NCBI GenBank assembly: GCA_963714015.1
Contig: OY970223.1
Coordinates: 3,104,001 to 3,168,000 of the forward strand
Length of the DNA stretch: 64,000 bases
Direction: 5' to 3'
From: Vulcanimicrobiota bacterium
Lineage (GTDB): Bacteria > Vulcanimicrobiota > Vulcanimicrobiia > Vulcanimicrobiales > Vulcanimicrobiaceae
In this document: positions 1-64,000 of the stretch, piece after piece
Numbering within the stretch: position 1 is the stretch's first letter
Layout: each line of letters opens with the position of its first letter
The notes under the pieces: model-generated
What the model was told of the DNA's origin: nothing
The model's database searches: none
The model's input: only the letters and a program-made list of their open reading frames with translations
Position numbers and translations under genes: made by a program

Positions 1-403
1 CGGCGTGCGCGTTCGTGATTTTGGTACAGGCGGCATGTACCTCGCGCTCGAGCTGCTCTCGGGATACCATCTGGCAATCATCGTCGACGCGATCGCGCGT
101 GACGATCCGCCGGGCACGGTGTTCGCCATCGAGCCGCAAGAAGCGTTGGCGAACTTGACGCCGTCCGCCGATCCGCATGCGATGGACGTGCGCAGCGTGC
201 TGACGCTCTACGAGCAAATGTGCGCGCATAGTCCGGACGTGACGAGGCCGAAAGTCCTGATAGCCGGATGTGTTCCGCAGACGCTCGATCCCGGCATGGA
301 CCTGAGCGAACCGGTACGCGCCGCCGTTCCGACTTGTACGGATCTGATTTCCCGGCTCGCGCACGAAGCATCCGGGTTCCCTAGTACTGGAGTCGAAGTA
401 TGA
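1..403 (+). CDS. Hydrogenase maturation protease (HybD/HyaD family), 5'-truncated by window edge
   Basis: DFGTGG..L, IIVDA, DPHAMD and GCVP..L..GMDLS.PV motifs; directly upstream of hypCDE. Confidence 0.85.
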   Translation, partial: GVRVRDFGTGGMYLALELLSGYHLAIIVDAIARDDPPGTVFAIEPQEALANLTPSADPHAMDVRSVLTLYEQMCAHSPDVTRPKVLIAGCVPQTLDPGMDLSEPVRAAVPTCTDLISRLAHEASGFPSTGVEV

Positions 404-660
404 AAAAACGCAAGGTCTTGGGCGCCATTGCAGCTCTCGCCGCCCTTTACGCGGTGCGTATGACGCTTAAATTAGCCGGAGAGTTCCGCCGTTACAACCG
501 CATCCTTTCGATGTCGAACGAAGGGACAGTTCAACAGGAGTTTCCCGAATTGATGCTCCAAGTCATGACGCAGGAACGGCAAACCGCCAAGGAATGGAAG
601 ACGTTCCTGAAATCGGCGCCTAAAGATTTAGCGCGGTACATGAAGATCGAGTCGATGTAA
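400..660 (+). CDS. Small membrane-anchored hydrogenase-cluster protein (DUF6893-like)
   Basis: N-terminal hydrophobic helix; ends DLARYMKIESM; ATGA overlap with the protease gene. Confidence 0.6.
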   Translation: MKKRKVLGAIAALAALYAVRMTLKLAGEFRRYNRILSMSNEGTVQQEFPELMLQVMTQERQTAKEWKTFLKSAPKDLARYMKIESM

Positions 661-661
661 C

Positions 662-934
662 ATGTGCTTGGCGATTCCAGGCAAGATCGTAGAGTTTTCG
701 GCGGACCAGCCGCTGCTTGCAAAGATTGACGTCGCCGGCGTCCGGCGCTCCGTAAACATCGGACTGCTCGCGGACGAGCCGCTCGAGCTTGGGGACTGGG
801 TGCTGATCCACGTCGGTTTCGCGATGAGCAAGATCGGCGAACGTGAAGCGCAGGATCAGCTTACGATGATCGCGGCGCTCGGCGAAGACCAGCAGGCAAT
901 GGACGAAGTACGGGGTTACACGTTCGCGCCGTGA
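662..934 (+). CDS. hypC: Hydrogenase assembly chaperone HypC
   Basis: MCLAIPGK start; GDWVLIHVGFA. Confidence 0.97.
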   Translation: MCLAIPGKIVEFSADQPLLAKIDVAGVRRSVNIGLLADEPLELGDWVLIHVGFAMSKIGEREAQDQLTMIAALGEDQQAMDEVRGYTFAP

Positions 935-2037
935 GATACGTCGACGAATTCCGCGACGCCGGTCTGATCGCAAAGCTCGCCCGCGAGATCGCAAAGACCG
1001 TCGAGCCCGGCTACCACTATCGGATTATGGAAGTCTGCGGGGGTCACACGCACTCGATCTACCGCCACGGACTGCGCGACGTTCTTCCCGCAAATATCCA
1101 GCTCGTCCATGGCCCCGGCTGTCCGGTTTGTGTGCTTCCCATGGGGCGTGTCGACGATGGACTTTCCGTCGCGGAGCGGCCGAATAGCGTGCTCGCCGCG
1201 TTCGGCGACATGATGCGAGTTCCGGGTACTAAAGGTACGCCGCTGGAGTACAAAGCGCGCGGCTGCGACGTGCGAATGGTATATTCGCCGCTCGACGCCT
1301 TACGAGTCGCCCAAAACGAACCGGATAAGCACATCTGCTTTTTTGCGATCGGATTCGAAACGACGGCACCCTCGACGGCTCTGACGATTCTGCGCGCCAA
1401 GGCGCTCGAAGTGAGCAATTTCAGCGTTTTCTGCAATCACGTGACCATTCTGCCTGCGATTCGCGCCATACTCGATTCGCCGGACATGCGCATCGACGGC
1501 TTCATCGGCCCGGGACACGTGTCGACGATTACGGGCTGCCGTCCGTATGAATTCATCGCGCAGCATTATCGTAAGCCCGTCGTCATCTCGGGCTTTGAGC
1601 CGGTCGATTTGCTGGAGGGGATTCTCATGGTGCTGCGGCAACTGCGCGCACGCGAAGCGAGAGTCGAAAACCAGTACCGCCGGATCGTGCCCTGGAATGG
1701 AAATGGCGCTGCCATGCGGGCAATGTCGGACGTTTTCGAGTTGCGGCCGTATTTCGAGTGGCGCGGTCTCGGTTTCATTTCGCAGTCGGCACTGAAGATC
1801 AAGAACGCATACGCTCAATACGATAGTGAAGCGCGATTCGAGCTGCCGGGCATCCGCGTCACGGATCCCAAAGCGGCGCAATGCGGCGAAGTGCTCAAGG
1901 GCGTGCTTTCACCGCCGCAGTGCAAACTGTTCGGCGCTGCCTGCACGCCCGAGCATCCGATCGGGGCGCTCATGGTGTCGAGCGAAGGCGCGTGTGCGGC
2001 GTATTATCGTTACGTCGCCAAGCCGGTCGAAGCATGA
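931..2037 (+). CDS. hypD: Hydrogenase formation protein HypD
   Basis: MEVCGGHTH, GPGCPVC, GFETT, PGHVS, GALMVSSEGACAAYY. Confidence 0.98.
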   Translation: MRYVDEFRDAGLIAKLAREIAKTVEPGYHYRIMEVCGGHTHSIYRHGLRDVLPANIQLVHGPGCPVCVLPMGRVDDGLSVAERPNSVLAAFGDMMRVPGTKGTPLEYKARGCDVRMVYSPLDALRVAQNEPDKHICFFAIGFETTAPSTALTILRAKALEVSNFSVFCNHVTILPAIRAILDSPDMRIDGFIGPGHVSTITGCRPYEFIAQHYRKPVVISGFEPVDLLEGILMVLRQLRAREARVENQYRRIVPWNGNGAAMRAMSDVFELRPYFEWRGLGFISQSALKIKNAYAQYDSEARFELPGIRVTDPKAAQCGEVLKGVLSPPQCKLFGAACTPEHPIGALMVSSEGACAAYYRYVAKPVEA

Positions 2038-3059
2038 AAACGCGAGTACATATTCCGCAGATAGAAATGGCGCACGGCGCGGGCGGAAAGGCGACTCGTC
2101 GCCTTATCGAAGGCATCATCGCGCCGGCGTTTTCGAATCCGGCGCTTGACGCGCTCTCCGATGCGGCGATGCTGACGATCGCCGGTACGCGGGTAGCGAC
2201 GACCGCCGACGGATTCGTCGTCAAGCCTCTGGCGTTTGCCGGCGGATCGATCGGATCGCTCGCCGTGCACGGGACGATTAATGACTTGGCCGTTTCGGGT
2301 GCGCGCCCCATCGCGTTGATGGCGACGCTTATTCTCGAAGCCGGTTTGCCGGGCGAAACGCTGGAGCGTGAAATCGACGCGATGGCGCAAGCGGCGCGAC
2401 GTTGCGGAGTCGACGTGATCGGCGGCGACACGAAGGTCGTCGAACACGGTATGGCCGACGGAATGTATGTCTCGACATTCGGGATCGGAATCGTGGACGA
2501 GCGATTGACGCTGGGACCGCAACAGGTGCGCACGGGCGATCGGGTTCTGCTCTCCGGCCCCATTGGAGATCACGGCATTACGATTTTGCTCGCGCGCGGC
2601 GAATTGGAGCTGGAAGCCGAGATTCAATCCGATACGCGTGCCGTGACGCCGTTCGTCGAAGCGCTCTGCGCGGCGGCGCCGGCGGGACTGCGCTGGATGC
2701 GGGATCCGACGCGCGGCGGCGTTGCAACTGCGCTGAACGAGCTCGCGCGGGATTCGCATTTGGGAGTCGTGCTCGATGAAGAAGCGATTCCGATGCGCGA
2801 CGCGGTTCGAGGCGCCTGCGAAATACTCGGGCTGGATCCGCTCCACATTGCCAACGAAGGGCAATTCCTTGCAGTCGTTGCACCCGAGCACGCCGATGCA
2901 GCGCTGAGCGCCGTTCGCTCCGTCAAGGGCGGCGAAGAGGCGGCACTCATCGGCGAAATTGCATCCGATAAGGCCGCAACGGTCATCACGCGCACGCAAT
3001 ATGGCGGGACGCGCGTCGTCGACATGCTCGTCGGCGATCCGTTGCCGCGCATCTGCTGA
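2034..3059 (+). CDS. hypE: Carbamoyl dehydratase HypE
   Basis: AHGAGG, GGDTKVV, RDPTRGG, ANEG, C-terminal PRIC; ATG at 2034 overlaps the hypD stop. Confidence 0.97.
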   Translation: MKTRVHIPQIEMAHGAGGKATRRLIEGIIAPAFSNPALDALSDAAMLTIAGTRVATTADGFVVKPLAFAGGSIGSLAVHGTINDLAVSGARPIALMATLILEAGLPGETLEREIDAMAQAARRCGVDVIGGDTKVVEHGMADGMYVSTFGIGIVDERLTLGPQQVRTGDRVLLSGPIGDHGITILLARGELELEAEIQSDTRAVTPFVEALCAAAPAGLRWMRDPTRGGVATALNELARDSHLGVVLDEEAIPMRDAVRGACEILGLDPLHIANEGQFLAVVAPEHADAALSAVRSVKGGEEAALIGEIASDKAATVITRTQYGGTRVVDMLVGDPLPRIC

Positions 3060-3061
3060 CA

Positions 3062-4253
3062 ATGCTGCACGCGCCGGCGGAAGCGTTCGTTCGCGACCGC
3101 GTTCTCGCGCGAAACGTCCCCTGCCGGCTTTTCTTCGAACGCGAGGCGGAGCGTCTGGCGCGTGCATGCGCCGAAATGGCGTCACGGTTTGCGCGCGGCG
3201 GCAGGCTGCTCGCATTCGGGCACGGCGCCTACGCCACCGATGCAATGCACCTTTCCGTTGAGTTCATTCACCCGGTGATTGTCGGTAAACGCGCACTCCC
3301 CGCGCTCGACGTAAGCATGGCTCCGGAGGCGTTCGTTGCCGCGCTGGCCGGCGAAGACGACATGGTCTTAGCGCTCGGGCCCCCCGGCGGCGATCCGGCA
3401 TGCATGGAGTCAATCACCCGCGCATCGCGCCGCAACGCGATGACCATCGCCTGGCCCGGCGGCATGCACGATGCCGACTACGCCGTAGAGGCGCCCAGCG
3501 CGGACGTCCATCTGCACCAGGAACTTTTTGAATTGCTCGGCCACACGATGTACGAATCGGTGCACGTTTTCCTCGAACATCTTTCGGCAGATTATGCTGC
3601 CGATAGCATCTCTAGCGGCGGCGATTTCGATTTTCTCTATCCATTCTTAGAACAAAGGAGTACTTCTCCCGATGCACTCGCCGAAGAAGTTTGCGCATCG
3701 ATTCGCATGAAATGCGCCGACGCAAACGAACTGCGCGAGCGCGTTGCGCGGGAAGAATGCGAGGCAATAGCCGCCGCCGTGCGGGCGATTCAAGGTCGAC
3801 TGCGGGAAGGTGGGCGCATTTTGGCGTTCGGTAACGGCGGCTCCGCGACGGATGCGACCGATTTCGTCATGGATTGCGTCATGCCGGAATGCGCGTGGGA
3901 CCCGATCCCTGCGATTTCTCTCGCACTCGAACCGGCGGTGCTTACCGCAACGGCTAACGACGTCGGAGTCGACGTCATGTTCTTACGCCAGCTGATAGCG
4001 CAATCGTCGCCCAAGGACGTCGCGTTTGCGTTTTCCACCAGCGGCGGTTCCCGTAACGTGGTCGCTGCTTTGGAAGAAGCGCGAAAGCGCGGCCTGCTCA
4101 CGATCGCACTGCTCGGCTACGACGGAGGCGAGATCGTGCGCCGGCACCTTGCGGACGTCGCGATCGTCGTACGTTCCGATTACGTTCCGCGCATTCAAGA
4201 AGCGCAAGGCGACGGTCTATCATGTGCTGCGCGAGGCGCTTGCGCGTGCTTGA
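3062..4253 (+). CDS. Tandem SIS-domain protein, phosphoheptose isomerase (GmhA)-like; apparent frameshift near 4207
   Basis: Two GG(R)LLAFG repeats; second has FGNGGSATDA, TATAND, STSGGS.N, RIQE; C-terminus ATVYHVLREALARA* lies in another frame ending at 4253. Confidence 0.8.
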
Positions 4254-4477
4254 ACTATTCGGAACTTCAACATGCCCGTACACGGCGCAGATGCGCGAGG
4301 ATCTCCAGTGGCGGCGAGAAGCATTCATCGAATACGACGTGGAGCGCGACGCCGCGGCCTTGAGGCGAATGCTGGACATCTCCGGCGGCGACCGTACGGT
4401 TCCGCTTCTCAGCTCGAGATGGACGCCTGCTGCAGATAGGCTTCGAGGGGCGCGGCTGTTATGCAGGCGGCACCTAA
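4246..4477 (+). CDS. Glutaredoxin-like protein (CPYT, C-terminal GRGC); apparent frameshift near 4412
   Basis: GTG 4246 gives VLELFGTSTCPYT...EYDVE...RTVP; after a shift DGRLLQIGFEGRGCYAGGT*. Confidence 0.75.
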
Positions 4478-6695
4478 GCACGCGCGCCGGTTGCGAATCG
4501 CCGGTGTGGTGCAGGGTGTGGGCTTTCGACCGTTCGTCTATCGTGAAGCGGTCCAGCGCGGCTTGACCGGCTGGGTCTTGAACGGCGAATCGGGCGTGGA
4601 GATTTACGCGGAAGGCACGCGGGACGCGCTTGAAGCGTTCGAGCAGGTACTTCGCACGCGCGCACCGGCAGCGGCGTCTATCGCTTCGTTCGATTCGTCA
4701 ACCGTGCTGCCGGAAGGCTTTGCCGCCTTCGAGATTCGCGAAAGCGAACGGGCCGGCGCGCCGACGGTCCGGGTTTGCGGCGACCTTGCGATTTGTGAAG
4801 AGTGCTTGCGCGAATTGTTCGATCCGGCGGATCGCCGGTACCGTTATCCGTACATCAATTGCACGGACTGCGGACCGCGGTATTCGATTTTGCGCGCCCT
4901 CCCTTACGATCGCCCGCAGACGACGATGCGTGAGTGGCCGATGTGCGCTCAGTGCCGCGACGAATACGAAGACCCTTTCGATCGCCGTTTTCATGCTCAG
5001 CCTGTGGCGTGTCCGAAATGCGGCCCCACGACGATTCTGGAGCAGAAGGATGCATCGCTGCGCGGCTATAGCGCCATCGCTCGAGCCGCGCTGCTTTTGC
5101 GCGAGGGCGCGATCGTTGCAGTCAAAGGCCTTGGGGGATATCACCTGGCGTGCGACGCGCACAATGCCGGCGCGGTGGAGGCACTTCGCGAGCGCAAGTA
5201 TCGCAAAGAACGTCCGTTTGCCCTCATGGTTCGCGACGCGGCATGCGCTAAAAAACTGGTCGCGCTCGATCCGCAGTCCGAGCGCATTCTGGCATCGGCC
5301 GTTCGGCCGATCGTGCTCGCGCCGGCAAAGGCGCAACTCGCGGGTGTTGCACCGGATAATGCCGACCTGGGCGTGATGATTGCGTACACGCCAGTACACC
5401 ATTTGCTGTTCGAAGCCGGTGCCCCGCCGGTTTTGGTGATGACCAGTGCAAACCGGTCGAGCGAACCGATTGCCTATCTCGACGAGGACGCTCGAGACTC
5501 GCTTGCGGGGATCGCCGACGCGCTGCTTATCGGCGAACGAGAGATTGCACGCCGCATGGACGACAGCGTCGTTTCTTCTATCGGCGTCGTTCGTCACGCT
5601 CGCGGCTTGGCGCCGCAGGCAGTTGCGGCACTGCCGTCCGATCGCCCAATCATTGCCGTGGGCGCAGATCTGAAGAATTCCGTGGCACTTGCGGTCGGCG
5701 GCCAACTCTTCATGAGCCAGTACGTCGGCGATTTGGAATACTTCGAAGCGTTCGAGTCTTTCACAGCGACGATCGATGACCTCAGCGCGCTCTACGAGCT
5801 GGCGATCGAGGACGCGCTCATCGCGCACGACGCGCATCCCGAGTATCGCTCCAGCTCGCATGCCGCGCAACTCGGCGGCAGATGCTGCGCCGTGCAGCAC
5901 CATCGCGCGCATGTCGCAAGCGTTCTAGCCGAACGTCAATCTTTCGATGAACCCGTACTTGGGTTTGCGTTTGACGGAACCGGTTACGGTGAAGACGGAA
6001 CCATTTGGGGCGGCGAGGTGTTCACCGGCGATCTCACGCGCGGATTCGTTCGCAGCTCGCATTTACGGCCGGCGCTTCTCCCGGGCGGTGATGCAGCCGC
6101 ACGGTTTCCGGCCCAGGCCGCCGCTGGTTTCTTGTCTTGCTGCGAAAGTTTACTCGACGTGGACTTCACGCGAGCGCCGTTCGATTTTCCGCCACGCTAT
6201 CGCGACGCGTGCAAGATGCTGGAACGCAACGTGCGCATCTTCGAGACGACTTCGATGGGCCGCCTGTTCGATACCGTGGCCGCGCTCCTCGGGTTCACGC
6301 GCGAAATTACCTTCGAGGCGCAGGCCGCGATGTGGCTCGAACATCTGGCGCGATCGGCGCCGGCCGTTGCGCCCTATGCGTTCCCGTTCCAGAACGGCGA
6401 GCTCGATTACCGCCCGCTGCTCGCGCAGATCGTCGCGGATCGGCGGCGCGGCAGAGACGTATCGGAATGTGCTCGGGCCTTCCACGCGGCAATCGTGCAG
6501 GGGATACTTGCGATCGTGCGCGAGTTTACGTACGAGCACGTCGTCATTTCCGGCGGCGTTTTTCAAAACGTGCTGCTCGTGAACGGCCTGCAAGACGAGC
6601 TCGGCGAACGCTTATGGACCAATCGGATCGTTCCGGCTAACGACGGAGGAATTTGCGTCGGCCAAGCCGCCATCGCGGCAATGTCCTGCTCCTAA
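4461..6695 (+). CDS. hypF: Carbamoyltransferase HypF
   Basis: GVVQGVGFRPF acylphosphatase domain, CxxC zinc fingers, KGLGGYHL, QHHRAH, PANDGGI..GQ. Confidence 0.98.
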   Translation: MQAAPKHARRLRIAGVVQGVGFRPFVYREAVQRGLTGWVLNGESGVEIYAEGTRDALEAFEQVLRTRAPAAASIASFDSSTVLPEGFAAFEIRESERAGAPTVRVCGDLAICEECLRELFDPADRRYRYPYINCTDCGPRYSILRALPYDRPQTTMREWPMCAQCRDEYEDPFDRRFHAQPVACPKCGPTTILEQKDASLRGYSAIARAALLLREGAIVAVKGLGGYHLACDAHNAGAVEALRERKYRKERPFALMVRDAACAKKLVALDPQSERILASAVRPIVLAPAKAQLAGVAPDNADLGVMIAYTPVHHLLFEAGAPPVLVMTSANRSSEPIAYLDEDARDSLAGIADALLIGEREIARRMDDSVVSSIGVVRHARGLAPQAVAALPSDRPIIAVGADLKNSVALAVGGQLFMSQYVGDLEYFEAFESFTATIDDLSALYELAIEDALIAHDAHPEYRSSSHAAQLGGRCCAVQHHRAHVASVLAERQSFDEPVLGFAFDGTGYGEDGTIWGGEVFTGDLTRGFVRSSHLRPALLPGGDAAARFPAQAAAGFLSCCESLLDVDFTRAPFDFPPRYRDACKMLERNVRIFETTSMGRLFDTVAALLGFTREITFEAQAAMWLEHLARSAPAVAPYAFPFQNGELDYRPLLAQIVADRRRGRDVSECARAFHAAIVQGILAIVREFTYEHVVISGGVFQNVLLVNGLQDELGERLWTNRIVPANDGGICVGQAAIAAMSCS

Positions 6696-6787
6696 TGCGC
6701 TAAGTAGGCAACCGGTGGAGAGCGACGAATGAAGGCTTCCCTCTTATGTTCGCCGACGTGACGAGCGCTTTGAAATGGAGAAGACCA

Positions 6788-7110
6788 TGGTCAAGACACT
6801 TTCGATTTTCGTCGTTGGTTTTTTGGTGCTGGGCCAATCGCAGAGCTGGGCCGGCACCGCGGGCAACGGCTCCGCGACCAGCGGCATGCCGGGAGTCAGC
6901 CTTCAGCAATTTCGCTATCGATCGGATGCGAAGAAGCATTGCCCGAGCGATACGGTTGTTTGGGGCAGCAGCGCGAATCGCGGGATCTTTTACACTAACG
7001 GCGCGGGCCCTTATTCTCTTAGCGCCGGAAAACGGGTACGGATCGCCGGCTTCTACGCCTGTACGGCTGATGTCAAGAAGGCTCGGTTAAAAATCGATTC
7101 CGGCGGCTGA
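6788..7110 (+). CDS. Small secreted hypothetical protein
   Basis: GGAG RBS, signal peptide, HCPSDTVVW...YAC Cys pair. Confidence 0.6.
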
Positions 7111-7179
7111 TCCCGTGTAGCGATTTCGCGCTCGCAGTAAGCCCTCGCGCGGAATGAACGGCAATGGCAACCTATTCAA

Positions 7180-7839
7180 GTGGAACCTAAATCCCGCATT
7201 ACAGCGGTTTCAATTCCGTCGGGCGAGATCGTGCTCGATGGCGATTTGACCAGGGCCGAAAATCCGCAAGGTTTGATTATTTTCGTGCACGGCAGCGGTA
7301 GCAGCCGCTTCAGCGCCCGAAATCGATACGTCGCGAGCATGCTCAACGGCGCCGGCTTTGCGACGCTGCTTGCCGACCTTCTCACGCCTGCAGAAGAGGC
7401 GATCGACGCCAAAACCGCAAGGCTGCGCTTCGATATTCCGATGCTCGCAGAACGCACCATACACATGATCGACTGGGCGCGTTCGGACGAATCCATTGGG
7501 TATCTTCCGGTCGGATTATTCGGCGCGAGCACGGGGGCCGCAGCAGCGATCATTGCGGCATCGCGGCGCCGGGAGGAAATCTGCGCCGTGGTCTCCCGCG
7601 GCGGCCGAGTGGATCTCGCGGACTCCGCGCTGGAACAACTGCATTCGCCGCTGCTCATGATTGCCGGCGGCTTGGACCTCGCCGTCTTGGATCTGCATGA
7701 GAAAGTCTTACCGCGGCTGAGATGCCGGCACCGCTATGAAATCGTGCCGCAAGCAGCGCATCTTTTTGAAGAGCCGGGAGCGCTGAACGCGGTTGCGTCC
7801 CTTGCCGCCGGCTGGTTTCAACGTTATCTAGAGATCTAA
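7180..7839 (+). CDS. Dienelactone hydrolase-family alpha/beta hydrolase
   Basis: HGSGSSRFS.RN, GASTGAAAA, VSRGGR.DLA, HLFEEPGAL. Confidence 0.9.
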   Translation: MEPKSRITAVSIPSGEIVLDGDLTRAENPQGLIIFVHGSGSSRFSARNRYVASMLNGAGFATLLADLLTPAEEAIDAKTARLRFDIPMLAERTIHMIDWARSDESIGYLPVGLFGASTGAAAAIIAASRRREEICAVVSRGGRVDLADSALEQLHSPLLMIAGGLDLAVLDLHEKVLPRLRCRHRYEIVPQAAHLFEEPGALNAVASLAAGWFQRYLEI

Positions 7840-7865
7840 ACCGGCATCCACCGGATGTTAGCCGC

Positions 7866-8447
7866 TCAATGCGGCTTTCGCCGCTCGAATAAGTCCAGAC
7901 GATACGTTTCCTTTGAGAAGCCGCACAAACGCCGGACCGCGGGACTAGACGCAAACATTTCGTGAACGTGTTCCGCCGAACACGCGTGTCCTTCGACCGG
8001 CGGCGTCCAGTGGACCAAAATGATGTGACCGCCGGAAGCCGCATGCAACACGACATTGTTTATCAGCGCGCGAAGATCGTCTTCTGAGAAGTAGTAACCC
8101 ACTTCGCATATTGTGGTGAGATCGAAATTTTCGCCCGGGTATTCCCGCGGCATGGTGCGCTGCTCGAAACGCACCTGCTGATGTTGCGCGCACCGCTGGG
8201 AGGCGTCCGCCAGCGCTTCAGGTGACACGTCGATAGCCAGCAGTTTCGCGCAGCGAGGTGCGAGCATATTCGTGAACACGCCTATCGAGCAGCCGATCTC
8301 CAGCGCGTTATCGTAGCGCTCTCGCGGCAGTGAAGCCAGCGTTGCTTCGTACTTGTGTTTTTCGTAAGGGCTTGCGATGAAGTTCCACGGGTCCGCTTCC
8401 CGTTTGTACAGATCGATGAAGTACTGCGGCGGCACGCTGTGGGACAC
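7866..8447 (-). CDS. SAM-dependent methyltransferase (NodS-like)
   Basis: DPW...S.YE..KY, LEIGCSIG, EVGYY, VHW; GTG start at 8447 inferred. Confidence 0.85.
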   Translation of the reverse strand: MSHSVPPQYFIDLYKREADPWNFIASPYEKHKYEATLASLPRERYDNALEIGCSIGVFTNMLAPRCAKLLAIDVSPEALADASQRCAQHQQVRFEQRTMPREYPGENFDLTTICEVGYYFSEDDLRALINNVVLHAASGGHIILVHWTPPVEGHACSAEHVHEMFASSPAVRRLCGFSKETYRLDLFERRKPH

Positions 8448-8491
8448 GCGAATTTGAACCCGAATCTTGCCGTAGAGCTCGGTTGCGTACC

Positions 8492-8979
8492 CTAGAGTTG
8501 CTTGAGCTTCCGAGCTCTGAACTGATTGCGGAGCTCCGTTTTGCCGCGTAGGCCTTGAGCGTCGCGTTTTGTCCGTGCTTGGCCTCTTGATTCTGCGTGT
8601 ATTGATTCTCGTTATCTGCAATGCGCAGTTCTCGCGCGAATGCATGGTCGAGTGTGGCGCCGCTCAGCCCTTGAATATTCGCGTAATGCAGCTGATCTTG
8701 GAGCTGCAAGCCCTTGGCAGGCTTGACGCCGTAGCGCTTTGCAATACCGCCCAGCATGCGCGAGTCGTGGGTCGCTTGCGAGGCAACGCTCTTTGCAAAC
8801 GATCGCGCGGCCGCAGAGCCATGCTGCGCTTCGTACGCCGCCATCGCATATCGCCCCAACTGAATCTGTATTGCCGTTTGAAGATACTTGGCGTCGGTGC
8901 CGTTCAACGAGGCCGCACTAGCGGCCGCCCCGAGCGAAAGCACGACGATCGCCACTAGAGAAAAGAACTTCACCGTCAC
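8492..8979 (-). CDS. Secreted DUF4142-like helical protein; probable frameshift near 8510
   Basis: Signal peptide, D..YL..A, L.G...D..F pattern; a 1-nt shift gives KLKQL* at 8492 and removes the overlap with the methyltransferase. Confidence 0.6.
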
Positions 8980-9245
8980 GATGCGAAGCGCTTTACAGCT
9001 CGTTCGCGCGCGCGAGCAGCCACGAGTTCGCGATCGCGGGGTGCTGCACTGGTGGAAAGCGAGGTAAGCAACGTCAAGGCAGAGGCGGCGATTTCGTCGA
9101 CGGCGCGGTTGAAAGCTTCCTCATTGGAATGGGAGGGCCGCGTAAAGCCGGATATCTTGCGCACGAACTGCAATGATGCTTCGCGGACTTCTTCCTTCGT
9201 AGCCTGCGGCTCGAAATTGAAAAGCGGTCGAATATTACGGCACAT
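8976..9245 (-). CDS. DUF2277 family protein
   Basis: MCRNI..LFNFEP.AT..E...ASLQFVRKISG. Confidence 0.9.
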   Translation of the reverse strand: MCRNIRPLFNFEPQATKEEVREASLQFVRKISGFTRPSHSNEEAFNRAVDEIAASALTLLTSLSTSAAPRDRELVAARARERAVKRFAS

Positions 9246-9449
9246 GCCGTCATAACACGAGGCGGAGCCGGATAAGTTCCGCGCATCCGTCGCGGCGAGC
9301 CTTCTTGCTCCCTTCCTAAGGCAAGCATGACGCTCGGGCGTTCACGAGGGCCTTAGTGACGTTCGATTCGCATCGCCCGGCAAGGAGACAAGCGTCGTTT
9401 ACGTTAACAACGACGCACTGCTCATACCAACAGATGATCGGAGTCTTTG

Positions 9450-10548
9450 ATGCGCAATAAAGTTTGCGTCGTATTGTTGGCAGCCGCTCTTTCGGCGTGT
9501 TCCAGCGGCTCTACGACGACGAATAGCGGTCTGCTTCCCAGCGCCAAGGGGTCCGCGGCCTCATCCCAGACGCTGAGATCGATCGCACGCACTTTGAGCG
9601 GCGCGAAAACACCGGTGTACGTCGGAACTAATTTTCGGACGCCTTTTTTCAATGTTTTCACCGACGCTGGTACCGCCGCGCCGTTTCCGCCGAAGGGCGC
9701 CCCGATTCGGACGCCGTTCAAGATGGGATTGTCTCTAGTCGGGCTGGATGGAAACATGTACGTCAGCTCGGAGAATCCGTCGCCGCCCCAGATCGTCGAG
9801 TACGGGCCATGGGGGCATAAGCTCATAAGGACTATCGACATCTCCGGCCTCGTTGATTCTTTCGCCGCCTCCAAGGTCGGGCGTCTGTACGTCGAGGAAA
9901 CGGTCAATGATGCTAAACACGTCAAAGTTTTCGAGTATCCTCCGGCTGCAACGACTCCGAGCCGCAGGCTTCGACGTCGGCACGTCCGGTGGAGTCGTCA
10001 GCGTCAGTCCTGCCGGCGACATCTACGCTGCCTCCGAGAATTTCAACACGAATATCGAAACCGTAAAGGTATTCAAGCCCAATACGAACGTGCCGGCGTA
10101 CTCGTTCTCTTTCCCCGCGCTGCTTCCAAGTTTCCAGTTCGACGGCGCGAGCAACCTTTACGTGGACACGATGGATTCATATGGCAATAATCGCGGCATT
10201 CTGGTGTACCCGCCGGGCTCGTCATCGCCCTCGTATGAAATCACGAACGGCGTAAGTAAGGTTAACGGCCTCTGCGTAAATCTGACGACCGGTACGCTCT
10301 ACGCCACCAATTATGACAGCACCATCGCCGTTTTCGCTCCGGGAGCCGCTTCGCCGTCCTACGTTATCGCGTCGCCTCCGAGCGGCACGAACGCCGGAGC
10401 GATCGCGGTGGATCGCTGGGATAATCTCTACGTGAACTATCAAAGCGGCAGCACGCCGTACGTTGCAATCTATGCGCCCGGATCGAGCACCATCGCGTCG
10501 CAGCTTTCAGTGCCGAACTCTTGGGGAGTCGCCATCAATTCGCGCTAG
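9450..10548 (+). CDS. Surface lipoprotein with NHL-like beta-propeller repeats; frameshift near 9967
   Basis: Lipobox AALSAC; repeated YPPG...PSY.I and D...NLYV units; ORFs 9447-10190 and 9853-10548 join by removing one G. Confidence 0.75.
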
Positions 10549-10567
10549 TAAACGTAAGCCGTAGATA

Positions 10568-10602
10568 AGAAGCCCGCGCAGCAAAACGCGGGCTTCTCTT
10601 TT
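10568..10602 (+). terminator. Intrinsic terminator
   Basis: AGAAGCCCGCG / CGCGGGCTTCT 11-bp stem followed by CTTTT, between convergent genes. Confidence 0.8.
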
Positions 10603-10619
10603 ACTATCCCGCTTGTGTG

Positions 10620-12188
10620 CTAAGCGGTGAGCGCTTCCCCGAGCTCGCGCAATGCTTTGCGCGATCGCGGGTTTCCCGTTAGTTTGGCGTTCAAGTCCAA
10701 GGCCCGCATCTGCAGCGGAATCCCGCCCGTACCGCGAGAGAGTTCTACCGCTTCTTCACTATAGACGCAGGCTTCGCGCTGGTGACCCGTGGCAGCCAGC
10801 ACGGCGGCGCGAGCGACTTTCGCGCGTCCCTGCAAACGCTGCCAGTCGTCGATATCTCTATCGAGTTCGCGTGACAATGACGCAGCGCGATCCGTCTCCT
10901 TTGCCAGCACGAGTGCCTCGGTTTCCGAAATGTCGAGCGCTTTGCGCATCACCGGAACGTCACATCCGACGTCGCGCGCCAGCCGGATCCAGTCCAACGC
11001 CGCTTTTCCGTCGCCGCGATGTACCTCAATCCGCGCGAGATTGGAAAGCACGATAATGCGATCCAGATCGCTGCCGAACAACTCGATCAGTGCATGACTT
11101 TCCGCGGCGTGCGCTCGAGCTTCGTCGAGCCGTCCGAGCGAGAACAGGTGCGCAGCCATCATCTGCATCCCGACACGAAGCGTTCGGGCATCCGAGAACC
11201 GCCGGCCCATTTCTGCGATCTCGCCACTCTGATTGAATTCAGTCGCGACGCGATGCGGATCGAGCGCCCGAATGCCGGACGCCCTGATGCGCACGTCCAC
11301 TGCCAGGCGGCGGTCCGCGTGCTCTACGGCCGTTACCAGCGCGCAGGCTTCCTCAATCGCCGCACTCGCCCGGCGAACCATGTCGTGTCCAAAGTAGATG
11401 GACGCGTCCTGTACCAGGGCTTTGACCAGTAGCGTCAACCGCCTGGGACTCGCGACTTCGCCGTTACGTCGAAGTCCCTGAATCAGCAGCGACCGGCGTC
11501 GCGATTCGTCCATGCCTGCACCACTCTGCCGGGCTTCCATCTCGACGAGGGCGCACTCGACGCCCAGCAATTCCCGAATCTCTTCGTCATCGACATGCGC
11601 GAGCAAAGATCTCGCGGAGTGTGCCGTCTCGACGGCGCTCCCAAACGCGCCCACCTCGTTCTCGATCTCTGCCCGCAGGCACAGGGCTTGCACGGCGCCG
11701 GCCGCATCCAAATCGCGCGACAGGCTGCTTGCGACATCCCGAGCTTCGCGAAAGCGTCCGCCGGAGCGGAGCGTGTCGATTGCCGTAATGCGGTACTCTT
11801 TTGCAAAGCGATCGGAAAGAGTCGCGCTTGAGGCAGTGAGCCGATTTTCGAGCGCCTCCGCGAATTCGGCTCGAGCGGTCTGCAGATCGCGGTAAAATTG
11901 GCTGCGCGATAGTCCCAGATCGCCCGCAATCGCCGAATGCTTCTCGCATGCCACGTCGCTCCGCCGCAATATCGTGAAGCGCCTTCGGCCCGCTCCGCTC
12001 GCGGCCAATTCGTCGAGCAATCCCTCGACCACGGCCGGAATATGTCCCGCAAGATCGTTGAACAGCGGCCCTTTGGCCGATCCGAGGGAGCGCTGCACGA
12101 TCGCGTTGCCGGCCAATGCGCGATGACTACGAATGCTGCGCAGCAGCGTGAGTACCGCGTGGTCTCGAGTGCCGAGCCGTTTTTGCAT
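10620..12188 (-). CDS. Putative regulator: N-terminal HTH plus helical TPR-like region
   Basis: H..IA.DLGLSRSQFYR HTH-like motif followed by Ala/Leu-rich helical repeats. Confidence 0.6.
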   Translation of the reverse strand: MQKRLGTRDHAVLTLLRSIRSHRALAGNAIVQRSLGSAKGPLFNDLAGHIPAVVEGLLDELAASGAGRRRFTILRRSDVACEKHSAIAGDLGLSRSQFYRDLQTARAEFAEALENRLTASSATLSDRFAKEYRITAIDTLRSGGRFREARDVASSLSRDLDAAGAVQALCLRAEIENEVGAFGSAVETAHSARSLLAHVDDEEIRELLGVECALVEMEARQSGAGMDESRRRSLLIQGLRRNGEVASPRRLTLLVKALVQDASIYFGHDMVRRASAAIEEACALVTAVEHADRRLAVDVRIRASGIRALDPHRVATEFNQSGEIAEMGRRFSDARTLRVGMQMMAAHLFSLGRLDEARAHAAESHALIELFGSDLDRIIVLSNLARIEVHRGDGKAALDWIRLARDVGCDVPVMRKALDISETEALVLAKETDRAASLSRELDRDIDDWQRLQGRAKVARAAVLAATGHQREACVYSEEAVELSRGTGGIPLQMRALDLNAKLTGNPRSRKALRELGEALTA

Positions 12189-12337
12189 GGGCCGCCTCAA
12201 TTCGCGCGTTCGTCGCTGCGAGCCTGTGCCTAAAAGACTAGTCTCATGCCGCGAAAATGGGACTTCGGTTAGACGGAAATCGACGCCGCGGTTCCAAAAC
12301 GTAGCATTCCGTCATTCGATCTTTTTGGAGAACGTGA

Positions 12338-13390
12338 ATGTTGTCCCAAGCTTCTATACGCGGTAAGTTCTGGGCCCTTGCGCCGATTGCGCTGCTGGCC
12401 GCTTGCTCTACCGGCAACCCTTCCGTCACGACGGCCTTCTCTTCAATCCCGTCGGCGCCCAAGCAGCTGAGTACAAACGGCCGCGCGCCCTCAACCCCGG
12501 GAAGCGCCGCCATGTTGATGTTTCCGCGAAACTTTTCGCCGAACGCGCGGCGCCCGCAATGGATGAAATCGCCTCCGCCGGGCACAGTCGCAAAGCTGGC
12601 CGCAGCCCAGTTCGGCGCCGCTGAGGTGCTCTGGTTCAAGGAACTCGACCGCAACAATGCACCGCCCGAGAACTGCGAACCGGCGACTGCCGCCAATGGC
12701 ATCGGCATCGATCGCGACGGAAACCTGTGGATTCCGAACGGGCAAGGGGATACGACGACGGAATATGCGCCGAACTGCGGTGCCGCAAAACTAACGATTG
12801 CCGACGCGACGGGCGAACCCGCCGACGTCGCGTTCGACAAGTCCGGCCACGTCTACATTCTGAATCTCAACGACAAGAACGGGCCGGCGACGGTCAATGT
12901 TTACGACTACTCGGGTAAGCATTTGCGAACGCTCGCCGATCCGTCGTTCGACGTGCTGTTCGGCGTACGTTCGGATACGAACGGCAACGTCTTCGTCTCT
13001 AACCTTACCTCGGCGAATGTCGGCAACGTGGTCGAATTCAAAGGCGGGAAAATGCCCGGAACGCAGCTTAAAGGACCGCAACTTGGACTGCCGGGCGCCC
13101 CCGCACTCGACACCGCCGGCAATTTGATCATCGCGGATTGGCTCAACATGACGATCGACGTGTTCCCGCCGCCGTACAAGAGTTCGCCGAAGACGTTCAC
13201 GCTCATGGGACAATCCATTTGGTGTCCGCTCGGCCGAGACGAGCGCCGGCTCTTCTGCGGCGATGCGCAAAACGGCGCGATCGACGTCTACGATTACCCC
13301 AGCGGAAAATATCTCTACAGCTACACGTCAGGCCTTTCGGCAAACAACCTGGTTACCGGCGTCGCTCCTTATCCTACGGCCCCGTACTGA
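12338..13390 (+). CDS. Surface lipoprotein with NHL-like repeats
   Basis: Lipobox ALLAAC; GIGIDRDGNLW, VAFDKSGHVY, D.NGNVFVSN repeats. Confidence 0.8.
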   Translation: MLSQASIRGKFWALAPIALLAACSTGNPSVTTAFSSIPSAPKQLSTNGRAPSTPGSAAMLMFPRNFSPNARRPQWMKSPPPGTVAKLAAAQFGAAEVLWFKELDRNNAPPENCEPATAANGIGIDRDGNLWIPNGQGDTTTEYAPNCGAAKLTIADATGEPADVAFDKSGHVYILNLNDKNGPATVNVYDYSGKHLRTLADPSFDVLFGVRSDTNGNVFVSNLTSANVGNVVEFKGGKMPGTQLKGPQLGLPGAPALDTAGNLIIADWLNMTIDVFPPPYKSSPKTFTLMGQSIWCPLGRDERRLFCGDAQNGAIDVYDYPSGKYLYSYTSGLSANNLVTGVAPYPTAPY

Positions 13391-13488
13391 CTTTCCCGGT
13401 GCAGCAAGGCCGGCGCGCGGAGCTTCGGGAGACAGTTCCGCGCGTCCGCGCCAGGGAGCGCTAAACAGGACCGCCAATTCGCGAGAAC

Positions 13489-15576
13489 ATGAACGTCTCG
13501 CTTCTGCTCGGCGCGATTTTGACTGTCAACGACATCGTCGCGCAGCATCCGGTCACCGGCAATCCTCCTTCCAATTTTGCTTGGGCTCCGAACGGGTCGG
13601 CTTACGTCTACAGCGTCGCCGCGCAGAAGGAGTCTCAGCCTCCCATCGTGCGGATCTACGATCTTCGGACGAACACCGATCGCGAACTATTTCACGCCGC
13701 TTCCGAGCAGCGTGGTTCGCGTTCACGCGCGATCGCAGAGGTTGTCTGGTCGCACGACAGCCGCCGGATTGCGCTGATCAATGCGGGCGCCCTCGAGGTG
13801 GTGGACCCGGCGAGCGGACGAGAGACGAAACTGGCGCAAGACGCAGACGATCCGCAATGGTCTTCGGACGACTCCCGGATCGCGTACGTACACGCCAACG
13901 ACATCTATACGGTCGATCCCCGCACCAAACGCACTCTGCGGCTAACTGCCAACGGCAGCGCCACGCGAATCAACGGCGATCCGGATTGGCTGTACAGCGA
14001 AGAAATGAACGTCGAACATGCATTCGGCTGGTCCCCCGACGGTTCGCGTATCGCGTTCCTCTCTTTCGACGAGCGTCCCATTACGCCGTTCCCAATCGAA
14101 AATTATCTCCCCCGAATCAGCGCCATCGAAGAGCAGAGCTACCCGCTTGCAGGCGACAAGAATGCGCGCGTCACGCTGAACGTCGTCGACACGCACACGG
14201 CCCGTTCGACGGTGCTGTACGACGGCGGACCGAAGGACGAGTACGTGCTCTCATTCGCATGGTCGCCCGACAGCCGCACCGTTCTCGATCAAATCATGGA
14301 CCGCGCACAGAAGCATCTGCGCTGGGTCGCTTTCAATCTAAACGGCAGTTCCCGGGCCGTTACGCAAGAGTCGGATCCGCAGTTCGTCGACGTCCAGCCC
14401 GTTCCGGACTATTCGCGCGACGGACGAGTGTTGTATCTGCTCTCGCAGCGGGGCGGACGCCAATCGCTCTGGCAGATCGATGCGCGCAGCGGCGCCGGTC
14501 GCCGGATCACCGGCGATTATACCGTATTGTCCACGCAGCGAATCGACGATGCAAACCACGTCGCATACGTCGACGCCATGTATCCGACGCGCCGCGACGT
14601 CTCTTTCTTGCGCGTCGATTTGCGCACGGGAGCGGTGCAGAATCTTACGCCCGGCGGCGGAATGCACAACGTCGTGCTCGCGCAAAAAGCGTCCAACTTC
14701 ATCGAGACGGTGAATTCTCATGACGCGCCGCCTGCGATCTATCGCCGCAGCTTGAACGGCACGTCGAGTTCCCTCGTCTTTCGCACGCCGGACCTCTCCC
14801 GTTTCAATCTCGGCACGGTCCGGCTGCTCGAAATCCCCTCCAAATGGGGTAATCTCGACGCGACGCTCGTCGTGCCGAAAGACTTCGACCCCAACAAGCG
14901 CTATCCGATCGTCTTCACGCCCTACGGCGGTCCTTTGGGCGTTTCACCGAACCAGACGATGAACGCGTGGCCGGGTCTTTACTCGTTCTTGTTGGCGCAA
15001 CACGGCTTCTTGGTCTTCACGATTGACGGACCCGCGTCTTACAGCGATCGGGCGTCGTCGGAGCGCATGTTCTATCATCGAATGGGTCTCATTGCGATGG
15101 CGGGGCAACTGGCCGGAGTGGACTGGATCGAGAAGCAATCGTTTGCAGATCCATCCCGTCTCGGATTGTTCGGCTGGAGCTATGGCGGCTATCTTACCGC
15201 CTTCACGATGACGCACGCTCCGGGCGTTTTCCGGGCCGGCGTCGCGGGCGCTCCACCGGCAGATTGGCGCTTCTACGACACGGCGTACACCGAGCGTTAT
15301 ATGAGCAAACCGCAGGAAGCAAAAAGCGCGTATGATGCAACCTCAGTTCTGCCGGCTGCCGCAAAATTCGAAGGCTCGCTGCTGATTCTCCAAGGCACGT
15401 CCGACGACAACGTCCACTTGATGAACTCCATTTCACTGCTCAATGCGTTTATGAAAGCCGGCAAGCAGGTCGACTACTTCGTTTATCCGGGAGAGCGGCA
15501 CGGTCCGCGCCTTATCTCGCACCGCCGCGATATCGATTCACGGATGCTCGACTGGTGGACGAAAACGCTAAAGTAA
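13489..15576 (+). CDS. S9B dipeptidyl-peptidase IV family peptidase
   Basis: DWLYSEE, GWSYGG, YDTAYTERYM, DDNVH, C-terminal His. Confidence 0.95.
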   Translation: MNVSLLLGAILTVNDIVAQHPVTGNPPSNFAWAPNGSAYVYSVAAQKESQPPIVRIYDLRTNTDRELFHAASEQRGSRSRAIAEVVWSHDSRRIALINAGALEVVDPASGRETKLAQDADDPQWSSDDSRIAYVHANDIYTVDPRTKRTLRLTANGSATRINGDPDWLYSEEMNVEHAFGWSPDGSRIAFLSFDERPITPFPIENYLPRISAIEEQSYPLAGDKNARVTLNVVDTHTARSTVLYDGGPKDEYVLSFAWSPDSRTVLDQIMDRAQKHLRWVAFNLNGSSRAVTQESDPQFVDVQPVPDYSRDGRVLYLLSQRGGRQSLWQIDARSGAGRRITGDYTVLSTQRIDDANHVAYVDAMYPTRRDVSFLRVDLRTGAVQNLTPGGGMHNVVLAQKASNFIETVNSHDAPPAIYRRSLNGTSSSLVFRTPDLSRFNLGTVRLLEIPSKWGNLDATLVVPKDFDPNKRYPIVFTPYGGPLGVSPNQTMNAWPGLYSFLLAQHGFLVFTIDGPASYSDRASSERMFYHRMGLIAMAGQLAGVDWIEKQSFADPSRLGLFGWSYGGYLTAFTMTHAPGVFRAGVAGAPPADWRFYDTAYTERYMSKPQEAKSAYDATSVLPAAAKFEGSLLILQGTSDDNVHLMNSISLLNAFMKAGKQVDYFVYPGERHGPRLISHRRDIDSRMLDWWTKTLK

Positions 15577-15598
15577 CCGGCACAGCGCACTTGCTCGG

Positions 15599-15931
15599 CT
15601 AGCCGCCGCCGCCCGAAGGGTATCCGCCGCCGCCGCAGCTGTAGTCGAGTGTCGTGCTGCACGCTCGCAGATTGACGTGGGCCTGGGAGCCTTCGATTCG
15701 CACCTGAAAGTCCTGAGCCGGAACGTCATGCGATGACAGATGCAGCGTATACTTTCCGTCCGCAAGACCGCGCAACGTGAAACGGCCGTTGGAATCACTG
15801 CGAGCAGTAAACGTATTCGGCCCTTGTCGTGTCGTTACGGTGACGCCGGTAAGCGGTTGTCCCGTCGTCTTGTCGTGAATGGTTCCGGTCAGTACCGCAA
15901 ACGCGACCATGATTGCGCTCAGATTCCTCAT
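15599..15931 (-). CDS. Small secreted carboxypeptidase-regulatory-like domain protein
   Basis: GTIHDKTTGQPL.GVTV...SDSNGRF.L.GL..G.Y.L. Confidence 0.75.
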   Translation of the reverse strand: MRNLSAIMVAFAVLTGTIHDKTTGQPLTGVTVTTRQGPNTFTARSDSNGRFTLRGLADGKYTLHLSSHDVPAQDFQVRIEGSQAHVNLRACSTTLDYSCGGGGYPSGGGG

Positions 15932-15962
15932 GTTTGCGTCTTGAGCGCGCGGGCCGAAAATC

Positions 15963-17573
15963 CTAGCGCGCCTCCAGCGATCCAAGCCGTTCCGCGAGCC
16001 GTTCCGGCAGCGTCTGCAGCAGATTTTCGATCCGTGCCAACGCCGAATCGCTCTGTGCATCCATAACGTCCAGCGAGCCCGCGACGCTTTGCGCGATCTG
16101 TAGGACCGCGTCCGATTCGTCCGGAGCATACGTTTCGCACGAGCGCTTGGGACCGAGCACCAGCGCACCGACGAGCCGGCCTCGCGCAACCATCGGATAG
16201 GCCCAATCGCCTTGCAGTTCGCTCCGAGTGGTGCTCAAATCAAGCGGCTTGTGCCATGCCCGCAGAGCTACGAGCGCGGGGTCGTTTTCGTCAACCCGGC
16301 CCGATGTCGCAATGGTTACAAACGATGCGCCGGCATGCTGCTCGAGAGCCTCCGCCGTGCGCAGCAGCAGCGTCCCTCTGTCGGTGATGTACGCCGCTTC
16401 CTGTGCGAAACGGCGGAGCGCCTGTTCGTCTTCGTGCCGCTTGCGGAAGAGGAGCAGGTCGATGGCCCGGTCGACGTAACCGTGCAGCACACGCGCGCTC
16501 ACGATGACGATCATGGCAATGCCGAATTCGATCAGGACGTCTTCTTCGTGCGTGAGCGACGACAGATAGCGTTCCAGAACAAATTCTAACGCCGCTAATA
16601 TCACGACCGCGACTGCCGTGGTCGCGGCATAGACGAGCGCGCGATTCAGCACGAAGGCAAAATCGAAGATCCGGTGCTTCAGAATCGCGTACGCGACGGC
16701 CAATGCGACGACCGCGACGGAGGCCACGAAGTAGATCGTTCCGTAATCGAAATCCACGCCGAGCTGCATCTCCAAAACGCCCACAATCGCGTATCCTACC
16801 GCGCCCAGCACGATCGCCGCAAACACGAGACCGACCCTGCCCCGATCTCCGCGTTTCGCAAAAATCAGCGAACACACGCTCGCAATGAGCGTTAGGAGTG
16901 CCGCCGCCGAAAGGTAAAACGTCGCATACGCTTTGTTGGCCGACGCTTGCGGCCAAATGACGTTGGAATTATGCAGCAGTTCGACCAAGAATGCCGTGGC
17001 CACGACGACGTCGACCGAGCGGATCGCAAGGCGCTGCGCCCGCGAGGGCGTGTTTCCCGGAAACCGTATGGCGAACGAAGCCAAAGCAAAAGTGGGGAAG
17101 ATCGCGCAAAGCGAAACGGGGATGAACGCTAGGAGTGTACGCCCCGGCTGCGGCATCGACGCAACACAAGCGTAGATGCCCGTTATCGAGCACACGCCGA
17201 TAAGGAAGCCGACGAAGGCGCCGACCATGACACCACTACGCCGATAGCCGAGATACGCACCAAGCATGAGAGCAAAGGTCGAAAGCAGTGCGTTCAAAAC
17301 GAGCAGCGCGGGCTTGTATGCCCGAATAGGCACGATTGCGCGTTCGGTTACAGTGCCGCCGCCTTTGACGGGAAGCGTGATAGACGAGCCTCGCAGTGAA
17401 CCTGCCCAAACGGCGTACCATTGAGTCGTCGACATGCGCGACGTGTCGACGAGTTCCGGATGATTAGCAAACGTGGGCGGCAAGTAGACCGGCGTCAACG
17501 CGCCCAAATAATACAGCGCTCCAAAAATCAAGACCACTGCAGGTAAAATCCACCGGTTGAAAGCGAGCCGCAT
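15963..17573 (-). CDS. Multi-pass membrane protein with C-terminal GAF-like domain
   Basis: About 8-9 hydrophobic segments; AYAILKHRIFD...RALVY; PMVARGRLVGALVLGPK...Y..DE. Confidence 0.7.
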   Translation of the reverse strand: MRLAFNRWILPAVVLIFGALYYLGALTPVYLPPTFANHPELVDTSRMSTTQWYAVWAGSLRGSSITLPVKGGGTVTERAIVPIRAYKPALLVLNALLSTFALMLGAYLGYRRSGVMVGAFVGFLIGVCSITGIYACVASMPQPGRTLLAFIPVSLCAIFPTFALASFAIRFPGNTPSRAQRLAIRSVDVVVATAFLVELLHNSNVIWPQASANKAYATFYLSAAALLTLIASVCSLIFAKRGDRGRVGLVFAAIVLGAVGYAIVGVLEMQLGVDFDYGTIYFVASVAVVALAVAYAILKHRIFDFAFVLNRALVYAATTAVAVVILAALEFVLERYLSSLTHEEDVLIEFGIAMIVIVSARVLHGYVDRAIDLLLFRKRHEDEQALRRFAQEAAYITDRGTLLLRTAEALEQHAGASFVTIATSGRVDENDPALVALRAWHKPLDLSTTRSELQGDWAYPMVARGRLVGALVLGPKRSCETYAPDESDAVLQIAQSVAGSLDVMDAQSDSALARIENLLQTLPERLAERLGSLEAR

Positions 17574-17664
17574 GCGGCTTCATTCGACACGCTTGGCCTA
17601 AGCGCTCTAGCCCTCTTTAGCGGCGGCCGCGACCCCTACGCCCGGCGCAAGGGCGCCCGGACAC

Positions 17665-18669
17665 TCAGTTGACGGCGATGCCCAGCGGCTCGGCCATTTT
17701 CTGAATACCGTTGTTGAAACTAAACAGATACGTACCTTGCGGGTATGCGTACACGTCCACCGCGGCGTTGCCGTAGTCCATGCAGTAGATTCGGCGGTTG
17801 CTTCGCATCATCGCACAGCGGAGCGTGGCGCCTTGCAGCGGAATCGTCGCGAAGGGTGCCTTGTCGTAGGGCGGTGCAAAGACGTCGACCTGGTTCTTCG
17901 TGCTGTCAACCATCAGCAGGTTGTTCTTTGCATCGACCATCACACTGCCGGGCATGTCTTGACCGAGCTGCGTCGCCTTCAAAATCTTTCCGGGCATGTT
18001 GCCGCGCGCGAATTCGATTACTTGTCCAACGCCGGTCTTCTCGTTGACGGTCGACCAAAAGACGTTGTCCGTTGAATCCAGCGCTATGCCGATGCTCTCG
18101 CCGGCGGCCCAGTTCTCGAGCTGCCGTACCGGTTTGAACTGCCCCCCTTGCGAGTGCACGTCGAAGACGGCGATGTTCGCCGCGTTCCCTTTTTCGTTCA
18201 TGAAATTGGATACGTACAGCGTCTTGCCGGTCACCGCTAAGTCCGACGGACTGCCGATGGTATCCACGTACGTCTGCGCGAGCTGCTTTCCGCAGTCCGC
18301 GCCGAATGTTTCGACGACGTTGTTTCCGCTGAAGGTGGAGACGTACAGCGTATTGGCGCCGTCGGTATTGACTGCTCCCGAGCGGTTAATCGGCCCGATC
18401 TGACAGAGCGGCGGATCGTTCTCTTTGTTGTAAGCGTTATACTGATCGACGGCACTGGAAAAACTGAACGTGATATAGACATACGGCGTCTTTTTGCCGT
18501 CCGCCGTTCTGAGGATCGATGATTGTGCGCCGCGCTGTTCGCTTGCGAAGGCGCCGGGCGACGCCCCGAAGTCGGACGACCGGCCCGCACAAGACGCAAG
18601 CAGGACGGCGGCACAGACGGCGAGCGCACCGCGTATGGCAACGCGTTCAGCCGGCAAGGATCTCCCCAT
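17665..18669 (-). CDS. Surface lipoprotein with beta-propeller repeats (paralog of 12338-13390)
   Basis: Lipobox VLLASC; shares VIEF..G.MPG..L and DVF.PPY...P motifs; GGAGG RBS. Confidence 0.8.
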   Translation of the reverse strand: MGRSLPAERVAIRGALAVCAAVLLASCAGRSSDFGASPGAFASEQRGAQSSILRTADGKKTPYVYITFSFSSAVDQYNAYNKENDPPLCQIGPINRSGAVNTDGANTLYVSTFSGNNVVETFGADCGKQLAQTYVDTIGSPSDLAVTGKTLYVSNFMNEKGNAANIAVFDVHSQGGQFKPVRQLENWAAGESIGIALDSTDNVFWSTVNEKTGVGQVIEFARGNMPGKILKATQLGQDMPGSVMVDAKNNLLMVDSTKNQVDVFAPPYDKAPFATIPLQGATLRCAMMRSNRRIYCMDYGNAAVDVYAYPQGTYLFSFNNGIQKMAEPLGIAVN

Positions 18670-18689
18670 CTCGACCTCCTTATTTCGTA

Positions 18690-19277
18690 CTACGACTGGA
18701 GCTGCGAAAGTGCCTCGCTGCGGCAGCGAAGCCGAACGAGCGCTTCGTGCGCCTGACCGAGCGCCTCCTCACGCGCAGCGCCTGAGGCGCTGAGCGCGAG
18801 CATCAACTCATGCGCGGAGATCGCCGCGCGCGAGGCTACGCTCTCGGCGCGAGCTGTGCGCCGGCGCACGCGGAGTGCCTCCAATCTAAGCGCGAGCTCT
18901 TCGCTGACCGCTTCGAGTTGCTTGCGCTGCGCGCAAATCGAAGCCGAGCTGCATTCCACTTCCGTACGATGATCTCGAGCGCACGCTGCCCGAGCGGCGA
19001 AAACGTGAGCGGCCGGGTCGTCGCCGCCGGTCAGCATCTCGCCGGCCAGGCTTTCAAAGGTGCTCTCCTGGCCTTGCAGGCGCAGGAGCTCCATCTGCAG
19101 GCGCTTTTCCTCGGCCATCACCGCGGCGATTTGTCTGCGCATTTTTCGAAGGTCCGTCGCGTATTCCAGGTCGAGAAGATCGAGTGCTTGCACCGGGTCT
19201 TCAGCGCGCTGCAGCAGTGAATTCACTTTTTGCTTGAGCAGGCGAACGAATCGCCACCAAAAACCTATCATGCGCAT
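18690..19277 (-). CDS. pspA: PspA/IM30 family coiled-coil protein (short, divergent)
   Basis: K.N.LL.RAEDP...L, A.VMA..KRL, coiled-coil heptads. Confidence 0.7.
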   Translation of the reverse strand: MRMIGFWWRFVRLLKQKVNSLLQRAEDPVQALDLLDLEYATDLRKMRRQIAAVMAEEKRLQMELLRLQGQESTFESLAGEMLTGGDDPAAHVFAARAACARDHRTEVECSSASICAQRKQLEAVSEELALRLEALRVRRRTARAESVASRAAISAHELMLALSASGAAREEALGQAHEALVRLRCRSEALSQLQS

Positions 19278-19390
19278 TTGAACGAGTGCCCGGCGCAGCA
19301 TGTGACGATTAAAAACGAATGAAAAAGGCGCCGCGCTGTGGAGGCGTCGCTCCCCGGAGCCTTCGGCAAAAGCAACGATTTTTGCGGTGT

Positions 19391-19424
19391 TCCCAAGCAC
19401 CTCTCAGCAAGGATATGCTACTGT
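19391..19424 (+). promoter_or_regulatory. OmpR/MprA-type tandem box plus extended -10 of a leaderless response regulator gene
   Basis: TCCCAA-N5-TCTCAG at 11-bp period, then TGC-TACTGT 6 nt before ATG 19431. Confidence 0.45.
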
Positions 19425-19430
19425 ACGCTC

Positions 19431-20120
19431 ATGGATACCGCTCCGGCCAGGGTGGCCGTCATCGACGACGAGCCGGCCATTCGTTCGTTGCTGCAAATGG
19501 AGCTCGGAGACGCCGGTTTCGACGTTCGAACCGCAAAGGACGCGCTGGCCGGATTGGACCTGGTGCGTCAATGGGATCCGGACGTGATTCTACTCGACAT
19601 CATGATGCCGAAAGTCGACGGCATCTCGATTCTTCCGCGATTCCGCACCGAGACGCAGACTCCAATCATCATTTTGAGTGCGAAGGGCGGAACGGGCGAC
19701 AAGGTGCTCGGTCTGGAACGCGGGGCGGATCAATATATTGCCAAGCCGTTCGAGATGCCCGAGTTGGTTGCTCGTCTTCGTTCGGCGCTGCGCCGGCCTC
19801 GATTGGAGGAACCCGACCGTCTGACGTTCCGCGATCTGACGATCGATTTCCGGATGCGCACGGTCACCCGCGCCGGCAAGGACATCGTCCTCACGGCGCG
19901 TGAATTCGACTTGCTCGCGACCTTCATGCGCCAGCCGCGCCGCGTCTTTACGCGCGACCAGTTGATCTCGATCGTTTGGGGAATCGACGCCGACGTCACG
20001 ACGAACGCCGTCGAGACGTATATCTCGTACCTGCGCAGCAAGATCGACGCACCGTTCGACGAACCGCTGCTCCACACGATTCGTGGAGCGGGATACTCGC
20101 TGCGCGATAAAAGGGTGTGA
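19431..20120 (+). CDS. OmpR/PhoB-family response regulator (MprA-like)
   Basis: VIDDE, LDIMMP..DG, KPF, winged-helix YISYLRSKID...TIRGAGY. Confidence 0.95.
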   Translation: MDTAPARVAVIDDEPAIRSLLQMELGDAGFDVRTAKDALAGLDLVRQWDPDVILLDIMMPKVDGISILPRFRTETQTPIIILSAKGGTGDKVLGLERGADQYIAKPFEMPELVARLRSALRRPRLEEPDRLTFRDLTIDFRMRTVTRAGKDIVLTAREFDLLATFMRQPRRVFTRDQLISIVWGIDADVTTNAVETYISYLRSKIDAPFDEPLLHTIRGAGYSLRDKRV

Positions 20121-21514
20121 CCTCCCTTCGCTCTCGGCTCATTACTTGGTATGTGGGCGTTGCAGCCGTAGTCGTTCTCTGCATCGCAGTGCTCGCGACC
20201 GTTGCATCCGCGAGCCTAGCAGCGTATGGCGCGCGCGAAGCCATGGAGACGGCGGCAACCCGTATCGTGCCGCTGATGAACGACTACTCCAGACTGCCCG
20301 AACCGCGTCCCAATCCGCAAGTCTACTTGCAGAGGCGCCTAGCGGCATTTAGCGTCTTCGTTCTCCTTGGCCCACACGAAGGGGGAGGCAAGCCGGCTTA
20401 TGATTTCGGTCCGAGACCCTTTGGCCAAGCGCCGTTGCGGCCGCCTCCCGACGGTGCCGGATTCGGCCCCATGCCAATCCTTGTCCGTCTGCTTGCAATC
20501 GAGCAGCATCCGATAACGGTTGCTTATATCGGCGGAAACGCAACGCTTTTCATCAATCCCATCCGCCTGCGCTCCGTGCTCACGCAGCTGTGGATCATCT
20601 TGGGAATCTTTGCGATTTTCATGATGGCCGCGGCTTGGCGCATTGCCGTCGTCGTTTCCGACAACACGCTGGAACCGCTGCTGCGAACGACGCGGGCGCT
20701 GAACCGGTTTGGTGACGGCGACTTTACACCCGAAGCGGTGAGTACGTCCGATCGCAGCGAGCTTGGAGAACTGGCGCGTGCGTACAATCGCGCCGTCGAA
20801 CAGATCACGCGCGCATTCGGAGAGCGGTCGCGCACTGAAGCCGAGATGCGGCAGTTCGTCGCGGATGCGGGGCATCAACTTCGTACGCCGCTCACCGTGA
20901 TCATGGGCTATCTGAGCGCAATGGCGGCGCGACCGGATACCCCGCACCGCCCCGGCGTCTTCGGCACGATGCTCGCGCAGAGCCGCCGCATGAAATCGCT
21001 GATCGACGATCTGATCACCCTTGCCCGGCTGGAGCATCCCGAAGCGGCACCGCCTCAAATCGTCGACGTGGGCCAATTACTTTCGCGCATCACGGAGTGT
21101 TTCGAGGAAGACTTACGCGATCGAATTCGCATCGGCGCACCATCTGGGCCGTTGTTCGTCCAAGCCAATGGGGAGGATCTGCTTGGTGCGGTCTGCGCCT
21201 TAGTAGACAACGCGCTCAAGTACGGATTGCGCCGCCCGGTGGAAGTAACGGCCGGCCATCGTCTTGGCGACTGCATCATTACCGTAGCGGACCGCGGACC
21301 CGGCATGACCGAGGACGATCTCGCGCACGCGTTCGATCGTTTTTATCGCGGCGCTTCCGGCGAAGGATCTTCCGGAGCGGGCCTGGGCCTTGCGATCATT
21401 CGCAAGAGCGTCGAACGCGCGGGCGGTTCGATCCTGCTGCGCAACCGGGAGGGGGGCGGATTGGAGTGTACGCTGACGTTTCCGATGCAGTCCCAAGCGC
21501 GGCGCGTATCGTGA
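20117..21514 (+). CDS. HAMP sensor histidine kinase
   Basis: Two TM segments, HAMP, DAGHQLRTPLT, DNALKY, DRGPG, GAGLGL. Confidence 0.93.
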   Translation: MTSLRSRLITWYVGVAAVVVLCIAVLATVASASLAAYGAREAMETAATRIVPLMNDYSRLPEPRPNPQVYLQRRLAAFSVFVLLGPHEGGGKPAYDFGPRPFGQAPLRPPPDGAGFGPMPILVRLLAIEQHPITVAYIGGNATLFINPIRLRSVLTQLWIILGIFAIFMMAAAWRIAVVVSDNTLEPLLRTTRALNRFGDGDFTPEAVSTSDRSELGELARAYNRAVEQITRAFGERSRTEAEMRQFVADAGHQLRTPLTVIMGYLSAMAARPDTPHRPGVFGTMLAQSRRMKSLIDDLITLARLEHPEAAPPQIVDVGQLLSRITECFEEDLRDRIRIGAPSGPLFVQANGEDLLGAVCALVDNALKYGLRRPVEVTAGHRLGDCIITVADRGPGMTEDDLAHAFDRFYRGASGEGSSGAGLGLAIIRKSVERAGGSILLRNREGGGLECTLTFPMQSQARRVS

Positions 21515-21696
21515 CCGCTATTCCGCGGGCGCACGTTCGCCGGCGGAGGCTCGGCCGGATGGCAATAGACTCGCGCGCCTCGGGGCCACGACTCCTTGGA
21601 CTTGAACCATAGGCCGCCGTCCAGCGGCACGTGGATCAGGTATGGAAGTTTGCTCTCCGGATCGGGATTTCGGGCGACGATGAATTCGCTCGACAT
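21511..21696 (-). pseudogene. N-terminal remnant resembling actinobacterial ERCC4-domain proteins
   Basis: IVARNPDPESKLPYL...PL..GL..K..E.WPR.A.VYCH, then runs into the kinase antisense strand with no nuclease domain. Confidence 0.55.
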
Positions 21697-21731
21697 ATCT
21701 CGACGTTCTTCCGCGGCAACCCGCCGTTACT

Positions 21732-23402
21732 TCAAGGCGTAACGGTAATTTCCGTAGGCGCACCAAGGCCGGCGTTAGAACCGCCAATCGTGCGGATCGG
21801 CGTTGTGTTATCGAGATTGAATTCCTCGATGTCGAAAGTGTTTTGCACCGGAATCTCGGCATAAACACGATCGCCGGAATCCAAAGCAAACGACATCATC
21901 GAAACGCCCGGCAACCTTTGCTGCGGCGACGTGCTGCCGACCGCGTACGAAGTAAACGCGCCATTGACGATCGCGTACAGCACGCCCGAATTGTCCGTCA
22001 AGAGGTTGCTAATCTGAGCGACTCCATAATTCAATGGAGCGACCGTAATGGTTCTGGTAGGGGTTAAAACACCGCTGCCTGAGGGACCGTATTCAACGAT
22101 ATTTGAGTTGCCCCCCGTTATTTGATTGGGCTCCTCTGCAACGAAGACGTCTCCGGAAGAATCCGCCGCCAGCGACGAAATCCAACATTGATTCTGCAGT
22201 GCGATCTGCCGGATGAGCGGAGGATTGACGTACGAATTCGCAGGGAATTTGTCGACGTACACAGGGTCTGGAACGTTACATCCTAATTCGAAGTTGTTTT
22301 CGCCGGCCAGCGCGTAAACGTTCTGGGAAGCATCTACTGCACCAACCCAATCGGGAATCGTACCAATGGGGCTTCCCGAACTCATATAGCGGGCCGAAGA
22401 AGTTGAAATGTTCGGCGCCGGCACAAAGCTTGACCAAAAATCTCCCGAACTGTCCGCGCCGAGCGGTCCCATGACGGCAATGGACCGCAGCGGCGCCACG
22501 TTGCCGTCATCGGTTGAAGTGAATTCGGAGACGTAATTCAGCTCCCGCGGCGAGTCGATTTGGGAACCGGCAAAGATTTGCGCGGTACCTACCGGACCGG
22601 GGCCGATGGCGTACGTGGTTTTGGCATTTGGAAAGTCCGTTGCCGTGACGCTGAATACGAGCGGGCCGGTTGCCGAGCCGTCGTAGGTCCACGTAGTCGA
22701 GAAATCGTTTGCGAATGAGCTGCCCCCTCCGATCATCGACGTTCCTTCGCTGTCTTGCTCGTACGTGTCGATGTAGAAGACCTTCCACGAGGTCTCCGTC
22801 ATGGGAGGGGCCGGAATTATCCCGCCGCTTGCATCGACCCCGACGACGGTCACCGTGGTGTTCATCCACTTGCCCTGCGCAAACGTGTTGGGACTCGCCG
22901 AAATTTGGAGCGACTCTGCCGCGCCGTACAAGGGCAGCGAAAAATAGTTTTGTTGGCCGGCAACGACGTTGACATGCGTATCCGCGCGAATCGCAAGCGG
23001 CGTTCCGGTCCCGTCATTCGTTTCGTAGGTGTACGCTTTTATCGATTCATTCTGCCCTACTGCAGCCTGAACCGTGATGGTGCAGTCGATGTATCCGCCG
23101 CTCGCGACGGTGCAGCCGGGCGTGGAGGCCGAAAGCGGCAGCGGTCCGATCTGGAAGCCGCCCACATATAAGACGAGCGATTTCGTGGCGGGTGAAAGAC
23201 CAGGCGCATCCGGTTCGCTGAACGTGATGACGAGCGCAGCGGTTTGCGATGGGGTCGGTGGGGTTGTGGGCGACGAACTTGCGCTGGGCGAAGGATGGCC
23301 CGACGAAGATGGATTCGGAACGGGCGATGAGCCGCCTCCGCCGCATCCGGCGAACGCCGCAGCGGCGAAGAAAAGGACGGCGCCCAAGGCACGCTTGCGC
23401 AT
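21732..23402 (-). CDS. Large surface lipoprotein (beta-rich N-domain plus NHL-like repeats)
   Basis: Lipobox AFAGC-GGGGSS, Pro/Ser linker, GNVAPLRSI and PIRTI.GSN.GL repeats. Confidence 0.75.
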   Translation of the reverse strand: MRKRALGAVLFFAAAAFAGCGGGGSSPVPNPSSSGHPSPSASSSPTTPPTPSQTAALVITFSEPDAPGLSPATKSLVLYVGGFQIGPLPLSASTPGCTVASGGYIDCTITVQAAVGQNESIKAYTYETNDGTGTPLAIRADTHVNVVAGQQNYFSLPLYGAAESLQISASPNTFAQGKWMNTTVTVVGVDASGGIIPAPPMTETSWKVFYIDTYEQDSEGTSMIGGGSSFANDFSTTWTYDGSATGPLVFSVTATDFPNAKTTYAIGPGPVGTAQIFAGSQIDSPRELNYVSEFTSTDDGNVAPLRSIAVMGPLGADSSGDFWSSFVPAPNISTSSARYMSSGSPIGTIPDWVGAVDASQNVYALAGENNFELGCNVPDPVYVDKFPANSYVNPPLIRQIALQNQCWISSLAADSSGDVFVAEEPNQITGGNSNIVEYGPSGSGVLTPTRTITVAPLNYGVAQISNLLTDNSGVLYAIVNGAFTSYAVGSTSPQQRLPGVSMMSFALDSGDRVYAEIPVQNTFDIEEFNLDNTTPIRTIGGSNAGLGAPTEITVTP

Positions 23403-23521
23403 CAAGAATATAGTTTCGGATTCGTCGAATGAACGCCCTAGCGCGAACCTTCCCGGCGGCCGGTTCTGAGCATCGTGCTGCTTCAGAGGACAGCTCCGCA
23501 TCGGTCATAAATCCCAGCACT

Positions 23522-23872
23522 ATGGTCAAAGACATGGCGTTCATCGCTTATTCGGTTCGCGACGTTCCTGCGGCCACCGCGTTCTATCGTGACGTCGTCG
23601 GCCTCGAGCCGGGAGAGAGCTTCGGCGAGCATTGGGTGGAGTTCAACGTGGGATCCACCGCATTTGGTATAGGCAACGGCGAACCGCTGGGATTCGAGCC
23701 GGGCAAGTCGACCGGAGCATCGTTTGAAGTGGATAACATCAAGGAAATGCGCGAACGGCTCGCCTCGAGCGGCATCCAGGTAACCGAAGTGCATGACTTT
23801 CCGAATTGCGCGGCTTGCTTCGTTACGGACCCGGAAGGCAACAAGTTCGCCCTCCATCAGAAAAAAGCCTAA
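23522..23872 (+). CDS. VOC/glyoxalase family protein
   Basis: V.D..AA..FY.DVVGL, FEVDN, DPEGN...LHQ. Confidence 0.9.
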   Translation: MVKDMAFIAYSVRDVPAATAFYRDVVGLEPGESFGEHWVEFNVGSTAFGIGNGEPLGFEPGKSTGASFEVDNIKEMRERLASSGIQVTEVHDFPNCAACFVTDPEGNKFALHQKKA

Positions 23873-23915
23873 ACCGGCGTGCGGGAGGACTGGCCAAAGG
23901 TTTTGACGGTGTAGG

Positions 23916-24068
23916 TTAAGCGGCGCGCGCCGGGCGCATCAAAACGACAGCAAAACCCCAGCCGCTTGCCAAACGAGTCCGGACCACGTATCCGCCGGAG
24001 ATTTTTTCATAGACATGGTAGCCTTCACGTAAGGCTTCCGATAGATTCGAAAAAACGACTATTCCCAT
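23916..24068 (-). CDS. Small 50-aa hypothetical protein
   Basis: MGIVVF.NL.EALREGY.VYEK...GYVVRT; TATCGT -10 located 6 nt upstream of ATG. Confidence 0.6.
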   Translation of the reverse strand: MGIVVFSNLSEALREGYHVYEKISGGYVVRTRLASGWGFAVVLMRPARAA

Positions 24069-26409
24069 GACTAAACGATATCGCGGGCGAGCCGAGGCCG
24101 GCACTTACACTGCGACAGTTACTCACACACTGCGAGCACGCAAGGCTTTCGGAGACGTCTTTGAGGACCGCATCCGCTATGCGGACGGCGTCTTCCATTT
24201 GCAGGCCGTTCCCCTCGTTCCAGATGGCCTCGCAGGTTTCGCGCGACAGCAGCGCCGTCGCGGCGGCCACAATCTGCGTGCGCTCCAGTTCCTGAGTGCG
24301 ACCTAGCGGCATACGCATCACTTTGCACGCCGACACCGCGGCCCCGCAAAGCTCCACGGCTTGCTTCGGCCGGTTCGCGTTCAGGCACAAGTGTGCGGCG
24401 GTGAGCAGCATCTGAGCCGTCAGCGGGCGCGCGCCCATCGCGTGGGCCAGCAGCAGCGATTCCTTGAGTGTCCCTGCGCATTCGCAAAGATCGCCTTGCG
24501 CGAGCCGTACTTCCGCGATCCCCTGCAACGCCCGTTGAATGCCGAGCGGGTGGCCGGTCTCGCGCGCCGTTTGCAGCGAACGCGCAAGCAGTTCGATCGC
24601 ATGCGGGAGCTCGCCCAATTCCAGGCGGCAGCGCGCTATGTTCGCGGCGATTAGACACTCGCTCCAAACGTCGCCTACTGCGCGCGCGCGGTTCAACGCC
24701 GGTTCAAAGTGCGCAAGTGCTTCCCGCGCCTTCCCTTCGCGCAGCAGCATTTCGCCGGAGTCAATTTCAGGCTGCGCCTGGGCTTCGTCGAAGCACCGGC
24801 GCGCAGCGTCAAAGTCACCCTCCGCTGCAGCAACCCGCCCGCACGCGACGAGCGCCGCGCGGCTCTCTTCGGGAAAGGACGGCCCGCAAGCTTGTGCCAA
24901 ACCGAGCGCCGTTTCCAATCGTGTCCGCGCTTCCCCGTAGGCGCCGGCGCGGTAGTAATACTCGAACAAATCGGAAGCTAGCAAGAGCGCCGTGCGGACG
25001 TCGCGCTTTTCGACGGTCCACGAAAACGCGCAGCGAAGATTCGTCATGTTCTCGCGTAACCGGCGCAGCCACGTCCGCTGCCCGCTGCCGCCCAGATGCG
25101 CGACCGCCTCCGCCGCGTATGCGGCGTACCAGCACGTATGCCGATCCCGCGCGAGCTGTGCGATTTGCGGATCCGCCACGACCCGCGATCCGAAGTCGCG
25201 AATGACGCCCAGCATTTCGAGCCGCGGTTCGCCTTCGCTCGAGAAAGCGCGCTTGAGCAGATTTTTGTCGGCGAGCGCTTCGAGGATGCCTTCCGTCTCG
25301 GCGCCGTCGCAGCCGCTGTCGGTACACGCCGCCAGCACTGCTTCGGCATGACACCCCGCCGGAAGCGACGCTACGCGTAAGAACGCCCGCCGTTCCTCCT
25401 CGCTGAGCGCATCGTAGCTCCACGCGATCGCCGCTTCCATGGTCGAATGGCGTTGTGCGCCGTCGCGATAGCCGTTCGTAAGGACCGTCAGCGGCGCACG
25501 CATACGGTCGCGCAGTTCCGAAAGCGAGATCTTTCCTAGACGCGCCGCTGCAAGCTCGATGGCGAGCGGCAACCCCTCGAGGCAATCCAAAACTTCGGCG
25601 AGCGCGGTTTGATTCTGCTCCGTGACCGAAAAGGTCCGATCGACGCGCTGCGCCGTCTGGACGAATAGCGCTTGTCCATCCGCGGCGGACAGCGGATCGA
25701 GTTGAAACAGCATCTCGCCGCGGACGTGCAGCGGTTCGCGGCTGGTAATGAGCACACTCAAATCGGGGCAGCGCAGGAGCAGATCGACGATGCGCGGGGC
25801 GGCCGCCAGCACGCGTTCAAAGTTGTCCAGCACCAAGAGCATGCGGCGCGGCTCGAGCGACTCCATTACCGCCGTCATCGCGTCGGGGACGGTGGAAACG
25901 TTGAGCGCGGCCGCTATGGCGGCCGGCAGATGTTCGGGCGCAACGACGTGCTCGAGTTCGATAAACTTGTGGCCATCGCAGCGGCGGCAATGCAGCTGCG
26001 TGCTTACCGCACGCGCCAGCGCGGTCTTTCCCACGCCGCCGGGCCCGACGATTGAGATTAAACGTTCGCCCGAAACCAGCGCATCGCACAGATCGCGCAC
26101 TTCGTCGTCCCGGCCGATCAGAGGACGCAGTTCCGCAACGCCGTTATGCACGCTCGCCAGCGACGCCAAACCGCGAACCCGCGGTTTTCCTTGTGCGGCA
26201 ATCTCAAACTCAGCGCGTTCGTCATCCGAGAGACCGAGCGCCGATGCTAAGCGCAAAACGGTGTCCTTGTAAGGACGCGAGCGAGCGCCGCGCTCGAGTG
26301 CGCTGATGGCCTGCACGCTCATGGCGGCGAGCTCCGCAAGCGCTTCCTGCGAGAGCCCCGCTCTAATCCGCCGTTCCTTGAGCAGCTCGGCGAACGTCGG
26401 AGAATGCAT
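24025..26409 (-). CDS. XRE-HTH / STAND (NB-ARC-like) ATPase / TPR regulator
   Basis: GLSQEALA...S..AISALERG; GPGGVGKT; LLVLDNFE; GLPLAIELAA; TGATG coupling to msrA; 3' end may be over-extended. Confidence 0.9.
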   Translation of the reverse strand: MHSPTFAELLKERRIRAGLSQEALAELAAMSVQAISALERGARSRPYKDTVLRLASALGLSDDERAEFEIAAQGKPRVRGLASLASVHNGVAELRPLIGRDDEVRDLCDALVSGERLISIVGPGGVGKTALARAVSTQLHCRRCDGHKFIELEHVVAPEHLPAAIAAALNVSTVPDAMTAVMESLEPRRMLLVLDNFERVLAAAPRIVDLLLRCPDLSVLITSREPLHVRGEMLFQLDPLSAADGQALFVQTAQRVDRTFSVTEQNQTALAEVLDCLEGLPLAIELAAARLGKISLSELRDRMRAPLTVLTNGYRDGAQRHSTMEAAIAWSYDALSEEERRAFLRVASLPAGCHAEAVLAACTDSGCDGAETEGILEALADKNLLKRAFSSEGEPRLEMLGVIRDFGSRVVADPQIAQLARDRHTCWYAAYAAEAVAHLGGSGQRTWLRRLRENMTNLRCAFSWTVEKRDVRTALLLASDLFEYYYRAGAYGEARTRLETALGLAQACGPSFPEESRAALVACGRVAAAEGDFDAARRCFDEAQAQPEIDSGEMLLREGKAREALAHFEPALNRARAVGDVWSECLIAANIARCRLELGELPHAIELLARSLQTARETGHPLGIQRALQGIAEVRLAQGDLCECAGTLKESLLLAHAMGARPLTAQMLLTAAHLCLNANRPKQAVELCGAAVSACKVMRMPLGRTQELERTQIVAAATALLSRETCEAIWNEGNGLQMEDAVRIADAVLKDVSESLACSQCVSNCRSVSAGLGSPAISFSHGNSRFFESIGSLT
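24107..24135 (-). repeat. Direct repeat TCGCAGTGT x2 (20-bp period), candidate operator
   Basis: Exact 9-mers at 24107-24115 and 24127-24135 upstream of the small gene. Confidence 0.55.
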
Positions 26410-26975
26410 CAGCAAGCGTACGCGCGTAGGCGTTCGCGCGCAAAGTAGTGCTGATGATATTCCTCTGCCCGGTAGAAGGTCGCGGCCGGTTCGATCTCAG
26501 TCACGATCGGTCTACGGTACGTGCCCCCGGCGACCAGACGATCGCGTGAACTGACGGCGGCCCGGCGCTGCTCGGGCGAATGGATGAAGATGCGTGAGCG
26601 GTATTGCGGCCCGACGTCGTAGCCCTGGCGGTTTGCCGATGTCGGATCGTGGAGACGCCAGAAGCGTTCCAGCAGGTCGCCGTACGTCGTAACGAGCGGA
26701 TCGTACGTCAGCCGTACCACCTCGGCATGCCCGGTGTCTCCGGCACAGATGTCGCGGAAGGTCGGGTTCTCGAGTGAGCCGCCGCAGTAACCGACGGCCG
26801 TTTCGACGACACCCGGCAGAGCCGCGAATGCGGCCTCCAGCGTCCAAAAACAACCGCCGGCAAAGGTCGCCGTGGCCAAGTTCGCCGTGCCGAGATAAGC
26901 CCGTGAGGGGGGCGCCGTCCGCAGTTTTTCCGCCGCCCAAGCTACGTCGTCTTCAGTGATAGGCAGTGTGAGCAT
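26409..26975 (-). CDS. msrA: Peptide methionine sulfoxide reductase A
   Basis: GGCFW, TGHAE, HDPT..NRQG.D.G.QYRS, AEEYHQ.Y. Confidence 0.96.
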
Positions 26976-27149
26976 GCTCTAACGGTACTGCGGCGGGCGA
27001 TTCCGGAACAGGAAATTTCTCACATTTTGGTATCTGCCGGGTCCCTACACGCCAATGTGTGGGTGAAGTGTGCGGGTGTCGATGTTTGCCGAACCGCCGT
27101 TGTCCTAGGATGCCGTCATAACCCATCCTCCGCGAAAGGCAAAAGTTCA

Positions 27150-28259
27150 GTGAATCATCGTCTCCTGGCCGCAGCGACGGCCTCAGTTCTGGCGGCGCTC
27201 TCGATGGCCGCCTGCGGCGGCGGCTCTTCGGTTCCGGTCGTGAAGACGACCGCGGTTCCGACCACCACTCCCACCACCGCTCCCAAAGTCAACACTCAGG
27301 CATTGTGGGTCGCAAACGGCGCAAACGTCGTTGAGTTCGGCCCTTCACAGCTGACCGCCACGGTCGGCGATCCCATCCCGCAAGCCGCGATTAACAGCAC
27401 CGTCTTCGGCGCGCCTCAGGGCGTCCAATTCGATGCCAAGGGCGACCTGTGGGTCATAGACGGCGGCACAGTGGCAGCCGGAGGAACCATCGCCCCGGCG
27501 CTGTTCGAGTTCACCCCGCAGCAGCTTGCCCAGTTGCACACGAACGCCACGCCCGCTCCGGCCGCGACGATCCGTTTCAACGGCTTCGTCTTTCCGCAGC
27601 AAGGCGTGTTCGACAAGAACGGCAACTTTTGGGTGACGGATAACGGTGCGAATGCCGTCGACGTGTTCTCCCCCTCGGAACTGGCTGCGGGCGGCGCGAA
27701 CGTCGCGCCGATTGCATCCATCTCGGCCGGCTTTACCGGACCGCTCGGCATCGCCTTCGACGCGATGGGCGATCTGTTCGTCGCCAACAACGGCACGACC
27801 ACGATCTTCGGCTTCAAAGCGAGCAAGCTGCCCGCGAGCGGCAACGCGACGCTGACGCCGGACGTCACGCTCTCGGACGACGGGGCGGGTTCCATTCAGG
27901 GGCCGTGGGCATTGGTCTTCGATCAACGCGGCGATCTCTGGTCCAGCAACGCCAACGCGCCGTTCACACTCGTCGAGTTCAGCTCCTCACAGATCGCCGC
28001 ATCGGGTTCGCCGAGGCCGATCGTGACGCTCAGCCCGACCACCGTTCAAGCCAACTCAACGCTGAACGCGCCGAACGGCATCGCGTTCGACAGCATCGGC
28101 GACCTCGCCGCCATCAGCTCCGCAACGCCTTTCGGCGTCGCAGACTTCGGCTTCGCTCAACTCACCAGCAGCGCGGCGGTGCCTCCCACTGCGTTCATGG
28201 TTGGAACGACGACGACGCTCAACGCTCCGGCCGGCGACGTCTTCGGCGCGAGCTTCTAA
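27150..28259 (+). CDS. Surface lipoprotein with NHL repeats
   Basis: Lipobox SMAAC-GGGSS; five P.G..FD..GDLW-type repeats. Confidence 0.85.
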   Translation: MNHRLLAAATASVLAALSMAACGGGSSVPVVKTTAVPTTTPTTAPKVNTQALWVANGANVVEFGPSQLTATVGDPIPQAAINSTVFGAPQGVQFDAKGDLWVIDGGTVAAGGTIAPALFEFTPQQLAQLHTNATPAPAATIRFNGFVFPQQGVFDKNGNFWVTDNGANAVDVFSPSELAAGGANVAPIASISAGFTGPLGIAFDAMGDLFVANNGTTTIFGFKASKLPASGNATLTPDVTLSDDGAGSIQGPWALVFDQRGDLWSSNANAPFTLVEFSSSQIAASGSPRPIVTLSPTTVQANSTLNAPNGIAFDSIGDLAAISSATPFGVADFGFAQLTSSAAVPPTAFMVGTTTTLNAPAGDVFGASF

Positions 28260-28265
28260 GCCGCA

Positions 28266-28437
28266 CCGACAATGTTCGGCGATCGCGGGACCCACGTTTC
28301 AGCTAAAAGGAAACGGTGGGCCCCGAGATCCCGACGCTTTGCGAGATCGCGCTCGCAACCGCAGAGGGCGCGATCTCGCAAAAGAACGTCATCTTGGTGA
28401 CGTCGCGTATCGTCCGGTTCGTCGACTCAGCGATGCT
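28266..28437. other. Structured intergenic region with several consecutive hairpins
   Basis: Imperfect stem of about 20 bp at 28281-28330; perfect 15-bp stem 28338-28352/28368-28382; 6-bp stem 28386-28403. Confidence 0.55.
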
Positions 28438-28444
28438 GATTGGC

Positions 28445-30541
28445 TCACTTATGGGAAGCAATGATCTCCGCGTACGTTTTGCTGGCCTCCGTCGGAACGC
28501 GAGTCAGGTTCGGATCGCGATCGAGATCGATATGATAGAGTCCGAAATCGCTGCTGTCGTCGAACGGCAAGCCCCACTCGCGGTTGGAGGTGATGCTCCA
28601 GCAAAGATAGGCGACTACCGGAGAGCCGCGCTGCACCGCGCGATCGACTTGTGCGATGTGCGCCTCCAAGTAACGCGCGCGGGAAAAACCGTCCGCATTC
28701 GTGACGCAGCCGTTTTCGATTACGATGATCGGTTTGCCCGGAAACAACTCTTCCGTTTCACGCAGAATGTCGTCCAGAACGCTGGGCCACACCGGAGCCA
28801 TCGCATAGTGACATTCGGCGGCAGCTGAAAGCCGGTGCAATTCGTTCGGCCAGAACGAGGGGATTCCCCAGTAATAATCGACACCGGCAAAGTCGAGCGC
28901 GCCTACGCACTCCCGCGGACACAGAAACTCCGGCAGCCGGCCGGCCATGCCGAGGTTCCACCAATTCGTGCCCACCAGTGTCCCGAACATTCCAATCGAC
29001 TTGCGCAGTCCGTCGAAGACGTGCAGGGGCGAGCGCGTCGCGTTCAGCCGGCGGTTCCCCGTAACGGGAACGAATCGCACCGGCGCATGCTCCGATCCGA
29101 AGATCTCTGCGGCAATGCAGCGCGCCAAATCGGGTTCCATGCCGGAGTAGTTTCCGCGATCGTCGCACGCGCACAGTCCTTCGACGCCGGGGCGGACTCC
29201 GACGCGCAGAATACCCCGCTTGCGGATCGCTTCCAACGATCGATCCGGTTCGGGTCCGGCGAGGTCAGTGCTCGCCAGCGTGTTGCGGTTGTGTCCCTCG
29301 GGCAGCTCGGGATGACTCTTTTTGTACTTGCGCAGCGCGCGGTCTACGGCATCCAGCAGCGAGCGGCTACCCAGCGCGACGGCCACGCCGTAGGCATGCG
29401 GATGCGCCGGAATCAGCGAGATCGCGAACGGATCGGCTGAATATTGCCGCAGCATCACGTCGTCGTGAAACACGGCGTCGATCGTTCCCTCGCGCAGGGC
29501 CTGAACCGCCGCGTCGGTTTGCGCGTAATAGCGGACGTCAGCGGCGGTAAATATACCGCCGGACATCTCGGCCGCCGGCGTATCCTCCACAACGCCGGCG
29601 CGGCCTTTCCACTCCAGAAGATCCGCAGGCAGCGATGCTGCGGCGCGATGAAGCACCGCTAAGTGCACCAGCAGGTACGGCTCCGAAAAAAAGACTCGAT
29701 GCATCCGCTTCTGGGTCATGGTCAGCTGCGCGATGGAAATGTCCACTTGGCCGCTGTCGACGAAGCCGTGTTCCGCAAGCAGCTTTCCGCGCCGGCGAGC
29801 TTGCTCCGGCGACTTCAGATGCGTGGCATTGCGGTCGACCAGCCGCTGAAGCCAGCGCGGAAGACCGAGGACCAGCGGATTCGAGCCGACCAGTGCTTGC
29901 GGCTGTACGGCGCGGATCGCCTCACGCGCCCGCGCGTGCGCTCGGAACAGGTTCGGAATGAGCTGCAAAACGGCGTCCATCTGACGCTCGCCGGAAGCGC
30001 CCGGTTCCAGCCCCGGCGGCATGGGATAGGCCCGCATCCAAAAACCTTTGATGAAGCCGTAAACGAGTTGGCTCGGCTCGTTGAGAGTGACGTAATAGTC
30101 GATCAGATCGCCGAGCCGGCTCGCCACTTGTGATGCATAGGCGGCCATGCGCGCCGGAAAATGCGAATCGAGCAATCCGGCTCCGTTTCCCGCCGCCTGC
30201 ACGTGCAGCGGCCATGTATTGTGGTGCAGGGTGACGACAGTCATCATCTGCGCGTCGCGCATGTACTGAAGTACCTCGCGGTAATGCGCGAAAACGGATT
30301 CATCCCAGATGCCGGCTTCGGGCTCGAGCCGTGCCCAGGACAATGAAAGCCGGAAGGCCGAACAGCCTAGCCCCCTGGCGAGATCGACGTCTTCACGGTA
30401 GCGGTTCCAAAAATCGGTTGCCTTACCGCGCGGCGTGAGTCCGCGTACGCGTTCCCAAACGTCGCGCACGTCGTCTTGTCCGTTATAGGCTTCGCATTGG
30501 TGATCGGCGGTGGCCACGCCGAAGCGGTAGCGTTTCTGCAT
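28445..30541 (-). CDS. Family 1 glycoside hydrolase with inserted family-3 solute-binding domain
   Basis: FGVATA.HQ.E, FRLSLSWAR, TLHH, TLNEP, IENG, WS...N.EW, FGL; SBP motifs at about 29045-29760. Confidence 0.88.
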   Translation of the reverse strand: MQKRYRFGVATADHQCEAYNGQDDVRDVWERVRGLTPRGKATDFWNRYREDVDLARGLGCSAFRLSLSWARLEPEAGIWDESVFAHYREVLQYMRDAQMMTVVTLHHNTWPLHVQAAGNGAGLLDSHFPARMAAYASQVASRLGDLIDYYVTLNEPSQLVYGFIKGFWMRAYPMPPGLEPGASGERQMDAVLQLIPNLFRAHARAREAIRAVQPQALVGSNPLVLGLPRWLQRLVDRNATHLKSPEQARRRGKLLAEHGFVDSGQVDISIAQLTMTQKRMHRVFFSEPYLLVHLAVLHRAAASLPADLLEWKGRAGVVEDTPAAEMSGGIFTAADVRYYAQTDAAVQALREGTIDAVFHDDVMLRQYSADPFAISLIPAHPHAYGVAVALGSRSLLDAVDRALRKYKKSHPELPEGHNRNTLASTDLAGPEPDRSLEAIRKRGILRVGVRPGVEGLCACDDRGNYSGMEPDLARCIAAEIFGSEHAPVRFVPVTGNRRLNATRSPLHVFDGLRKSIGMFGTLVGTNWWNLGMAGRLPEFLCPRECVGALDFAGVDYYWGIPSFWPNELHRLSAAAECHYAMAPVWPSVLDDILRETEELFPGKPIIVIENGCVTNADGFSRARYLEAHIAQVDRAVQRGSPVVAYLCWSITSNREWGLPFDDSSDFGLYHIDLDRDPNLTRVPTEASKTYAEIIASHK

Positions 30542-30584
30542 GCGCAACGGATGTTCGCCGCCGAGCGCGAACCCCTCCGGCGCA

Positions 30585-31317
30585 ATGAGATTCAGCAACA
30601 AAACTTGCTTGGTAACGGGAGGCGGTTCCGGAATCGGTCGCGCAACGTGCGTGCGCATGGCTGCCGAAGGCGGAAACGTCGTTGTGGCCGACCTGCACCA
30701 ACAGGCGGCACAGGCAACCGCGGATCAGATTGGAGCCGCGGGCGGGCGCGCGATCGCGGTGGAGCTCGACGTAGGCAACTCCGCGCAGGTCCAAGCGGGC
30801 ATAGCGAAAGCGCTCGAGTCGTTCGGCTCGCTTGACGTCATCGTGAACGACGCCGCGATGATGACCTTTCAGCCGATCGTCGATCTGCCCGAAGCCGATT
30901 TTTTCCGCGTGATTACCACAAACTTAGGGTCGGTATTCTTCTTCGCCAAGTACGGTGTGCCGCATATGCCGCCCGGCTCCTCGATCGTCAACATCAGACT
31001 CCGTGCATGCCCACGAGACGACGGAGAACGTCGTTCCTTACGCGGCTTCAAAAGGCGCGATCGAGTCTTTTACTCGCGGCTTCAGCATCGAGATGGAGTC
31101 GCGGAAGATCCGCGTGAACAGCGTCGCTCCCGGAGCCGTCGATACGCCGATGCTCTGGAACAATCCCAACGTCAAGAGCGGCGCCGAGAAGATCGAAGGT
31201 GCAATCGGAAAACCCGAGGACCTCGCCGCGGCAATCTGCTTCATCGCCTCGGACGAAGCGCGCTTCGTCAATGGAACGACGCTGGTGGTCGACGGCGGCC
31301 GCCTGGATATTCTTTAG
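30585..31317 (+). CDS. SDR oxidoreductase; frameshift near 30998
   Basis: TGGGSGIG, VNDAA, repaired VNISSVH, YAASKG, VDGG. Confidence 0.9.
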
Positions 31318-31346
31318 ATCCTTGCTTTCGGGGAAAGATGCAAGTC

Positions 31347-31517
31347 ATGACTGAGGAACACAAGCGCGAAGGCCTTTTTGAAGACGACGATTTGGACGAC
31401 GCAATCATCAGCGCGGACGATACCGGCATGATCGCGCAGCAGCACGTGATCGCGGAGGAGGAAATCGCCGCGGGCGGAGATTCGGCAGACGAAGACGAGG
31501 ACACGAACCAACCTTGA
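31347..31517 (+). CDS. Small highly acidic protein
   Basis: 56-aa Asp/Glu-rich ORF filling the gap between SDR and nucleotidyltransferase. Confidence 0.55.
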   Translation: MTEEHKREGLFEDDDLDDAIISADDTGMIAQQHVIAEEEIAAGGDSADEDEDTNQP

Positions 31518-31527
31518 ACTGACCTGC

Positions 31528-32058
31528 GTGATTTTGGCTGCCGGAACGTCGAGCCGTTTCGGCGGCCGTAATAAGTTGCTCGTGCACGAAGCGGGCCAAA
31601 CGCCGCTCATCGCTCGCGCCATCCGCGCGTGCGCCGGCTTTCCGGTCGTCGCCGTTTGCTCGCTCGAGACCGCGCCGCCCGCTGAAGCTCTGGGCGCCGT
31701 CGTCGTCATGAACGACGCTCCGCAATACGGCATGGCGCACTCGTTGCAACTCGCCGATGCGGCCGTCGCGCCGGAACGGGCGATTGCAATATTGCCCGCC
31801 GATCTCGCCGAGATCGAGCCGCAGCACTTACGCCTGCTCGCGGAGCGCTTCCGCGGCGTCGACGTACTCTATCCGCGTCGCCGTGACGGAACACCCGGGC
31901 ATCCCGTTCTTTTCTCGGCGCAGGCGCGCCGCGGAATTGCGGCCTTACCGCGCGGGGACACCATTCGCATGCTGCGTGCCGCTCCGCGCTTGCGGCGTCT
32001 TGCCGTTGAGATAGACGACGCCTGGCCTTATCATGACGTCGACGGTCCCGGCTTGTGA
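31528..32058 (+). CDS. Molybdenum cofactor cytidylyltransferase (MocA)-like nucleotidyltransferase
   Basis: ILAAG.SSRFG..NKLL, GMAHSL, GHPVLF, DVD; adjacent to a molybdoenzyme; start uncertain. Confidence 0.8.
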   Translation: MILAAGTSSRFGGRNKLLVHEAGQTPLIARAIRACAGFPVVAVCSLETAPPAEALGAVVVMNDAPQYGMAHSLQLADAAVAPERAIAILPADLAEIEPQHLRLLAERFRGVDVLYPRRRDGTPGHPVLFSAQARRGIAALPRGDTIRMLRAAPRLRRLAVEIDDAWPYHDVDGPGL

Positions 32059-32084
32059 TATTGAGCCGCGAACCGGTATCGAGA

Positions 32085-34166
32085 TCACAACAGCGCTTCG
32101 GGAGCGATCGGCAACTCGCGAACGCGCACGCCGGTCGCGTGATAGACGGCATTTGCGACGGCAGCGGCCGAGCCCGTCATCGCAACTTCGCCAATGCCTT
32201 TGACGTGCGCCGCGTTGATGTGCGGATCGTCTTCTTCGACGATGATGATCTCCGGATACAGAATGTCGGCATGCGTTGGAACCAGATACTCGGAAAGATT
32301 GGCATTCATGATTCGCGCCGTGCGCGTGTCGTAGCGCGTCTTCTCGTAAAGCGCCATGCTGATGCCCCACACGATCCCGCCGAGGAATTGGCTGCGCGCC
32401 GTCTTCTCGTTGAGGATTCGTCCGCCGTCGTAAGCACCGACGAATCGCGTGACGTGCACCGTACCCAAATCCGGATCGACTTCGACTTGAGCAAACTGCG
32501 CGCCGAAGGATTGCTGAGCGAAGTTGCGCTCGACGGATTCGTCGGGTTTGTCCTCTACCGTAAAATCGAAACCGGCCTCCGGAACCTCGCCGCCCGACGC
32601 CTCCAGCGCCGCGGCCAGTTTTTGCGCCGCTGCAACGACCGCCGAACCGACGCTCGCGGCCGTCTGCGAGCCGGCGGCCAAAGGCGCCTCCGGGAGCAGC
32701 GTGTCGCCCCATTCGAAGTGCACGCGTTCGTATGGGAGATTTAGAATCTCCGCGGCAAGCTGCGCGTACACGGTCGAAGATCCCGTGCCTTGTTCGATCG
32801 TGCCGCTCTGCACCCGCACTGCTCCGCCGGCGGACATGATAATGCGAATGGTTGCCGCGCTGCGGTGCACGGAACGCGATGCCGTCGCCATGCCCAGGCC
32901 AACCAGCATCCGGCCGTCGCGCATGGAGCGCGGCTGCGGGTTGCGCCGGCTCCATCCGAAGGCTTCGGCCGCCAGCGTATACGCGCGATCCAGATGTTTG
33001 CTGGTATACGGCTTGCCCGAATCAGGGTCGTTCGCCGAATAGTTGCGCCGGCGCAGCTCCAGCGGATCGATTCCGAGTTCGTACGCGAGCTCGTCCATCG
33101 CGGATTCGAGCGCGAACGAGCCGGTCGACTCACCGGGCGCGCGCTGAAACGTCGGTTTGCTGATGTGCAGCCGCCGCAGTTCTTGCGACATTGAAAAGTT
33201 CGCCGTCGCGTAGAGATCCCGGCTGAATACTGTGCTCGGCTCGACGTATTCGTCCGCGATGCTGGTTTCATTAGCGGATCGATGCATAACGCAAAGCAGC
33301 CGGCCGTCACGATCGGCGCCCAGACAGATGTGCTGCTCGGTCTGCGGACGGTGCCCGACCCAGCCGAACATCTGCGGACGAGTAACAAGCAGCATCACGG
33401 GCCGTCCGACGACCTTGGCTGCCATTGCGGCAAGCGGAACGTGCGACCACGGTTGGCCTTTGCTCCCGAACGCGCCGCCGACGAACGGCGCAATGACGCG
33501 CACGTTCTCCTTCGGAATTCCGAAGACGTGCGCCAACCTGTTGCGCACGCCGAACGCCCACTGCGTCGAGTCGTGCAGCGTCAACCGGTCATCTTCCCAG
33601 TACGCGAGGGTCCCGTGCGTCTCCATGGGATTGTGATGCTCGGTGGGCGTGCGGTACGTTCGCTCGATTCGCACTGGCGCGTCCGCAAATGCCGCCTGCG
33701 GTGTGCCGCGCTCGTGGGTGGCCGGCTCCCCGAATATTTCCTTCGGCAAAAAGACTTCGCCACGATCCAAGTCCGTGACCGGCGCTTGCGCTTCATACGT
33801 TACGTGCACCAAATCGGCGGCGTGAACGGCTTGTTCGAGCGTCTGCGCAACCACGACCGCAACGGGCTGCCGGTCGAACTCGACGCGATCGTTCTGCAGT
33901 AAGAACAATATCGAATCCATCGGCGACGTCCGGCAGGCATCCACTTTCGGCGCGTTGCGGTGCGTGAGCACTTCCAGCACTCCCGGTATTGCGCGCGCCA
34001 CGGACTCGTCGATCGAAACGATTCTGCCGTTCGCCACTGCGCTCGCAACAACGACGGCATGCGTCATTCCCTCGATGGCGTTGTCGCCGGTATAGACGGC
34101 CCGGCCGGTAACTTTGTCGACTCCGTCCTTGCGGTCTATCGGCTTGCCGATCAACGGCTGACTCAT
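32085..34166 (-). CDS. Xanthine dehydrogenase family molybdopterin subunit (PaoC/YagR-like)
   Basis: R.DG..KVTG.A.Y, HNPME, VGGAFGSK, RAPGE, KGIGE. Confidence 0.93.
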   Translation of the reverse strand: MSQPLIGKPIDRKDGVDKVTGRAVYTGDNAIEGMTHAVVVASAVANGRIVSIDESVARAIPGVLEVLTHRNAPKVDACRTSPMDSILFLLQNDRVEFDRQPVAVVVAQTLEQAVHAADLVHVTYEAQAPVTDLDRGEVFLPKEIFGEPATHERGTPQAAFADAPVRIERTYRTPTEHHNPMETHGTLAYWEDDRLTLHDSTQWAFGVRNRLAHVFGIPKENVRVIAPFVGGAFGSKGQPWSHVPLAAMAAKVVGRPVMLLVTRPQMFGWVGHRPQTEQHICLGADRDGRLLCVMHRSANETSIADEYVEPSTVFSRDLYATANFSMSQELRRLHISKPTFQRAPGESTGSFALESAMDELAYELGIDPLELRRRNYSANDPDSGKPYTSKHLDRAYTLAAEAFGWSRRNPQPRSMRDGRMLVGLGMATASRSVHRSAATIRIIMSAGGAVRVQSGTIEQGTGSSTVYAQLAAEILNLPYERVHFEWGDTLLPEAPLAAGSQTAASVGSAVVAAAQKLAAALEASGGEVPEAGFDFTVEDKPDESVERNFAQQSFGAQFAQVEVDPDLGTVHVTRFVGAYDGGRILNEKTARSQFLGGIVWGISMALYEKTRYDTRTARIMNANLSEYLVPTHADILYPEIIIVEEDDPHINAAHVKGIGEVAMTGSAAAVANAVYHATGVRVRELPIAPEALL

Positions 34167-35143
34167 GTGCCGGCCGCAATCTCCAGCGCGCGCACCAGCG
34201 TGCGTTTCGCCAAGGGAATTTTGAAATCGTTCTGCCCGTAGCCGCACGCGTTGGCCAGTGCCGCCTCCGCCGCCCGCGCGTAACTCTCGCGTGAGGGTGC
34301 AGCGCCGTTGAGCGCGTTCTCCGCTTCGTGCGATCGCCAAGGGATAGTGGCGATCCCTCCCAGCGCAATGCGGCAACTCTGAATAACGCCGCCCTCAACA
34401 TTCACGGCTACGGCCGCCGACGCGAGCGCGAACTCATAGGCGGCGCGATTGCGCGCTTTGAGATACGTTGAATGTGCAGCAAACGACGGGAGCGGTATGG
34501 TGATTCCGGTAATCAGTTCGCCCGGCTCGAGTGCGTTTTCAATGTGCGGCGTATCGCCCGGCAGACGGTAAAACCGCGCGAACGGAATCTCCCGCGAGCC
34601 CTTCGCTCCGGTAACCTGTACCACCGTGTCGAGCGCGGCTAGAACGACTGCCGCATCCGATGCATGGGTTGCAATGCAATGCTCGCTCGTTCCGAGCACG
34701 GCTTCCATCCGGTTCATGCCGCCGATTGCGCCGCAACCGCTACCCGGTTCGCGCTTGTTGCAGGCCGTCGCAACGTCACGAAAATATGGGCAGCGCGTGC
34801 GCTGCAGGATGTTGCCGCCCATCGAGGCCATGTTGCGCAGCTGCGGCGACGCGCTGGCGTCCAGCGCGAGCGCCAGCATGGGAACCGCTGCACGAATGCC
34901 CGGGTGAGCAGCGACGTCGCTCATTCGCGCAAGCGCACCAAGCCGCACGCTTGCAGTGTCGCATTCGATTTTCGCAAGCGGCAGCGCGTTGATGTCGACG
35001 AGCATCTCCGGCACTTCAACCGCGTCTTTCATCAAATCCAGAACATTCGTGCCGCCGGCGATGAACTGCGCCCGCACGTTTTCCGAAAGTGCGGTGACTG
35101 CATCCTCCGCCGTCGCCGCGCGCGTGAATGCGAACGGATTCAC
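34163..35143 (-). CDS. Xanthine dehydrogenase family FAD subunit with 4Fe-4S insert (PaoB/YagS-like)
   Basis: AGGTN.LDLMK, ASPQLRNMA..GGN.LQRTRCPYF...CNKR.PGSGC...CIATH. Confidence 0.93.
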   Translation of the reverse strand: MNPFAFTRAATAEDAVTALSENVRAQFIAGGTNVLDLMKDAVEVPEMLVDINALPLAKIECDTASVRLGALARMSDVAAHPGIRAAVPMLALALDASASPQLRNMASMGGNILQRTRCPYFRDVATACNKREPGSGCGAIGGMNRMEAVLGTSEHCIATHASDAAVVLAALDTVVQVTGAKGSREIPFARFYRLPGDTPHIENALEPGELITGITIPLPSFAAHSTYLKARNRAAYEFALASAAVAVNVEGGVIQSCRIALGGIATIPWRSHEAENALNGAAPSRESYARAAEAALANACGYGQNDFKIPLAKRTLVRALEIAAGT

Positions 35144-35601
35144 GTCGATCCGCCGGCTTCCGCGATAGCGTCCACGATGTGGGGATAGCAGCCGCAGCGG
35201 CAGATGTTGCCGCTCATCTGCTCGCGAATCGTCGCCGGGTCGAGGGCATGCCCTTCCGCCAGCATGCCCACCGCCGAAACGATCTGGCCGGGCGTGCAGT
35301 ATCCGCATTGAAAGCCGTCGTGCTTGATGAAAGCGGCCTGAAGCGGATGCAGTTTGCCGTCTTTCGCCAAGCCTTCGATCGTCCCGATCTCGTCGCCCTC
35401 GTGCATAACGGCGAGCGTCAAGCATGAAACGATCCGCCGCCCGTTGACCAGAACGGTACACGCGCCGCAGGTACCCTGATCGCAGCCCTTCTTCGTTCCG
35501 GTGAGCGCAAGCGGCCCGCGCAGGGCGTCCAGCAGCGTCACCCGGGATTCGACTTGAATCGTGTGGCGCGCACCGTTGACGGTCAGCGTTACGTCGTGCA
35601 T
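35140..35601 (-). CDS. Xanthine dehydrogenase family 2Fe-2S subunit (PaoA/YagT-like)
   Basis: GTKKGCDQGTCGACTV, QCGYCTPGQ, GNICRC. Confidence 0.93.
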   Translation of the reverse strand: MHDVTLTVNGARHTIQVESRVTLLDALRGPLALTGTKKGCDQGTCGACTVLVNGRRIVSCLTLAVMHEGDEIGTIEGLAKDGKLHPLQAAFIKHDGFQCGYCTPGQIVSAVGMLAEGHALDPATIREQMSGNICRCGCYPHIVDAIAEAGGST

Positions 35602-35633
35602 GACGAAGCCGCGGCGCTGCATCGAATCCTCTC

Positions 35634-37244
35634 TCACCGCCGCAAGGCTACCAGCGTTCGGATCACATGAATTGCCGCAGCGGCAACGGCAATCCAGAAG
35701 ATGACGCCAATCCAGGTCTGCCAGCCTTGGGGATGATAGAAGAGCATGACGATAGCCAAGCCCACGATGCACGCAGCCGCGAGCATCGACGCGTTCGCGC
35801 GTTCGACGGCGCGCTCGAACCGGCGCAGGATATAGTCGACGTCTTCGATGCGGGCCCAGACGCGTAAATTTCCGCGCTCGACCTCGCCCATGACTCGATC
35901 GACCCGCCGCGGCAGGTCGATGCTCAATTCAGCGGCGTCGCGTGCCGAATCGCGCACGCGTTCGATCCATTCCTCACCCGACGTCGCTCCGAAGACCAGT
36001 TTGTCGGCGAGCGGTTCGAGATGCTCGCTCAAGTTCGTCTGGGGATCGATCGACTCCAAAAGCCCCTCGCACATGACGATTCCCTTGAACAGCAACGCGA
36101 GGTTTCCGGGCAGCCGCAGTCCGAAGCGGCGGACGATTTCAATGAGATCGCCGAGCGCCGCTCCGAACGGCAACTCGTCGAGCGAGACCGCGACATACCG
36201 CTCCAGCAGGCGATCGATTTCCGCGGTAAACGCGGCGCGATCGATCGGACGTGTCGGCGCGGTCATCTCGACGATGCGATCCGCCAGCCGTTCCGCGTCG
36301 CGGCGATCCATCGCCAAGAATACGTCGGCGACGCGCCGGCGCGCTTCAGGCGTGAGTCTGCCCACCATTCCGAAGTCGACGACGCCCAGCAAACCGTCCG
36401 CAGTAACGTAGAAATTGCCGCCGTGCGGATCCGCATGAAAGATTCCGTGAAAGAATGCCGGCTCCAGGACGAAACGTCCGATGCGCCGCACCACCGACGA
36501 TCGCCGGCGCTTGGGCAGCGTTGCCGCTTCTTGCGGCGCCATGCCGTTGACGCGCGTCATGACCAGCACGCGTCCGGTGGAGAGTTCGCCGATAACTTCA
36601 GGCAGCACGAAACCGCGTTCCTTTTCGAAGATCTTGCGGAACGTCTGAATGTTTGCCGCCTCGCGTCGATAGTCCAACTCCGCGCGCAGTGTGTCGCCGA
36701 ACTCACGCGCCAAGCCGCGAGCATCGTACTCGCGCAAAACCTCGAGGCGATCGCTCCAGGTCTCGACCAAGCCGTTCAAAATCTGCAAGTCGGTGTCGAC
36801 CGATTGCGCGACGCCCGGTTTGCGCACTTTGACGGCAACCTCCCGCCCATCATGCAGACGGGCAGCGTGCACTTGCCCGATGGAAGCGCTTGCTATGGCG
36901 GCAGGATCGAACGTGCCGAACAGGGTCGTAACGGGCGCCCCGAGCTCCGCTTCGATGACCTGCTCGATTGCTTCGTACGGAAGGGCCGGAACGGTGTCCT
37001 GAAGCTTGCGCAACTCGAAGAGATAGGGTTCGTCGAGCAAGTCGCCGCGCGTCGAAAGGACCTGGCCGAGTTTGATGAACGTCGTGCCCAGTTCCTCGCA
37101 CGCCTCGCGGAGATGCACCGCCCGGTGCGCCTCGTCGCGGTTGCCGGCAGCACCAATGCCATGCTTGGCAAGCGCCGCCATGACGTCGCGATACCGTTGT
37201 CCTTTGGATTTGGGCGCCTCGGCCGGCGGTTCGTGTTGTTCCAT
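35634..37244 (-). CDS. ABC1/AarF/UbiB family atypical kinase
   Basis: LG.TFIKLGQ.LSTR, ASASIGQVH, AVKV, FHADPH.GN, DFGMVG; two C-terminal TM segments. Confidence 0.93.
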   Translation of the reverse strand: MEQHEPPAEAPKSKGQRYRDVMAALAKHGIGAAGNRDEAHRAVHLREACEELGTTFIKLGQVLSTRGDLLDEPYLFELRKLQDTVPALPYEAIEQVIEAELGAPVTTLFGTFDPAAIASASIGQVHAARLHDGREVAVKVRKPGVAQSVDTDLQILNGLVETWSDRLEVLREYDARGLAREFGDTLRAELDYRREAANIQTFRKIFEKERGFVLPEVIGELSTGRVLVMTRVNGMAPQEAATLPKRRRSSVVRRIGRFVLEPAFFHGIFHADPHGGNFYVTADGLLGVVDFGMVGRLTPEARRRVADVFLAMDRRDAERLADRIVEMTAPTRPIDRAAFTAEIDRLLERYVAVSLDELPFGAALGDLIEIVRRFGLRLPGNLALLFKGIVMCEGLLESIDPQTNLSEHLEPLADKLVFGATSGEEWIERVRDSARDAAELSIDLPRRVDRVMGEVERGNLRVWARIEDVDYILRRFERAVERANASMLAAACIVGLAIVMLFYHPQGWQTWIGVIFWIAVAAAAIHVIRTLVALRR

Positions 37245-37298
37245 GCCGCTTGGCCGTTATTCCCAACTCGGGCGGCCGCGGCTTCCATGCCGCCGGAA

Positions 37299-38864
37299 TC
37301 AGTTAATCGTAACGTTCACCGGGGCCGAGGGAATGCCGTTCGCAACGACCGTGATGGTGCTCGGGCCGGTTTCGATGTTCGCCGGAACGTCGAATTGCGC
37401 GGTCACCGGCGACTGCGACGCAACGCCCATGAAGCTGAAGTCGTGCGTGCGCGCGTAAAAGACGTCGCCCGTTGCAGTGTTCACGATCCTGACCAGCGGA
37501 TAATTCTCCGCCATCTGCGCATCGTCGCCGTACGAGTTCTCCTGGCTGAATCCGTTCAAACGCTTTCCCTTAATCGTGTACGTCAGGCCGTGCGTGAGTG
37601 TTTTGGGCACGATTCCGATGGACGGAGCAATTTTGCTGTTCGGTTTGGCGCCGTACGTAAAAATCTCGACGTCGTCCGAACCGTCGGTTTCCAAAACCTG
37701 CCCCGTAGGAAGCATCAGCAGCCGCACGTTGTAGCTCGCGTCATTGATCGCGTTCGGCGGACCGGCAATAGGCTGAAGCGTCGTCTGCAAAACGTAAAAG
37801 TACGCCGGCGTCTGATAGAGGCCCGGGCTAAGCACCATCAGCATGTTGCCGTTGACCAGGTTCGAGAGGGGGCCATCGGCCTCGTCGAGCCGCTGGCCGC
37901 TGACTTTTGGAAAAGTCGGGCCCGCTTTCCAAACGCCGGTCGACGCGTTGTAATATGCGGTGTTCAAGTTCGCGCCGGCGACGAAGACTTGGCCGAAGGG
38001 CAAAAGACTCTGCGGTCCGATCTCGGCGCCCTTCGTCAGTTTGGAGGGCGCATTGCCCGCAGAAGACCATGTACCGGTGGACGCGTTATAAACTTCGCTA
38101 TTCGGTGCATCCAAAACATCCGCAGTGAAAACGTTGCCGTCCGGCAGCAGCGTCCAGCCTTCCTCGGAGTTCGGATCGGCTTTCCCGGCACCGGTCGAGG
38201 TCCACGTCATGGTGGACTCGTCCAAAAGCGCTTGGTTTGAGTCGCAGCACGTTCCGAGCATGTAAGTGCCGTTTGAAAGTACGACGCTTGGAGCATCGCC
38301 GATCGCCGACCAGCCCGGCGGCGGCGAAACCATCGTCCAGGTATTGGCGACCGGATCGTAGATTGCGCCCTGCGTCGTGTCGGCCGGTTGGAAAAAGTTG
38401 TATTCGCCGCCGTTTACGATCAATTTGCCGTCGGGCAGTATCGCGGATGCATAATACTCCGGCGCGTAACCGGACGGAAACGAAGCTTTCGGCGTCCAGG
38501 TGCCGGTCACGTAATTTCCTTTGATGTCGGGCGCCAGGCTATACCAGCTGGACTCGTTGTCATGCACCATGACCGTGCCGTCCGTCATCAGCAGCGCCGT
38601 ACCCGCGCCGTTGACGCCGAACGGTGCCGGCTGGGCGACCGGCTGCCAGCCGGCCGAAAAGGCGAGAGCACGATTGGAAGCGGTAATGCGATGCGTGCGC
38701 GCCGGCGGATGCGCAGGCGTTCGTTGGAACGCTTCGGGGCCCACCGCGTTCAGTGGAGCTCCGTTAACGCCGGGTACAGTAGAGCCGGCATGTCCGCAGC
38801 CCGAGAGGCTAACGGACACGGCGGCCGCGAGAACGGCTGCGCCGGGACGTAAAAGTCGCATCAT
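37299..38864 (-). CDS. Lipoprotein with Kelch/galactose-oxidase-like propeller and C-terminal beta domain
   Basis: Lipobox SLSGC; LL.DG.V repeats; YDPVANTW; VVANGI.S. Confidence 0.78.
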   Translation of the reverse strand: MMRLLRPGAAVLAAAVSVSLSGCGHAGSTVPGVNGAPLNAVGPEAFQRTPAHPPARTHRITASNRALAFSAGWQPVAQPAPFGVNGAGTALLMTDGTVMVHDNESSWYSLAPDIKGNYVTGTWTPKASFPSGYAPEYYASAILPDGKLIVNGGEYNFFQPADTTQGAIYDPVANTWTMVSPPPGWSAIGDAPSVVLSNGTYMLGTCCDSNQALLDESTMTWTSTGAGKADPNSEEGWTLLPDGNVFTADVLDAPNSEVYNASTGTWSSAGNAPSKLTKGAEIGPQSLLPFGQVFVAGANLNTAYYNASTGVWKAGPTFPKVSGQRLDEADGPLSNLVNGNMLMVLSPGLYQTPAYFYVLQTTLQPIAGPPNAINDASYNVRLLMLPTGQVLETDGSDDVEIFTYGAKPNSKIAPSIGIVPKTLTHGLTYTIKGKRLNGFSQENSYGDDAQMAENYPLVRIVNTATGDVFYARTHDFSFMGVASQSPVTAQFDVPANIETGPSTITVVANGIPSAPVNVTIN

Positions 38865-38959
38865 TCTAGACCCTAACCTCGGCGGCGTCCCAAGGCAAGG
38901 TCAAAATTGACTATAGCGCGGGCGCCTTGCTCTCCCGCGGGAACACTCTGCAAGACCAC

Positions 38960-39595
38960 GTGCGAAATCTCACTCGATCCGCTGCCGACTACGTCCCCGA
39001 TACCCGCTCGCTCAAGCGATTAAGGGAAGCGTCCGCTGCCTGCCGCGGCTGCGATCTCTACAAGTATGCGACACAGACCGTATTCGGTGAAGGAAAGGCG
39101 CGCGCGCCGCTCATGTTCGTCGGAGAACAGCCCGGCGATAGCGAGGATCGCGCGGGGCGGCCGTTCGTCGGGCCGGCCGGCGCCCTTCTGCGCAAGACGA
39201 TGCTGCAAGCCGGTATCGATCCGAAATCGGCTTACATTACCAACGCCGTCAAGCACTTCAAGTTCGTCGTCCGCGGAAAGCGGCGCATTCATGCAAAGCC
39301 GAAGACGATTGAGGTTCAAGCCTGCGAGCCTTGGCTCGAATCCGAGATTACGCTGGTGAAGCCGGAGCTCGTCGTCGCCCTCGGCGCTACGGCTGCGCAA
39401 GCGCTCCTTGGGCCGTCGTTCCGCTTGACGAAGCATCGCGGAGAAATCGTGTCGTCGCCGCTGGCTGCGCGCGTAATTGCCACGGTTCACCCCTCGTCGA
39501 TCTTGCGCGCGCCGGATCCGGATCGGCGTCATCGCGAACTCGCGCTGTTCTTGGAAGATCTGCGCACCGTTGCCGGTATCGTTCGTTCTAAGTGA
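38960..39595 (+). CDS. udgX: UdgX family uracil-DNA binding protein
   Basis: CRGC.L, GEQPG, NAVKHFK, KRRIH loop, HPS. Confidence 0.92.
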
Positions 39596-42501
39596 ACAGA
39601 CGCTCGATGTCGGCGTGCTCCAAACGAAGCGGCGCCGCGGACGCTTCGGCAAAAAGGTTGGCCGCGAGCGCGCCTTTGCGTTGCTGAAGATCCAAGATGC
39701 GCTCCTCCACTGTTCCTTCGGCGATCAGTTTGTAGACGAAAACGTGCTGCTCTTGTCCTATCCGGTGAGCGCGATCGGTCGCCTGACGTTCGACGGCGGG
39801 ATTCCACCAAGGATCGTAATGGATCACCGTATCGGCTGCGGTAAGGTTCAGGCCGGTTCCGCCGGCTTTCAAGCTGATGAGGAAGAGCGGCACCTCCCTT
39901 CGCTGGAAACGTGCAACCGGGGTCTCACGATCGCGCGTATCGCCGCGCAGTTCGACGAACTGCATCTCGCGCGAACCGAGCTCTGCTTTAATCAAGTCGA
40001 GCATCGACGTGAATTGCGAGAAGAGCAGAATTCTGCGCCCGTCGTCGACGAGGTTTTCGAGCATCTCGAGGAGCGCCTCAAGACTTCTGTGACTCCTTGA
40101 CGCCGGCCGCCGCCGGAAGTTTGACAAGCCGCGGATCGCAGCAGACCTGCCGCAGCTTGAGCAGTGCATCCAGCACCACGATGCGGCTTCGCGCGAGGCC
40201 GCGGCGTTGCACTTCTTCGCGGACGCGGCGATGCATCGCCAGGCGAATCGTTTCATAGAGATCGCGCTGCGCGCCCGGCAGTTCGATGCGCTGAACGATC
40301 TCCGTGAGCTCCGGAAGTTCCGAGGCAACGCGATCTTTGGTTCGCCGCAGCAGAAACGGGCGCAGACGTGCGGCCAGCGCGCTGTGCCGCAGGGAGTCTC
40401 CGCGCTTTTCGATAGGCCCGCGAAACGATCGGGCAAAACGCGAGCGTTCGCCGAGCAGCCCCGGAACGGCGAACGCGTAAATGGACCAAAGCTCTTCCAA
40501 ATGGTTTTCGATCGGCGTTCCCGTCATTGCCAAACGTTGTCCTGCGCGCAGTTCGCGCGCAACCGCCGCCGCCTTGGCGCGCGGATTCTTGATTGCTTGC
40601 GCTTCGTCAAGCACCGCAATCGACCAGTCCCGTTCGAGCAAGTATTCCGCATCGCGCGGCAGCAGCGCGTACGTCGTCAAAGCGACGTCGCTGTTTCCGA
40701 TCTGCGCGAATTGCGATCCGCGATCCGCGCCGGTCAGCGAAATGACCCGCAATTCCGGAACGAAGCGCGCAATCTCCGCTCGCCAGTTCGGAACGACGCT
40801 CGTCGGCGCTACGATCAGCGCAGGCGCGGTCAGCCGTCCCGCGGCCTTTTCGATTGCGACGTGGGCAAGCAGTTGCACAGTCTTGCCCAAGCCCATGTCG
40901 TCCGCCAGAACGCCGCCGAACCCATGCTCGCGCAGCGCCTGCAGCCACGCCACGCCGTCGCTCTGATATGGGCGCAGCACCGCCTTGAATGTATCCGGAA
41001 CCAGTAGCTCACTTCCGCTGACGCCGCTCAAGGCTTCCGTCAGATCGCGCAGCGCGCGGGCGTTCGACCATTGCAGGCCGATCGTGCCTTCCAAATGGGA
41101 AAGCGCCGCTGCTTGGAGCCGGTTCACTTGCAGACGGCCGCCCTCCGAAACGTTTCCCCCGTCGAAAAGGTCCGCCAGCGTCGCCAGCACGCGAGCTACG
41201 CGCGCCGCCGGCAACGCGACGTACTTGCCTGAAGGCAGACGACCGAAAATCGGATCCGTGCGCTCCGCCAATGCGGACAGATCGTCGCCCAGGCCGATGC
41301 CGTTGACTTCGAGCGCATCGAGAACGATCGGCAGCAGCGCAAGGCGTTCGCCTTCGACGTCGATGCCTAAGTCGAGTTCGAACCAGCGGCGCTCGGTTTC
41401 CGTAAGGTCGGCGTGCCATTCCGGCTCCGGCTCGACGACTGAAAACGGAAATGCGTCGTCGACGTCGATGCGCCAGCCTTGCGCGCGCAGTTGCGGCGCA
41501 GTGCTTGCGGCAAAGCGAACCCAGCGGACTTCTTCGACCGCCTCGAACCGGCTGTTCGTCCAGTCGGCCGCCCCGAAGCCCCACTCACGAAGGCGCGACA
41601 CAATCTGTTTTTCATAGGAAGCGCGGCGCGGCCACGTCGAGGCGGTTCCAGGCCCGTCGCTGCGGAATTCGCGAGCTTCGTCCCCGGCGCGAACCAAATG
41701 CTCGCCATAGGCAAACCGCAGGTCGAGGAACGCGGCGCCGTTGGCACCGCTCAAGCGCATGACGGGAGTCGGATCGCGATCGACGACGTGCTGGTCTACC
41801 GAGACCATCGGGCCTTCGATGCCTGCCGGCGAGAAGACCTGACGCAGCGCGACGTGCGCCCGGCGCGCTTGTTCTTCCGTCAGGGCAGGCGCAGAGGCAA
41901 CCACCGGCGCGATATCGCCGGGAATGCCGGCATCGAGCGGACCCGCGACGTCTTGCTCGGGATCGGCATACCACAAGGGACTGGAACTGATGAGCACCGT
42001 GGATGGCCGGCCTTCCACATGAGCTCGCTGACGGTGGTCCGAATCCACACGCCAGATCAGCCGCGCCCGGACGGGCTCCAGTTGGAGCGACGGAGCCTGA
42101 AGCGAGTTCCAATGCAGGCGGCCCGTCCGGATCAGCACGTCGAGCAGCGTCCCCAGAATCGTCGGGGAGAGGGTTCCCAATCCGCCGAGCAAGCCGCTAG
42201 CCGCAACGAGCCGTCCCACGGTGCGATCCGAAGGGAGGACGTACTTACCCCCGGCCTGCGCCAGCGTTCGCAGATCCTGCAGCCGGGGCGCGCCGTGCGT
42301 GCCGATCCTGTAGACCGGTACGACGTACGCCGCCAGATGGAAGCGCGGAACGTAGTAGTGCTCCTGCACGTCGATCGTATAGCGCAGATGATCCCGGGCC
42401 GGCGCAGGTTCCGAGGATTGAGCCGAAAGCAAAGCCTCAATCCAGCTGTCTACTGCGCCGTCGGCGGCGTCCCGTTTAGGCAAGCTCGCGCGGTTCTTCA
42501 C
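39588..42501 (-). CDS. SNF2-family helicase/ATPase; frameshift near 40083
   Basis: [26 protein letters not shown]; after shift [25 protein letters not shown]. Confidence 0.92.
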
Positions 42502-42763
42502 CCGGGCTCCGGAACACTTCCGTTCCGAAAGCCAACAAGCGCGGCTGGGGTTTTTGGGGAAGCAATGCGCTTTCGGGGAAGGCTCGTTCGGAAGAGGAAG
42601 CAAGTAGCGCTAGTCATTTTTTACTACGGACTTCCTATAAGAATTGCTTATGGCTTGCCAAGTTGCTTCCGCTATAATGAGCGCAAGCAAGAGCACCGGT
42701 TCTTGGCCATGGAGACGGCGTTCGCCTTAGAATGCCCTGTTTGAAGATTTGGAGCTTCATTAC

Positions 42764-43989
42764 ATGCAAATTCGTTCACTGGCACTGGCTTCCACCATAC
42801 TGGCTGCGGCATTGCTCGCGGCCTGCAGCGGCGGTTCGACCTCGCCGAACCCCATCATTACGCCACCCAGCAGCGCTCCCGAGGGCGGGAACCCGGGCCC
42901 GGATCCGTACGGCTACAACGCAGACTCGATCGGCGCGGTCAACGCAATCGGCGCCCCAATGCAGTCGACGACTCCCGACGAACTGGGAGGCATTCAGAAC
43001 AACAACGTTCAGATCCGCCGAAACAATAACACCCCGCCGCCATGCACCAATTTCTTCGCGACGAGCTTCCAGTTCTTCACCCCAGACCAAAAGGGCGATC
43101 CGAATTCGACGGAAATGGTCCGGTACGAGGGTGCGGGTTGCTGTACCGAACGACGAAATTTCCGACACGGTGCGCGTTTGGAGTCAGACCAGCTCCACAT
43201 CGGAAACGGTAAACGTGACTATCTCCAAAGTGGGCGGCGCCGGCAAGGATGCAGCGCCGACGTCGGTTCGCACTGCTAAGGTAACCTATAGCGGAGTCGC
43301 GAGCTTCAACCAAAATGGTTTCCCGAACTTTACGGCCGGCGCAAATCGTACGGAAGTGTCGCAGGTCAAAATCGGCGACCAACAAGTATCCGCCGCCGAA
43401 CAACGAATTCGTTTACGGCAGCCCAATACCGAAAACGTCAGGCAATTATTTTTGCGGCGATTCGGCTGGATACAACACCGTGGGAGACTCTACGCTTAAC
43501 GAGACCTTCGGCTGGGCGGATCAAACGGACGGCAACAGCGGCACACGGATGCCTCAGGCAAACGGCTCGGTCGTATTCACCGTTCATCGCGTAGGCGTCG
43601 CGCTGACGGGCCCCATCAACTTCATGCAAATTGCCCCGGCGCAACCGAACACCGCATGCCCCATTTCAACACCCGGGTTCACGACCAATGTGCAAGGAGG
43701 CTTCCTGCGTCTGCCATTCGATATGCCGCTCACCTACACGTTCCACGACGGCTATCTGGTCGGAATGACGTTGAAGGGCGCTACGTTCGGCAACAACAAC
43801 GACCTGACTGTCTCCATCACGGTCGATAATCCGCAGAACAATAAGACATTCATCGCGGGAAGCGTCGCCACGAATACCGGCAATCCGCAAACCATTGGTA
43901 ACTTCCAGATCGGCATCAACGGCTTCGGCACCCTCACCGTTGTCGACGGTCACTCCTACAACATCGTGGACTGGCACGTCGTTCAGTAG
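42764..43989 (+). CDS. Beta-rich surface lipoprotein; two apparent frameshifts (about 43140 and 43380)
   Basis: Lipobox LLAAC-SGG; three overlapping ORF segments of similar composition; TATAAT at 42673. Confidence 0.6.
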
Positions 43990-44076
43990 AGCACGCGATT
44001 CGGAGGCTCCAAACTCCGTCTCCAGAGGGCCCGTGAAAACACGGGTCCTCATTTTTTTGCGCCGAATAGCGACCTT

Positions 44077-44466
44077 ATGGAAACACTAGCGCAGCGCCAA
44101 TGCGTGCCTTGCCGCGGCGGAGTTCCGCCGCTGACGCGTGAACAGTTGACCCCGCTGCTCGCCCAATTGGACTCGGCCTGGAACGTGGTCGAGGCCGCGA
44201 GCGATCGTCACGGCACAGTGATGAAGCTTCTGCGGGAATTCAAATTCAAGAACTTCCGCGAGGCGCTCAATTTTGCCGTACGCGTCGGCGAGCTGGCCGA
44301 AGAGCAGCAGCACCATCCGGATCTGCACGTCGCTTGGGGCAAGGCCGGCGTGGAAATTTGGACGCACAAGATCGGCGGCCTTACCGAAAGCGACGCTATC
44401 TTCGCCGCAAAATGCGACGCGATCTTCGCGATGCCGACGCGCCCGACTACAGAGACGCCGCCATAA
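44077..44466 (+). CDS. Pterin-4-alpha-carbinolamine dehydratase
   Basis: CVPC.GG, F.F.NF..A, E...HHPD, WTH..GGL.E.D...AAK. Confidence 0.93.
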   Translation: METLAQRQCVPCRGGVPPLTREQLTPLLAQLDSAWNVVEAASDRHGTVMKLLREFKFKNFREALNFAVRVGELAEEQQHHPDLHVAWGKAGVEIWTHKIGGLTESDAIFAAKCDAIFAMPTRPTTETPP

Positions 44467-44776
44467 CGATCACCTTACCTTGCATCGACGGATGCACCGA
44501 GCAAACGTAAGAATACGTTCCGGCGGTATCAAAGGCGTACGTCCACGACTTCCCGGTGCCGAACAGTTTGGAGTCGAACGAGGCGTCTTTTGCGGTGACC
44601 GAGTGCGCGTCGTCGTCGTGATTCACGAATTTCACGGAGTCGCCGGCGGGGATTGTTAATTCCGCGGGTTTGTACGCGTAGTCACGAATGTCGACTACGT
44701 GCGTGGTTTGGTCAGCGCGCAGCGGCGCAGAGAGTGCGAGCCCCAAGGCGGCGGTTAGAACGATTGCGTGCTTCAT
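44447..44776 (-). CDS. Secreted cupredoxin (plastocyanin/amicyanin-like)
   Basis: Signal peptide; N.D...HSV; Y.CSVHPSM.G.V type-1 copper ligands. Confidence 0.9.
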   Translation of the reverse strand: MKHAIVLTAALGLALSAPLRADQTTHVVDIRDYAYKPAELTIPAGDSVKFVNHDDDAHSVTAKDASFDSKLFGTGKSWTYAFDTAGTYSYVCSVHPSMQGKVIVMAASL

Positions 44777-44807
44777 ACCTGCGGTACGCGTTGCCTTCGG
44801 GCAAAGT

Positions 44808-45731
44808 TCATTCCGAAAGAAGCGGTAACCGGACGACGAACTCGGCGCCCGTCGCGCTGCCCTGGCGAACAAAGGCTTCACCGCCGTGCGCGCGCGCGAT
44901 CCATGCGACGATGGCAAGGCCGAGACCGCTGCCCTCGCCGCCTTTGTCCGCGCGATAGAATCGCTCGAAGATCTTCTCTCGCTGCCTGGGGATCGATTGG
45001 ATCGCCGTCGTTCGCCACCAGTAAGTCCACACGCCGGCCGTTCGGCGCCGTAGTAATGCGCACGGTCGAACGAGCGTGGCGAACGGCGTTCTCGAGCAGA
45101 TTGCGCAGCAACTCGCGCAAGCGCCGCTCGTCGCCGTTGATTATCGCACTCTTGGTTTCCGCTACGATCTGCAGCCGTCTGGCATGCGCGACCGGCAGGA
45201 ACTCTTTTGAGACCGCTGCCGCAAGGGCGCCCAGGTCCACGGGCTCGGAAGAGATGACGTTGATATCGGCGGCGCGCGCCAAGGTCAGCAGGTCGGCAAC
45301 CAGCGCCGACGCGTCGAGCGCGGCCTGAGCAATCGTTGCAAAAGCGGCGGCTTCTTTCGGCGCGGCGTCGGAGCGCGCCGCCTGCGCTACGCTCGCTATG
45401 GCCGCAAGCGGAGATCGCAGCTCGTGCGCTGCGTCTGCGGCGAATGCGCGCTCGCGTTCGCGCGCTTCGATCAACGGCTGGAGGGATTGTGCCGCGAGCG
45501 CCCATGAGGCGATCGCGACGATGACTATCAGCGGAACGTCCAGCATCAAAATAACTCGCGTCACGTTCCACAGCGCCGCGTGGTAGGCCGCGATCGCTTC
45601 GGGAATGTTCGGCGTCCGGCCCCAGCTCGCCGCGATAGCTGCAGCGCCATGAACCAATACGCGCCCACACTCAGCGCCGCGAGAACAAGCGCAAAAACGA
45701 GCAGATAGCGAAGCGCGAGCCGAGCTATCAC
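44808..45731 (-). CDS. Sensor histidine kinase with very short extracytoplasmic loop; frameshifts near 45640-45615 and 44990
   Basis: GTG overlapping the regulator stop, TM helix, DAAHELRSPL, NLLENA, FERFYR, GSGLGL across frames. Confidence 0.85.
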
Positions 45732-46396
45732 GCTTGGAACTTATATCCGACGCCCCAAATCGTGTGGATCATCTCGCCGGCGCCCGCTTTTTTCAATTTA
45801 CGCCGAAGCTGACTGATGTACACGTCGACGATATTGCTCGGTCCGTCGAAATCGTAATCCCAAAGGCGCTCCAGCAAGTGCTCGCGCGAGAACGCGATCC
45901 CTTCGTTGCGCATGAAGAATTCCAGCATTCGGAATTCGGTGGATCCCAGCGCAAGCGGCTTCCCTTGGAAGCTCGCTTTTCGACCGGTAACGTCTATCTC
46001 GACCGCTCCGCTGCGCAGCGAATCCTGAATCGGGCGATCCGCGCGCCGGCTCACCGCGCGCAGCCGCGCGAAGAGCTCTTCTTCTTTGAACGGTTTGATC
46101 AGATAGTCGTCGGCCCCCGAATCCAGTCCCAGTACGCGGTCCTCGACCGCGTCCCGAGCCGTGAGCATCAAAATCGGCGTTTGCACCCCTTCGGCGCGAG
46201 CGGCCTGCGCGATCGAAAATCCGTCGCGTTTGGGCAAAACAACGTCGACGATGACCGCATCGTAGACTTGCCGGAGCAAACAATCCAGTCCGGCCTCCCC
46301 ATCGTGCGCTACGTCGACGGCGTATTTCCGGCGCTCGAGCATCGAGCGGACGGCGGACGCAACCGAGGCGTTGTCCTCGATCACCAAAATACGCAT
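45728..46396 (-). CDS. OmpR-family response regulator
   Basis: MRILVIED, DVVLP..DG, GADDYL.KPF, VDVYISQLRRK. Confidence 0.95.
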   Translation of the reverse strand: MRILVIEDNASVASAVRSMLERRKYAVDVAHDGEAGLDCLLRQVYDAVIVDVVLPKRDGFSIAQAARAEGVQTPILMLTARDAVEDRVLGLDSGADDYLIKPFKEEELFARLRAVSRRADRPIQDSLRSGAVEIDVTGRKASFQGKPLALGSTEFRMLEFFMRNEGIAFSREHLLERLWDYDFDGPSNIVDVYISQLRRKLKKAGAGEMIHTIWGVGYKFQA

Positions 46397-46398
46397 GC

Positions 46399-47540
46399 TT
46401 AGAGATTCGACGGCCAGGGAAATCCCACTGTCATCGCACCTCCAAAGTGGTCGGGACCGGGGACGCCGATATTGCGCACGTCCTGAAACAGCAGCCGGAT
46501 GTGCGGCGTCGCCTGGAAGGCTGAATAGTAAATCACGTCGCGCGCAATGAACGGTGTGGCTTGGGCGTCGTAGCGCACGCCCAAATACCAGTGAGGCGTC
46601 GGATAGTACTTCAGCCGCGCGTAACCGCCGCTGCTGCCGGTCCGTGTGTCGAAACCGTCGGGATTCCAGTCGGTTCCCCACCACTGCTCGGTCTGCAGTT
46701 CCAGTTTCTTGTGCTTGGCGGACAGCAGCAGGCCTTCGCGCGCATACGAGTCGTTAAACGAAGCTCTTCCGAGCGGCACGACATGGCGCTGGCCGTCCAA
46801 GACTTCGCCGCCCACCGTTACGTCTTGAAAAATAGGGGCATGCAGCCACAGACCGATCTCCGGCGCGTTCGGCCCACGTCGTCTCGCCCGTGGGGATTGG
46901 CTTTCCGCCGTATGCGGCGCCCTTGTATTCGCCCAAGTCCGCGGTAAAGTCGGCGACTAAGAGACCGACGGTGCGCTCCATTTGCGCGCCCCAGCGCGGA
47001 GATGAAAGCGGGAGATCGTTCAAACCGACGTGCGCGCCGTAATAGCCGTAGGAAGAAAGACTATCGTTGCGCTGACCGGGCGACTGCGCGAGCGGCAGTT
47101 CGAACAATCCGATGCGATACAGCGACTGCGTGTGTTGGTTGTAGGAAGCAAGATAGCCCAAGAAACAATCCGCTCGGGCCGCCGCCCGCCCCCAGACTGT
47201 AGTGCACGAATGCGGCGACCTTCCCGAAGTCCCAATTGCTCAGCAGGATGCCGCCCGGCGAAAACACGCGGCTGCCCGGCGATGGATTGTCTTCGTATTC
47301 GAGCTGGTAACGAAGCGCGACGCCGGTGGTGCCGTGCTTGGGAAGGTTGAGCTGATACCCATGCGCGCGAAAAGCGCGTCCGAAAGCATTCAACTCGGGC
47401 AACACCGAATGACACGTTTCGCACGAAAGGCGGTAACGCTGCGCAAACAGCGGAATCGCTTGCGCGGGCGCGCTGCTCTGCCAAAGCGCAACGCTCAGCG
47501 CACACAAGCCGATCGAGAAAGCCAAGAGTCTACTGCGCAA
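46399..47540 (-). CDS. Cyc2-like fused monoheme cytochrome c / outer-membrane beta-barrel; frameshifts near 47160 and 46870
   Basis: Signal peptide then AIPLFAQRY..SCETCH...PELN.FG..F...GY; amphipathic strands downstream; about 379 aa after repair. Confidence 0.7.
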
Positions 47541-48001
47541 CGATAGCACCTCGCATGGGGCTTGCATAATGAAAGAAACAGCCGTACAAATACGTGCCGG
47601 CTTTGTCTACGAGGATTTGCTGCGAACCGGTACCCGAAACCATCGCTCCGCTGGTCCACGGCTGCGATATCGCTGCACCCGATTGCTGCAACGCGGACGC
47701 GCCGAACGGCGATCCGGCGGGAAACGCATTTGGGGAACCGGGCACCAGCGTAGCGGTATGGTTTACACCAACGCCGTCGGTGTTGACGAAGCGAATCGTG
47801 CTGCCTACGGGCACCGTCGTGACCGCAGGAGAGAAGCCGCCGGATTGTCCGTACGCCGTCTGGACTGGTGCGTTGAGCGTGAGATTGACGCGAGATCGTT
47901 TGGGTCGCAGCCCCGCCGCCCGGCGGCGGAGCTGATCCGCCGGGCGTACAGGCTCCGAACACCGCAAGAACGAGCAGGACGAGCGGTGTTCGAACTTTCA
48001 T
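47530..48001 (-). CDS. Cupredoxin lipoprotein; frameshift near 47892
   Basis: Lipobox VFGAC; FVN.D....HTAT; YGCFFHYASPMRG type-1 copper ligands. Confidence 0.8.
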
Positions 48002-48523
48002 CGCGCGACCGTCACTGCGCCGGCGCGAACTTCGTCGACGAGCTGTTCCGCGAAGTCGCTCGAAGGAAGCATATTTTTACGCACGACGCCGTTCGCATCG
48101 ATCAGATAGACGATCGTCGAATGCATGTCGGCGTAACCGTCGGCTCCGCGCTGCGCGACGACGCCGAATTCGTTCATCACGGCGTGCACGCCGGTGCGGC
48201 TTCCGCCCGCAACGATCCATCGCCGCGGATTCGCCGAAAACGACTTTGCCAGCTTGCGCATGTCGAGGACGGAATCGCGCTCCGGGTCCAGCGTAATCGT
48301 CAGCAGCCGCATCTTCACGCGGGCCTTGTCCAGAGCGGCTGCGGCTTGCGAGAATTGCGCGTTGATCAGCGGACAGGCGTCCGCGCAGTGCGCCGAAACG
48401 AACGTTACTGCTAAAGGCGTCCCGCGCAGGGAGCTCGAGAGTGAACGGGTGACCCGTTTGATCGACCAGTTTGGGCTGCAGCATACTGACAGCCATGAGC
48501 AAAGCGGCGATGGCGTTGTGCAT
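47998..48523 (-). CDS. SCO family copper chaperone; frameshift near 48436
   Basis: LVDQTG.PF, CADACP, ITLDPERD, HS...YLID..G. Confidence 0.88.
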
Positions 48524-48529
48524 ACCGCC

Positions 48530-48561
48530 ACGGTAGCGGGACGGTGTGAAAAAAGTTTGAA
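48530..48561 (-). promoter_or_regulatory. TTCA-N7-TTCA tandem box plus -10 (TACCGT) of leaderless SCO operon
   Basis: TTCAaacttttTTCA, 11 nt, TACCGT, 6 nt, ATG. Confidence 0.55.
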
Positions 48562-48585
48562 GGCGGCGCCCGGGTGTCTTAGGGG

Positions 48586-49410
48586 CTACCGATCGTGAAT
48601 GGCGTCGCGCATCGAGGCCGCCAAGTTCTGCAAGGCCGGGTCGCTTCGGGCGTCCGCCGCGGCTCGATCGAAAGCCGCGCGCGCCTCGGGCCGTTTTCCT
48701 TGCCGCAGCAAAATCGTGCCCAGCGCAAATCGCGCCCGTGCATAGCCGGGGGAGAGATCCAAGGCCAGCGCAAACTCTTGGGCCGCGGCTGCGTACTGGC
48801 CCAATCCGGCTTGCGCAGCGCCCAGATCGTAGTGCGCCACGGCGTAACTGGAGTCGCCGCTCAGCAGCCGTTTGAAATCGTCCCGTGCTGCCGCCAAGTC
48901 GCCGCTCTTGAGCGCGACGATGCCGTGCGAATAAAGGGCGCGCGCCGAATCCGGCGCCGCGGATTCGAAGCGATCGGCGATCGATCTTGCCTCTTGCAGG
49001 TTGCCTCGCGCGATGTCGACCGCTATCAGATTCGCCATCGCAGCCAGAAACTGAGGATCGCCCTGCAATGCATCGCGAAACTCGCGCGCCGCGTCGTCGT
49101 TCCGGTTCAAGTTGGCATAGGCAATGCCCAGATCGTACTGGGCGGTGGAGTGCTGCGGCTCAGGCGGCTGCAGTTGAACGATCCGTTCGAACTCTGCAGC
49201 GGCCGCGGTCCATTGCAAATGGGATTCCGCGTCCAGACCTAAAAGAAAACGCTCGTGAACTTCGCGCGCAACCCCAATGGCATGCAACTGTTTGGGATCG
49301 TTCGTACGCGGCGACGGCGTACTTTGATCGTACGTCTGCGCAGCGGCCGCGCCCGATCCGTACAAGGATATGCAGACGGCCAGTGCCAGCCCCAAGCACC
49401 GCATCCGCAC
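48586..49410 (-). CDS. Secreted tetratricopeptide repeat protein
   Basis: Signal peptide; several AxYDLG...A...F..AL..DP repeats. Confidence 0.85.
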   Translation of the reverse strand: MRMRCLGLALAVCISLYGSGAAAAQTYDQSTPSPRTNDPKQLHAIGVAREVHERFLLGLDAESHLQWTAAAAEFERIVQLQPPEPQHSTAQYDLGIAYANLNRNDDAAREFRDALQGDPQFLAAMANLIAVDIARGNLQEARSIADRFESAAPDSARALYSHGIVALKSGDLAAARDDFKRLLSGDSSYAVAHYDLGAAQAGLGQYAAAAQEFALALDLSPGYARARFALGTILLRQGKRPEARAAFDRAAADARSDPALQNLAASMRDAIHDR

Positions 49411-49412
49411 GA

Positions 49413-49664
49413 CTATCGCGTGTCGTCCGGAAGTTCGGCGTCTTTCGCGGAACGCGCGGCGGCCGCGCGCTCGGGTTTACAAGCCCAGCCCTTCCGGCCG
49501 GCTTCGGTTATGGGTCCCAGCAGACCCGGCGCCGCAGAAGTCTGCAGTGCGCCGCCCATCAGCTGTTCCAGGGAACCGGCGCCGGCAAGACCCGTCGCAA
49601 CTGCCGCCAGCGAGCCCGCCAGAAGCAACCCGTAGAACAGCGACCGGAGCACGCGAGTTGACAT
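49413..49664 (-). CDS. Small membrane-anchored hypothetical protein
   Basis: N-terminal hydrophobic helix; TATAAT upstream; abuts the TPR gene. Confidence 0.45.
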   Translation of the reverse strand: MSTRVLRSLFYGLLLAGSLAAVATGLAGAGSLEQLMGGALQTSAAPGLLGPITEAGRKGWACKPERAAAARSAKDAELPDDTR

Positions 49665-49698
49665 CTGGCCTTATTATAGTCGAACCTGTGAAAAAAAC

Positions 49699-51450
49699 AT
49701 GAATCGGTGGACGGGCGCCCTGCTTGCTCCCTTACTCCTCGGTGCGGCACCCCAACCGCTCGTTGTGGGCGTGGTTCACGATCAGTACGGAGAGGCGATC
49801 GGTGGGGCCCTGGTGCAGTCCGCCGGCCTGAAAACCGCTACCGACGCCTCGGGGACGTTTGCATTCCCCGGCGGCGATCCGTCCGGATGGGTCGTCATAA
49901 CCTGCGCGTATTGCCGCGCCGAAAAAGTGCACTACGATGCCGGCACTCCCGTCATAGCAATCGTCCAGCGATACGATGCAATCGCGCAATCCGCTCCAAC
50001 GCGCCGCGACTATACGGCTTTGCCCTATTCGAGCGCCGCGTCATCGGTTTCGCTCACGCCCTTCGCCGTGCTTGACGACAGCGCTTCGTCGATTCCCGGA
50101 GCGCGCGTCTCGATGTTTGGAGCTTCCCCCTCTTGGGGCGGTGTGACGGTCGACGACGGCATCCCCGATTACGACGTGGCAGCCGGTGCATCGACGTTTA
50201 CGTTTTTGCCTGCGGGATTTGTGCAGCACGTCGCGGTTTTTGGACCCGACTGGGCATTTCGTTACGGCGACAACGCGGGAAGCGGAACGTTTTTGGTCGA
50301 TACCCGCGCGGATTCCGGAACGTCGGCAACTTTAGCGGCGGGCGGTCAGCAAATCGTGCGCGTCGCCCAAAACGACGGGAATTTTGCGGCATCGGCGGGT
50401 TTTGCATCCAGCGCGAGCGATTCACGCGATAGGATCGATGCGACATATACGGCGTCGATCGGCGACGACACGATCACCGCTGCCGCGATTCTGGCGGGCA
50501 GCCATGACGCGCCGGCTATCGACGACGCGCTCGATTCGGCATTCAATGCCTTGCGCGTAAACTACCGGCACTCGCGTTCCGATGTGGTTCAGGCGAGCCT
50601 CATAATCGATAACGGCGGTTACAACGGCACGCTTTACGAGGGCGCGGGCATCGCCGCAGCCTGGAGTGACGTCGAAGCGGACGCGACGCTGCAGACTTCC
50701 GGGACGCTGCACGGTTTCGTCGACGCGGCTTATCGCGATTCGACCGGAGCGTACGGCGACTCGACGATCGACGCTCCGGTTGCCGGATCGATCGCACAGG
50801 GGCACGTCGATGCCGGTTTGCAGTTCGATACCTCGCAACTGACCGCTTCGGCCGGCTTGGGCGCCTTCGGCATAGGCTATACGGGCGGTGCGCAAGGGGC
50901 CACGCAGCCGCTTAACGCACGAATTCTCGTGCCGTCGGCGTCAGTAAATTACGCCGTTGCGTCCAATTGGCAAGCAGCGGTGTCGACGGGTCAATGGTTC
51001 CGCCTTCCGTCGCTCTTGCAGACGTATGGTTCGTCGCCCGCATCACTCGCCGTGCAGAAAGGTTCGAGCAGCATCGAGCGTTTGCAGTACGGCGATCTGC
51101 AGCGAGTTCGCATAGAGATAATGGGAGTGCAGGGTGCATCGGATGGGACAGGTGGGGACTTCGGCTGGGAGATCGCACCGAATTTTTCGCTGCGCGCCTG
51201 GACCATGCACTTCAAGAACGTTGCGGAGGACAACAGTGGAACGGTAAATGCGCTGTGGACGACGTACGAGAATCCGCGCGGACTGCGGTTGGACCTGATC
51301 GAGCGCCGCGACGAGCTGGACGAAGCGCCTAATCAGCATTTCGACGGCTCGGGCTCCGTGCCGTTAACCGGGCATGTCCGGGCGTTTGCCGCCACGGAGA
51401 GACGGCGTTTCCAGCGCATCTACGAAGCGGGAATACAGCTCGTTCCCTGA
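49699..51450 (+). CDS. Atypical short TonB-dependent-receptor-like outer membrane protein with N-terminal carboxypeptidase-regulatory-like domain
   Basis: G.V.DQ.G..I.GA.V...TDA.G.F; plug-like V.DDGIP and FRYG.NA.SG; beta strands to the C-terminus. Confidence 0.6.
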   Translation: MNRWTGALLAPLLLGAAPQPLVVGVVHDQYGEAIGGALVQSAGLKTATDASGTFAFPGGDPSGWVVITCAYCRAEKVHYDAGTPVIAIVQRYDAIAQSAPTRRDYTALPYSSAASSVSLTPFAVLDDSASSIPGARVSMFGASPSWGGVTVDDGIPDYDVAAGASTFTFLPAGFVQHVAVFGPDWAFRYGDNAGSGTFLVDTRADSGTSATLAAGGQQIVRVAQNDGNFAASAGFASSASDSRDRIDATYTASIGDDTITAAAILAGSHDAPAIDDALDSAFNALRVNYRHSRSDVVQASLIIDNGGYNGTLYEGAGIAAAWSDVEADATLQTSGTLHGFVDAAYRDSTGAYGDSTIDAPVAGSIAQGHVDAGLQFDTSQLTASAGLGAFGIGYTGGAQGATQPLNARILVPSASVNYAVASNWQAAVSTGQWFRLPSLLQTYGSSPASLAVQKGSSSIERLQYGDLQRVRIEIMGVQGASDGTGGDFGWEIAPNFSLRAWTMHFKNVAEDNSGTVNALWTTYENPRGLRLDLIERRDELDEAPNQHFDGSGSVPLTGHVRAFAATERRRFQRIYEAGIQLVP

Positions 51451-51466
51451 CGCGCCTTAGCGTCAC

Positions 51467-51498
51467 TTCAGAGTTTTTTCACGGGCCTGCTGCATAGT
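51467..51498 (+). promoter_or_regulatory. TTCA-N7-TTCA tandem box plus -10-like CATAGT upstream of ECF sigma
   Basis: TTCAgagttttTTCA, 11 nt, CATAGT; same geometry as 48530-48561. Confidence 0.5.
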
Positions 51499-51517
51499 CG
51501 CTGCAGGAGGCCACAAC

Positions 51518-52003
51518 GTGCAACAACCCGCCGCTCTCGACCGCATCTACGCCGATTTTGCGCCCGCACTGGTCGTGCAAGCGCGCCGCATCTTGCAAAA
51601 CCGCGAAGATGCGCACGACTGCGTACACGACGTACTGGTCAAGTTGTGGCTTCGGCCTTCGCTCTACTCGCCGGAGAAAGGCTCGCTCCGCAGCTTTCTG
51701 TTGGCCTGCGTCGGCAACGAAGCTCGCAGCCGTCAACGCATGGCCGGGCGTCGTCGCCGGATACTCTATGCCAATGCCGTGCGCTGCGAGCCCGCAGCGT
51801 GGGACGTCGATTCACACGTGGACGTGCTGCAGCTCGCGCATGCGATAGCGGCGCTTCCCCCGCTGCAGCGGCAAGCCATTACGATGCACTATTTTGAGGA
51901 CATGCGGCACGTCGACATCGCGGCCGAATTGCATGCGCCGCTCGGAACGATTAAAACCCGCATTCATCAAGCGAAGCGCCGTCTGCGCCACTACTTATCC
52001 TAA
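51518..52003 (+). CDS. ECF RNA polymerase sigma factor (SigK-like)
   Basis: DA.D.V.DV...LW, Y.P.KGS...FL, LP..QR.AI...YF, IA..L..PLGTIKTR. Confidence 0.9.
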   Translation: MQQPAALDRIYADFAPALVVQARRILQNREDAHDCVHDVLVKLWLRPSLYSPEKGSLRSFLLACVGNEARSRQRMAGRRRRILYANAVRCEPAAWDVDSHVDVLQLAHAIAALPPLQRQAITMHYFEDMRHVDIAAELHAPLGTIKTRIHQAKRRLRHYLS

Positions 52004-52037
52004 TCAAACACCTACACCCTTGGGAGTCTAGAATCAC

Positions 52038-52529
52038 ATGAAAATCAAATCGATCTTCGCCGCGCCCCTATTGCTGGCGCTTGCCGCTTGCGGCGGGGGT
52101 GGCGGCACTGCCGCCGTGCCGTCCCCGACGAACACGCCCCTCAGTGACGGGAACATTCCGCTCATACAATCGGTCAGCGGATCCAACGCGTATGTTGCCT
52201 CCGGCAATAGCCACACACTCTATTACTTATCGAGCGACTCCGCTACGGGAAGCAGCTGCACCGGCAATTGCCTTGCCGAGTGGCCCGCATATATGGTCTC
52301 ATCCGGGGCGACTGCGGTGAACAATATGACCATCATCACGCGTTCGGACGGAACGGGACAACAATGGGCGTATCAGGGACATCCGCTGTACATGTTCGCC
52401 GGCGACAGCGGCGCGGATCAAGCAAACGGTGAGGGAATCCCCCAACCGCCCGGCACCTGGCACGTTTCGCGGCCTGCTTCCGGCGGGAGCGGAGGCACCG
52501 GCGGAGGCGGCGGCGGCAACGGTTACTGA
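52038..52529 (+). CDS. COG4315-type secreted-repeat lipoprotein
   Basis: Lipobox ALAAC; TLY...D, C.G.C...WP, R.DG..QW.Y.G.PLY.F..D. Confidence 0.85.
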   Translation: MKIKSIFAAPLLLALAACGGGGGTAAVPSPTNTPLSDGNIPLIQSVSGSNAYVASGNSHTLYYLSSDSATGSSCTGNCLAEWPAYMVSSGATAVNNMTIITRSDGTGQQWAYQGHPLYMFAGDSGADQANGEGIPQPPGTWHVSRPASGGSGGTGGGGGGNGY

Positions 52530-53431
52530 GCTGCGGCGATAGACGTTTCCGTCCTATAAGCAACACGCGGATAAGCGCGGGCTGCGAGCAGCGCCGTGAC
52601 GAGGAGCGCAACGATCGTCACCACGCTGCCTTCGGGGCCTGCGTTTCCGCCCGTGAGCCACGCCGGACCGGAGAATGCCGTCTTCAAAAAGGGATGCCAC
52701 GGCAGCATTCCGCTGTCGCGCACACCGTAGAAGAATGTTTCGGCCCAGTCCCACGCGGCGTGAAAGCCGATGCCGAACCAGAGATTGCCCGTGCGCAACA
52801 GGACGAAGCAGAAAACGAGTCCGAAAAGCGCGACTTGTCCCACGCCGAGCGCATTTTCGCCGGGATTGCCCAAATGCGCCGCAGCAAAGCCTAGTGAGAG
52901 CACAAGCGCCGCGGGCCAAAATCCGATGCCGGTCGTAAGCGTGAACTGCGGATAGCCGCGGAAAGTGAACTCTTCCGCCAAACCGACGAACAAAAACGCA
53001 ACCGTCCAGGCCAGGAATGCGACGGCGAGCTGCGCACCATGCGTCGCGATGCCGCTTATGCGAAATCCGCTGCCCAAAAAAATCACCAGCAAGACGGCGG
53101 TAATTGCAAGGAATCCCCAAAGCGCTCCGCGCCAAAACCGGCCTTGCACAGCTCCCGCGAACGGAAGGCCGTAATCCCGGAATTTGCGCCGCTCGATCTT
53201 GGCCATGACGGCGGCGGCGATGACGGTGACGACAAAGATGGCGAGCTCGAATCCCACTGTTGCCGGATAGAGCACTTTGGGACGAGGCCGGTGTGCAAGC
53301 GCGGCGACGCCCGGAAACACCGCTCGAACAATGGTGCCCGCGATGAAAAACAACACAAAAACGATAGCCAGAAAGATCAGCAGGCGCCAGCCTGCGCGGA
53401 TGCCGTTCGGACCGATGAAGATATTCCTCAA
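52523..53431 (-). CDS. CPBP (Abi/CAAX) family intramembrane protease
   Basis: EE..FRGY, F...H..N, H..W, GPEGS. Confidence 0.9.
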   Translation of the reverse strand: MRNIFIGPNGIRAGWRLLIFLAIVFVLFFIAGTIVRAVFPGVAALAHRPRPKVLYPATVGFELAIFVVTVIAAAVMAKIERRKFRDYGLPFAGAVQGRFWRGALWGFLAITAVLLVIFLGSGFRISGIATHGAQLAVAFLAWTVAFLFVGLAEEFTFRGYPQFTLTTGIGFWPAALVLSLGFAAAHLGNPGENALGVGQVALFGLVFCFVLLRTGNLWFGIGFHAAWDWAETFFYGVRDSGMLPWHPFLKTAFSGPAWLTGGNAGPEGSVVTIVALLVTALLAARAYPRVAYRTETSIAAAQ

Positions 53432-54600
53432 ACCGCCACCGCCACGCGATTCGGACCTTCGAGTTTGGCGCGCGCGCATGCCGCTTGCGCCATCTGGAGA
53501 ACTTCCTGAGCGCCCGTGGCGGCCGTGGTAATCTCAGCCACTCCGATATCCGACTGCACGTGCAGTCGTTCTATGGCTGCGAGGAATTCATCGGCCGCGC
53601 GCCGCGCTTGTTCCAGATTGCAATGACGCAGCAGCACAGCCAGCTCTTGCGGGCCCGTTCGCGCCATGACGTCCGCCGATCGGAGCCGGTGACCGAGCAC
53701 TTCGGAGAGCTTCGAGATATCCGAGAAACCGGCGAATTCGATCGCGAGCAAACCGTGCGGACGATCGTTCATCCGCGCGTCGTGTATCGCGTAGTCGAGG
53801 GCCCGCGTCAAATAACGAGCGTTGTGCAGGCCGGTGATGTCGTCGCGCGCGGTTTCGAGCGACTGCAGTTCCTCCTGCTCGTGGCGTGCGGTCGTATCGC
53901 GATACATCACGATTGTGTGCGTTACCGACCCGTCCGGCCCCCGAAGTGGCCGCGCGTTCAGCTCGACCCAGAAGATCGAGCCGTCGTGCCGGTAATACGC
54001 CACCTCGTGGCGGCTCGGTATGCCTTGAGCCAGAAGTGCGCGCCGGCGGTTCGACTCTTCAACGTTGGTGCGCGGCCCTTCCAGAAAGCGCGACGTATGT
54101 CCGATGACATCGGAACGCTCGTATCCCGTCGTCTTCAGGAACGTCTCATTGACGTAAGCGATGCGCCATTCACGCAGCGGCGTCCACTCGAACATGGCCA
54201 CCATGTCACTGGCCTGATCGACCGCCGCGGACAGCATTCGCATGCGCGCTTCGGCCTGCGTGCGCTGCGTTACGTCGGTGGCGATGCCGCAAACGGCATA
54301 GAGTTCTCCCGTCTTGTCCACCAGCGGAAACTTGACGACCACGACCGCGTGATAACCATCGTGGTAGCCGTACCGTTCTTCGGAGACGTAAGGCGAACGC
54401 GTCTCGAGCACTTTGCGATCGGCTTCCCGGTATGCGTCCGCGGTCTCTTTCGGGAAAAGATCGTAATCAGTCTTTCCCAGATAGGTGGTCCTGGAGACCG
54501 CGTGCGCCAGCTCGTAACCGCGGTTGATGAAGATGTAACGGCCGTCAACGTCCTTCGCGAAGATTACGGTTTCGGTGCTGTCGACGAGATCGTCAAGCAT
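53428..54600 (-). CDS. PAS-PAS protein with degenerate GGDEF domain
   Basis: Two PAS/PAC domains; D.ITGLHN.R; A-site reads RTGPQEL; AK..G.NRV end. Confidence 0.85.
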   Translation of the reverse strand: MLDDLVDSTETVIFAKDVDGRYIFINRGYELAHAVSRTTYLGKTDYDLFPKETADAYREADRKVLETRSPYVSEERYGYHDGYHAVVVVKFPLVDKTGELYAVCGIATDVTQRTQAEARMRMLSAAVDQASDMVAMFEWTPLREWRIAYVNETFLKTTGYERSDVIGHTSRFLEGPRTNVEESNRRRALLAQGIPSRHEVAYYRHDGSIFWVELNARPLRGPDGSVTHTIVMYRDTTARHEQEELQSLETARDDITGLHNARYLTRALDYAIHDARMNDRPHGLLAIEFAGFSDISKLSEVLGHRLRSADVMARTGPQELAVLLRHCNLEQARRAADEFLAAIERLHVQSDIGVAEITTAATGAQEVLQMAQAACARAKLEGPNRVAVAV

Positions 54601-54673
54601 GCCGGCCCCTTTCGCCACCGGCCCGAGCGTCCCATGGTAAGTACTCTCCTGCACTCCCGCGAATGTACGTCGG

Positions 54674-55594
54674 ATGGCGGCGGATTCACGGACGATTCGC
54701 ATCGGCGTCGATCTGGGCGGGACGAAAATTGAAATCGTCGCTTTGGACCCTGCCTTGCGTGAACTCGTACGGCGACGCGTGGCCACGCCGGCTGGTGACT
54801 ATGCCGCGATCGTTCGCGTCATCGCCGAATTAGTCGAAGGTGTCGAACGCGAACTCGGGCCGTGCCTGAGCGTCGGAATCGGAACGCCCGGGAGCATCTC
54901 TCCCCGCACGGGCCTTATTCGCAATGCCAACAGCACGGCCCTGATCGGCAAACCGTTCCAAACCGACTTGGAGCGCGCACTTGCACGTTCCGTTCGAATG
55001 AGCAACGATGCAAACTGCTTCGCGCTCTCGGAAGCAACCGACGGTGCGGCGCGCGACTCGGCCGCCGTCTTCGCAGTGATTTTGGGCACGGGCGTGGGCG
55101 GCGGTGCAGCGGTGCACGGTCGAATCGTCGAAGGCGTGAATGCGATCGCCGGCGAGTGGGGGCACAATTCGCTTCCCTGGCCGGACGCAAGCGAATTGCC
55201 GGGACCCGCGTGCTACTGCGGCAAACGCGGATGCATTGAGACCTTTCTGAGCGGCCCGGCTTTGACGCGTCAATTCGCTGACCGCGCCGGGGAGAGCATT
55301 CGACCCACCGAGATTGCGCTACGGGCCCGAGAAGGCGATCGTCGTGCGAATGATTGCATGAACGCGTACGTCAACCGCTTGGCGCGCGGCCTTGCGCACG
55401 TCGTGAACGTCCTAGATCCGGATACGATCGTGCTCGGCGGCGGGGTGTCCAACATCGCCGCATTGTACGCCGATTTGCCGAGCGCAATGCAGCCATGGGT
55501 CTTTTCGGACACATTGCTCACTCGAATCGTGCCCGCGGCTCACGGCGATTCCAGCGGAGTCCGCGGTGCAGCGTTGCTTTGGCAACATTCGTGA
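54674..55594 (+). CDS. mak: ROK family sugar kinase (fructokinase Mak-like)
   Basis: GVDLGGTK, NANST, NDANCFALSE, GEWGH, CYCGK.GCIE, HGDSSGVRGAA. Confidence 0.88.
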   Translation: MAADSRTIRIGVDLGGTKIEIVALDPALRELVRRRVATPAGDYAAIVRVIAELVEGVERELGPCLSVGIGTPGSISPRTGLIRNANSTALIGKPFQTDLERALARSVRMSNDANCFALSEATDGAARDSAAVFAVILGTGVGGGAAVHGRIVEGVNAIAGEWGHNSLPWPDASELPGPACYCGKRGCIETFLSGPALTRQFADRAGESIRPTEIALRAREGDRRANDCMNAYVNRLARGLAHVVNVLDPDTIVLGGGVSNIAALYADLPSAMQPWVFSDTLLTRIVPAAHGDSSGVRGAALLWQHS

Positions 55595-55623
55595 CGACCG
55601 CGGTAATGGGTAAAATCGCTTCA

Positions 55624-55866
55624 ATGGAAACCGAAACCAGAACGTTCACGAACGTAAGCCGCGCCCAGGTCGACAAATTGAGAGAATCGATCGCCGCCTT
55701 TGTGCCGCTTGGGCAAGGCGACACCGGCGCGATCGAGAGCCACGGCTTCAAGGGCAGTTTCGCTTACGACGAGCCGGCGCAGACGCTGACGCTCAGCATT
55801 TCGCAGAAGCCGATGTTCGTCCCGGCGGCTATGGTGTGGCAAACGATCGAGAGAGCACTTCAATAA
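55624..55866 (+). CDS. Small hypothetical protein (80 aa)
   Basis: Globular-looking sequence; TAAAAT 7 nt upstream of ATG. Confidence 0.6.
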   Translation: METETRTFTNVSRAQVDKLRESIAAFVPLGQGDTGAIESHGFKGSFAYDEPAQTLTLSISQKPMFVPAAMVWQTIERALQ

Positions 55867-55933
55867 AGAAGGCGTCGCGGTTGCGGCGCCTTCATCATTG
55901 CCTGCGCGAAGCGCAGTTGAGCCCGTCGAAGGG

Positions 55934-56086
55934 TTACTCGCCCGCTCCTAATTCGGAACGGCTTTCTTCCATGCTCTCGTCCTCGCTTATCTCACCCGTC
56001 TCCGCGCGGGAACGCGTTTGGGTGGCGCGATCGAGCTCCTTGTCGCGGGTGTCCGTGTCATCCTGCATGTTGTTGCGCTCGTCCAT
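55934..56086 (-). CDS. Small acidic hydrophilic protein
   Basis: GAGG RBS; 50 aa rich in D/E/R; SigB/SigF-like promoter at 56109-56136. Confidence 0.55.
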   Translation of the reverse strand: MDERNNMQDDTDTRDKELDRATQTRSRAETGEISEDESMEESRSELGAGE

Positions 56087-56152
56087 CGTTATTACCTCGA
56101 CCCGCAGTGTTCCCAAAGCGGCGGGCGCGGTAAACCTCCCGCCAAGCCGGCG

Positions 56153-56659
56153 CTATCCGAGCTTTTCCAACGCTTCGAAGATCTGCTCTTCGTCGGGCTG
56201 TTCCCCGATGTTGTGCACGTCGATGTACCTGATGATGCCGGACTTGTCGACGACGAACACCGCCCTCTCAGAGCGTCCCGACTTTTCGTCGAAAACGCCG
56301 TAGAGACTTGCGACGTTGCCGTGGGGCCAAAAATCGCAAAGAAGCGGATAGGTGATGCCTCCGATTGATTCGGCCCACGCGCGATTTGCATGTTTCGTAT
56401 CGATTGAGATGCCCACAACTTGAGCATCGAGCCCTTTAAAGCGCTCGAGATTTTTCTCGAGGCCGGGCATTTGGCTGCTTCAAACCGGGGTGAACGCGAA
56501 GGGATAGAACACGATGACCGCATTGTTCTTGCCCTTCTGATCCGATAGCCGCCAGCGGGTTCCTAAATGACTTTCGAGCTCGAAATCGGGCGCCGGAGCG
56601 CCGACCTCCAATGTCGTCGTGCGATTGGCCGTGGAGGTGCGGCCCTTGCTTACTGCCAT
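56153..56659 (-). CDS. AhpE-like peroxiredoxin with in-frame UGA at the peroxidatic position (probable selenoprotein)
   Basis: APDFEL...FYPFAFTPV-TGA-SSQMP continues in frame to GIS.D, DFWPHG, ERAVFVVD. Confidence 0.85.
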
Positions 56660-56669
56660 GGGGCGCATT

Positions 56670-58367
56670 TCAATGCGCGCGTACGGATACCCCGCGGAGT
56701 CTGGGAGGCGCCTCGTGCTGGAACATATCCAGAACGATCGCCTCGTTCGTCCCGCCACGCAGCCAGCAGCCGGGCACGTACAAGGAGCGCTGCGGTCCAA
56801 TGTTCCAGAATCGGCCGGCATTGCGGCCGTTAATCCACAGTACGCCTTTGCCGAGAGTCGACGTGGCGACGAACGTGTCGCCGGCTTCGTCGACATTGAA
56901 GTCGCCGCGATAGAAACACGGTGCCGTTCCGGGCTCTCGCGCGAACGCAGATGACTGCGGCGGGTCGCCGGATATCGGGAAGATTTGCCAGCCGCGTAAT
57001 TCTCGATTATCCAGGAGCACTCGGCCGGTGATCCCCTTGCGTTCCGAGGCGATGGAACGGCCGTAGTTGATGCGCCCGCAATTCTCGACCAGAATGTCTA
57101 GACGCGTCTGCGGCGACCCCGTTGCGACGCGCACGGGTGAAGTCCCCAGTCGGCGATCGAATCTTGCGACGACCGCGCCGTCCATCGATACGACCGCATA
57201 ATCGCGCACATTCTCGATTTGCAGCAGCGCGTCCAGCGGCCCGTCGACAACAGTGCTGTAGAGCACAAAGCCGTAACCTTGTCCGATTTCTTCCATCGCG
57301 AGCGGATATTCGCTCCAAACGGGAGCGCCGGCGCACGCGCTTAAGGAGGCGGTGAAATCGAGCGTAAATTCCGGAATATCGACTGCAGGACCGGTCGACG
57401 GAATGGGCGGCGCTTCCTCCCCCGTCACGCTTGCGATCGCATTGCGAAAGAGTTGATATTTTGCCGTAGGACGTCCCGCTTCGTCGAGCGCCGCTTCGTA
57501 GTCGTAGCTCGTTATCGTCGGTTGATACGGCGCAGTATCCGAATCGTTCGCGCCGTTCCAAAAACCGAAATTCGTGCCGCCGTGAAACATGTAGACGTTG
57601 ACAGACGCGCCTTGACGCAGCATCCATTCCAGATCGCGAGCCTGTTGTGCCGCCTCGAGCGGCTCGCGTGATTCTCCCCAATGATCGAACCATCCGGCCC
57701 AGTATTCTCCGACCAAGTAAGCGGCATTGGGCCGCACCTCGCGCACCCGCTCAAAGATGTGCTGCGGATCTCCGGGCGCGAACGTGACGGCAATCGGCAC
57801 GTCACTCAGCGATCCGGCCGCGAGGTCGCCGGGCTGATCGATCGTGAAGAACGCTTCGCTTGCAAGTCCCGCATCGACGAGCGCCGAACGCAAAGCGGAC
57901 AAGTACGTTTTATCACAGCCGTACGCGCCGTACTCGTTCTCGATTTGTACGGCGACGATGGGACCGCCGGCGCGCGCCATTAGCGGTGCAAGCTCTGCTG
58001 CAAGCCGCGCAAGCCAGCGGCGCACCGGAGTCATGTAGGCCTCATTCGCCGTTCGAATCGTACGCGCGGCGTCGCCTCGCAGCAGCCAGTACGGCAGCCC
58101 GCCGAAATCCCACTCCGCGCAAACGTACGGTCCAGGTCGAAGAATTACGGATAAGCCTTCTTCTTGCGCCGTCCGTACGTACGCTGCCACGTCTTTGTCG
58201 CCGCTGAAATCATAAAATCCCGGTTCGGTTTCATGCAGGTTCCAAAACACGTACGTCGATGTCGCATTTAACCCCATCGCACGGGCCATTCGCAAGCGGT
58301 CGCGCCAGTAGGCGCGGGGAATGCGCGGATAGTGCATCTCACCTGAAATGATTTGCGCGCAGTTCAT
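56670..58367 (-). CDS. GH35 beta-galactosidase
   Basis: SGEMHY.R, RPGPYVCAEW..GG.P, QIENEYG, EYWAGWFDHWG, YMFHGGTNFG. Confidence 0.95.
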   Translation of the reverse strand: MNCAQIISGEMHYPRIPRAYWRDRLRMARAMGLNATSTYVFWNLHETEPGFYDFSGDKDVAAYVRTAQEEGLSVILRPGPYVCAEWDFGGLPYWLLRGDAARTIRTANEAYMTPVRRWLARLAAELAPLMARAGGPIVAVQIENEYGAYGCDKTYLSALRSALVDAGLASEAFFTIDQPGDLAAGSLSDVPIAVTFAPGDPQHIFERVREVRPNAAYLVGEYWAGWFDHWGESREPLEAAQQARDLEWMLRQGASVNVYMFHGGTNFGFWNGANDSDTAPYQPTITSYDYEAALDEAGRPTAKYQLFRNAIASVTGEEAPPIPSTGPAVDIPEFTLDFTASLSACAGAPVWSEYPLAMEEIGQGYGFVLYSTVVDGPLDALLQIENVRDYAVVSMDGAVVARFDRRLGTSPVRVATGSPQTRLDILVENCGRINYGRSIASERKGITGRVLLDNRELRGWQIFPISGDPPQSSAFAREPGTAPCFYRGDFNVDEAGDTFVATSTLGKGVLWINGRNAGRFWNIGPQRSLYVPGCWLRGGTNEAIVLDMFQHEAPPRLRGVSVRAH

Positions 58368-59368
58368 ACGCTGCGCAAACGGCCTGCGGCGTCCTCCGGC
58401 ATAACGTCGCGCTGCGGCTGCGCAAGCAGTTCATAGCCGACCATGAATTTGCGCACCGACGCCGATCGCAGCAGCGGCGGGTAATAGTGCGCGTGCATAT
58501 GCCAGTGCGAATGTGCCGCTCCGTTGGCCGGCTGTTGATGAAAGCCCATAGAATAAGGGAAGGGCGTGTCGAACAGCCGGTCGTAACGGCTGGTCAACTG
58601 CTGCATGACCGCTGCAAGCGAGTCTCGCCCCCGATCGTCAAGCGCGTCCAGACTCCCCGCGTGAGCATGCGGTATTACGAGCGCCTCGAACGGCCAAACA
58701 GCCCAGTACGGCACGACTGCAGTCGTGCGTTCGTCCGAATAGATCACGCGATCCTTTGCATCGATCTCACGGTGCAGATAGGCGCACAAGAGGCATTCAC
58801 CGTGCTCCAAGACGTAGCTGCGCAGATGCGCGTCCTCTTTATCGAGTTCGACCGGAATGGTTTCGTTGGCCCATATCTGGCCATGCGGATGGGGATTGCT
58901 CGCTCCCATCATGGCGCCGCGATTCTCGAAAATCGTCACGGCACGGATTGAAGGGTCGCGAACGAACTCTTCGTACTGCTCGGCCGCCGCGTCAAGCACG
59001 GCGCGAACTTGCGAAAGCGGGAGCTCCGCCACATCCAAATCGTGACGCGGAGAGAAACAGATCACGCGGCATGCACCGGCTTCGCTGCGCCGGACGAGCA
59101 AATCTCCGGCGTTTTCCGCGCTATCGGGAACCTGCGGGGTCAATGCGGCAAAGTCGTTGCCGAAGACGAACACACCCTCGTACTGCGGATTTCGATGCCC
59201 CTGCGCGCGCACGTTCCCGGGACACAGATAGCACGCCGGATCGTATTTTTCGCGTTTGGCTGTTTGGAGCGATTCCGTCTCACCTTGCCACGGCCGCGCC
59301 AGACGCTGCGGCGAAACCAAAACCCACTCGCCCGTAAGCGGGTTGAGCCGGCGATGAGGAAACTGCAT
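58364..59368 (-). CDS. galT: Galactose-1-phosphate uridylyltransferase
   Basis: HRR.NPLTGEWVLVSP.R..RPWQG, CYLCPGN, SNPHPHGQ, RKFMVGYE. Confidence 0.97.
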   Translation of the reverse strand: MQFPHRRLNPLTGEWVLVSPQRLARPWQGETESLQTAKREKYDPACYLCPGNVRAQGHRNPQYEGVFVFGNDFAALTPQVPDSAENAGDLLVRRSEAGACRVICFSPRHDLDVAELPLSQVRAVLDAAAEQYEEFVRDPSIRAVTIFENRGAMMGASNPHPHGQIWANETIPVELDKEDAHLRSYVLEHGECLLCAYLHREIDAKDRVIYSDERTTAVVPYWAVWPFEALVIPHAHAGSLDALDDRGRDSLAAVMQQLTSRYDRLFDTPFPYSMGFHQQPANGAAHSHWHMHAHYYPPLLRSASVRKFMVGYELLAQPQRDVMPEDAAGRLRSV

Positions 59369-59407
59369 GAAAGATACTCTTGCGGCCGGAGGCGTAACTC
59401 CCTGCGA

Positions 59408-60451
59408 TTACTTTCCGACCGGAATATAGTAGTGATCCGTTATGCGGACTGCCGGACCATCAGCTGCCACGTAAAAGACGTCGAAATACTCGCCGCGCCG
59501 GCCCTTGATGTCGGCCTCCACTGTCGTCTTACCGGCTTGCTCCGGTTTCACCACCACGATGTGCGCCGTCGATCTGCGCGAGATTATCGGCACTTCCGAG
59601 AGGTTCACGAGCGCCGCGTCGGGAGGCAGACCCAAATGCTGCAGCGCCGAGCGCGTATCACCCGCGATGACCGCGTCCAAATATGACTGGACCTCTAAAC
59701 GCGCGCGCTGCTGAAAGCGCGACTGCTTGGAGAAGAGCCCATAGTTGCGCCGATCGAATTTCCAAACGCCTGCAAGCGACCCTGGACGCACCGAGCGCGT
59801 CCACGAGCGACCCACATTTGACCTACGCCGGTGTGGCGAGGCAACGGCTACGCGAGCGCGTGGATGCACGCGCGCAATCCGGCGACGAACTTGCACCTTC
59901 GAACGATTCGCCATCGCACGGCGGCGCGTTCTGCGAGCCGGCTGAGCAGCCGGGGGATGCGGGAGCGGAACCATCGCGGCCGGAGCGGTCTTCACGTCGG
60001 AGAGTCCCTCCAATACGCCCCGCTGATGCACGTATTGCGCAGCAAGAGGAATCAGCGCCACCGCCAGCGCCAGAATCGTCAACGCAGCAGCACTGAAGCC
60101 GGGACGTTTGGGTCTTCCCGGCTGCAACTCAGCCGGCGCGAGCGGACGCAGGATCTGTTCGATCGCGTCGTCACCGAGCGCTTCCAGCGCGCGCGGATTC
60201 TGTCGGAAGAACGCGGTGATCCGCCGCGCGAGCAGTCCGTCGTTCCCGTTTTCGATCGATTTCTGTCCACCGTACAATTCGAACTGCGCGCGATCGAGCG
60301 GGTTCATCTCCTGCATGCCGCGCAAAGCCAACGCATGCAGCTCCTCCTCCGGCAGCAAATCGATATACGTTTCCACCGAATCGGCGAGCGCCGATGGGTC
60401 GACCGCGGCAAGGGCCTGACGGACCCAGCGCCGTCCTCTATGTAAGAACAT
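59408..60451 (-). CDS. Single-pass membrane hypothetical protein with Arg-rich linker
   Basis: Helical N-domain, one TM, basic low-complexity linker, small C-terminal domain. Confidence 0.6.
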   Translation of the reverse strand: MFLHRGRRWVRQALAAVDPSALADSVETYIDLLPEEELHALALRGMQEMNPLDRAQFELYGGQKSIENGNDGLLARRITAFFRQNPRALEALGDDAIEQILRPLAPAELQPGRPKRPGFSAAALTILALAVALIPLAAQYVHQRGVLEGLSDVKTAPAAMVPLPHPPAAQPARRTRRRAMANRSKVQVRRRIARVHPRARVAVASPHRRRSNVGRSWTRSVRPGSLAGVWKFDRRNYGLFSKQSRFQQRARLEVQSYLDAVIAGDTRSALQHLGLPPDAALVNLSEVPIISRRSTAHIVVVKPEQAGKTTVEADIKGRRGEYFDVFYVAADGPAVRITDHYYIPVGK

Positions 60452-60519
60452 ATAACCTTATTGACGAGAAAAGCGGCATTTGAGCTTCTGCCCAAATGCC
60501 GCCGGACTGCATTAGTTCC

Positions 60520-60861
60520 TTAGGGCCGTCGCGTTGTGTCGTAAGTCTCCACGGTCGTTGCGCGGCGCCCGCCCATGCCGAACAAGCCGAGAAGTCCCAC
60601 TAGGCCGATTAATCCCCACCAACCGGTACCGCCCCCTCCGCCGGAGGTGGTCGTAGTCGTGGTCGTCGATGCTCCGGCAACCGGACTGGCAGCCGGCGTC
60701 GCGTTTGCGGCGCTGTTCGAACCGGCGGCGGGGCTGGCGCCGGCAGCGGGGCTTCCAGCCGGACTCGGCGCGGCGCTCTGAGCGAACGACACAGCGGGCA
60801 TCAGTGCCAAAGCCGCAGTCAACGTTGCGCATGCAAAGGTCTTGCCGATCACAGTTTTCAT
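60520..60861 (-). CDS. WGxxGxxG-motif secreted/anchored protein
   Basis: Signal peptide, A/S/P/T linker, WWGLIGLVGLLGL followed by RR; GAGGAG RBS. Confidence 0.85.
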   Translation of the reverse strand: MKTVIGKTFACATLTAALALMPAVSFAQSAAPSPAGSPAAGASPAAGSNSAANATPAASPVAGASTTTTTTTSGGGGGTGWWGLIGLVGLLGLFGMGGRRATTVETYDTTRRP

Positions 60862-60961
60862 TAATCGCTACTCCTCTTAGGTATCTACGTTTGCTCTTAC
60901 CCGCTCTTGCCGGACAAACCGCGCGACGGGAGGCTGCTTGCTTGTTGCGTAAGAATGCTGA

Positions 60962-61972
60962 ATGAGTCGCGGCCCCATCGTCCTGGACGACATTCGGAAA
61001 GATCCCGCGCGCGTGCTCGCTTCGACCAAGAGCGCATCGCTGCTGGATCTCGACGACGGCGTATTATGCCTGGAGTTTCACTCGAAGGGCAACACGCTTG
61101 ACGGCGATACGCTCAGCGTCGCGGAGTACGCATTCGCGAACATTCCCGGACGTTACCAAGGGATGGTCGTGGGGAATCAAGGGCGGCAGTTTTCGTTCGG
61201 CGCGAACCTGCGCTGGCTGCTCTCCGTTTTGGATCGGCTCGAGGGGGACACGTCGGGCTTCAGGACGATCGCCAAGCGCTTTCAGCGGGTTACCACGGGG
61301 ATGCGAACCGCGCCGTTTCCTGTAGTCTCGGCGCCTTTCGACCTCACAGTGGGCGGTGCGCTGGAACTCACGATGTACGCGGATGCCGCGAACGCTCACG
61401 TACGCATGCGCGCAAGCCTTCCCGAAGTAGCTGTGGGCATTCTTCCCGATTTGGGTGGAACGAGCGAACTTTACGCTCGCTGTATCGACGAAGCCGGCGC
61501 GGGAAACGAGGCGGCTGCTCTTACGAAAGCCTTTCAGACGATCGTTTTCGCTCGCTGGTCGACGGACGCGCAGTCGGCGCGCGAATTGGGTTTTCTGCGC
61601 GATGGAGATACTATCTCAACCGAGATCGCGACGCTGCTGGATGACGCCAAAGCCCGTGTTTCGGCGCTCGCCGCAAATTATCGAACACCGGCGCATCGTA
61701 CCGCGATCCCGGTGCTCGGGGATGACGGCTATGCCATGCTGGACCAGGGAATAGAAGCCGCGCGTTCAGGCGGAGCGGCCACCGAATACGACGCTCACAT
61801 CGCAAGAGCAATCGCGCGCGTCATGACCGGCGGCCCGGGACCGGGACGCACGGTAAATCACGAAGTACTGCTTGACTTGGAGACGTATTGGTTCGAGACG
61901 CTCGTTTTCGATCCGCGCACCCTTGCGCGGATGGAGCACATGCTCGAACACGGTACACCGTTGCGGAATTGA
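60962..61972 (+). CDS. Stand-alone enoyl-CoA hydratase-like protein (resembles the FadN C-terminal half)
   Basis: ASL.DL.DGV.CLEFHSK.N, FS.GANL, GGA.E, EV.VG..P..GG, RMEHML..G.PLRN. Confidence 0.8.
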   Translation: MSRGPIVLDDIRKDPARVLASTKSASLLDLDDGVLCLEFHSKGNTLDGDTLSVAEYAFANIPGRYQGMVVGNQGRQFSFGANLRWLLSVLDRLEGDTSGFRTIAKRFQRVTTGMRTAPFPVVSAPFDLTVGGALELTMYADAANAHVRMRASLPEVAVGILPDLGGTSELYARCIDEAGAGNEAAALTKAFQTIVFARWSTDAQSARELGFLRDGDTISTEIATLLDDAKARVSALAANYRTPAHRTAIPVLGDDGYAMLDQGIEAARSGGAATEYDAHIARAIARVMTGGPGPGRTVNHEVLLDLETYWFETLVFDPRTLARMEHMLEHGTPLRN

Positions 61973-62053
61973 GAGTTACCGGCCGCTAACAAATCGGCGG
62001 TTCCGCCGCTCATCATGACGCCGTCCCAGGTGCGGCGCCCGTAAAAAGTGGGA

Positions 62054-62557
62054 ATGAAAGCAAACGTGAAGATCGCATGCTTGCTGCTCGCACTGACCAC
62101 GCTGAATGCCGCTCCGGCGGATAAGTATTTCGGGCGATTGAAAATGAGCGCGCTGCGGATCCGCTACGAAATCGCTCAGCTCAAGAACGACTATGAGTTC
62201 CACCGCCGCGGTCCGCAAGACGTGGAGCACTTGGCGATTTTTGCCGAGGAGTCGTATTACGATTGGGCCGCCGCTTATCCAAAGGACGGATGGCTGGCAT
62301 CGACCGGCTACAATCTGGCGAAAGCTCTTTGAAGATCTGCCGGGTGAAGATGCGCGCGACCGGGCGTTTCGCGCATTGCAGTTTGTGCGCGGCCATTTCA
62401 AAAATACGCGTTACTCGAAACTCAGCGTGGCCGATTTGAACCGCGGCCTTCCCGTACGGCCTCAACCTTCGTGGGCGGCAACTGCGGCATCGCCGGGGCT
62501 CTCGCCGTCCCCATCGCCCTCCGCGTCACCGTCAGCCTCACCGTCGCCGTCCATGAG
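62054..62557 (+). CDS. Secreted helical hypothetical protein with Ser-Pro tail; frameshift near 62322, 3' end uncertain
   Basis: Signal peptide, APADKYFGRLKMS; continues in the 62193 frame to SPSPSPSASPS. Confidence 0.55.
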
Positions 62558-62572
62558 AGAGCCGGGTGCGCT

Positions 62573-63869
62573 TCAGTGGATGAGCGAGCGAATACCCCTG
62601 CTGCGCAGGTACGCTGCATCATGCGAGCGGCTTGACAGTACGATCTGCGGACGCAAGCCTGCGTCGACGTGACGCATGTATGCGGCGAGCAAATCGTCCG
62701 ATCCGGTATCGTCCGCAACGACGATCGCCGTTTCGCGGTCTGATAACCCGCGGCGGCGTGCGGTCGAACTCCGCGATCAGATTTGCAATCGTTCGGCCCA
62801 GCGGTTTTAGACGGCGGTCGTTGGTGTAGAGCCCGAGATCGTACTCGAGCGTATTGAAGCCGGTCAGACGGCGATTGACGTCGTGCGAACACCACCACGT
62901 TATTCCGAAAAGGTGGTCGCAGGAGACTGCGTTGCGAATCGAATGCTCGGCCCACTGCGGAATCAATGATTCGCGCATCCACTGCTTGGAGCAGCCGTCT
63001 TCTTCGATCCAAATCGTTCGGGCGCCGTCCTCGCTGAATGCCTGCATATACTGAATCAGAAACTCGCCGTAGTGCGTTGCGGCGGTGCTGAGCGGCCCGT
63101 ACTTCGGATAGATTGGTCCAAATCCGGCCCATGGATGGACGACGCTTGCCGAACCGGCACGCGCCAGCGCCGAGCGCGTAAAGCCTTGCGCCGCCGAAGC
63201 CTCGTACGGCCATTTGTCGACACCGTTGACGTTAAACTTGCCCGGCGCAACGGCGTTGCAATGATCGAGCAATGCGCGCATCCATACATCACCTTGCTGC
63301 GGCGTAAAACGAACGTGCAGCGGCTGGGTGAACCAATAGATCTCGTTGGCGATGTCGAATCCGAGAAAGCGCGGATGCCCAGCGATCGCTCGAGCCAAAA
63401 CGGTGAAGAGTTCCTGCTGTACCGCGATGAGTTTGGGGTCGATAACGAAGTTCCGGATGTGCCCGTCGCCGTTGTCGATTAGGTACGGCGGGACGAAAAG
63501 AAAGCCGCTCAACTGACCGTCCAGAACCGTTACTTCGACGTCGAGAGAGACTTCGGCGGCGGCGTTCAGCAGATTCACGAGCCTGCTGACGGGCTCGGCG
63601 CCGACCGCTGCGGCATTGGGCTGAAAGACCGGCCACAGCAACTGAATCCGGATGTGGTCCATCCCCAAAGCGGCAATGTCATGCAGGTCGCGCCGGATTC
63701 CGTCCGGATCCCAATCGCTCCAGACGTACCACCATTTTCGCGAAGGGACGTAATTTGCTCCGAACCGGACACGGCGCCGGGCGCGAGCTCGTGCCGTCAT
63801 CGGTAAACTTGCGGCTGCAACGCAGCCGGCCGCCGCGCCAACCGCGAACTCTGCCCGGCGCATAGTCAT
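62573..63869 (-). CDS. Tat-exported clan GH-A (GH5-like) glycoside hydrolase; frameshift near 62736
   Basis: MRRAEF twin-arginine leader; GANY.P, DHIRI...W..FQPN, ANE, W.EE.G, WWCSHD; shifted C-terminus ends RGIRSLIH*. Confidence 0.8.
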
Positions 63870-63955
63870 CGTCCTGACATTCTTCGCCTCTCGTTCTTTT
63901 TGCTTTCGGCTAAGCGCAAGGGACCGGCGAGCGTATGGCGCAGAAGGTGCGGCTG

Positions 63956-64000
63956 ATGAAACGCGCATTGCTATTGGCCATCGGCATTTTTCTTATTTTG
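63956..64000 (+). CDS. Start of a secreted or membrane protein, truncated by window edge
   Basis: GAAGG RBS, MKRALLLAIGIFLIL signal-like start. Confidence 0.45.
   Translation, partial: MKRALLLAIGIFLIL

Follow-up and report, generated by a model that had tools for sequence, protein, structure and literature searches.

We analyzed a window of 64,000 nucleotides, the whole stretch of DNA presented here. On its (-) strand, a reading frame is open over 28445..30658 (737 aa in the ORF listing), and the ATG at 30541 gives a 698-aa protein (P0001) whose start agrees with the N-termini of homologues in alignment A1. Neither a frameshift nor an internal stop interrupts the frame over 28445-30541. The protein joins a GH1 hydrolase to a solute-binding protein (SBP) domain, and the gene, its parts and its neighbor are as follows (motif positions were checked by translation).

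28445..30541, (-) strand: whole gene, the 698-aa GH1-SBP protein plus stop codon (from translation; start from homologue N-termini in alignment A1)
29822..30541, (-) strand: GH1 N-terminal part, residues 1-240 (β1 to α5), with DHQCEA and TLNEP (PF00232 profile 7-218; 4r27 match to residues 5-157; DSSP of the model)
30488-30505, (-) strand: DHQCEA motif
30074-30088, (-) strand: TLNEP motif
30077..30079, (-) strand: Glu155 of TLNEP, predicted catalytic acid/base (E in 137 of 137 family members)
29768..29821, (-) strand: outgoing connector, residues 241-258, with helix 245-256 (DSSP)
29312..29767, (-) strand: SBP segment 1, residues 259-410, the canonical C-terminal two thirds from SGxVD onward (lobe I-a, lobe II, lobe I-b; TIGR01096 80-237, AncQR chain 65-220, VIA to SocA 5l9o)
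29738-29767, (-) strand: GFVDSGQVDI
29705..29707, (-) strand: Arg279, lobe I, counterpart of LAO Arg77, the ligand-carboxylate clamp (aligned to the R of AncQR 'teerk')
29396..29665, (-) strand: SBP lobe II, residues 293-382, fast-evolving and missing in some natural variants (pairwise identity and deletions)
29246-29311, (-) strand: linker PELPEGHNRNTLASTDLAGPEP, residues 411-432, 22 aa, which connects the native C-terminus of the SBP to its N-terminus (length variable in A1)
29042..29245, (-) strand: SBP segment 2, residues 433-500, the canonical N-terminal third (β1-α1-β2, lobe I; NF008885 27-92, 1xt8 chain 34-98, AncQR chain 8-48)
29207-29245, (-) strand: DRSLEAIRKRGIL
29042-29080, (-) strand: VRFVPVTGNRRLN
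28904..29041, (-) strand: residues 501-546, return helix 505-520 and the NWWxLGMAGxLPxFLCPxEC motif before β6 (DSSP)
28448..28903, (-) strand: GH1 C-terminal part, residues 547-698 (β6 to α8), with VDYYW, VIENG and WSITSNREW (4r27 chain 273-401 to residues 550-686; Foldseek GH1 matches)
28709-28723, (-) strand: VIENG motif
28715..28717, (-) strand: Glu609 of IENG, predicted catalytic nucleophile (E in 137 of 137)
28574-28600, (-) strand: WSITSNREW motif
30582..31317, (+) strand: divergent neighbor, a short-chain dehydrogenase (SDR) gene, a recurrent partner in relatives, frameshifted here between 30995 and 31000

Pfam Glyco_hydro_1 (PF00232) matched the protein with an E-value of 1.7e-40 (139.3 bits against a cut-off of 22.6) in two stretches with the insert between them, and phmmer against the PDB gave a canonical GH1 β-glucosidase match at 2.9e-34. 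Since the score for the NCBIfam β-glucosidase equivalog TIGR03356 missed its cut-off (156.7 versus 478.5 bits), the protein is assigned to GH1 but not as a standard BGL orthologue. Reading of the sequence revealed no evident signal peptide, as the initial annotation had reported: strand β1 already begins at residue 6, and the SBP domain is internal. The protein is predicted to be a cytoplasmic GH1 (β/α)8-barrel β-glycosidase of a divergent subfamily. A full-length model (pLDDT 79.8) contains eight β/α units by DSSP. Foldseek searches with this model returned solely GH1 chains among the matches listed, at E-values of about 1e-17 and TM-scores normalized by target of 0.58-0.68 (top match 1.6e-17, TMt 0.64).

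The protein has the same (β/α)8 barrel as canonical GH1 β-glucosidases (PDB 4r27 BGL167, 8znv Cba3 and 1vff), and like them carries the NEP acid/base after β4, the ENG nucleophile after β7 and the glycone-binding Q, H, N, Y, W and E/W positions. In the family alignment, E155, E609, Q15, H107, N154, Y557, W648 and E655 are each kept in all 137 sequences, and W656 in 136. Both catalytic motifs are therefore intact, as first annotated, and with the catalytic glutamates and usual sugar-binding residues retained, glycosidase activity is predicted. Differences from canonical GH1 are the roughly 242 aa of SBP plus connectors between α5 and β6, and the subfamily motifs ADHQCEA, NWWxLGMAGxLPxFLCPxEC and WSITSNREW. 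ADHQCEA and WSITSNREW had been flagged as deviating substrate motifs; they are unusual, but insert-free relatives also have them, so they are a trait of the GH1 subfamily that was not caused by the insertion. The NWWxLGMAGxLPxFLCPxEC motif also occurs in insert-free relatives. A second GH1-like ORF in the genome (L002 1426-2814) reached a PF00232 score of only 59.7 bits, and inspection of its translation revealed no subfamily motif.

Between helix α5 and strand β6, the barrel is split by a family-3 SBP domain of about 242 aa in permuted order. Pfam SBP_bac_3 (PF00497) matched in two stretches with an E-value of 4.7e-12 (46.3 bits against a cut-off of 26.4). Positions 80-237 of the 250 in TIGR01096 aligned with residues 262-407 (5.7e-15, under its full-length cut-off), while positions 27-92 of the 259 in NF008885 aligned with residues 432-497. 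The canonical order of SBP elements is thus not kept, as profile positions 80-237 come before 27-92 in the protein. The same inversion was evident against a single PDB chain, AncQR 4zv1, in which chain 65-220 corresponds to insert residues 7-155 and chain 8-48 to insert residues 187-227. These Pfam, profile and PDB matches score far above chance expectation. HMM searches, sequence matches in the PDB and fold comparisons agree with the original proposal of about 240 aa of SBP, halves reversed, between the catalytic motifs, and the linker, estimated at about 25 aa, counts 22. Judged from these alignments, the insert is a clean circular permutant, as had been proposed, with its native termini joined by the linker and the cut between strand β2 and helix α2; connector helix 245-256 probably stands in for SBP helix α2.

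In the model, DSSP placed β5 at 217-221, α5 at 229-240, the outgoing helix at 245-256, then the SBP, the return helix at 505-520 and β6 at 552-556. In TIM barrels, α-to-β loops and the active site lie at opposite faces. The insert, which occupies such a loop, would be expected at the non-catalytic face, a position that fits allostery better than a lid.

As Foldseek had listed GH1 chains alone for the full model, we modeled the insert separately. It formed one compact domain (pLDDT 91.9, pTM 0.88), in line with the expectation that it folds as one bilobed SBP. In the full model, pLDDT fell below 50 at linker residues 420-429. VIA aligned the insert to amino-acid SBPs with Z-scores of 13-14.3 and rmsd of 2-3 Å over about 150 aa; the match to SocA 5l9o (Z 14.3, 2.4 Å, 154 aa; 29% identity) was less than 1 Z from other amino-acid SBPs. 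Single SBPs aligned over about 150 columns in the fold search, while the tandem SBPs BvgS (4q0c) and GlnPQ SBD1-SBD2 (6h30) aligned over 253-261, as is expected of a permutant. The N-terminal third is matched by sequence and by the tandem-SBP alignment, with no non-sequential structural alignment behind it. The insert is thus modeled with a bilobed α/β SBP fold.

The architecture is widespread, spanning several groups of uncultured soil bacteria. In a sample of 201 genomes from the phylum, 65 matched and 64 of these carry it (the G010 hit being an ordinary GH1). A further 17 clusters at 50% identity have it as well, the most distant at 35% identity, and it occurs under Verrucomicrobiota, Thermoflexales and Binatia labels, so that the homolog search suggested at the outset recovered the same architecture both within and beyond the phylum. 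Among the matches listed, 116 of 119 non-self proteins, from many independent sources, had 99-100% query coverage and both Pfam domains, and a pattern search of species-representative genomes gave 602 matches, 552 of which encode a relative. On these comparisons, the architecture is old and conserved over several phyla. The possibility that it represents an assembly chimera, a pseudogene or chance similarity found no support; the frameshift in the nearby SDR shows that indel errors or decay do occur there, but the ORF is uninterrupted, hundreds of independent assemblies carry the architecture, and HMM E-values of 1e-12 to 1e-40 argue against chance. We regard this explanation, which the protein matches, the phylum sample and the species-representative genomes refute, as extremely improbable.

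The amino-acid site of LAO consists of Asp11, Tyr14, Ser69/70/72, Arg77, Thr121 and Asp161 (PMC5740067, Table 3). We mapped LAO residues onto the insert through alignment ranges rather than superposed coordinates. By this mapping, the Arg77 counterpart, Arg279, is R in 135 of 137 sequences and the Ser72 counterpart, T274, is T or S in 121; the Asp161 counterpart, D360, is D in just 101, the Thr121 counterpart is T or S in 65, and the counterparts of Asp11 and Tyr14 are replaced, by H or R in 120 and by V or I in 122, respectively. Pocket positions of lobe I are kept above the mean pairwise identity of that lobe (0.52-0.54): A271 in 132, Q272 in 125, R279 in 135, P451 in 121, G452 in 125, L456 in 122, E469 in 136 and R498 in 135 of 137. 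Since Arg279 is kept but other canonical contacts are remodeled, the ligand would probably be a carboxylate-bearing metabolite and not a standard LAO-type amino acid. Lobe II evolves faster, with a mean pairwise identity (0.37) close to that of the linker (0.39), compared with 0.65-0.71 for the GH1 parts; its acidic motif F358-D359-D360-D/E361 is kept at 103, 114, 101 and 127 of 137, respectively. In some distant members (P0127, P0132 and P0146), the SBP motifs are closer to canonical; one example is a G-S-T/A motif in lobe II. Like the family-3/cluster-F amino-acid SBPs (LAO, HisJ, GlnBP, ArgBP, AncQR and SocA), the insert combines a bilobed type-II fold with an Arg77-type carboxylate clamp and SGxVD and FSxPY motifs; unlike them, it is circularly permuted, is not exported, has no transporter genes nearby, has other residues at the Asp11 and Tyr14 counterparts and conserves lobe II poorly.

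Several lineages carry reduced forms. Lobe II is deleted (83 columns in alignment A1) in P0096, P0104 and P0113, and split matches indicate the same loss in all 6 genomes of genus g25, which include the unpublished G178, and in 2 of the 3 genomes of family f2. A two-lobe clamp cannot operate in these lineages. In the tree, insert-free or remnant-bearing relatives (P0141, P0144, P0149, P0152, P0153 and P0161) are placed among insert-bearing ones; the sole remnant in P0141 resembles strand β2. The starred branches force at least three changes for the reduced forms, but AU tests were borderline (p 0.044 and 0.046), so repeated loss of the insert is not firmly established.

These variants bear on the idea that the domain binds no small molecule and is a structural or oligomerization appendage (a scaffold or an interface) or a relic undergoing slow loss. 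Replacement of several canonical ligand contacts, the linker-like rate of lobe II, its deletion in at least two groups and the nesting of insert-free relatives would all fit. However, across phyla, lobe I and the positions that line its pocket are conserved above the lobe average, most lineages retain the domain even down to 35% overall identity, distant members are more canonical, and the evidence for repeated loss is borderline. We consider an appendage or relic rather unlikely.

The domain could instead serve substrate recognition, its pocket binding the aglycone (for example, a glycoconjugate moiety that resembles an amino acid or bears a carboxylate) or delivering substrate to the GH1 active site, such that the protein would be a specialized glycoconjugate hydrolase and not a regulated enzyme. 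SocA ligands are sugar-amino-acid conjugates (glucopine and deoxyfructosylglutamine), and SocA is among the closest solved matches, although ordinary amino-acid binders are nearly as close; the Arg279 clamp, the unusual GH1 motifs and the score below the β-glucosidase equivalog cut-off are also consistent with this idea. Yet insertion after α5 would be expected to place the pocket on the barrel side remote from the active site, lobe II varies and is missing from some members, and insert-free relatives have the same GH1 motifs, so there is no obvious dependence of substrate specificity on the SBP. This makes a substrate-recognition module unlikely.

A reading that we favor, tentatively, is that the inserted SBP is an accessory metabolite-sensing domain that acts allosterically on GH1; it is plausible, if short of probable. 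A ligand-binding-type domain does lie inside the catalytic domain, and as this domain is dispensable for the fold, an accessory regulatory role would be consistent. In such a mechanism, the lobe-I pocket with Arg279 would bind a small molecule, probably a carboxylate-bearing metabolite, and binding or closure would be relayed through the two connecting helices to the α5/β6 region, which includes active-site Tyr556/557, or alternatively to the oligomeric state. The outcome could be allosteric tuning of activity, comparable to that of the CBS module in the IMPDH barrel. The initial annotation had suggested gating of the glycosidase by hinge closure. Conservation of Arg279 favors this suggestion, while the linker-like rate of lobe II, its natural deletions and the insert-free relatives weigh against it.

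IMP dehydrogenase carries a CBS (Bateman) module in a TIM-barrel loop on the non-catalytic side, where it is dispensable for catalysis and acts allosterically via assembly state. Both IMPDH and the GH1-SBP protein thus have a natural ligand-binding-type module in a loop of a TIM-barrel enzyme; they differ in the module (a CBS pair versus a permuted SBP), the enzyme class and the nucleotide ligands of IMPDH, and regulation is demonstrated for IMPDH alone. Domain insertion combined with circular permutation is also a standard laboratory recipe for making switches and biosensors from binding proteins and enzymes; in one engineered switch, a circularly permuted β-lactamase was reportedly inserted in maltose-binding protein. 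Two papers describe engineered PBP biosensors made by domain insertion (PMC6335823, PMC4974565). Engineered switches and the GH1-SBP protein share circular permutation, domain insertion and a periplasmic-binding-protein fold paired with an enzyme or reporter. The resemblance, as seen in sequence, is one of architecture, and the topology is reversed: here the SBP is the permuted guest and the enzyme the host, in an arrangement that appears natural and ancient. It is possible, but somewhat doubtful, that the protein is a natural, ancient counterpart of engineered switches, a metabolite-gated glycosidase built from a permuted SBP (probably from a tandem duplicate, with residues 411-432 as the former inter-domain linker) in a TIM-barrel enzyme. 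If so, the natural lobe-II-less and insert-free variants would form a ready-made "switch-deleted" control series.

Other natural systems resemble the protein in part. MltF, to which there was a weak match (NF008112, E 0.0022), has an SBP_bac_3 module beside a glycan-cleaving enzyme, a lytic transglycosylase, but is an unpermuted end-to-end fusion. Ionotropic glutamate receptors and GluR0 (1ii5, among the fold matches) use an SBP_bac_3 fold as a sensor interrupted by another module, although in glutamate receptors it is the channel that is inserted into the SBP. Our literature search found no paper on the GH1-SBP architecture and no natural pairing of an SBP fold and an enzyme of such design; the sole paper naming both Pfam domains (PMC12632509) lists them separately in the part of its text available. 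Hundreds of genomes from poorly characterized phyla of soil and peat share the conserved architecture, with variants that lack one lobe or the whole insert, and this makes it a testable system for allostery via domain insertion, for the origin of circular permutants and for the role of an uncharacterized GH1 subfamily in Eremiobacterota (Vulcanimicrobiota) and Verrucomicrobiota. Should the domain prove to bind a defined metabolite, the protein could be used as a sensor scaffold too.

No permease or ATPase genes adjoin the gene in the window or at 11 related loci; the SBP_bac_3 domain has neither an evident export signal nor a neighboring ABC transporter or other membrane partner. Nor do transporters, sugar kinases or regulators recur around the gene at the loci of relatives examined. 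No RNA sequencing runs containing the stretch were listed. Three soil-metagenome DNA contig sets from one study contained small shares of it (0.06-0.27), covering parts alone, with the SDR frameshift site outside. The SDR scored under every NCBIfam cut-off (for example, 195-205 versus 215 bits for a glucose 1-dehydrogenase subfamily). A divergent SDR is the sole recurring neighbor, present within 3 kb at 19 of 80 loci.

Window positions 28445-30658 on the minus strand read open over 737 codons, and translation from the ATG at 30541 yields a protein of 698 aa (P0001) whose start aligns with the N-termini of its homologues (alignment A1). Translation of codon ranges recovered every landmark named in the initial annotation.

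Landmarks of P0001 from codon-range translation (window coordinates)
30488-30505, minus strand, DHQCEA
30074-30088, minus strand, TLNEP
inside 29738-29767, minus strand, SGQVD
29246-29311, minus strand, 22-aa linker
29207-29245, minus strand, DRSLEAIRKRGIL
29042-29080, minus strand, VRFVPVTGNRRLN
28709-28723, minus strand, VIENG
28574-28600, minus strand, WSITSNREW

Pfam Glyco_hydro_1 (139.3 bits, E 1.7e-40) and SBP_bac_3, the family-3 solute-binding protein (SBP) model (46.3 bits, E 4.7e-12), both exceeded their curated cut-offs and, as anticipated, each matched P0001 in two stretches. In NCBIfam, residues 262-407 matched positions 80-237 of 250 in TIGR01096, a lysine/arginine/ornithine-binding model, and residues 432-497, further downstream, matched the N-terminal part (27-92 of 259) of the binding-protein model NF008885. 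Among PDB sequences, one chain of the binding protein AncQR (4zv1) matched the insert twice, residues 65-220 to insert positions 7-155 and residues 8-48 to 187-227; other chains matched the N-terminal third only (e.g., 1xt8 residues 34-98). Modelled alone from a 40-row alignment, the insert (residues 255-505) is predicted to be a single compact domain (pLDDT 91.9, pTM 0.88) with a binding-protein fold, as the initial annotation had supposed. In Foldseek, the tandem binding-domain proteins BvgS (4q0c) and GlnPQ SBD1-SBD2 (6h30) aligned to this model over 253-261 columns and single binding proteins over ~150 (2-3 A), a pattern typical of circular permutants. The proposed inversion of the SBP halves, with native termini joined, was thus borne out by NCBIfam, PDB sequence matches and Foldseek, and the permutation of the family-3 binding domain is real.

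Among the closest VIA-align matches is SocA (Z 14.3, rmsd 2.4 A, 154 aa, 29% identity), and many amino-acid binders score within one Z unit of it. The insert model is nearer the liganded closed form, as in arginine-bound ArgBP (6ggv, 2.0 A over 145 aa), than apo ArgBP (4prs_A, 6.5 A over 149 aa). The permutation breaks the canonical chain between strand beta2 (VRFVPV) and the helix preceding SGxVD. The linker joining the native termini is modelled at low confidence (pLDDT <50 at 420-429) and differs widely in length from one homologue to the next in A1. In homologue P0006 it is Ser/Pro/Ala-rich and ~45 aa longer than in P0001 (A1 columns 440-482), an expansion compatible with an unconstrained tether.

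The best solved relatives of the host enzyme among PDB sequences are ordinary GH1 beta-glycosidases; 4r27 (E 2.9e-34) aligns in two parts, chain residues 11-162 with P0001 residues 5-157 and 273-401 with 550-686. The full-length model (pLDDT 79.8, pTM 0.76) contains eight beta/alpha units and retrieved GH1 structures at E ~1e-17 in Foldseek. The predicted acid/base E155 (TLNEP) and nucleophile E609 (IENG) are invariant in 137 family members, consistent with the earlier description of intact catalytic motifs; Q15, H107, N154, Y557, W648 and E655 are likewise present in 137/137, and W656 in 136. Since the active-site residues are invariant, P0001 should be catalytically competent, a prediction from conservation. 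Its score of 156.7 bits is far under the NCBI beta-glucosidase equivalog cut-off (478.5).

In the model, beta5 (217-221) and alpha5 (229-240) are followed by an outgoing helix (245-256), the binding domain, a return helix (505-520) and beta6 (552-556). Because the insert comes after alpha5, it occupies an alpha-to-beta loop. Loops of this kind are found on the non-catalytic face of TIM barrels, and from this general topology we infer that the insert sits on the barrel face opposite the active site; that it serves substrate or aglycone recognition seems unlikely to us.

Seven cysteines (Cys16, Cys60, Cys457, Cys541, Cys545, Cys612 and Cys647) are conserved in 125-137 of the 137 family members, most of them also in insert-free relatives. 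Three flank catalytic motifs (QCE, ENGC, CWS) and two make FLCPxEC directly ahead of beta6. They are possible candidates for a metal site or redox sensitivity.

Among the non-self proteins listed, 116 of 119 share the architecture, with both Pfam domains, 99-100% query coverage and 57-80% identity; the sources named comprise, among others, Vulcanimicrobiaceae, Baltobacteraceae, Candidatus Cybelea and one Binatia. In a sample of the window's phylum that includes the unpublished genome G178, 65/201 genomes match at E <= 1e-20, one of them (G010) by an ordinary GH1 only; by family, matches occur in 58/113 (f1), 2/3 (f2) and 3/15 (f3), and in genus g4 in 39/44. A search of 1.84 billion cluster representatives returned 222 proteins at E <= 1e-30, and 17 of these clusters, with members labelled Verrucomicrobiota and Thermoflexales, show the full architecture in a single alignment spanning residues ~5-694 (35-52% identity). 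Three ESM Atlas clusters combine both domains: one of 93 members, commonest phylum Vulcanimicrobiota, and two of 176 and 51, commonest phylum Verrucomicrobiota. A pattern search of species-representative genomes gave 602 matches, of which 552 encode a relative. Given this spread over proteins, genomes and clusters, the architecture is neither a one-off nor the chimera that the initial annotation had considered, and an artefact is scarcely credible.

Close copies otherwise carry Eremiobacterota/Vulcanimicrobiota labels almost without exception; the full-length copy at locus L070 (DATMKR010000011.1; 62% identical) comes from a genome under the label Candidatus Acidoferrum sp., which may be due to mis-binning, a labelling problem or gene transfer.

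Some GH1 relatives lack the insert (P0152, 457 aa; P0161, 487 aa), P0141 (484 aa) keeps only a beta2-like remnant, and in P0144, P0149 and P0153 an unrecognisable stretch of 70-90 aa occupies the site. The insert is dispensable for the barrel. The deviating motifs ADHQCEA and WSITSNREW noted at the outset are present; together with NWWxLGMAGxLPxFLCPxEC they are common to insert-bearing proteins and insert-free or reduced relatives and so characterise a GH1 subfamily rather than the fusion. The window's genome has one other GH1-like ORF (contig 1, 845940-847328; L002 1426-2814, plus strand; 59.7 bits to PF00232), whose translation, read by eye, showed no subfamily motifs; the ORF preceding it has an N-terminus that we take to resemble FAD-dependent UDP-galactopyranose mutase.

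A quick IQ-TREE tree was built from 418 GH1-core columns and 43 rows hand-picked from ~290 proteins (27 full, 4 without lobe II of the SBP, 6 reduced, 6 ordinary GH1 outgroup). The subfamily forms one clade (SH-aLRT 100), its earliest branches are full-length forms, and well-supported branches force reduced forms into at least three places. AU tests were borderline for all insert-bearing rows as one clade (p 0.044) and for all reduced rows as one clade (p 0.046). These sequence comparisons favour, though not firmly, an insert that was present ancestrally and was later lost more than once. Lobe II (residues ~293-382) is missing through a separate deletion in P0096, P0104 and P0113 (A1), in 6/6 sampled genomes of genus g25 (G178 included) and in 2/3 of family f2.

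The insert could also be a structural or decaying appendage, which we regard as doubtful. Mean pairwise identity is 0.71 and 0.65 for the GH1 parts, 0.52-0.54 for three lobe-I segments, 0.37 for lobe II and 0.39 for the linker. For the pocket, we presumed a correspondence between AncQR residues and the numbering of the amino-acid binding protein LAO. Positions were mapped from alignment ranges (AncQR sequence, VIA-align), not superposed coordinates.

LAO binding-site residues, as given in Table 3 of PMC5740067, and mapped P0001 positions
Arg77: R279, R in 135/137
Ser69: A271, A in 132/137
Ser70: Q272, Q in 125/137
Ser72: T274, T/S in 121/137
Asp161: D360, D in 101/137; D/E361 in 127/137
Thr121: position 321, T/S in 65/137
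Asp11: position 450, H/R in 120/137
Tyr14: position 453, V/I in 122/137

At least 119/137 sequences retain each position of the loop H/R450-P-G-V-x-G-L-C457, and the same holds for E469 and R498. Occupancy of the mapped positions indicates that the lobe-I half of the predicted pocket is strongly constrained yet remodelled; the predicted lobe-II half is loosely constrained, save for an acidic F-D-D-D/E motif. In canonical binding proteins, the beta1-alpha1 loop forms part of the pocket lining. Within this loop of the SBP N-terminal segment (A1 columns 517-582), P0097 (Binatia-labelled) has ~60 extra aa and P0120 ~10.

P0001 is a cytoplasmic GH1 of conserved architecture; its catalytic residues are intact, and a circularly permuted family-3 binding domain sits between alpha5 and beta6. 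The inserted domain may be an accessory metabolite sensor acting allosterically on the GH1, the reading we favour, though tentatively. It would sense a metabolite, probably carboxylate-bearing, and signal through the connecting helices to the alpha5/beta6 region, or act on assembly. The model for such action is IMP dehydrogenase, in which a CBS module is an allosteric regulator. The literature searched on the architecture yielded no description of a GH1-SBP insertion, and database labels are automatic only ("family 1 glycosylhydrolase", or beta-glucosidase plus amino-acid transport substrate-binding component). Known kinds (GH1 enzymes, SBP-fold sensors and domain-insertion regulation) are combined anew, a natural parallel to engineered permutation-and-insertion switches.

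No conserved transporter, kinase or regulator lies beside the gene in the window or 11 fetched related loci. The sole recurrent neighbour is a short-chain dehydrogenase (SDR), glucose 1-dehydrogenase-like yet under every curated cut-off, within 3 kb in 19/80 related loci (in 15 as the divergent gene directly upstream, in 1 next to the 3′ end) and adjacent in 5/11 fetched loci, which overlap the 80. It occurs in several families, also beside lobe-II-less variants. The window's SDR (30582-31317, plus strand) and the GH1 gene have their starts ~43 bp apart on opposite strands, and the SDR is 84-92% identical to an intact orthologue in locus L014. A shift from frame 2 to frame 3, located between 30995 and 31000, either marks this SDR as a true pseudogene or is an indel error of the assembly; the public contigs that align to the window leave this site uncovered.

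Downstream of the GH1-SBP gene lie a 796-aa HTH, STAND/NB-ARC NTPase and TPR protein (24028-26415, minus strand) and an NHL-repeat protein (27027-28259, plus strand). NHL-repeat paralogues near the gene in several relatives (16/80 loci) would seem to reflect lineage-specific synteny and not a functional link. At 31528-35461, a MobA-like nucleotidyltransferase gene adjoins genes for xanthine/CO-dehydrogenase-family molybdopterin-binding and FAD-binding subunits, in what looks like an ordinary molybdoenzyme cluster.
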